From positions 1 through 25,256 of the IMG/VR virus record IMGVR_UViG_3300020442_000208: a stretch of DNA of 25,256 nt. The stretch is one strand, 5' to 3'. Position 1 is the stretch's first letter. Each line of letters begins with the position of its first letter. Both the position numbers and the translations under genes were made by a program. Shown one piece after another: positions 1-25,256 of the stretch. The stretch is from a virus (Duplodnaviria; Caudoviricetes). Under the pieces are notes generated by a model. The model saw nothing but the letters and a program-made list of their open reading frames with translations, ran no database searches and was not told where the DNA came from.

Positions 1-1
1 T

Positions 2-736
2 GGTATACAAGGTATTGCGGGTGCAGAATACTACGCACAACTTGGCGGTATCGCACCAACAGACTTTCTATTAACTGATGGTGTTATTACTGAACAAGAA
101 CGTGTTGCATATATGGATGCACTTTCTGTAGTGCAAGGATCAACATATTATGATGCAGCTGCTCTTGTTGCAGACTATGAAGATGATGCGTGGGAAGACG
201 TTACTAGTGCCTTGAATCAATACGTGGAAGCTACACTTGCGATTGCACAAGTGGTACGAGTAAACGATTTAGCAGAAACTGCTGATGAGTCTGGGGATGT
301 AAAAGATGCACAAAGAGTGCAAGACTATATAAACCAGAACGAGGCAGAAGTTTCATTGACTGCTGAAGAAGTTGAAACATACAACGTTGCACTTGAAGAA
401 GTCGGAGACTACATTCAGGTTGCAGCTGCTTGGTCAGCAATGGCAGGCGATGCCGATATGTTAGCTACTATTGATGAGACTGCAGCTGGTTTTGATTTGT
501 CAGTTGTAGATACAACCTTGGTCTGGGATGCAGCTGGTGGTACAATCACTGCAACTTATAATCAACAAGCAGGTGCAGCTGCTGACAGAATGTTACGACA
601 ATCAACATTCGATATGACAGGTTACTTTAAAACTGTCTCAGAGTTGTTAACTGCTGGTGAAGAGCAAGACTTTTATACAACAAGTCCTACAGGCGATCCT
701 TGTTTTTATGTGCCTAGTGGGATAGATGGATGTTAA
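2..736 (+). CDS. Hypothetical acidic, Ala-rich helical protein (5' partial, possibly exported/structural)
   Basis: Frame is open from base 2 (GIQGIAGAEYYAQLGG...) into the tracked ORF 113..736, so the true start lies upstream of the window. C-terminal Cys pair (PCFYVPSGIDGC). Confidence 0.75.
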   Translation, partial: GIQGIAGAEYYAQLGGIAPTDFLLTDGVITEQERVAYMDALSVVQGSTYYDAAALVADYEDDAWEDVTSALNQYVEATLAIAQVVRVNDLAETADESGDVKDAQRVQDYINQNEAEVSLTAEEVETYNVALEEVGDYIQVAAAWSAMAGDADMLATIDETAAGFDLSVVDTTLVWDAAGGTITATYNQQAGAAADRMLRQSTFDMTGYFKTVSELLTAGEEQDFYTTSPTGDPCFYVPSGIDGC

Positions 737-1217
737 TAAGATGAGTTTAGAAAACACAGAACTAAATATAGGTGGTGTTAAGTTACGAGGAGTGTATATA
801 GCGCTCCTCGTGACAATTATTTCTACCATAAGTGGTGGAATCTGGACTGCTTCTGGATTGTACTCTAGATTAGAGGCACTTGAAGCACAAGAGATTCCTA
901 ATATAGAACCTCTGAAAGAAGATATTTCCTTGTTACAACAACAAGCGATTGAGAATGGAGTTCCTGAATTGCAAGGCAAATTAGCGCAGTTAGGAACTAA
1001 CCTAAATACTATTGTGGATCAACAACAAGAGTTGTTAGGTTTACAAAATCGTATTGTAGAGATGGAAAAGAAAGTAACTGAAATGGAAACATCTGTACAA
1101 AAAGGTGAATTGGTTGTTGAGGACTTAGGTGCTTACAAACAAGACATAGATAGATTGAAACGTGAGGTTGAAGAACTATGGGAAGGAATGGACTATTTAG
1201 CAAACCCTTTGAACTAA
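726..1217 (+). CDS. Membrane-anchored coiled-coil protein
   Basis: One hydrophobic segment (VYIALLVTIISTISGGIW) followed by a long heptad-like Q/E/L-rich region. Start may be 726 or 741. Confidence 0.75.
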   Translation: MDVNKMSLENTELNIGGVKLRGVYIALLVTIISTISGGIWTASGLYSRLEALEAQEIPNIEPLKEDISLLQQQAIENGVPELQGKLAQLGTNLNTIVDQQQELLGLQNRIVEMEKKVTEMETSVQKGELVVEDLGAYKQDIDRLKREVEELWEGMDYLANPLN

Positions 1218-1222
1218 CAAAA

Positions 1223-1315
1223 ATGTGGTTCAAGAAAATCTACTGGAGAATTAAACTCTGGTGGAAGAAGAGGAAAGAGAAACATTTAGAAGATAAATAC
1301 ATTTATGAAGAGTAA
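1223..1315 (+). CDS. Small basic, Trp-rich peptide (30 aa, MWFKKIYWRIKLWWKKRKEKHLEDKYIYEE)
   Basis: Read manually. ATG at 1223, TAA at 1313-1315. Fills the gap between two genes and is below the ORF-track cutoff. Confidence 0.55.
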   Translation: MWFKKIYWRIKLWWKKRKEKHLEDKYIYEE

Positions 1316-1327
1316 GTGAGGTGATAT

Positions 1328-2764
1328 ATGTACTTAGGATGGAGTGAAGGATTTCACGATGCCGCTGTAAGTATTATTGACGAAAAAGGTAATATAGTAT
1401 TTGCAAGCCACTCAGAAAGATTTTCTGGGAAAAAACACGAAAAATTTATTTCAACTGAATGTCAAACATTCATTGAAACCTATTACGGTGATAAAATTAA
1501 ACACCGTGCTTTCTTTGAGAAACCTATCTTGAAGAAAACAAGACAGTTCTACGCTGGTCAATGGAAAACTGTCTTATCCCCTCGAAAGTTGACTTGGAAA
1601 CCAGATTCGTTCTGGCACCATCACAAATCACACGCAGCTGGAGCATTCCAAACTTCAACGTTTGATGAAGCAGCTGCCGTGGTTGTGGACTCAATAGGAG
1701 AGTGGGATTGTACTACCGTTTGGAAATGTTGGTATGATTCTAACGGTAAAGCGCACTACAAGAAAGTCTATAATGAACGATACCCCAACAGTATCGGATT
1801 ATGGTATAGTGCATTGACCGATTATGTTGGACTAAGACCTTTAGATGAGGAGTATATCTTTATGGGTATGGCTGCCTTTGGTAAGGTCAAACACGATCTC
1901 TGTGTGCAATTAGAAGAATTATTGCATTACGGAAACTTGCATCGAGGCATACCCGAAGGATTCTTTGGAGACTCTCATACCAACGAGGACATAGCTGCTT
2001 CTGCACAAGTTGTCCTTGAACGAAAACTATTTAAGGTTTTTGAGATCGCAAGTAAGATAAATGAAAACATAGTATATGGTGGTGGGGTTGCACTTAATTG
2101 TGTAGCGAATGCGAAGTTACAAAAGTCATATCCAACTATGTGGATTATGCCAAACCCAGGCGATGCGGGTGGTTCACTTGGTGCAGCTGCTCTTGCATAC
2201 GGAAAGAAAGTACACTGGGAACACGCATATCTTGGTAGAAGTATCGCACCATCAACCTACGCAAACTTTATTGCGGAAGAAGTAGTAGAAGAACTACTGA
2301 AAAATGGCGTTGTAGGGGTAGCACACGGTAGGTCAGAATTTGGGCCACGTGCATTAGGTAACAGATCGTTACTTGCAGACCCTCGTGGAAAAAACGCAAA
2401 AGATCGTGTAAATGGGATCAAGAGAAGACAGAAGTTTCGTCCCTTTGCGCCCGTAATATTAGAAGAACGTTCTAACGATTACTTTAGTAACTATGGGCCA
2501 AGTCCTTATATGTCGTTTGTATATCGAACATATAAAGATAATGACGTACCCGCAATAGTACATAAGGATGGTACTGCAAGGATACAAACCGTACCTTATA
2601 ACAGTCCATCAATTATACGTGCTATATTGGAAAAGTGGTACGAAGAAACTGGATGTCCTCTTTTGTTAAATACAAGCTTAAACATAAGGGGCGAACCAAT
2701 GGTTGATACTGTATTGGATGCAATCAGGTTCGAAGAATTATATGGAGTCAAAGTCGTATACTAA
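1328..2764 (+). CDS. Carbamoyltransferase (NodU/CmcH/TobZ family)
   Basis: Motifs GFHDAA, SERFS, HHHKSHAA, VDSIGE, GGGVALNCVAN, PGDAGGSLGAA, EFGPRALGNRSLLADP, KRRQKFRPFAP, HKDGTARIQTV, LLNTSLN. SD GAGGTG upstream. Confidence 0.95.
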   Translation: MYLGWSEGFHDAAVSIIDEKGNIVFASHSERFSGKKHEKFISTECQTFIETYYGDKIKHRAFFEKPILKKTRQFYAGQWKTVLSPRKLTWKPDSFWHHHKSHAAGAFQTSTFDEAAAVVVDSIGEWDCTTVWKCWYDSNGKAHYKKVYNERYPNSIGLWYSALTDYVGLRPLDEEYIFMGMAAFGKVKHDLCVQLEELLHYGNLHRGIPEGFFGDSHTNEDIAASAQVVLERKLFKVFEIASKINENIVYGGGVALNCVANAKLQKSYPTMWIMPNPGDAGGSLGAAALAYGKKVHWEHAYLGRSIAPSTYANFIAEEVVEELLKNGVVGVAHGRSEFGPRALGNRSLLADPRGKNAKDRVNGIKRRQKFRPFAPVILEERSNDYFSNYGPSPYMSFVYRTYKDNDVPAIVHKDGTARIQTVPYNSPSIIRAILEKWYEETGCPLLLNTSLNIRGEPMVDTVLDAIRFEELYGVKVVY

Positions 2765-2888
2765 AAAGTTCTTTAAAGAATTTCATAAATTGATGAAATC
2801 TGGAAGACTAAATAAAATAGTAAAACACTCACTAGAAAATGAAAAACATAATAAAAAAGATAGACGAATTCGAGAGAGAGTGGCGTAG
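2742..2888 (+). CDS. Small basic hypothetical protein (MESKSYTKKFFKEFHKLMKSGRLNKIVK...)
   Basis: ATG at 2742 within tracked ORF 2703..2888. Bridges the carbamoyltransferase and desaturase genes, overlapping both. Confidence 0.45.
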   Translation: MESKSYTKKFFKEFHKLMKSGRLNKIVKHSLENEKHNKKDRRIRERVA

Positions 2889-3603
2889 ACACATTCTCGC
2901 TGCTACGCAACCAATTTGTTGGTTAGCGTTTATTCCTATGGTGATGTACGCAACACCTATGGAATGGTTTATTTGTCTTATAATATGGCAATTGATGACA
3001 CTCGGTGGAACTACTGGTTACCATCGAGTGTTTTCTCACGGACACTGGAAAGACTGTCCTGCTTGGGCAAGAAGTATTTTTGCTCTCTTTGGTGCAATCG
3101 GATTTATCGGCCCTGCGATTCCTTTCGCCGCTGTTCATCAAGAACATCACCGATATCACGATACAGAAAAAGACCCGCACTCTGCATACTACAAAGGTCA
3201 CTTCTGGACATACGTGACTCCACAACTTGCACCCTTTAAACGTAGATATCTAGTAGGAGACGGTAAAGATCACTTCCGTAAACTACTGCGTGATCCTATA
3301 CTACAGGTACAGGAAAGATATTACTGGTTCATCATTTTAGGATGGATCGCATTTTTGCTATTGACAACCTTTGATCCGTTTAGTATAATATACGGATTAC
3401 TTGCACCCGCTGGGTTACTCAAACTATTTGCAAATCTATTGTTTGGGTATTCTCATAGGGATCGCAAACCACATAACGATTTTTGGTTGGCAATAGTGAC
3501 ATTAGGTGAAGGATTTCATAAGGAACATCACGATAGACCTTGGGAAGTTCGAAACCATAAATGGGACATCTCAGGAAAAATAATCGAATTATTTTCAAAA
3601 TAA
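2839..3603 (+). CDS. Membrane fatty-acid desaturase (delta-9/DesC-like)
   Basis: Three His boxes (GYHRVFSH, HQEHHRYHD..DPH, GEGFHKEHH), several TM segments and a C-terminal WDISG motif. Confidence 0.92.
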   Translation: MKNIIKKIDEFEREWRRHILAATQPICWLAFIPMVMYATPMEWFICLIIWQLMTLGGTTGYHRVFSHGHWKDCPAWARSIFALFGAIGFIGPAIPFAAVHQEHHRYHDTEKDPHSAYYKGHFWTYVTPQLAPFKRRYLVGDGKDHFRKLLRDPILQVQERYYWFIILGWIAFLLLTTFDPFSIIYGLLAPAGLLKLFANLLFGYSHRDRKPHNDFWLAIVTLGEGFHKEHHDRPWEVRNHKWDISGKIIELFSK

Positions 3604-3606
3604 GTG

Positions 3607-3635
3607 TTGACAAAACCTGCCAGACTTGTTATCAT
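3607..3635 (+). promoter_or_regulatory. Sigma70-type early promoter
   Basis: TTGACA (3607-3612), 17-nt spacer, extended -10 TGtTATCAT (3627-3635). SD GAGAGG precedes ATG 3673. Confidence 0.85.
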
Positions 3636-3672
3636 AGTAACCATAATCGAAATTTAACTAGAGAGGTATATT

Positions 3673-3927
3673 ATGATTACATCAAAATTGAAACAGGAAC
3701 TCCTCAACCTGAACTCTATTTCAGAGTTAAATGAGGCCATCGCATTCGCTAGGGATGCAATCGCAATGAAAGCTAAAGCATCGATTTCTGTCGGTGACAA
3801 GGTTTACGTTGTTCAGAAGACCAAGAAAACTCTTGGTATTGTCGAGAAAGTAAATATCAAGAAGGCGATTGTTAATCTGCCTGAAGGTAGATACAATGTT
3901 CCATTAACTATGTTGGAGGCTGCGTAA
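3673..3927 (+). CDS. Small early protein with C-terminal SH3/KOW-like beta-barrel
   Basis: N-terminal helix, then ISVGDKVYV..GIVEKVNIKKAIV..YNVP pattern. Directly downstream of the early promoter, with an SD. Confidence 0.75.
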   Translation: MITSKLKQELLNLNSISELNEAIAFARDAIAMKAKASISVGDKVYVVQKTKKTLGIVEKVNIKKAIVNLPEGRYNVPLTMLEAA

Positions 3928-4883
3928 TGAGTCACGAAGTAGAGACTATGGCGTATGCTGGTGAAGTTCCTTGGCACGGTCTAGGAACTCCAGTATCAAA
4001 CGACCTAACACCCAATCAAATGATGGTGAAAGCTGGACTTGATTGGTCTGTAAATAAAGTTCCGACCTATGCAAAGGTTGGTGATACTGAAGTAGAAACT
4101 GGTCAGGAGGCACTTATTAGGTCTTCTGATAACAAGGTTCTAACTCAGGTTGGTAAAGGATGGTATCCTGTACAGAACGAAGAAGCATTCGAATTCTTCT
4201 CTGAATACTGTCTAGAAGGTTCTATGGAAATGCATACTGCTGGTTCACTGAAAGGTGGAAAGATGGTATGGGGACTTGCAAAAGTCAAAGGAACTTTCGA
4301 AGCGGTTAAGGGTGATCCAGTAGAACAATTCTTCTTGTTCTCAAACCCACACGAGTATGGTAAAGCAATCGATATTAGGTTCACGCCTATTAGGGTTGTA
4401 TGTAACAATACTCTTTCTATGGCACTTGCAAGTGTGAAGAACACTGGAGTCAGGTTGTCTCATAGACAAATGTTCGATGCCGATATGGTCAAAGAACATA
4501 TGGGTATTGCAGATGAGAAGTTTGCACAATACAAAGAGGTAGCACAATACCTCGCATCTAAGAATTTCACTGCTGATGCATTGATCCAATATTACAATGA
4601 GGTCTTCCCTAGAACCTATCAAGGTAAGGAAGAGGTTATCGTGAAAGGATTTGATGACTTGACTTCTAATGGTCAAAAGGCATATGAGTTCTTGGAAACC
4701 CAGCCTGGCGCTGAGTTCGGTAAAGGAACTTGGTGGCAAGCACTTAACTCTGTGACTTATCTCACTGATCACGAGATGGGTAGAGAAACAGATTCCAGAT
4801 TGGCATCTGCTTGGTTCGGTGCAAACCAAACCAGAAAGATCAAGGCAGTTGAAAAAGCTGTCGAGTACGCTGAAGCGGTCTAA
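3927..4883 (+). CDS. DUF932 family phage/plasmid protein
   Basis: MSHEVETMAYAGEVPWHGLG, YPVQNEEAF, TAGSLKGG, FTPIRVVCNNTL, GTWWQALNSVTYLTDH. Confidence 0.9.
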   Translation: MSHEVETMAYAGEVPWHGLGTPVSNDLTPNQMMVKAGLDWSVNKVPTYAKVGDTEVETGQEALIRSSDNKVLTQVGKGWYPVQNEEAFEFFSEYCLEGSMEMHTAGSLKGGKMVWGLAKVKGTFEAVKGDPVEQFFLFSNPHEYGKAIDIRFTPIRVVCNNTLSMALASVKNTGVRLSHRQMFDADMVKEHMGIADEKFAQYKEVAQYLASKNFTADALIQYYNEVFPRTYQGKEEVIVKGFDDLTSNGQKAYEFLETQPGAEFGKGTWWQALNSVTYLTDHEMGRETDSRLASAWFGANQTRKIKAVEKAVEYAEAV

Positions 4884-4891
4884 GGAGACAT

Positions 4892-5341
4892 ATGAAAATA
4901 TTAATCTTAGGATTGCCAGGCTCAGGTAAAACAACTCTCGCAAGGGAGTTGTCTTACCATTTTTGTATACCGCATTTCAATGCTGATAGTTTACGTGAAG
5001 CATTTGACGATTGGGACTTCTCACCCGAAGGTCGAGAAAGACAATTCCATCGTCAAGCAGGTTGCATACAATCAGCGGGAATGGGTATTTGTGATTTTGT
5101 ATGTCCAAAGAATGATTTTCAAAGGAACTTTCCTTGTGACTATATAATATGGATGGATACAATATCCGAAGGTAGGTTTGAGGATACTAATAAGATGTTT
5201 GAGAAACCTATTGAGTATGATTTGAGGATAAAAGAATGGATCGACTTAAACCAACTACGCAACTCCTTGGACGGTTTCAACCGTGGCACAAAGGGCATAG
5301 CGAGTTATTTAAAAGAGCAATTTCCAAAACTGGTCAAGTAG
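4892..5341 (+). CDS. Adenylylsulfate (APS) kinase-like P-loop kinase
   Basis: Walker A GLPGSGKTT, NADSLR, DWDFSPEGRERQ, CDFVCP, FEKP (compact CysC-like pattern). SD AAGGAG. Confidence 0.8.
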   Translation: MKILILGLPGSGKTTLARELSYHFCIPHFNADSLREAFDDWDFSPEGRERQFHRQAGCIQSAGMGICDFVCPKNDFQRNFPCDYIIWMDTISEGRFEDTNKMFEKPIEYDLRIKEWIDLNQLRNSLDGFNRGTKGIASYLKEQFPKLVK

Positions 5342-5592
5342 TAATACTTCTCAGGGAAATGGAACAGGATGAAAAAAATCCTTATACCTTTGATGAGAGG
5401 AAAGCGGAGATAATCCGTGGACTCGCAGAAGAGGGTTTTGAACATACGGTAGACTATGAAATTATGAGTGTACCTAATATTACTCACATCACATATGGAC
5501 GTGATGTTGGTTACGCAATCGAACAAGAAACTCTGGGTGAGGAGATTGAATCGATTAGTGCAACTAAGATACGAAAGGAACGTGGAATCTAA
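5236..5592 (+). CDS. Small HIGH-superfamily nucleotidyltransferase (cytidyltransferase-like)
   Basis: LGRFQPWHKGH (HxGH motif), NPYTFDER, C-terminal ISATKIR. Overlaps the kinase gene by 106 nt. Confidence 0.85.
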   Translation: MDRLKPTTQLLGRFQPWHKGHSELFKRAISKTGQVVILLREMEQDEKNPYTFDERKAEIIRGLAEEGFEHTVDYEIMSVPNITHITYGRDVGYAIEQETLGEEIESISATKIRKERGI

Positions 5593-5773
5593 GAAGAAGA
5601 GTTTGTACAAAACTATATCTTGGAGAATTATTGCGAGTTGCGTTACTGCTCTAATCGCACTCGCATTCGGACTACCGCAGAAGGCAGTCGGTTTCGTTTT
5701 CCTAACTGATCTAGTAATCAAGTTTATTTTATATTATTATCACGAAAGAGCGTGGACAAAGTATGACAGGTAA
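5582..5773 (+). CDS. DUF2061-like small membrane protein
   Basis: GTG start at 5582 (SD AAGGA). ESKKKSLYKTISWRIIA...ILYYYHERAW is the typical DUF2061 pattern. Confidence 0.8.
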   Translation: MESKKKSLYKTISWRIIASCVTALIALAFGLPQKAVGFVFLTDLVIKFILYYYHERAWTKYDR

Positions 5774-6437
5774 TTTAGAAAATCATCCATCTACAAAGTG
5801 GAAGATGCAATTCGAACCATTAGTTCCTACAGGGTACTTTTTTGGTAGAATTGAGGATGACGTAATATCAGACAAAACGTATGATAAATGTATTGCTTGG
5901 GTTGAAAAGAATAAAGACAATCCGCAACAACTCAGTGTCGCTGACAACATATTTGATTCGAAATACGAGGATATTATAATTCCAGATACCGTACAGTGTT
6001 TTCAAGATGTCATTATACACATCGATGATATAATATTAGAATTTACGAACAACCAGTTGGAACTTGAAGGTATATGGGCTCAACATATGGAAACAGGTTC
6101 TTCAACTGCTTTACACGCTCACGTGTCACCGTTTGACGGTGCGAACCAACACGATTTGTCCTTTGTATTTTATTTACAAGCAGACGAATCTCACGGTGAG
6201 ATTAAGTTTCCGTTAAATATTGACGGAGTTTCTTATACAAAAACTTTCTTCCCTAACAGAGGCGGATTAATTGTTTTTCCCTCACATTGTCCACACTTTG
6301 TGATTCGAAACAAATCTAAAACACCAAGGGTTGTTATATCTGGTAATTACAGGAAGAAAGGGTGTAGAGAAAGAGCTAAACTCTTTTTCGAACATCAAGA
6401 AAAATTAAAGGAGATTGAAAATGGCGCATCTAGTTAA
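5763..6437 (+). CDS. 2OG-Fe(II) oxygenase superfamily protein (TIGR02466-like)
   Basis: IWAQ..HAH (HxH), LSFVFYL, GGLIVFPSHCPH, RVVISGN. Confidence 0.85.
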   Translation: MTGNLENHPSTKWKMQFEPLVPTGYFFGRIEDDVISDKTYDKCIAWVEKNKDNPQQLSVADNIFDSKYEDIIIPDTVQCFQDVIIHIDDIILEFTNNQLELEGIWAQHMETGSSTALHAHVSPFDGANQHDLSFVFYLQADESHGEIKFPLNIDGVSYTKTFFPNRGGLIVFPSHCPHFVIRNKSKTPRVVISGNYRKKGCRERAKLFFEHQEKLKEIENGASS

Positions 6438-6711
6438 AATTTATAGTAAAGACGCCTGTCCTTATTGTGTTATGGCAGAATCTAAAGCAGCCCAGTTAAA
6501 AGAGTCTGGGGACATCAAAGACTACGTAGTCTACAAACTAAACAAAGACTTTGGTCTGGATGAACTACTTGAACTGAGACCAGACGCAAGGACTTTTCCA
6601 CAGATATTTTTAGACGATCACGCTATCGGTGGATGGGATGACTGGCAAACTCATCTGAAGATGATTGAAGATTTGCCGAAGTCTGACGACTTTATGACTT
6701 CTTATGACTAA
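6421..6711 (+). CDS. Glutaredoxin
   Basis: CPYC active site, RTFPQIF cis-Pro motif, IGG. SD AAGGAG before ATG 6421. Confidence 0.92.
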   Translation: MAHLVKIYSKDACPYCVMAESKAAQLKESGDIKDYVVYKLNKDFGLDELLELRPDARTFPQIFLDDHAIGGWDDWQTHLKMIEDLPKSDDFMTSYD

Positions 6712-6714
6712 ATA
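6707..6714 (+). promoter_or_regulatory. Putative late promoter variant (ACTAAATA)
   Basis: TAAATA core at a gene end, immediately before the 6720 stem-loop. Confidence 0.45.
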
Positions 6715-6719
6715 GTTTT

Positions 6720-6772
6720 GTGAGGAGTGACCCCCCGACCTCTCTTTTTCTAATAGGGGGGCACTCACTCAC
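6720..6772. repeat. GC-rich interrupted inverted repeat / stem-loop (possible ncRNA, leader or terminator)
   Basis: GTGAG-GAGTG-a-CCCCCC pairs with GGGGGG-CACTC-a-CTCAC, enclosing a 19-nt pyrimidine-rich loop. Confidence 0.75.
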
Positions 6773-6831
6773 GCCATATAGGAATATAATAAAAGAATTT
6801 AATTCATAGGTTAGGGTCGATATATAACCAT

Positions 6832-7011
6832 ATGTACATCGTTAAGTGTTCACGCACTAAAAGGATTCTATCATCAACACCCCTCAGTACAAGAGAGGAG
6901 GCGCTAAAAATTACCAATCAGATACAAAAGAGTCTCATTCGAGACGTTTCACCGACAATCGAGAAAATTTCTTGGGGAAATATTAAAAGTTCTTATTATT
7001 CAGATACTTAG
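6832..7011 (+). CDS. Small hypothetical protein (59 aa, MYIVKCSRTKRILSSTPLSTREEALKI...)
   Basis: Read manually. ATG 6832 to TAG 7009-7011, just under the ORF-track cutoff. No clear SD. Confidence 0.5.
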   Translation: MYIVKCSRTKRILSSTPLSTREEALKITNQIQKSLIRDVSPTIEKISWGNIKSSYYSDT

Positions 7012-7026
7012 TATTAAAATGAGCGC

Positions 7027-7055
7027 TTGACATTTCTTGCCAGAGATGTTAGCTT
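7027..7055 (+). promoter_or_regulatory. Sigma70-type early promoter
   Basis: TTGACA (7027-7032), 17-nt spacer, extended -10 TGtTAGCTT. Shares the TGCCAGA spacer motif with the 3607 promoter. Confidence 0.75.
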
Positions 7056-7084
7056 ATACTAGTACAAATGAGAGAGTAATGGTT

Positions 7085-7501
7085 ATGGGATATATTGAAG
7101 TCACTGGTGGTGTCAAACATCAACGGGAGATCGCAGAGCAAACCGTTGTTGCTATGATGCGAAAACTTCTTCCCCGAATCAGACGGATTGAGATCGAGGT
7201 TAAGATCAAAAAGAATCTGGAGAAAGTTCACGGTGGTATGGCATTCTGCCTCGAAGTCGAACCTCGCAAGTTCGAGATCGAGGTTGAGAAAGACCTTGGA
7301 TTGCGTGACTTCGTGACTGCGATATGTCACGAGATGGTTCACGTAAAACAAGGAGTAAGAGGTGAACTCACCAATAAGTTGGGTTTCCAGTATTGGAAAG
7401 GTCGCAAGTGCGAGAAAGACTATTGGGAGCAACCTTGGGAAAAGGAGGCATATCGCCTTCAAGACAAACTGGGTCAATACGTATGGGAGAACATTCTATG
7501 A
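7085..7501 (+). CDS. HExxH zinc metallopeptidase-like protein (SprT-like)
   Basis: AICHEMVHVKQ and YWEQPWEKEAY. The tracked start 7037 lies inside the promoter, so ATG 7085 (or 7079) is more plausible. Confidence 0.8.
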   Translation: MGYIEVTGGVKHQREIAEQTVVAMMRKLLPRIRRIEIEVKIKKNLEKVHGGMAFCLEVEPRKFEIEVEKDLGLRDFVTAICHEMVHVKQGVRGELTNKLGFQYWKGRKCEKDYWEQPWEKEAYRLQDKLGQYVWENIL

Positions 7502-7653
7502 CCGTAACCGAACTAGAGGTTGAGATTGCGTGGGCGCTTCGAGACCTTACTAATGCGGAACAAAATGACAATCCGCAAATGGTTCGTAACTTGGAAAGTC
7601 GCATTTCTAAGTTGCGTAAAGAACTTGAGGAAGCTAAAGAACAAGGAGAGTAA
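7498..7653 (+). CDS. Small coiled-coil hypothetical protein (51 aa)
   Basis: ATGA start/stop coupling at 7498-7501. MTVTELEVEIAWALRDL... Confidence 0.7.
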   Translation: MTVTELEVEIAWALRDLTNAEQNDNPQMVRNLESRISKLRKELEEAKEQGE

Positions 7654-8253
7654 ATGCAGATAAGTGAGAAAACTTTATATAATGAATATCTGTCTAGACA
7701 TCGTAGGAAACAAAACCGTGGTGCTAACGGAACACGAGATTCAGAGAGAAGTAAAACCTACTCCGCTGAATTCAAAATGTTATCGATGATCGATAATCCG
7801 ACATTCAAGGATATCCCAGAAGCACAACGTTGCGCTAAGAAGATTTACAAGTCTAAGACTTGGCAAAAACTTTGGCGTGAGTCAACCAACAGCGATGTCA
7901 CTCGTCTGTTTTTCTCTACTCCTGAAGTAGTAGCAAAGTTCAAGAACAGTGGTCGGGGAACTGCTGGGTTTACTGACGGACAAAAGGTTACCCTAGATAC
8001 TAGGGTAGGTTTGAACAAGTACACCCTCTTGCACGAACTGACTCACTGCCTTGGGCATATGCACCACGGTAGATCATTTAGGTATACTCTACTTAAAATG
8101 GTGGGCGCTTTTATGGGCGCCAAAGAAAAGAAGATTTTAGCGAGTGAATTTAAAAAGAGAAAACTCGCATATGGTAAGGCAAAGAAACCACTAGAGTTTG
8201 AACAGTGGAAAGAAATGCGTAACCGATTGGAGAAAATTCGTAATGTCACCTAA
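7654..8253 (+). CDS. HExxH metallohydrolase-like protein (Rv0185/TIGR04338-like)
   Basis: SERSKTYSAE, TLLHELTH, HHGRSF. SD AGGAG. Confidence 0.78.
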   Translation: MQISEKTLYNEYLSRHRRKQNRGANGTRDSERSKTYSAEFKMLSMIDNPTFKDIPEAQRCAKKIYKSKTWQKLWRESTNSDVTRLFFSTPEVVAKFKNSGRGTAGFTDGQKVTLDTRVGLNKYTLLHELTHCLGHMHHGRSFRYTLLKMVGAFMGAKEKKILASEFKKRKLAYGKAKKPLEFEQWKEMRNRLEKIRNVT

Positions 8254-8548
8254 AGCAAAATTCACACCCGATGAGATAAAAAATTCTAAGAGAATTCAGA
8301 AGTCTGCAACACCAAAGTATACTTTAGATTGGTATGTCAAGTGGGTTGCGTCTGTCTTTGTTCTTGCGGGTATGTCGATGCGAGGCATCGATGGTCTACA
8401 ACTCTATGATCTATCAGTATCACTGGTTGGTATTGCATTGTGGTTATGGGTTAGTGTATTATGGAAAGATCGTGCATTGATTCTATTGAATAGTGCGGGT
8501 CTTTTGTTTTTGATTAGAAATTTAATAACGAGTATGATGAATGTTTGA
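8243..8548 (+). CDS. Small multi-pass membrane protein (DUF6552-like, tentative)
   Basis: ATG 8243. About 3 TM segments. DWYVKWVAS and WKDRALILLN motifs. Confidence 0.7.
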   Translation: MSPKAKFTPDEIKNSKRIQKSATPKYTLDWYVKWVASVFVLAGMSMRGIDGLQLYDLSVSLVGIALWLWVSVLWKDRALILLNSAGLLFLIRNLITSMMNV

Positions 8549-9215
8549 ACATATAGAAACTAAACTAAAAGATATGGTAACGGAAGATTCCGAAACAGGA
8601 AGAGTCTATAAGACCCCTGAAGGAATTGATCTTCCGTCTATTACAACTGTACTATCAATATTATCCAGAGCAGGTATTGCTGCTTGGAGAAAACGTGTTG
8701 GTGAAGAAGAAGCAAATCGTATTTCAACGCAAGCATCTCGTAGAGGTACTGCGGTTCACGAAATCATTGAGAAGTATATTGACAATGTAGAGGATTTCAA
8801 AGATGGTTATACTCCTGATGTTATACAGTCTTTTCTTGATCTTAAGCCTATACTTGATTCAAGAATTGGTAAAGTCTTTGCCCAAGAAGCACCCCTGTAC
8901 TCCACTTACCTTGGTGTCGCTGGTCGTGTTGATTGTGTATGTGAGTTTGACGGTAAACCCGCTATCGTAGATTTCAAGACTTCACGTAAGAAGAAGTATC
9001 CTTCAATGATCAAGAACTACTTTATGCAAGAAGCAGGATATGCTGTGATGTGGGAAGAACGAACTGGACAACCCATAACACAACTCGTTACAATCATTGC
9101 AGTGGACAATGAAGACCCTCAAATCTTTGTTGAACACCGTGATAACTGGGTTAATCAACTCAAAGATGTAATAAATCAGTACAACGAGGAAAATTCTAGC
9201 GTCACATTATTATAA
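8541..9215 (+). CDS. PD-(D/E)xK exonuclease (Cas4/lambda-exo-like) of T4-like phages
   Basis: LPSITTVL, RGTAVH, QEAPL, AGRVDC, IVDFKTS, YFMQEAGYA. Confidence 0.9.
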   Translation: MFEHIETKLKDMVTEDSETGRVYKTPEGIDLPSITTVLSILSRAGIAAWRKRVGEEEANRISTQASRRGTAVHEIIEKYIDNVEDFKDGYTPDVIQSFLDLKPILDSRIGKVFAQEAPLYSTYLGVAGRVDCVCEFDGKPAIVDFKTSRKKKYPSMIKNYFMQEAGYAVMWEERTGQPITQLVTIIAVDNEDPQIFVEHRDNWVNQLKDVINQYNEENSSVTLL

Positions 9216-9218
9216 ATA
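9211..9218 (+). promoter_or_regulatory. T4-type late promoter
   Basis: Exact TATAAATA about 35 nt upstream of the next gene. Confidence 0.85.
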
Positions 9219-9252
9219 GAAGAGTGATAAACTATAATTCAGAGGACGTTTG

Positions 9253-10335
9253 ATGAAAAGATTCGCTCAATTCTATTTGGAAGAAAAACGGGTTGATACA
9301 ACCGCAACAGCAGCTTATACTGAGTTGTACCCCGCACTTATGTTCAATAGTGGTTACCGTCCAACCTCTGTGGAAGATGTTAAGAAATTCGTATATCGTG
9401 CGAATCTCAAAGATGCTAAAAACAAAAAAACGTTCATCAATCTAAACGGTACTGACCCTGAGTCTGCTCAAAAGTATATTGACAAGATGTCGGGATTTGC
9501 TGACAGACTAATCACAACTAAATTAGAGAACGCAATTGGTATCACCAATTATCTCTATGACCTTCACGCCTCTAACCCTATCAAAGACGTTAAGTGGGGA
9601 TTCCGTGATAAACCACGTGGTGTTCCATCTGGTCACGCAGGCGATATTTTTGTTAACTTCAAGAACGGTGATATGATTGGTATCAGTCTCAAGGCGGGTA
9701 CTTCTAAATCAAAAGAACCTCTACTCAATAGTTATGTCAATACCCAATACAAGAAGATCGGTAAGGAAGACAAACTGTCTGGTCTAGAAGATGCATTGTG
9801 GGATGGTGTGTATTCCAAACTGCCTGGTTTACCAGACGATGTGAAAAAAGATAACTATATGAGTAAGAAGGCAGCTGTTAGACAAGCATACCTAGATTAC
9901 TATCTTGAGAATGAGTCAGATGCAGATATGCTCTATGCAGCTATGGCAAGAATCTCACGTGAACAATTTGTTGAACAATTAAATACTCTTTCCCTAGATG
10001 ACTTTAAGTCTTGGGTCGAGTCAAACTTTAACTTACAAAAACCACAGAACCCACCACTAGTATTAGTCAAGGCAGTCAAAAAAACTGCGGAACAAAAGGG
10101 GGATGCATTACAGGATATTCTACCACTGGTAACAGATTTTAAGGCAAAGTTAAACACTAAGTCTGTTCAAGAATGGTTCATCGACATCGAAGCGCCAGAA
10201 GGTACTAAGAGACTATCGATGACTATTCGATCAGATGCAGGCGTTCGTGCGGGTAAGAAACTTGCGGGACTAGGTAAACTAGGTAAGTTCACTGCACTGA
10301 AATTACAATATAACGGTATATCGGATTTAAACTAA
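9253..10335 (+). CDS. Restriction-endonuclease-like (PD-(D/E)xK variant) protein with capsid-targeting-like N-terminus
   Basis: N-terminus MKRFAQFYLEE; motif HAGDIFV-x-MIGISLK. SD GAGG. Confidence 0.6.
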   Translation: MKRFAQFYLEEKRVDTTATAAYTELYPALMFNSGYRPTSVEDVKKFVYRANLKDAKNKKTFINLNGTDPESAQKYIDKMSGFADRLITTKLENAIGITNYLYDLHASNPIKDVKWGFRDKPRGVPSGHAGDIFVNFKNGDMIGISLKAGTSKSKEPLLNSYVNTQYKKIGKEDKLSGLEDALWDGVYSKLPGLPDDVKKDNYMSKKAAVRQAYLDYYLENESDADMLYAAMARISREQFVEQLNTLSLDDFKSWVESNFNLQKPQNPPLVLVKAVKKTAEQKGDALQDILPLVTDFKAKLNTKSVQEWFIDIEAPEGTKRLSMTIRSDAGVRAGKKLAGLGKLGKFTALKLQYNGISDLN

Positions 10336-10338
10336 TAG

Positions 10339-10920
10339 ATGAGATTAGATCAAAGTTTATATGATCACGATTTTGTGAATCCATTACCGATAATCCATAA
10401 TGGTTATCTGGTAATGACTCCACCGAAGAACGCATCTTCGTTCTTCAATAGAATGTGGGGATTTGGTGTACAACCACCTAGAGAGGGTGAGGTACATACA
10501 AAGATTGCGATTAAACGTGACCCAATCCAGAGATGGTTGAGTGCGTTGAATCAACAGAGACAAAGATTACAATGGGGTGTTTGGAAACATAAACAAACAC
10601 TAGAAGAGAATATCTCGTTTTGGGAACAAGACCCTAACGAAATAATAGATATCCATCTACCGAAGAATAGTCCGATTAGAGAGATATCTGAATTTTGTGG
10701 ACAGTATGAATGGGCGGGGAGTATGACAGAGTATGACATTTGTGTATATCCCAGACACATAGACAAGTGGATATTACCTATGTTAAATGTCATACCAAAA
10801 GATGCGCCTAGAAATGAGTATACAGGTAAGGAAAAAAGAACCGAAAAAGACTTGACAAGTGAATCAAAAGAGAAGATAATGTACCTATATGAAAACGATT
10901 ACAAAAACGGTTGGTGTTAA
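10339..10920 (+). CDS. Sulfotransferase-like protein
   Basis: 5'-PSB-like PPKNASSF, 3'-PB-like KRDPIQRWLSA, C-terminal IMYLYENDY. Confidence 0.7.
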   Translation: MRLDQSLYDHDFVNPLPIIHNGYLVMTPPKNASSFFNRMWGFGVQPPREGEVHTKIAIKRDPIQRWLSALNQQRQRLQWGVWKHKQTLEENISFWEQDPNEIIDIHLPKNSPIREISEFCGQYEWAGSMTEYDICVYPRHIDKWILPMLNVIPKDAPRNEYTGKEKRTEKDLTSESKEKIMYLYENDYKNGWC

Positions 10921-10921
10921 A

Positions 10922-12139
10922 ATGAACTTTCAAGAGTTTATAACAGAACAGAAGAATACACATATGACCCACATTGAGGACAAGGTTCTCTATGGTGGTG
11001 TCGATGGTACACGTCAGGCAATAAATGCCTTACGTGATCTACGGGATATGTTAGGTGGTAAAGGTCAATCTAGACTATCTACTAAGTGGGATGGTGCTCC
11101 CGCTATTTTCTGTGGAGAAGACCCACGTGACGGAGAATTCTTCGTTGCGAAGAAAGGTATCTTTAATCAGAACCCACAGGTCTTCAAATCTGATGCAGAG
11201 ATCGATGCAGAATTATCTGGTGATCTCGCAGATAAGATGAAAGCAGCACTTAAGTACCTTCCTGATCTTGGCATTAAAGGTGTCATTCAGGGAGACTTCT
11301 TATACGGTGAAGGTGATGTAGTTGAGAAAACAATCGATAAAGTCAAGTATGTAACCTTCCACCCTAATACTATTGTGTATGCAATACCTAAAGAGCAGGC
11401 AGATGATGTTGTCAACTCAAAAATAGGTATAGTGTGGCACACTACATATAAGGGTAAGGATTTTGAATCTATGAAAGCACAGTATGGTGTGGACGTATCA
11501 AAATTCAAAACATCTAAAAATGTATGGTCGCAAGATGCAATGTTACGTAATGTATCTGGTGCGACAATGAATGAAAAGGAGACTAATGATGTTAACAAAT
11601 ATTTATCGCAAGCTGGTAAACTTTTTCGCAAAACGGCAGGAAGCACTCTCAGAGAACTCGAAGCAAATCAGGAACTCGCAGGGCTCATCGAAACCTACGG
11701 CAACACGTTCGTCCGTAAAGGGGAAGTCATCCCGAACTCGAAAAAGCACGTCCAAGGCCTCATCAAGTGGATCGAAGACAAATACCAAAAGGAAATCGCC
11801 AAGCGCAAGTCCCAAAAAGGTCAGCAAACCCAAAAAGACAAGCTCAACGAAATCCTCAAGTTCTTCTCGCAAAAGAACAAAAAAAGTTTAGAAAATATGT
11901 TTGAATTGCAGAGAAATATTGTCTTTGCGAAACTAAAACTTATAAATAAACTTAACAGCATCTCTAGTATCGATGCCTTTGTGCAAACAAAAGATGGTTA
12001 CAAAGTAACTGGTGCCGAAGGTTTCGTTGCTATAGATGACTTGGGTGGTGATGCGGTCAAGTTGGTTGACCGCTTAGAATTTTCGTACAACAACTTCAGT
12101 CCTGATGTACTGAAGGGATGGGATAAACCAACGAGGTAA
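10922..12139 (+). CDS. ATP-dependent ligase-like nucleotidyltransferase (DUF6267-like), conserved T4-like phage protein
   Basis: Motif I STKWDGAP, III VIQGD, IV AEGFV, V VKLVDR. N-terminus MNFQEFITEQKNTHMTHIED. ATG 10922 preferred over 10889. Confidence 0.8.
   Translation: MNFQEFITEQKNTHMTHIEDKVLYGGVDGTRQAINALRDLRDMLGGKGQSRLSTKWDGAPAIFCGEDPRDGEFFVAKKGIFNQNPQVFKSDAEIDAELSGDLADKMKAALKYLPDLGIKGVIQGDFLYGEGDVVEKTIDKVKYVTFHPNTIVYAIPKEQADDVVNSKIGIVWHTTYKGKDFESMKAQYGVDVSKFKTSKNVWSQDAMLRNVSGATMNEKETNDVNKYLSQAGKLFRKTAGSTLRELEANQELAGLIETYGNTFVRKGEVIPNSKKHVQGLIKWIEDKYQKEIAKRKSQKGQQTQKDKLNEILKFFSQKNKKSLENMFELQRNIVFAKLKLINKLNSISSIDAFVQTKDGYKVTGAEGFVAIDDLGGDAVKLVDRLEFSYNNFSPDVLKGWDKPTR
11589..11891 (+). 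CDS. Overprinted (+1 frame) Ser/Lys/Arg-rich basic protein, 100 aa
   Basis: SD AAGGAG at 11576-11581, 7 nt before ATG 11589. Across the overlap, 19 consecutive L/I/V/F codons of the host gene are all NTC. Confidence 0.7.
   Translation: MLTNIYRKLVNFFAKRQEALSENSKQIRNSQGSSKPTATRSSVKGKSSRTRKSTSKASSSGSKTNTKRKSPSASPKKVSKPKKTSSTKSSSSSRKRTKKV
11941..11948 (+). promoter_or_regulatory. Putative internal late promoter
   Basis: Exact TATAAATA within the CDS, about 200 nt upstream of the next gene. Could be chance in AT-rich DNA. Confidence 0.4.
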
Positions 12140-12142
12140 AAA

Positions 12143-12580
12143 ATGCCAAAACCAATGGGCTTTAAAGACTTTATCGCAGTAGATTACACCGAAACAGGTG
12201 ATGATCAACTCGCTTACAATGCTAAGAAACGTAAAACGCAAGACGAAGCGTTGACACGTCAGCAACGTATGGCAGCATCCCGCCGTATGAAAAAACTCGC
12301 TCGCAAAATTCAAATAGGTAAAAAGAAAGCTGCTAAGAAAGTAGCATCTATGGACAAGTTAAAGGTACGTGCAAATAAACAGGCACGTGAATTACTTCTT
12401 AAGAAAATGACTAAGGGTAAAGGAAAGGATCAACTTTCACTTGCACGTAGACAGGAATTAGAAAAGAAACTCGACAAAAAGAAAGCAGTCATTGCTAAAA
12501 TCGCAAAGAAACTGTTACCTAAAGTGAGAAAGAAAGAGTTAGAAAAGAAACGGGGTGGTGCAACAGGTGAGTCATCTTAG
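12143..12580 (+). CDS. Very basic helical protein (putative nucleic-acid-binding internal virion protein)
   Basis: MGFKDFI N-terminal motif; K/R-dominated sequence after DEALT. SD GAGGT. Confidence 0.8.
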   Translation: MPKPMGFKDFIAVDYTETGDDQLAYNAKKRKTQDEALTRQQRMAASRRMKKLARKIQIGKKKAAKKVASMDKLKVRANKQARELLLKKMTKGKGKDQLSLARRQELEKKLDKKKAVIAKIAKKLLPKVRKKELEKKRGGATGESS

Positions 12581-13760
12581 ATTTAAAGATTATTTAATAG
12601 AAGAAACGAAGGAAGTTTATTTTACTTTTGGTAGAATGAACCCGCCTACTATCGGTCACGGTAAAGTGATGGATGTTCTTAAGACAAAAGCAAGTGGTGC
12701 TGACTACAGAGTATACGTATCTCAGTCACAAGATGCTAAGAAAAATCCACTATCCTATTCAGACAAAATTAAACATCTACGCAAGATGTTCCCTCAACAC
12801 GCACGTCAAATTATGGTTGACAAAAAAGTGCGTACTGCAATCGAAGCACTAGTAGCACTATATGATGCGGGTTACCAAAAAGTTAATATGGTGGTTGGTG
12901 CGGATCGAATCCGTGAGTTTGATATACTTGCAAAGAAATACAACGGTGTAAAAGCAAGACACGGACTATACAATTTCAAATCTATCAATATCATATCTGC
13001 GGGTGAAAGAGACCCTGATGCAGAAGGTGTTGAAGGAATGTCAGCATCTAAGATGCGTGGATTTGCAACAGACAACGATTTCCAATCCTTTGCACAAGGA
13101 TTACCCGCAAAAGTAAATAACAAGGATGCGAAAAAACTTTTCAACGATGTTAGAAGAGGTATGGGTCTCAAGGAAGAGACCTCTTTCGCTAGACACATTG
13201 AGTTACCTGTTGTTTCCGAAACAAGAGAACAATTTGTAAAAGGTGATCTGTTCGAACTTGGTGACACTGTTGTTATCAAAGAAAGCGAAGAGGTTGGTGT
13301 TATTACTGTACTAGGTGCTAACTATGTTATCGTAGAAATGTCAGACGGTAAGAAAATGCGTAAGTGGTTAGATGCAGTAGAGGTTATAGAGAAGAAACTA
13401 ACACCCGCTGAACTCAAGAAGAGAGAAGAGATCGCAAAAGCAATAGAAAAAGATAATCCCGATATGCCAATGGATAAGAAAATGGCAATCGCAACTGCAA
13501 CCGCAAAAAGAGTTGCAGAAGAAGGTAAGGGTAAGAAACAAGACCCCGATATTAAAGATAGAGAAGGGACACAACCCGCACGATATCATAAAGGTCTTGC
13601 AAAGTCTACTAAGAGTAAACGTGATGCCCACTTTAAGAAACACGGTAAGAAAGCAGATGATGATCAATCTGCATATAAACCAGCGCCTGGCGATAAGGGA
13701 TCGAAAACAAAACCTTCGAAATATACGAAGTCATTTAAACAAATGTTTGGAGATGATTAA
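12567..13760 (+). CDS. Phage cytidyltransferase-like (HIGH superfamily) protein with C-terminal appended modules
   Basis: FTFGRMNPPTIGH, KNPL, VVGADR, SAGERDPD, MSASKMR. Then an SH3-like segment and basic modules. Start GTG 12567 (or 12555). Confidence 0.88.
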   Translation: MSHLRFKDYLIEETKEVYFTFGRMNPPTIGHGKVMDVLKTKASGADYRVYVSQSQDAKKNPLSYSDKIKHLRKMFPQHARQIMVDKKVRTAIEALVALYDAGYQKVNMVVGADRIREFDILAKKYNGVKARHGLYNFKSINIISAGERDPDAEGVEGMSASKMRGFATDNDFQSFAQGLPAKVNNKDAKKLFNDVRRGMGLKEETSFARHIELPVVSETREQFVKGDLFELGDTVVIKESEEVGVITVLGANYVIVEMSDGKKMRKWLDAVEVIEKKLTPAELKKREEIAKAIEKDNPDMPMDKKMAIATATAKRVAEEGKGKKQDPDIKDREGTQPARYHKGLAKSTKSKRDAHFKKHGKKADDDQSAYKPAPGDKGSKTKPSKYTKSFKQMFGDD

Positions 13761-14518
13761 TGTTGAGTGAATTTCCACGAGGAGAACACCATAGCGATAT
13801 CAGTGAGATAGATTGGATCACCTTAGATAATGATATGGGTGATGGAGAGTGGAAAGTACGTGCGTGGCATTATGGACGTAACAATGGTGCATCACCGTTT
13901 GGTGGTTGGGATCGAGACTTTGATATGGTCTATAATGTGGACAACATTACTAGAAGTTGGGAAGCAGATGTCAATGATAATGATAGTCCCTATTCGGACA
14001 ATAATGTATTAGGCGGAATGACCTATGAAGACTTTATTACATTCGCTGGTCAAGGTATTAGTCCGACTATACGAAGAGAAGGAAACAAATCAAAATATTA
14101 TGAGACTGGAGATTTTTGGTGGGTACAATTAAATTGGCAAGATGAACCTATGTTGTACACGTGTGTAGCTCCAACACCTAGTGAATGGGTAAGAGCAAAT
14201 GCACCTACAGAAGATTTAAGTTGGGGAGTATTCGGTGTACATTTCTCATCTGCGGGAAGAGGTAAAACATCCCCACGTGCATCTCAAAATTATATTTACA
14301 GTGAAATATTTTTAGAGCAATTCACAAAAATATTTAAAGACGTTCTTGGTTGGAGAGGAGACTTAGCAATCGGCCCTACCAATGCTCGAGCAGTACAATT
14401 TAGAATAAAAGCTGTCGCAACAGAAGCTTGGTCAAAGAGGTATGCAGATATACATCAAGAGCAGGTAGAAAATTTGGCAGGAGAAGAGGTTACAAGACAA
14501 TGGTGTGTATATCGTTAA
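13760..14518 (+). CDS. Hypothetical Trp/Asp-rich protein (weak GNAT-like C-terminus)
   Basis: 252-aa ORF with TAATG coupling and SD GGAG. IGPTNARAVQF resembles GNAT motif B. Confidence 0.65.
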   Translation: MLSEFPRGEHHSDISEIDWITLDNDMGDGEWKVRAWHYGRNNGASPFGGWDRDFDMVYNVDNITRSWEADVNDNDSPYSDNNVLGGMTYEDFITFAGQGISPTIRREGNKSKYYETGDFWWVQLNWQDEPMLYTCVAPTPSEWVRANAPTEDLSWGVFGVHFSSAGRGKTSPRASQNYIYSEIFLEQFTKIFKDVLGWRGDLAIGPTNARAVQFRIKAVATEAWSKRYADIHQEQVENLAGEEVTRQWCVYR

Positions 14519-14742
14519 AACAATATTTAGAAGAAGACGTATCTAAGGCATTAAAAGATAAGTCTGATAAATCAGGAGTTTCAGTTGGAACACTGCGTAA
14601 AGTTTATAATCGTGGTGTTGCCGCTTGGAAGACGGGACATAGGCCTGGCACTACTCCTCAGCAATGGGGATTGGCAAGGGTCAATGCATTTATAGTTAAA
14701 AAGAAAAAAGGTGGACTTAACCACGATAAGGACTTGGCGTAA
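14500..14742 (+). CDS. Small basic protein, DUF5824-like C-terminal half
   Basis: ATG 14500 with SD GAGGT. LKQYLEE, then LRKVYNRGVAAWKTGHRPGTTPQQWGLARVN. Confidence 0.75.
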   Translation: MVCISLKQYLEEDVSKALKDKSDKSGVSVGTLRKVYNRGVAAWKTGHRPGTTPQQWGLARVNAFIVKKKKGGLNHDKDLA

Positions 14743-14744
14743 AA

Positions 14745-16595
14745 ATGAAAACATTAGAAGAATTTAAACTTAACGAAAACGTTATCGAGAAGATGCGTAA
14801 AATTGTTGCAGATAAACAAGCTGCAAAGATCGATGGAGTGATGGTAGATATGTTCACTGCATCGGCAGTAACCCAAATCTATGATAAAGTAAACGATGCA
14901 AATAAGAAGAAGATGGAGAAACTAAAAGCTCCTAAACTTGCTGATCTTGCATTTAAGTTGATGCAGAAATCTCAGAAGGAAAATGCTGGAGAAGAAGGCA
15001 CATCTAAGTTACTCAACAAATACAAAAAAGACACGCCAATGTCCGAACGAGTAAAAGATGGTAAAGTCGATCCTCTATCAAAAATGGGTAAGTCCAAACT
15101 CACAGGGCGTGAAGTTTCCCAATACTATAAAGCAAATCCAAAACAGCGAGTAGCTGCAAAAGACCCTATAGTTAAGAAAGCAATAGAACTTGCACTTGAC
15201 CTTGGTGGTAATATGTCCTACGCTGAGAAAGAGATAGAGAAACTTAAGAAAGGTTTGTCTAAGAATAAGAACGTCAAGATGGCACTTCAACACGCAAACG
15301 AAGAAGTAGTAAAAGAAGGTCTTCTAATGCGAGAGTATGAGCCAGGCGAATACCGCAAGGGTGAAGAAAAACAATATGTTGATCTTATCAAAAAGAACGG
15401 TGGTAAGAATATTGACGTTGAAGTACCTGACCGTAGAAATGATATGTTGCGTATCGAATTCGAAGGTGGTAATCTTAGAAAGATGATGCAAGACTTAGAT
15501 AAGTTTGATGATGGTCTTACTACTATAGACGAAGGAACTTGGGCGTTACCTAAGTCTGCAAAAGAAAAGAAAGCATTTAAAGACCTAATGAAGAAACCTA
15601 TTCCGTTGGGAAGAGATGGTGACGATGCATCTGATAAATTGTATAACATCGTAGGTGATGATTCATTGTTTGACGATCTATACGATGCTGGTAGAAAGAA
15701 TCCAAAAGGTGATGCAAGAGAAGTTGTTCGCAAACACGCAAAACGCCTTGGACTAAAAGAAGGTCTTTCGATGCCACGTGATCAGTTTGATATGTTGAAG
15801 AAAGGTGACAAACTAACTATTCACTTTGATTCATCAATCAAGAAAGGACACAAAGTTCCTATGGTAATTAAGAGTCTGTCTCGTTCCGCAAAGTTTAACG
15901 TAGACAAGATCAATCTTGTTCCACAATCTGGTCGTGGCAAATACACTCTCTATAGTCGCCAAGGTAAAGACGCTACACTCGCAATGGGTGATATGGGTAC
16001 AGTAATGACTCGTATTGAATATCCAAAGGGTGGAGTTCAGAAAGAAGCGGTATCACCCGCTCAACAGGCTGCGATTGCAATCTCTAAGAAAGAGAAAGGT
16101 GAGAAACCTAAGAACGAATGTGCCGATGAGAAAGACTTCAAACCACATATGATGTATGATCCTAAAACTGGTAAGGGTATAATGGCAAAGACTTATCAAG
16201 ACCATTTAGATTTAGCAGACAAAGGTTACGTACACGAAAAACCTAAGAACGAAAACAGATCATTCAAATCTGCAAGACGTGATGCAATGCGTGGTATGGC
16301 AACAGACAAAGATATGCAGAGAAAGAAAGATGACGATGATATCGTTGCAACAGACGATGATCGTAAAGCTGCTGACAAAAACCCTATCATTCAATTAAGA
16401 AGGATTGCAGATTTACCACGTGGTGGTGATATGGAATTTAAGGATGGTAAGAAGGTTAAGGTTTCTCAGAAGGATGCACTCAAAGCACTGAAAGGTTTTG
16501 GTGTTATGAAGAAACCTGCCGAGAAACAAAAGTTTGCACAGAATGTCGGTAAATCATTAAAAGACCTCAAACGAATATTAAAGATTATTAAATGA
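14745..16595 (+). CDS. Large Lys-rich modular protein, putative protease-processed internal head polyprotein
   Basis: MKTLEEFKLNE N-terminus. Short modules separated by Glu-ending junctions (KEN, VKEG, IDEG, LKEG, QKEA, KNE). Confidence 0.75.
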   Translation: MKTLEEFKLNENVIEKMRKIVADKQAAKIDGVMVDMFTASAVTQIYDKVNDANKKKMEKLKAPKLADLAFKLMQKSQKENAGEEGTSKLLNKYKKDTPMSERVKDGKVDPLSKMGKSKLTGREVSQYYKANPKQRVAAKDPIVKKAIELALDLGGNMSYAEKEIEKLKKGLSKNKNVKMALQHANEEVVKEGLLMREYEPGEYRKGEEKQYVDLIKKNGGKNIDVEVPDRRNDMLRIEFEGGNLRKMMQDLDKFDDGLTTIDEGTWALPKSAKEKKAFKDLMKKPIPLGRDGDDASDKLYNIVGDDSLFDDLYDAGRKNPKGDAREVVRKHAKRLGLKEGLSMPRDQFDMLKKGDKLTIHFDSSIKKGHKVPMVIKSLSRSAKFNVDKINLVPQSGRGKYTLYSRQGKDATLAMGDMGTVMTRIEYPKGGVQKEAVSPAQQAAIAISKKEKGEKPKNECADEKDFKPHMMYDPKTGKGIMAKTYQDHLDLADKGYVHEKPKNENRSFKSARRDAMRGMATDKDMQRKKDDDDIVATDDDRKAADKNPIIQLRRIADLPRGGDMEFKDGKKVKVSQKDALKALKGFGVMKKPAEKQKFAQNVGKSLKDLKRILKIIK

Positions 16596-16801
16596 AGTCA
16601 TTTAAAGAACACAATGACATCGAGGAAGCATTAGTGACAGATAATTCTGCCACTGTTGATGCTATACTTAACGATGTCAAACGACTATTAATGAAAGACC
16701 TAGATAAAGGTGACTATAAAAGAGTCAATCAACTTGCAAAGATTGTCAATAAAAAAGTCGCCCCATCAAGTAAACATAAGGGTAAATCAATAACAAAATG
16801 A
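16592..16801 (+). CDS. Small hypothetical protein with capsid-targeting-like N-terminus
   Basis: MKSFKEHNDIEE; ATGA coupling on both sides. Confidence 0.75.
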   Translation: MKSFKEHNDIEEALVTDNSATVDAILNDVKRLLMKDLDKGDYKRVNQLAKIVNKKVAPSSKHKGKSITK

Positions 16802-17307
16802 AAACGTTTTCGGATCATTGTACTTGCGGTAAAGAATCTAACTTGGTAGAGAGTAATGTCTATCGTGTAGGTTCTGAGAAGTATTTTGAATACTGGCGTA
16901 ATATCCGTGAGGAATATTATGCTGGTAATGTTATGGTGGAAGCACACGAGATCGATATTATCGAATCTGATCTAGGTGAATTTGCAAAATGGAGAGGAGA
17001 AGATGTCCCTCTAGATTGCATAATGGAAGAAGAAGACAAAGAATTAAACAAACCAAAAAGAGGTGGGCCTAAGAAGTATTACGTATACGTAAAAGACCCT
17101 TCCACTGGAAACATCAAGAAAGTATCTTGGGGTGATACAACTGGATTGAAAGTTAAATTGAACGATCCAGAAGCAAGAAAGTCATTCGCTGCTCGTCACA
17201 AATGTGATCAACAGAACGATAAGACCAAAGCTGCCTACTGGGCGTGTCGATTACCTAGATATGCAAAACAACTTGGTCTGTCTGGTGGGGGTTCATTCTT
17301 TTGGTAA
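16798..17307 (+). CDS. Hypothetical protein with basic C-terminal domain (DUF6321-like, tentative)
   Basis: MKTFSDH N-terminus; KKYYVYVKD..KKVSWGD..RKSFAARHKC..AAYWAC. Confidence 0.8.
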   Translation: MKTFSDHCTCGKESNLVESNVYRVGSEKYFEYWRNIREEYYAGNVMVEAHEIDIIESDLGEFAKWRGEDVPLDCIMEEEDKELNKPKRGGPKKYYVYVKDPSTGNIKKVSWGDTTGLKVKLNDPEARKSFAARHKCDQQNDKTKAAYWACRLPRYAKQLGLSGGGSFFW

Positions 17308-17579
17308 TTGATAAGAAACCGTACAGAGAATTAGTCTTTGCTACAGGTGAGAAGTTAAGAATTTTTGATGATTCCGTATTAGATAGTGAACTAGTATGGC
17401 ATCGAGATAAAAGGGATCGTAGGGTTACGGTCATAGAATCTGGTGAATGGAAGTTCCAGATGGATGATCAAGAACCTGTGATCTTAAAACAGGGCGATGT
17501 ATTCCGTATACCAAAAATGGTTTATCATCGTATAATAAAAGGCGAAAACGACTTAGTTTTAAGGATTAAAGAATTATAA
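17301..17579 (+). CDS. Small cupin-fold protein
   Basis: ELVWHRD, WKFQMD, LKQGDVFRIPKMVYHRI cupin motifs. TTG start uncertain. Confidence 0.78.
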   Translation: MVIDKKPYRELVFATGEKLRIFDDSVLDSELVWHRDKRDRRVTVIESGEWKFQMDDQEPVILKQGDVFRIPKMVYHRIIKGENDLVLRIKEL

Positions 17580-17582
17580 ATA
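17575..17582 (+). promoter_or_regulatory. T4-type late promoter
   Basis: Exact TATAAATA about 35 nt before ATG 17618. Confidence 0.85.
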
Positions 17583-17617
17583 GTTCTATATTTACTTATT
17601 TTAAATGGGATTAACTA

Positions 17618-17899
17618 ATGGTTAAAGAAACACAGGCACAACGACTTGATCGAATTGAAGACAAGATCGACAAACTATCGGATGCGATGGTCTCTCTTGC
17701 ACGTGCCGAAGAGAAATTAATTGCAATAGAGAAAAATAATCATTCAGCGGTAGAGAGAATGAACAGATTTAGCCAGAAGTTAGACGCCATCGAGAAAAAG
17801 GTGGATGAGAACGCCCACACCGTGGGTATAATTAATCGACTATTTTGGGTAGTCATTGTTGCAGCTGCGGGTGCAGTCGCATCAAGTTTTTGGATGTAA
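17618..17899 (+). CDS. Coiled-coil protein with C-terminal TM helix (XhlA/holin-accessory-like architecture)
   Basis: RLDRIEDKIDKL heptads and a terminal hydrophobic segment LFWVVIVAAAGAVA. Confidence 0.75.
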   Translation: MVKETQAQRLDRIEDKIDKLSDAMVSLARAEEKLIAIEKNNHSAVERMNRFSQKLDAIEKKVDENAHTVGIINRLFWVVIVAAAGAVASSFWM

Positions 17900-17912
17900 A
17901 GGAGAAACTACG

Positions 17913-18995
17913 ATGAAAACATCTGATCTAAAAAAACTGGGTGAAGCATACCTTCAAGTAGTTTCACCAAAAGCTGAAGAGGAAGAAATCCTTGAGGCAA
18001 AAAGTAAGACCGAAGATAACACTAACGACAAATCAGACGATGGTGACGGTCTTGATAAAGTACAACCGAAAGCGGTAAAGAAGAAATTCGCAGATCGCAA
18101 AGACAAAGACATCGATAACGATGGCGATGTTGATGACTCCGACAAGTTCCTTCACAAGAGACGTAAAGCAGTTTCCAAAGCAATGGAAAAAGAAGGTAAT
18201 GCATTTACTGGTGCATTAAAAGCTGCTAAAGATAACGGTGAGGACGAATTTGTAGTCGCTGGTAAAAAGTACAAAGTCAAAGAAGTTGAGGAAGATATCA
18301 AAGCACTCAAACTTCAGACTGAAGCAAAGAAAGTCAAAGAAGAGGACGAAGAAGAAGATGAAAATCCAGTAGTCCCTGCTCGTGACGTTAAGAAGAAAGA
18401 AAAGAAAAAGGATGACGAAGAAGAGTCAGACGATGAAGGTGAAGAAGAAGAAGAAGCACCTGAAGATGATGACGAAGAAGAGAAACCTGAAGACCCTAAG
18501 AAGGACAAAGGTGATCTGAAAAAGAATCCTAAGACCGCTGATAAGAAAGCAGAAATCTCAAAGATCGAAAGTGTAAAAACTAACGAGGCATTTGAAGAGT
18601 TCTGGAATGCTTTCGAGGAATTGACTGAAAAGAGGAAAGAAGCACAAGGTGCTGCCGATCCAGAAGCAATCGATTCTAAAGAATCACCGAAGTCAAAAGA
18701 ATTTATCGCAAAGCACGGTAAAGACGAGAAAGAAAACGATTCTCTTTCTAAAGACAACAAGAAAGGTGAAGATGCCACCAAACCTAAGTCTGGTAAAAGA
18801 AAAGCAGACTCAACTGTAGGTGAAGCAAAATCACTAGTAGACCTTGCAAGGGAAGTGTTAGCGGGTGAGAACCCTAATGCATTTGCCGAGATGAAAGGTG
18901 ATAAAGTTGTTAAAGAGAAAGAAACAAATCCTTACGATGGTAGAACTAAAGCTGCCAAAGAATTTCTCGAAAGAATGAATAAGAGGCGATCATAA
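17913..18995 (+). CDS. Highly charged, low-complexity late protein (putative prohead core/internal protein) with EF-hand-like loop
   Basis: SD AAGGAG before ATG 17913. DKDIDNDGDVDDSD loop, poly-acidic tract, C-terminal DGRTKAAKEFLERM. Confidence 0.8.
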   Translation: MKTSDLKKLGEAYLQVVSPKAEEEEILEAKSKTEDNTNDKSDDGDGLDKVQPKAVKKKFADRKDKDIDNDGDVDDSDKFLHKRRKAVSKAMEKEGNAFTGALKAAKDNGEDEFVVAGKKYKVKEVEEDIKALKLQTEAKKVKEEDEEEDENPVVPARDVKKKEKKKDDEEESDDEGEEEEEAPEDDDEEEKPEDPKKDKGDLKKNPKTADKKAEISKIESVKTNEAFEEFWNAFEELTEKRKEAQGAADPEAIDSKESPKSKEFIAKHGKDEKENDSLSKDNKKGEDATKPKSGKRKADSTVGEAKSLVDLAREVLAGENPNAFAEMKGDKVVKEKETNPYDGRTKAAKEFLERMNKRRS

Positions 18996-19258
18996 TGGCA
19001 ATAAGATTATTAGGCGCTCAAGCTGCATTGGGAGTTGGAACTGGAAATGGTTCTAACTTCAGCAATGCTTCAGCAGTACGTGTAGTAAATCCAAGTGGTA
19101 CGAACTATGTTGTTTCAGTAGAAACATCTGCGAATGTACTACTTGGTTCATTTACACTGTGTGCTGGTGAATCAGAGATTATCCACAAAGGTACTTCAGA
19201 CGAAATATTCGCAGCTAACGCTGCTGTGTTGGGTGCTGCTGTCGGATATTCTCACTAA
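18995..19258 (+). CDS. Small beta-rich protein, probably a virion structural protein
   Basis: A/G/V/N/S-rich sequence starting MA; translationally coupled; in a late operon. Confidence 0.72.
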   Translation: MAIRLLGAQAALGVGTGNGSNFSNASAVRVVNPSGTNYVVSVETSANVLLGSFTLCAGESEIIHKGTSDEIFAANAAVLGAAVGYSH

Positions 19259-19277
19259 TTAATAAAGGAAGAAGATT

Positions 19278-19613
19278 ATGGCAATTAAAGCTCCTGCTTG
19301 GTGTTCACACGCTGTCCCTACTCTAAATGGGTGGGAAGACCCTGATACTGGTGAACTATATGTTTCCAGTGGTTTCAACCAAGATGAAATAGACGAATTC
19401 TTTAATGTTAAAGCTTCAGGAATGGAAGTTATCAAAGAAGTTCCTGAACCAGAAGTCGAAACATTGATCGAAGCACCAGTTAATGACAAAGGTCTTGATG
19501 ATATGACCAAAGTCGAACTGGAAGCCCTTGGTAGACAACACGGGGTAGAACTAGACCGTAGATTAAAAAAGGAAACTTTGTTAGGTCAGATATCTAAGTT
19601 ATTGAAGTCATAA
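19278..19613 (+). CDS. Hypothetical protein with C-terminal Rho-N/HeH-like helical module
   Basis: MTKVELEALGRQHGVELDRRLKKETLL. SD AAGGA. Confidence 0.75.
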   Translation: MAIKAPAWCSHAVPTLNGWEDPDTGELYVSSGFNQDEIDEFFNVKASGMEVIKEVPEPEVETLIEAPVNDKGLDDMTKVELEALGRQHGVELDRRLKKETLLGQISKLLKS

Positions 19614-19641
19614 GTAGTATTAAGGGTTTACCCTTTACTTA
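19611..19641 (+). other. Intergenic hairpin next to an RBS
   Basis: TAAGTA..AAGGG-ttta-CCCTT-TACTTA, just before SD AGGA of 19651. Confidence 0.4.
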
Positions 19642-19650
19642 GGATTTATT

Positions 19651-20016
19651 ATGATTTTAACAAAAGATAACTTGATACTCTACGCAGCTAAACACTATTA
19701 TAATCCAAAGTGTATAGACAGCGAAGAGTTCTTTGAAGACTTAAAAAGGTTTAAGTATATAAAACGATTGTTGAATCGTTATAGAGATAATGGTGAATTA
19801 TCTGAACGATTGATATTGAATCACCTGATCGTTATATTTAATGTCTTTGGTAATGAAGCGGGTCTCGATATGTTAGAGTTACGTATCGAACTTGAACACT
19901 GGAGTGTACTGAAACCGTTTCTAATCTTCTTAAATGTAATTAAGAATGATATGTACACGAACATAGAAATGGACAAAACAGTAGTAGAGGCATTGAGAGA
20001 GATCAAGGAAAGTTAA
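19651..20016 (+). CDS. Conserved T4-like phage hypothetical protein (DUF7207-like)
   Basis: YAAKHYYNP..EEFFEDLKRFKYIKRL..ERLILNHLIVIFNVFG..LKPFL. Confidence 0.82.
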   Translation: MILTKDNLILYAAKHYYNPKCIDSEEFFEDLKRFKYIKRLLNRYRDNGELSERLILNHLIVIFNVFGNEAGLDMLELRIELEHWSVLKPFLIFLNVIKNDMYTNIEMDKTVVEALREIKES

Positions 20017-20017
20017 T

Positions 20018-20620
20018 ATGGGAATACTTAAATCAGCAGCGGACTTAGTTTATACAATTCGATTCCTCAAACTTCTTGTCACACCATTCGAGAAGTTGGG
20101 TGCATATAAAGCGGGTATCATCGATATCGATGGTAAACGTAATCCCGATTTCAATACTCTAAAAGCAGACGATAGAGAAGCGTATAGAACACACTATACT
20201 ACGTTTCATCGTCTTGTAATCAATCTAAAGAGACTTATGGCAAAAGCGCCAGGCGGTAAATCCGTAATCGCACGATACGGTGCTGCCTTGTTATTAATAA
20301 AAGAACACGGAGAACTCAGTGATGCCGATCTAGAAAAGATTCATCAAGAAACTGGTATCGATGAGTTGCAATTGATTGAAGAACAATCACAATGGTTTAT
20401 GTTAAAGGATGGAAGTGGTATCACGCCAGGCGTATATAAGATGCTACACGATACCACTACAACACAAGTTGATGATATCGTCAAGAAAGATGATGCGATT
20501 CGCATCGAAGAAGGTCTTGAGACACCTATTGACAATGTATTAGGTGTAGATATTTTTCAAGCAACGCATATGAAATCCCAAAGAAAGATATATATAAGCT
20601 CAGGAGAAATAACCAGATGA
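20018..20620 (+). CDS. T4 gp30.3-like protein
   Basis: RFLKLLVTPFEKLGAYKAGIIDIDGK, YTTFHRLVINLKRL, AALLLIKE. Confidence 0.7.
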   Translation: MGILKSAADLVYTIRFLKLLVTPFEKLGAYKAGIIDIDGKRNPDFNTLKADDREAYRTHYTTFHRLVINLKRLMAKAPGGKSVIARYGAALLLIKEHGELSDADLEKIHQETGIDELQLIEEQSQWFMLKDGSGITPGVYKMLHDTTTTQVDDIVKKDDAIRIEEGLETPIDNVLGVDIFQATHMKSQRKIYISSGEITR

Positions 20621-20805
20621 AGAAGTTTAAAGAATATGCGAACGAAGACACAACTGTAGGTTCAGTTGCTGGTCTCACTGGTGAACCCCCTGTAAATTTA
20701 AAAAAGAAAAAGAAAGACGATCACAGCGTTCTAAAAAGATTCATCGAGAATCGTCAAGAAAGTGAACGTAAGTGGCGTGAAAACTTAGAATCAAAACTAA
20801 GGTAG
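20617..20805 (+). CDS. Small basic protein with capsid-targeting-like N-terminus
   Basis: MKKFKEYANE; SD AGGAG; ATGA coupling. Confidence 0.75.
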   Translation: MKKFKEYANEDTTVGSVAGLTGEPPVNLKKKKKDDHSVLKRFIENRQESERKWRENLESKLR

Positions 20806-20811
20806 GAGAAT

Positions 20812-21282
20812 ATGATGAGTGGACTATTAGGAAGTCTTTTAGGGTTTGGTGGGTCAATCGTACCCGCAATCACAGACCACTTTAAACAGAAGAACGAACA
20901 GAAGTTTGAACTCGCCAAGATGGAAAAGATGGCGGAGTTACGTGCAGCTGGCTTTGATCACGAACTGCAAATGTTTGAGACAATGGCATCTGACAAAGAA
21001 CACGAACGACTGATTGAACACGACATTTCAATTAATAAGGGTACAGGTTTTGTTGCTGGTTTACAGAAATCAGTAAGACCTATCATTACATATTGTTTCT
21101 TTGGATTATTTTGTGCAATCGAAGTAACTCTGCTTATGGAAGCACTCGAACAAGGATCATCAATCAGTGAATCACTGAATGTTCTTTGGGACGATGACAC
21201 CAAGGCGATCTTCGCAGCTATAATTTCATTCTGGTTTGGATCAAGAGCTATCGACAAGTCTCGTAGAATTAAAAACCAATAA
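20812..21282 (+). CDS. Holin-like membrane protein (GTA 3TM holin-like)
   Basis: N-terminal GSLLGFGG hydrophobic segment, SVRPIITY TM, C-terminal ISFWFGSRAIDK. SD AGGAG. Confidence 0.7.
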   Translation: MMSGLLGSLLGFGGSIVPAITDHFKQKNEQKFELAKMEKMAELRAAGFDHELQMFETMASDKEHERLIEHDISINKGTGFVAGLQKSVRPIITYCFFGLFCAIEVTLLMEALEQGSSISESLNVLWDDDTKAIFAAIISFWFGSRAIDKSRRIKNQ

Positions 21283-21285
21283 TCC

Positions 21286-21314
21286 TTGACAATCCCTGTC
21301 GGGTAACGTATAAT
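21286..21314 (+). promoter_or_regulatory. Consensus sigma70 promoter for nrdA
   Basis: TTGACA (21286-21291), 17 nt, TATAAT (21309-21314). Confidence 0.9.
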
Positions 21315-21373
21315 GTTACCTAATTGAAGTTGCGTGTACACGCAGAGATTTTTTTACCTTATGGAAACAGAGA

Positions 21374-23362
21374 ATGCCTATAAAAATAGATAAGAAGAGG
21401 GATGAACTACTCGCTGAATATGCAGTGGGTATGTTAAAGGATTTCTACCTCACAAGTCACGAGAAATCACCACAAGAAGGATACGCAAGGGCCGCTAAGG
21501 CGTGGTCAACCTATTTGGGAGAGACAGATGGAGAACTTGCACAACGCATTTATGATTATGTTAGCAATAAGTGGTTTATGTACGCTTCTCCAGTATTGTC
21601 TAATGCCCCTAACGGAGAAGACTCCAAAAGTAAAGGGTTACCGATTTCTTGTTTCCTTACTTACGTCCCAGATACTCTTGAAGGTCTCATTAGTCATAGT
21701 TCTGAGTTACGTTGGCTTAGTGTTTATGGTGGCGGCGTTGGGGGTCACTGGTCAGACGTGCGAACTGTGTCCGACATTGCGCCTGGCCCTATCCCGTTCT
21801 TACACACTGTAGATGCAGATATGATCGCTTACCGTCAAGGTAAGACACGTAAAGGATCATACGCCGCTTATATGGATATCCACCACCCTGATATTGTGGA
21901 GTTCCTGAACATACGTATTCCTACAGGTGATGTACAACGTAAGGCATTGAACTTACACAACGCAATTAATATTACAGACGAATTTATGGAGGCAGTAATA
22001 AACGATACTGACTTCGATCTACGTGATCCTAAAGATGGAACAGTAAAAGAGTCTATCAACGCACGTAAACTTTGGGAAAGAATTCTTGAGGTGAGATTCC
22101 GTACAGGTGAACCTTATCTCAATTTTATTGACACTGCAAACAAACATCTACCAGAAAATCTAAAAGAACTGGGTTTGAAGATTCACGGAAGTAATCTCTG
22201 TAATGAGATTCACCTTCCAACTTCAGATGATCGTACAGCAGTGTGTTGTTTATCGTCACTTAATTTGGAATACTATGATGAATGGAAAGATACAACTATT
22301 GTCCGTGATCTTGTGCGGATGCTTGATAACGTCTTGCAGTTCTTTATCGAGCGTGCCCCAGACACCATCACCAGAGCAAAATACTCCGCAGAACGAGAAC
22401 GTTCCATTGGACTCGGAGCTATGGGATTCCATTCCCTATTGCAAAAACATAATGTTGCGTGGGAATCTGAAGCGGCACGAGATATTAATAAAGTGGTGTT
22501 TGGATTTATTAAAGAACAAGCAGAAACAGAGTCCAGAGTTTTGGCAGAGGAAAGGGGGGAATATCCTGATGGCATTGGAACGGGGAAACGTAATGCACAT
22601 CTGTTGGCAATTGCACCCAACGCCTCAAGTGGAGTTATTCTGTCAACTTCCCCAAGTATTGAACCACTCAAGGCAAATGCATATACCCATAGAACGAGGG
22701 CGGGTTCGTTCCTCGTAAAGAACAAATATCTGAAAGCACTTTTAGAAGAAAAAGGTGAGAACACAGATTCAACGTGGACTTCTATTATAACAAATAAAGG
22801 ATCGGTACAACACTTGCCGTTTCTGACAGAAGGTGAGAAAGCAGTATTCAAGACTGCGGATGAACTCAATCAGATGTGGGTGGTTAAACACGCAGCTGAA
22901 AGACAACCATTTATCTGTCAAGGTCAAAGTGTGAATCTATTCTTCCCTTCAGGTGTGGATAAATCTTATGTTAATAAGGTTCATCTTAGTGCTTGGAAAG
23001 AGGGGTTAAAAGGACTCTACTATCTAAGAACAGAAGCGAAGTCTCGTGCAGAGAATGTTTCTGAGAAAGTAGAAAGGGTTGCACTACAAGATGATATCAG
23101 AAATGTGATCTATGGTAAAAAAGATTGTCCGTTCTGTGCAATGGCAAAAGAAGAGATGAAACTACGTGGGATTCAGTACGACTATGTTGATCTTCAAGAA
23201 GTTGGTAAAACAGCTGCTGAAGTGACAGGTAGGAAAGTAAAGACTGTACCACAAATTTATCTCGAAGGTGAGTACATTGGTGGTTATGATGAGTTGATGA
23301 AGTATTTCGATGCAAATGGAAATACAGAAGAAAGTGAAGAATGTACTGCTTGCGAAGGTTAA
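21374..23362 (+). CDS. nrdA: Ribonucleotide reductase class Ia alpha subunit with fused glutaredoxin domain
   Basis: ASPVLSN, PISCF, GGGVG, GSNLCNEI, VCCLSS, IGLGAMG, AIAPNASS, CQGQSVN, KGLYYLRT. Then CPFC..TVPQI..IGG and terminal CTACEG. No N-terminal ATP cone. Confidence 0.97.
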   Translation: MPIKIDKKRDELLAEYAVGMLKDFYLTSHEKSPQEGYARAAKAWSTYLGETDGELAQRIYDYVSNKWFMYASPVLSNAPNGEDSKSKGLPISCFLTYVPDTLEGLISHSSELRWLSVYGGGVGGHWSDVRTVSDIAPGPIPFLHTVDADMIAYRQGKTRKGSYAAYMDIHHPDIVEFLNIRIPTGDVQRKALNLHNAINITDEFMEAVINDTDFDLRDPKDGTVKESINARKLWERILEVRFRTGEPYLNFIDTANKHLPENLKELGLKIHGSNLCNEIHLPTSDDRTAVCCLSSLNLEYYDEWKDTTIVRDLVRMLDNVLQFFIERAPDTITRAKYSAERERSIGLGAMGFHSLLQKHNVAWESEAARDINKVVFGFIKEQAETESRVLAEERGEYPDGIGTGKRNAHLLAIAPNASSGVILSTSPSIEPLKANAYTHRTRAGSFLVKNKYLKALLEEKGENTDSTWTSIITNKGSVQHLPFLTEGEKAVFKTADELNQMWVVKHAAERQPFICQGQSVNLFFPSGVDKSYVNKVHLSAWKEGLKGLYYLRTEAKSRAENVSEKVERVALQDDIRNVIYGKKDCPFCAMAKEEMKLRGIQYDYVDLQEVGKTAAEVTGRKVKTVPQIYLEGEYIGGYDELMKYFDANGNTEESEECTACEG

Positions 23363-23365
23363 AGT

Positions 23366-23373
23366 TATAAATA
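23366..23373 (+). promoter_or_regulatory. T4-type late promoter upstream of nrdB
   Basis: Exact intergenic TATAAATA, 27 nt before ATG 23401. Confidence 0.7.
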
Positions 23374-23400
23374 ATTGGTTCAGATTAAATAGGAGAAGAA

Positions 23401-24363
23401 ATGTCATTGTTAGATTTTAGTAAAACATATAAACCATTCCTCTACCCGTGGGCGGTAGAACTTGCAAAGAAACACGAAGAAATCCATTGGATCGAAGATG
23501 AAGCAGAGTTGTCTGAGGACGTACAGGATTGGAAGACTAAACTAACGGATCAAGAAAAAGAATTCATCACACACATTCTTCGACTATTCACTCAATCAGA
23601 TGTACAGGTAGGAGAGAACTACCACGAGTTGTTAATCCCTCGTTTTAAAAACAACGAGGTGAGAAATATGTTATCTTCATTTGCGGGTAGAGAAGCAGTA
23701 CACCAACGTGCATATGCATTGTTGAATGATACTCTAGGTTTACCAGATGAAGAATATCACGCCTTCTTAGAATACAAAGAGATGGCAGATAAGGTAGACT
23801 TTATGAAAGAAGGGGACATCTCTTCTCATACAGGTCTCGCACTATCACTTGCACAATCAGTATTCAATGAAGGTCTGGCAGTGTTTGCCTCTTTTGTTAT
23901 GTTACTAAACTTCCAAAGGTTTGGTAAGATGAAAGGAATGGGTACGATTGTTGAGTGGTCTATTAGAGATGAGACTTTACACGTACAGGGTAACGCAAAG
24001 TTATTCAGAACATTCTGTGAAGAACATCCACGTATTGTAAACGATGAATTGAAATCTAAGATATATGTTATGGCACGTAATGCTGTAAAACTAGAAGACA
24101 AATTTATCGATCTTGCATTCAAGGGTAATAATGTTCAAGGTCTTACTAAGGAAGAAGTCCGTGCGTATATCAGACATATCGCAGATCGTAGACTTCTACA
24201 ACTTGGTATGAAAACAAAATTCAAACAAAAAGACAATCCATTGCCTTGGTTAGATTGGGTTCTAAATGGCGCATCTCACGACAATTTCTTTGAGAAGAGA
24301 GTCACTGAATATTCTGTTAATGGAATGGAAGGTGATTGGGGTTGGGATGAGGTCGCTGCTTAG
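23401..24363 (+). CDS. nrdB: Ribonucleotide reductase class Ia beta subunit
   Basis: FTQSD, EAVHQRAY (radical Tyr), EGLAVFASF, RDETLH, NFFEKRVTEY. SD AGGAG. Confidence 0.97.
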   Translation: MSLLDFSKTYKPFLYPWAVELAKKHEEIHWIEDEAELSEDVQDWKTKLTDQEKEFITHILRLFTQSDVQVGENYHELLIPRFKNNEVRNMLSSFAGREAVHQRAYALLNDTLGLPDEEYHAFLEYKEMADKVDFMKEGDISSHTGLALSLAQSVFNEGLAVFASFVMLLNFQRFGKMKGMGTIVEWSIRDETLHVQGNAKLFRTFCEEHPRIVNDELKSKIYVMARNAVKLEDKFIDLAFKGNNVQGLTKEEVRAYIRHIADRRLLQLGMKTKFKQKDNPLPWLDWVLNGASHDNFFEKRVTEYSVNGMEGDWGWDEVAA

Positions 24364-24512
24364 TGCCTGAGAATAGTAAATACGAAGTATTATGTGGTAT
24401 CTGTGGTATTGAATCCATAGTCGAAGTTCTTGACTATGATGATGCCCCTTCGTGTTGTCCTATGTGTGGAAATGATGTAATAGAGGTGACTGAATTAGAT
24501 GGCGAGGATTGA
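24363..24512 (+). CDS. Small acidic zinc-ribbon/rubredoxin-like protein (49 aa)
   Basis: Read manually. GTG overlapping the nrdB stop; CGIC-x17-CPMCG. Missed by the ORF track. Confidence 0.7.
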   Translation: MPENSKYEVLCGICGIESIVEVLDYDDAPSCCPMCGNDVIEVTELDGED

Positions 24513-24705
24513 ACATCAATTATCATTAAACTTAGATAAACCCAGAGACGCAACACCCGAAGAAGTTCAAGAGTGGTGGGATACTGAATTAAAAAAACAG
24601 GGAGACTCCGCACTTAAGTGGGTAGTCTTTGCAACTATAACCCAACTATTATCACTCGGATTTATGGGATTGATGATGTTAATAATACAGACGATTGTGA
24701 AATGA
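24499..24705 (+). CDS. Small membrane protein
   Basis: SD GAGGTG; C-terminal hydrophobic segment. Confidence 0.65.
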   Translation: MARIEHQLSLNLDKPRDATPEEVQEWWDTELKKQGDSALKWVVFATITQLLSLGFMGLMMLIIQTIVK

Positions 24706-25013
24706 AAGATTTGAAAAGAAAATTTGTAGCATTCTGGATATTCGTAATTTTCTTCTGGATGTGGCCCTATAGGTTATTCACTACAAAGAACAATTGTTAT
24801 TTCTGGACACTAGAGAAACTAATTACTGAGGGTGGTTCTGTTAAGTGGTATAAAAGTGCAATATGGTTTGGATATCACTGCACTTGGGTATCACCCGAAG
24901 GTGAAGAGTGGGAGTACACACTACCTAAAATGAGAAGAACCTCATTGTGGAAAGTTATGTGGTACGATGGTGTAGAACGTAGATTCACCAGTAGGAACAA
25001 CCACTTCTTGTAA
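24702..25013 (+). CDS. Hypothetical aromatic-rich protein with N-terminal TM segment
   Basis: ATGA coupling at 24702; FVAFWIFVIFFWMW; NNCYFW. Confidence 0.65.
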   Translation: MKDLKRKFVAFWIFVIFFWMWPYRLFTTKNNCYFWTLEKLITEGGSVKWYKSAIWFGYHCTWVSPEGEEWEYTLPKMRRTSLWKVMWYDGVERRFTSRNNHFL

Positions 25014-25027
25014 GTATAGATAGTTGT

Positions 25028-25256
25028 ATGGATTGGACATACAACGATAAACCATTTAACCCCACACCCGAAGTTATCGAAGACTATCAGGGATTTGTGT
25101 ATGAGTTAGAAGAGATATCTACTGGTAAGAAGTATATCGGTAAGAAGTTCTTTTGGTCTAAACGCAGATTACCACCACTCAAGGGTAAAACTCGTAAGAG
25201 GATCGTAAAGAAGGAATCTGACTGGAGAGACTACTACGGTTCGTCCGAAGAGGTAA
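25028..25256 (+). CDS. GIY-YIG family endonuclease (3' partial)
   Basis: Read manually: MDWTYND...GFVYELEEISTGKKYIGKKFFW...ESDWRDYYGSS. Runs off the window end. Confidence 0.85.
   Translation, partial: MDWTYNDKPFNPTPEVIEDYQGFVYELEEISTGKKYIGKKFFWSKRRLPPLKGKTRKRIVKKESDWRDYYGSSEEV

Follow-up and report, generated by a model that had tools for sequence, protein, structure and literature searches.

ATP sulfurylases are currently divided into two kinds, Sat and CysDN. In Allochromatium, sat and aprMBA have been shown to form an operon, as described in the available text of PMC3779200. For SAR11, the accessible part of PMC12636525 counts aprAB among the core genes, reports that purifying selection on them is very strong and calls the pathway incomplete, while excerpts of PMC5069961 and PMC3448164 report sat as absent or strain-specific. 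In P. ubique, AprBA is present and both sat and cysDN are absent, according to the same excerpt of PMC5069961. A search of the openly accessible literature found no description of the small nucleotidyltransferase (NTase) family considered here as an ATP sulfurylase. This mini-NTase is likely to be an undescribed and very small ATP sulfurylase by predicted activity, because its relatives occupy the seat of sat in ocean bacteria.

The window, which is the whole stretch of DNA analysed here (25,256 nucleotides), is a 25-kb virus record with T4-like gene content. On its plus strand, the earlier note had described three overlapping genes for an APS-kinase-like protein, an NTase and a DUF2061 protein, and all three are present. 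The first (4892..5341) encodes a short kinase of 149 amino acids, assigned an APS-kinase fold by fold search and alignment, with a P-loop (GLPGSGKT) and no RDxKG lid; a Shine-Dalgarno-like AAGGAG precedes it in the sequence at 4882..4887. The second (5236..5592) encodes the minimal NTase of the HIGH superfamily, a candidate mini ATP sulfurylase on the basis of a PF01467 score above the cut-off, its model, fold searches and context. Its own Shine-Dalgarno-like sequence, GAGGA, lies within the kinase gene at 5224..5228. The protein had been described as a 118-residue HxGH enzyme ending in ISATKIR. The length and the motifs (GRFQPWHKGH, YGRDVGY and ISATKIR) are correct, but ISATKIR occupies residues 107-113 and stops 5 residues short of the C-terminus. 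The third gene (5582..5773) encodes a small DUF2061 membrane protein of 63 amino acids (PF09834, 49.5 bits against a cut-off of 23.1, E 5.6e-13), counted from a GTG at 5582 that was chosen from its homologs. The kinase and NTase genes overlap by 106 nt, the NTase and DUF2061 genes by 11 nt. A further 11-nt overlap joins the DUF2061 gene to that of a 2OG-Fe(II) oxygenase (5763..6437; PF13640 and PF13759 above cut-off), and the same order is found in the related viral locus L018.

Several other genes of the window may be recorded here. A carbamoyltransferase and a fatty-acid desaturase are encoded upstream (1328-3603), and L018 keeps this order through the module; a carbamoyltransferase also lies close to the kinase-NTase pair in L065. 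A strong sigma-70-like site (11/12, extended -10) at 3607-3635 precedes the gene run leading to the module, in a promoter scan that returned 14 sites against 9.9 expected. A DUF6267 protein (phrog_455; 10889-12139) follows the sulfotransferase-like ORF discussed below, and downstream of this ORF lies a second, unrelated HIGH nucleotidyltransferase (phrog_395/3041; 12555-13760). A ribonucleotide-reductase-like large subunit, recognised by eye, is encoded at 21374-23362 and has a C-terminal glutaredoxin-like domain (weak, E 2e-4).

The APS-kinase likeness of the kinase is borne out by its fold and pocket residues. The model (pLDDT 94) was matched in VIA alignments to APS kinases or APS-kinase domains in the top five rows (Z 12.2-13.3); gluconate kinase, at Z 11.9, is less than about 1 Z unit or so away. 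Foldseek likewise ranked APS kinases best, the first other family appearing at rank 14, and among single-domain PDB entries a profile of 131 homologs matched APS kinases best. Residues G7, L8, G12, K13, R35, R48, F69, P72 and T99 are invariant in the 131 sequences. The conserved residues D32, R35, F43, R48, Q51, F69 and P72 align to 3cr7 and 2yvu, and in the same profile D32-x-x-R35, F43, R48, Q51 and F69-x-x-P72 match the pattern DxxR..F..R..N..FISP of Penicillium APS kinase. These aligned pocket residues presumably bind APS. The window kinase nevertheless scores below every APS-kinase cut-off, and its Pfam and NCBIfam scores are at P-loop level only: PF01583 gave no row at E<=0.05 and TIGR00455 was not among the best 25 rows. 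The RDxKG lid motif was found neither in the window kinase nor in any of the 120 longer homologs listed. A fused relative from Microvirga clears PF01583 (54.1 against 21.1). The kinase is thus predicted from fold and alignment to be CysC-like in its working, yet it stands outside CysC by curated cut-offs.

The model of the NTase (pLDDT 96) is a minimal HIGH fold. The earlier note had proposed a stripped-down Sat and a structural comparison of Sat with NMNAT and PPAT. In that comparison NadM (Z 11.2), PPAT (Z 10.5) and archaeal NMNAT (Z 10.0) all come nearer than Thermus Sat (Z 8.8), and the proposed ancestry is not supported. The core does superpose on Sat over 114 of 118 residues (rmsd 3.1), but it aligns to residues 149-329 of 1v47 only, so the N-terminal beta-barrel domain I of Sat is missing. 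The PF01747 score is below the cut-off (15.0 against 24.3 bits). H18 and H21 of the HxxH motif are invariant in 135 sequences, R40 is invariant among the homologs, and GRD and the SxTxxR pattern occur in 213 and 229 of 240 homologs, respectively. The HAG that follows GRD in Sat is missing, and many relatives have GRG in place of GRD itself. QxRNP was found in none of the 240 homologs, and the window protein has GRFQP instead. HxxH, GRD and S(G/A)TxxR match three of the Sat motifs given in the available text of PMC3779200 and PMC6607087, in which the QxRN loop is the phosphosulfate-binding motif. The NTase is therefore not a trimmed Sat, because it is without QxRN and the first domain of Sat and is closest to NadM-type NMNAT. 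It is not a member of the Sat family and probably not a descendant of it. Its substrate cannot be read from the structure alone.

The likeness to NMNATs raises the alternative of an NAD-pathway pair, in which a cut-down NadM-type NMN adenylyltransferase and a kinase would correspond to NadR in reverse order and serve NAD salvage or counter-defence. NMNATs are the best HMM, PDB-sequence and fold matches of the NTase, which carries the GRFQPxHxGH motif and the fold of NadM and archaeal NMNAT; moreover, a NADAR gene precedes the fused relative in phage Sano and a PRPP synthetase gene is present in L019, so that two phage groups have neighbours of an NAD flavour. The sequence likeness, however, stops near residue 82, and scores on NMNAT models are far below their cut-offs (NF002243, 42.5 against 127; TIGR01527, 33.6 against 181.2). 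The model shows no helix at residues 80-101. The segment after the third strand is taken to be the NMN-binding segment in NMNATs. In addition, four of five NTase carriers have their own NadD, the partner kinase matches APS kinases, and no NAD-synthesis family was found among 74 scanned neighbours from bacterial loci. An NAD-pathway role is very unlikely on this evidence. The second-ranked fold match, PPAT, would suit a minimal CoA synthase made of a phosphopantetheine adenylyltransferase and a dephospho-CoA kinase, and CoA synthesis likewise includes both the transfer of an adenylyl group and a 3'-phosphorylation. Dephospho-CoA kinases match the kinase model at only Z 8.1-8.7, where APS kinases reach 12.2-13.3, CoaD is present in four of the five carriers, and the contexts are sulfur-related, which makes such a synthase extremely improbable.

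The pairing of the two enzymes is widespread. From 74 loci found in IMG/VR, 68 were kept after L069-L074 were dropped as weak matches to other families, and 80 bacterial loci were kept out of 570 confirmed. A kinase gene lies just upstream of the NTase gene in 66 of the 68 viral loci, the other two ending at a contig edge, and in 76 of the 80 bacterial loci. The DUF2061 gene is an optional partner: within the examined flank it is present in 15 of the 68 viral loci and in 4 of the 80 bacterial ones. Fusions are common: 2,423 longer proteins were matched, and of the 120 listed, 118 have the kinase first. This is the domain order of animal PAPS synthase. The two window proteins match the two halves of PHROG 10255, at profile positions 2-117 and 127-229. 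Some relatives have a small ORF of 73-81 amino acids between kinase and NTase (L036:5778-5999, L040:1775-2020), and in L141 a DUF2061 gene (7790-8005) takes this place. A short kinase without an NTase match occurs in three records of Ralstonia (jumbo) phages (MG752970.1, AB366653.2/NC_010811.2).

Within the overlap (5236..5341), the C-terminal 34 residues of the kinase (W116 to K149) are encoded by NTase codons 1-35 in another frame, including the codons of GRFQPWHKGH. No indel at the overlap was listed in any of four sequencing runs, and contigs span it without gaps; the RNA runs contain the module region as contigs only. The pair is neither chance nor an assembly slip, because no indel was seen in the four runs and a kinase lies upstream in most loci. 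An assembly error or a broken fusion was ruled out on the same absence of indels and on the recurrence of the overlap in many loci. A programmed frameshift joining both frames was thought unlikely: the NTase has its own Shine-Dalgarno sequence and ATG, and the slippery-looking TTTAAAA falls past the HxGH codons. Purine runs akin to GAGGA are found in most overlap-type relatives. Of the 68 viral loci, 21 have an overlap of 106 nt and 11 have one of 112 nt, and a tail of the same 34-residue length ends 79 of 120 kinase homologs. At identical NTase residues, codons differ in 24.5% of cases inside the overlap and 54.7% outside it (16 loci), the kinase value outside the overlap being 51.1%; across 28 overlap-type rows the values are 33.1% and 52.7%. 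The corresponding values for overlap-free relatives are 49.9 against 43.7% (23 viral) and 49.4 against 47.4% (72 bacterial), and these controls rule out low synonymous change as a general 5'-end effect. Kinase tail identity is 0.65 against 0.415 +/- 0.011 under random synonymous coding, a null that takes no account of shared ancestry; the inside/outside codon contrast does take account of it. The 106-nt overlap is a conserved, dual-coding region under selection in both frames. In the kinase model, the tail forms helices at 119-126 and 132-142 (pLDDT >90), and the APS-kinase alignments reach residues 142-144; the overprinted tail thus appears to replace a terminal helix whose codons, in other relatives, lie ahead of the NTase gene. 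A quick tree needs four changes, two of them forced, and does not establish a single origin of the overlap.

The gene contexts of bacterial and archaeal relatives point to sulfate activation. These genomes are all incomplete to some degree and a missing gene is to be read as not found, while the co-occurrence counts come from related genomes and each neighbourhood represents roughly one clade, so that p-values on these counts are overstated. In the order of the SAR116 genome G001, aprA was found in 6 of 121 genomes; in four of these, which have no mini-NTase, a canonical sat lies 1.4-1.5 kb upstream, and two have a lone mini-NTase in that place. Gene maps show the order NTase-aprM-aprB-aprA in G001 and G217 (SAR116 order) and in G171, G141 and G092 (Pelagibacterales), and sat-aprM-aprB-aprA in G264, G318 and G321, with G209 added by coordinates; aprM is named here by position and mutual similarity, not by a curated model. 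The five genomes with NTase-aprMBA probably represent two lineages. No Sat or CysD match was found in G217. G001 also has a Sat, in a separate sugar-type island, and Sat and NTase occur together in G328 and in six of the eight SAR11 Sat carriers as well, so that exclusion is imperfect. Among 201 Pelagibacterales (SAR11) genomes, the NTase is present in 164, aprA in 167 and Sat in 8; NTase and aprA are both present in 155 and both missing in 25 (6.3 expected), with 9 genomes having only the NTase and 12 only aprA. One genome, G089, is unpublished, and the result is unchanged without it. In many Pelagibacterales genomes the two genes lie tens to hundreds of kb apart, and physical linkage is therefore not the explanation of their co-occurrence; shared ancestry may be in part behind it.

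The SAR86 order offers a different setting. No aprA was found in its 121 genomes; the NTase is present in 58, Sulfotransfer_3 (PF13469) in 65, both in 55 and neither in 53, which leaves 10 genomes with the sulfotransferase and no NTase. CysD was found in 2 of the 121, both without the NTase, and Sat in 1. In the 80 bacterial loci, Sulfotransfer_3 lies directly upstream in 12, and aprA within the flank in 13; 14 loci have a gene of the CysQ cluster, which is directly upstream in 13 and has xsc nearby in 11. In 12 SAR86 loci, a 367-aa protein (c24; L091:6492-7595) is encoded directly upstream of the kinase; it has no Pfam or NCBIfam match and no similarity to sulfotransferase was found. Eleven plasmid records were matched, of which four were examined. 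The three from haloarchaea (L180, L182 and L183) all carry the cassette sulfotransferase, CysC::mini-NTase and YqcI/YcgG, and both of the CysC::NTase fusions that were scored pass TIGR00455. The fourth, from Microvirga (L181:4803-10341), encodes a sulfotransferase, a kinase-NTase fusion with decayed NTase motifs, a CysD-like protein and a CysN-like protein that lacks an APS-kinase domain and has DUF2061 at its C-terminal end. We take this to be a Nod-type sulfation locus with genes nodH/P/Q. A DUF2061 gene in nod loci is also mentioned in the available text of bioRxiv 2022.04.26.489235.

These contexts show a link to APS, not a reaction, and they leave room for an NTase that handles APS or an analogue by other chemistry, such as the breakdown of APS with phosphate or water or the adenylylation of sulfonate, phosphonate or selenate, with the kinase 3'-phosphorylating the product. 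The missing QxRN and the kinases' best, though weak, score on the divergent PRK05541 subfamily would fit such a role. PRK05541-type kinases can act on other nucleotide carriers, as in Campylobacter Cj1415. Against this, the NTase replaces sat seat for seat, is fused to a canonical CysC beside a sulfotransferase, and has decayed where CysD/CysN-like genes adjoin, while HxGH and SxTxxR point to NTP/PPi chemistry. Other chemistry is considered unlikely. The idea that the NTase is an ATP sulfurylase in sulfate activation, as first suggested, is thus upheld in part: several independent contexts tie the family to APS/PAPS chemistry, and it is the Sat ancestry that fails.

On the phage side, a sulfotransferase-like ORF had been noted at 10339..10920 (plus strand). 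It exists and encodes 193 amino acids with the motifs PKNASS (PKxxS(S/T)) and RDPxxRxxS, both presumably sulfotransferase motifs. Its own PF03567 score is below the cut-off (14.4 against 22 bits), a homolog in L002 clears it (23.1 bits), and the Atlas model of the ORF matches Sulfotransfer_2 clusters (TM 0.67 over 157 residues, both sides predicted). It is very likely, on motifs and predicted structure, to be of sulfotransferase fold and is a candidate PAPS consumer; that it consumes PAPS from the pair is plausible, the shared genome being the one tie. A homolog lies nearby in only 1 of 68 viral loci (L002), and an IMG/VR pattern scan for the ORF gave no match. Among 50,697 isolate phage records, 12 have a full-length NTase match and all 12 carry a sulfotransferase-like gene, but these records are two lineages, not twelve. 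Eleven of them share a gene of the Sano gp33 type less than 1 kb upstream (weak PF17784, E 4e-4), and DLP6 has a PF03567 gene elsewhere in its genome. Sano gp33 (L075:6561-7148), annotated as hypothetical, has the appearance of a divergent sulfotransferase. The 11 records with its full-length homologs are those that carry the fused enzyme, and FoX4 has a partial homolog. A PF03567 search missed the candidates of Sano, Salvo and the complete genome G006; of other sulfotransferase profiles, phrog_3347 matched two of five, PF13469 one of five weakly, and phrog_3542, which was uninformative, none.

The pair might instead make or use APS and PAPS for host metabolism, yielding ATP from host APS or serving host sulfotransferases or reductases, and not for ORF 10339. 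The module lies 4.7 kb from this ORF with unrelated genes between, 59 of the 68 viral loci are without a sulfotransferase-like gene in the examined flank, and the viral neighbours are often DnaB, UvsX or Thy1. Weighing on the other side are the nine loci that do have such a gene, directly upstream in six (Sulfotransfer_2 in L025 and L028-L032), the sulfotransferase-like gene of all 12 isolate records, and G006, in which a motif-bearing relative of ORF 10339 is encoded far from the module (E 0.007). A role confined to host metabolism is accordingly judged quite unlikely. The available part of PMC2938197 predicts that clusters of dioxygenase, sulfotransferase and PAPS synthetase act on collagen-like or tail-collar proteins, with hydroxylation followed by sulfation. 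The oxygenase at 5763 makes this scheme a lead and no more; the enzyme (5763-6437) could possibly make hydroxyl acceptors.

Taken together, it is probable that the pair is a PAPS module in which a non-orthologous mini ATP sulfurylase and an APS kinase, both by predicted activity, supply phage sulfotransferases. The NTase would adenylylate sulfate (ATP + sulfate = APS + PPi), with the invariant R40 perhaps doing the job of the QxRN arginine of Sat, and its APS-kinase-fold partner would phosphorylate APS to PAPS. Two ATP would be spent per PAPS, and the kinase would pull the unfavourable first step. The overlap and the internal Shine-Dalgarno sequence may couple translation where relatives use a fusion, and the overprinted tail is predicted by the model to supply the terminal helix. 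The PAPS would feed phage sulfotransferases, ORF 10339 being a likely candidate, and a first guess for the acceptor is a hydroxyl group, perhaps introduced by the oxygenase, on a surface protein or glycan of phage or host. In SAR11 and SAR116, the same enzyme may run backwards, converting APS from AprBA and PPi to ATP and sulfate.

The PAPS-module reading is supported by the swap at the sat seat, the co-occurrence with aprA in SAR11 and with sulfotransferase in SAR86, the locus neighbours, the haloarchaeal CysC fusions beside a sulfotransferase, the Microvirga locus, the kinase-first order, the sulfotransferase-like genes of the 12 isolate records, the three Sat motifs, and the carriers' own NadD and CoaD. 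Against it stand the absent QxRN, the change of GRD to GRG in relatives, a kinase below cut-offs and without a lid, and a sequence and fold that favour NMNAT and PPAT over Sat. The imperfect Sat exclusion, the SAR11 and SAR86 genomes with one partner only, the few viral flanks with a sulfotransferase, the Ralstonia kinases without an NTase, and the NAD-flavoured neighbours also count against it. On balance, we lean towards a broader view in which ATP sulfurylases include a third kind that arose in the NMNAT branch and has one third of the size of Sat. This would be the enzyme reported missing from SAR11, where it would complete the path from sulfite through APS to sulfate with a gain of ATP, and would serve PAPS synthesis in SAR86, haloarchaea and many marine phages, with the kinase helix overprinted on active-site codons in this phage clade. 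The presence of a 120-residue candidate in 164 of 201 SAR11 genomes makes the SAR11 sulfur gap testable by one assay. If the assignment is true, the scoring of sulfur pathways in marine genomes and viromes would change, and phages would build their own PAPS, a sign of sulfation chemistry in phages that has gone unstudied. In the 106-nt overlap, moreover, nature offers a clean example of a structural helix overwritten on the catalytic motif of an enzyme.

Compared with Sat (PF01747; Allochromatium 4dnx, Thermus 1v47, yeast Met3), the NTase has the same HIGH Rossmann core, the HxxH, GRD and S(G/A)TxxR motifs and the seat before aprM-aprB-aprA. In contrast, it has about 118-130 residues where Sat has about 390, lacks the N-terminal barrel domain, has GR(F/W)QP for QxRN and YGRDVG for VGRDHAG, and falls below the Pfam cut-off. 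NadM and archaeal NMNAT (1f9a, 1ej2, 2qjt) and PPAT/CoaD are closest in sequence and fold and share the GRFQPxHxGH and NP motifs. However, the NTase is 50-60 residues shorter than these stand-alone enzymes, has no helix between 79 and 102 in the model, scores far under the family cut-offs, and has APS-related partners. For the kinase, CysC (Penicillium 1m7g, Mycobacterium 4rfv, Aeropyrum 2yvu) is the best fold match and shares the P-loop and the DxxR..F..R..N/Q..FxxP pattern, but the phage kinase has only about 145 residues and no RDxKG lid, is below cut-offs, and has a terminal helix whose codons run, in another frame, through the start of the gene that follows. Bifunctional PAPS synthases (human PAPSS1, 1x6v; Aquifex Sat-APSK, 2gks) also join or couple an APS-kinase domain to a HIGH adenylyltransferase, and both domains of 1x6v and 2gks turn up in the fold searches of the kinase and the NTase. 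These synthases have 530-630 residues, whereas the phage-type pair is a fusion of about 260 residues or two overlapping genes, its kinase is without the lid motif, and the family is found in phages, SAR11, SAR86 and haloarchaea. PHROG 10255 ('kinase'; Sano gp35, Salvo gp32, DLP6 gp227) has the same two domains as the window pair, but in a single fused protein that is annotated merely as a kinase or as hypothetical.

Follow-up and report, generated by a model that had tools for sequence, protein, structure and literature searches.

The DUF6267 gene and its neighbourhood

The window, by which is meant the whole stretch of 25,256 nucleotides analysed here, is part of the genome of a T4-like marine phage and carries nrdA/nrdB, exonuclease and cytidyltransferase genes. 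The gene at 10922-12139 encodes a member of the DUF6267 family (Pfam PF19782, E 3.7e-104) with a putative ATP-dependent RNA-ligase-like fold and a capsid-targeting-like leader. Wholly inside this host gene, in its +1 frame, lies an open reading frame (ORF) of 100 aa (11589-11891), led by the Shine-Dalgarno (SD) sequence AAGGAG at 11576-11581. Directly downstream of the host gene are the gene for a 145-aa basic protein, also with a capsid-targeting-like leader (12143-12580), and a cytidyltransferase-like gene (12555-13760; PHROG 3041/395). Two putative promoters match TATAAATA, the T4 late-promoter consensus; one, at 9211-9218, heads the gene run that includes the host gene, and the other, at 11941-11948, is in the 3' part of the host gene itself. 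All of these features are on the plus strand.

No solved relative of the host protein is found by sequence, and a literature search returned no paper on DUF6267. The residues K55-x-D57-G58, Q123-G-D125, F146, E366-G367, K380 and R384 are invariant in 230 of 230 DUF6267 proteins, and they correspond to the KxDG motif I and the later nucleotidyltransferase motifs. VIA-align superimposes the model of the host protein on 5cot (Z 7.1, rmsd 3.9, 176 residues aligned), on 6n0t (Z 7.1, rmsd 4.4, 197 aligned) and on T4 Rnl2 (2hvq; Z 7.0, rmsd 4.5, 183 aligned). The matches to RNA ligases are middling, with Z of 6.7-7.1 over 163-203 residues, and rank under several small helical bundles; the best Foldseek matches are DNA ligases, at E 0.056. 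Together, the invariant motifs and this fold match support the ligase-like character given to the gene by the first-pass annotation, and the product is a putative ligase-like protein as judged from its motifs and a fold model. In the model, the nested ORF falls in an all-helical stretch, residues 218-345, between Q123-G-D125/F146 and E366-G367, in agreement with its earlier placement in a helical insert between ligase motifs. Residues 239-315 of this insert match YqeY-like bundles (Z 7.1, rmsd 3.0, 76 aligned), which may be a common helical arrangement.

The consensus TATAAATA has 4 matches in the window against 1.67 expected, and 7 of 100 shuffles reach as many. The site at 11941-11948 is kept in 114 of the 121 lineages described below, and the codon ATA that it requires at Ile341 is found in 115 of 121, compared with 622 of 3032 Ile codons elsewhere in the gene. 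This site is likely to be an internal late promoter, predicted to serve the downstream basic protein and cytidyltransferase genes. Upstream of the nested start, an internal late promoter is absent as a rule (1 of 62 lineages with an open +1 frame and 2 of 59 with a closed one). Late expression of the nested ORF, as originally proposed, is judged likely from the consensus at 9211, which is presumed to be an active promoter. Contigs from RNA libraries on the locus are few and short (151-398 nt) and are uninformative on level or frame; one, of 156 nt, spans the nested start.

The host leader, MNFQEFITE, resembles the T4 IPII/IPIII leader MKTYQEFIAE. A capsid-targeting role of such leaders in the T4 internal proteins is described in the accessible portion of a published account (PMC9026906). 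The leader tested for here is N-terminal and has its Glu cleavage site at about residue 10, and its loose pattern is matched by the host gene (10922) and five other window genes (12555, 13760, 14745, 16592 and 20617). Leader-like N-termini are seen by eye only at 9250, 12143 and 16798, and the gene run extends over 9250-20805. The nested protein has no capsid-targeting leader and no acidic residue before position 18. A homologue of the 145-aa basic protein is present at 25 of 26 open-frame and 20 of 26 closed loci examined. A cytidylyltransferase was detected in S-CREM2 virions, according to the available part of that report (PMC10665884). The same late region includes, at 17913-18995, a 360-aa very acidic low-complexity protein with runs of Glu/Asp/Lys, possibly a core-like protein or a partner of the basic proteins.

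The nested open reading frame

The +1 frame of the host gene has stops at 11568 and 11889 and is stop-free in between. The SD lies 7 nt before the ATG at 11589, while the further in-frame ATGs at 11586 and 11571 are, respectively, 4 nt from the SD, as a possible alternative start, and without an SD. The ORF spans host residues 223-323, and its product of 100 aa has 29 K+R, 26 S, 2 D+E and no Cys, so that the spacing, length and composition first reported are all reproduced on recomputation. The duplex energy of the nested SD with a generic anti-SD is -8.7, tied for fourth among the 31 starts scored; that of the host gene's own start is -4.9. Synonymous resampling of the host protein gives 100 open codons with P = 0.0001, and 0 of 3000 resamplings attain 106 open codons at any place in the DUF6267 gene. 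Among 22 alternative-frame ORFs of at least 45 codons inside 24 window genes, the nested ORF is the sole one that is both depleted of third-position T (T3) and led by an SD.

Two other +1 frames are seen inside nrdA (21374-23362), both on the plus strand. The frame at 22203-22718 is stop-free for 179 codons (171-aa ORF), a length matched in 1 of 3000 resamplings. Its first starts lack an SD and T3 is not depleted in it, and it is possibly a second nested gene. The ORF at 21528-21812, of 94 aa, has an ATG preceded by GGAG, and its T3 is unbiased.

Searches of Pfam, PHROGs and NCBIfam, which low complexity limits, find no family for the window's nested protein, including none of the H1, protamine or HC kind, and NCBIfam gives one chance-level match, in 1 of 15 members of the nested family. 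No homologue is found among called proteins, where 50 and 677 word-sharing candidates include none that is significant. With the nested protein as query, a search of viral contigs finds 1 locus, and the top ESM Atlas scores, 0.81 and 0.77, are to viral clusters of 88 and 120 aa, which serve as leads only. A literature search, largely without subscription journals, did not find a published description of the nested gene.

Codon usage in the overlap

In the stretch 11648-11864, the host Leu, Ile, Val and Phe codons are NTC in 19 of 19 cases, with log10 P = -13.2 under the codon usage of the window for boundaries that were picked post hoc; NTC runs in 31 other window genes reach 5 at most. The first-pass annotation had noted both this run and the return of normal usage at the +1 stop, and both are confirmed, since the next Leu codon, TTA at 11888, itself forms the stop and is succeeded by mixed usage. 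The bias extends beyond NTC, with third-position T in 4 of 81 codons in 11648-11890, compared with 82 of 222 upstream. Because the third base of a host codon serves as the second base of the +1 codon, at which T encodes hydrophobic amino acids, the loss of T3 from the host gene strips such residues from the +1 product. Hydrophobic residues in the +1 tail number 4, whereas resampled sequences have 22.9 +/- 3.4 (minimum 11 in 20,000 draws). The overlap has 19 NTC to 0 NTT (p = 2.7e-8); since NTT creates no stop, this preference points to selection on the chemistry of the product, beyond the avoidance of stops. At 11716-11904, 61 codons of the +2 frame are stop-free (P = 0.007), probably as a side effect of the loss of T3.

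A patch recombined from a higher-GC donor would be expected to have all codon classes shifted. There is no general shift in GC3, and the Lys, Glu and Gln codons of the overlap divide 21 A to 10 G, compared with 1006 to 501 in the window (p = 1.0). The reduced synonymous variability of the host gene that had been expected over the overlap is found in part. Between the window and the lineage L109, synonymous differences number 1/23 over the SD and helix, 11/48 over the tail and 64/150 upstream, but the identity of this pair over the helix could reflect recombination. Between the window and L001, the reduction is in the tail alone (12/42), the helix having 9/13.

Distribution among relatives

DUF6267 homologues were gathered by protein and by third-position-neutral DNA patterns, and lineages were defined as clusters at 88% identity, which are not independent of one another. 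The smaller set keeps, of 180 distinct genes, the 141 at >=50% identity, in 59 lineages; the larger keeps 347 near-full genes at >=50% out of 409 matches in 419 loci, with 121 clusters represented by a single gene each. An ATG-led +1 ORF of at least 65 codons is found in 22 of the 59 lineages of the smaller set, where 0.43 are expected, and in 59 of the 121 of the larger, where 0.8 are expected; since two queries were ORF carriers, the latter count is enriched for carriers and does not give a population frequency. ORFs of at least 95 codons number 11 in the larger set against 0.27 expected.

In comparing lineages, the frame was called open without requiring any start, which avoids circularity. 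On this definition, an ATG stands at the nested start in 59 of 62 open-frame lineages, compared with 23 of 59 closed ones, and an SD (GGAG or GAGG) in 47 of 62 compared with 12 of 59. Host Ser229 is encoded by the rare codon TCG, read as Arg in the +1 frame, in 21 of 49 open and 1 of 47 closed lineages, and the T3 shift is -0.18 in open and +0.01 in closed lineages. Homologues with +1 stops and no SD would count against the gene; several relatives keep both the ORF and the SD. The codon resampling and the co-occurrence of start signals across lineages thus bear out the proposal of a selected, unannotated overprinted gene. The ORF at 11589-11891 is very probably translated and under selection, and the nested ORFs in DUF6267 genes are, as a prediction from sequence, an unannotated family of overprinted genes.

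The family is patchily distributed, since the sisters closest to the window by identity have 3-7 stops in the +1 frame, with 4 in L015-L017 (77%). Because the nested ORF is missing in about half of the lineages (59 of 121), in these nearest sisters and in both cultured relatives examined (C48C1 and Melnitz-3), it must be dispensable. DUF6267 genes themselves are common in marine T4-like phages, with 466 cultured records, 2 of which were checked for the ORF, and roughly 1000-2700 IMG/VR stretches that match the DNA patterns; the nested frame is narrower in its distribution than the host frame. A sizeable fraction of the uncultured relatives sampled would encode an extra protein that gene callers miss. 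No gene in the neighbourhood of the locus tracks the presence of the ORF (26 open and 26 closed loci).

The position of the nested stop varies, within host residues 292-324. In L014, L027 and L054, the frame is open, with hydrophobic tails and no T3 loss. The sub-clade formed by these three with L066, L046 and L056 has 67-86 open codons (host 222-308), hydrophobic products and likewise no T3 loss, and these products may represent another form of the nested protein, or an earlier one. Near-identical strains in public runs vary at several sites in the ORF. Among the strain variants listed from these runs, 10 sites were decoded, of which 6 are inside the ORF. None of the 6 makes a stop and 2 alter the host protein with the +1 protein unchanged; one decoded variant adds Leu and another adds Asp to the +1 product.

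Origin of the nested frame

Trees were built from the flanks of the host gene only. In them, the window groups with the L001 group and L109 (support 0.959) amid closed sisters. In constraint tests on a tree from which L188 was omitted for its long branch, holding these together is not rejected (p-AU 0.63), while adding L122 is rejected (p-AU 0.0195). The open or closed state requires at least 8 changes on 58 rows, and the sequences point either to more than one origin of the long form or to many losses.

Column conservation in the host protein is lowest at the site of the nested gene, 0.66 compared with 0.78 and 0.82 in the other parts. Since this site is also all helical in the model, and since 23 of 59 closed lineages have the ATG through ordinary codons, it appears to be predisposed to overprinting. 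The gene would have been born by overprinting on this low-constraint helical insert, where the host codons for Val-Asn-Glu and Thr-Glu-Glu may have been one step from the ATG and the SD. The lineages range from closed frames, through open hydrophobic frames, to fully purged forms of 80-102 codons, and such a series at one site makes the steps of gene birth by overprinting comparable across many lineages. A wider proposal would make the enzyme helix a standing nursery of gene birth, in which the purged form arose at least twice, and its product a new class of late phage protein that tethers DNA or assembling heads through a membrane-anchored disordered chain; taken as a whole, this proposal is rather doubtful.

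Predicted features of the nested protein

The nested protein has a predicted amphipathic N-terminal helix, residues ~1-22 (11589-11654, plus strand), followed by a Ser/Lys/Thr-rich tail that is predicted to be disordered and is purged of hydrophobic residues, the third-position T of the host being nearly absent from the underlying DNA (11648-11888, plus strand). AlphaFold gives a helix at residues 3-22 (pLDDT 76-78) and coil thereafter, with a pTM of 0.20. The hydrophobic moment of the helix is 0.70 in the window, compared with a codon null of 0.52 +/- 0.11 (P = 0.059 for this protein alone). Across lineages, the median excess over the null is +0.18 in the 23 strongly biased lineages and +0.01 in 41 closed ones (p = 9e-5), although 3 of the 23 proteins have a weak helix moment. 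The strong class (n=23) is defined by T3 loss, so that its low hydrophobicity is circular, whereas the charge and helix tests are not. The majority residues of the helix columns, M-N-I-F-R-K-L-V-N-F-L-T-K, are kept across lineages. An amphipathic N-terminal helix had been part of the original description and, as a prediction, is supported by AlphaFold and by the excess of moment in the strongly biased lineages. In the model it has a feature of membrane anchors of the Noc/MinD type, being a short terminal helix whose hydrophobic face is flanked by Lys and Arg.

Ser, Thr and Pro are abundant in the tail, which in several lineages ends in a Lys/Pro/Ala-rich segment. Its sequence is poorly conserved, and selection appears to act mostly on composition. 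Under host Leu, Ile, Val or Phe codons, the choices in the +1 frame are Phe/Leu, Tyr/stop, Cys/Trp/stop or Ser; since Ser is the only polar residue among them, the Ser of the tail is forced. The charge is also largely forced, because host Lys, Glu and Gln codons give Lys or Arg in the +1 frame. The tail of the window protein has 25 K+R, compared with 21.9 +/- 1.2 under the null, a small excess (P = 0.02). Among the strong lineages, 11 of 23 are above the host-forced null, the median excess is 0.000, and strong and closed lineages compare at p = 0.10. The window protein has a pI of 12.0 and a tail with 31% K+R, and relatives go down to 14-15%. Since the charge is about what the host protein forces, the label of a protamine or histone H1-like protein describes a composition and no shown target of selection, and DNA condensation as the selected function, which the first-pass annotation had put forward, is not upheld. 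This serves as a warning that a protamine-like +1 composition can stem from the host protein, without selection for DNA binding. What appears from the sequences to be under selection are the start signals, the amphipathic N-terminal helix and the hydrophobic-purged tail, with Ser identity and basic charge as by-products, and it is this separation of selected features from by-products that the present analysis adds.

Possible roles

Our preferred reading, which we hold tentatively at a little under an even chance, is that the product is a late-made peripheral membrane protein, in which the helix anchors a polar disordered chain whose basic end holds phage DNA or acidic assembly proteins. If the gene is taken as translated and selected, the membrane-tether role stands at an even balance. 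Translation would begin internally on a late polycistronic mRNA, from the gene's own SD and ATG and independently of the host protein. The amphipathic helix at the N-terminus would, by prediction, rest on the anionic inner leaflet of the host cell membrane; we infer that it is a functional anchor because the pattern is held across lineages and the moment exceeds the codon null. The disordered polar tail of 80 residues would be a spacer selected for length, in which sequence is secondary as long as the chain stays soluble, and its lysine-rich end might, as a guess, bind at the membrane either phage DNA or acidic proteins of head assembly. This DNA-binding step is weakened because basic charge is not demonstrably selected, and an amphipathic helix could equally bind a protein, which counts against the membrane reading.

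The gene could, then, be real and its helix a protein-binding motif, directed at the DUF6267 enzyme, a head-assembly protein or a host defence protein, with the tail as a solubilising entropic bristle. This appears unlikely but by no means far-fetched, since specific residues are conserved beyond simple amphipathicity (Arg/Lys over host 229-230, Asn and Phe), and the accessible text on a set of 80 viral genes counts eleven overlaps that encode interacting proteins (PMC6195259); however, the invariant DUF6267 motifs do not differ between carriers and non-carriers of the nested gene, and its presence is tracked by no neighbouring gene. That the product is instead a protamine- or H1-like internal head protein, neutralising or condensing packaged DNA, is decidedly unlikely. 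Its high pI and the K+R content of the window tail, its place in a gene run with capsid-targeting-like leaders and the Lys/Pro/Ala-rich ends of several tails would fit such a role, but the K+R content matches the host-forced null, the tails of L122 and L177 have just 15% K+R, the nested product has no leader, and nearly all open-frame loci already have an adjacent gene for a dedicated basic protein with a leader.

The frame might be translated and the protein jobless, either as a by-product kept harmless or because translation itself is valued, through mRNA protection or coupling. The poor conservation of the tail, where selection is mostly on composition, the possible origin of ATG and SD from ordinary host codons and the variable stop are in keeping with this, yet it is quite improbable, since a single change of stop or SD would abolish the product more cheaply than dozens of wobble changes, and the SD is enriched rather than lost, with the helix moment and TCG229 selected as well. 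Absence of any +1 gene, with the pattern due to a C-rich recombined patch, to RNA structure or to an antisense ORF at 11603-11872, is very improbable: the patch is C-rich and an in-register antisense ORF of 89 aa does exist in the window, but Lys, Glu and Gln codons have no rise in G3, the folding z of +1.26 is no better than that of shuffles, just 7 of 59 ORF lineages have an antisense frame free of stops over host 229-306, and identical boundaries, SD and ATG recur in unrelated lineages. A programmed +1 frameshift, fusing the DUF6267 N-terminus to the polar tail, is extremely improbable. The window has CTT-TTT-CGC at host 234-236, which presumably resembles +1 slip sites, but slip-compatible TTT-C is found in just 4 of 59 ORF lineages, the 12 codons that precede host 226 contain a +1 stop in 51 of 59 and the nearest 3 codons do so in 30 of 59, and the selected SD, ATG and helix are all upstream of such a site.

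Comparison with known systems

Nested +1 genes are already known in phages of this type, and the nested DUF6267 protein differs from the known example, gp30.3'. In T4, 30.3' is annotated as an internal translation of 30.3 in a different frame (NC_000866) and, like the nested gene, is a small basic +1 ORF wholly inside another gene. Its host gene and protein are unrelated, however, and its product has 75 aa, 1 Ser, many hydrophobic residues and an N-terminal moment of 0.30, with no T3 loss, so that the precedent cited in the first-pass annotation holds for the arrangement and fails for the product. T4 IPII/IPIII resemble the nested protein in being small and Lys-rich, and the neighbours of the nested gene carry IP-like leaders; the nested protein itself is leaderless, predicted to be disordered and without sequence match to them. 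In lambda, Rz1 is a +1 gene fully embedded in Rz, a late phage gene, and has a low-complexity product. Rz1-type o-spanins have a signal peptide with a lipobox Cys and are nested in an i-spanin. The nested protein differs from Rz1 in having no Cys and no signal peptide, and its host gene is DUF6267 and no i-spanin.

Proven viral overlaps, in the available part of the survey by Pavesi et al. (2018, PMC6195259), have C-rich, T-poor DNA, are enriched in Ser/Pro and TCG, and are missed by annotation. The nested gene shares this composition bias, although that set, as far as the same part describes it, comes from eukaryotic viruses and is experimentally proven, whereas the nested gene belongs to uncultured dsDNA phages, is known by its sequence and occurs in about half of the sampled lineages. 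AAV MAAP is an overlapping-frame protein with a pI of 12 and a predicted amphipathic helix, and is membrane-associated, in the accessible sections of its description (PMC8568889). It may be regarded as a functional analogue, since the nested protein is likewise small, read from an overlapping frame, of pI about 12 and predicted to have an amphipathic helix beside basic clusters. In MAAP, as those sections present it, the helix is C-terminal, the host is eukaryotic and the localisation has been observed; homology is neither shown nor expected. DNA binding by Bacillus Noc is through a folded ParB-type body. The Noc protein binds specific DNA sequences, and its N-terminal amphipathic helix ties the DNA to the membrane (PMC4331003). 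Its anchor is the mechanism proposed for the nested protein, which has just a disordered tail and for which DNA binding is conjectural. As analogues, and within what the available parts of these two accounts cover, Noc and AAV MAAP indicate that an architecture of the kind predicted for the nested protein can work, although neither is homologous to it.
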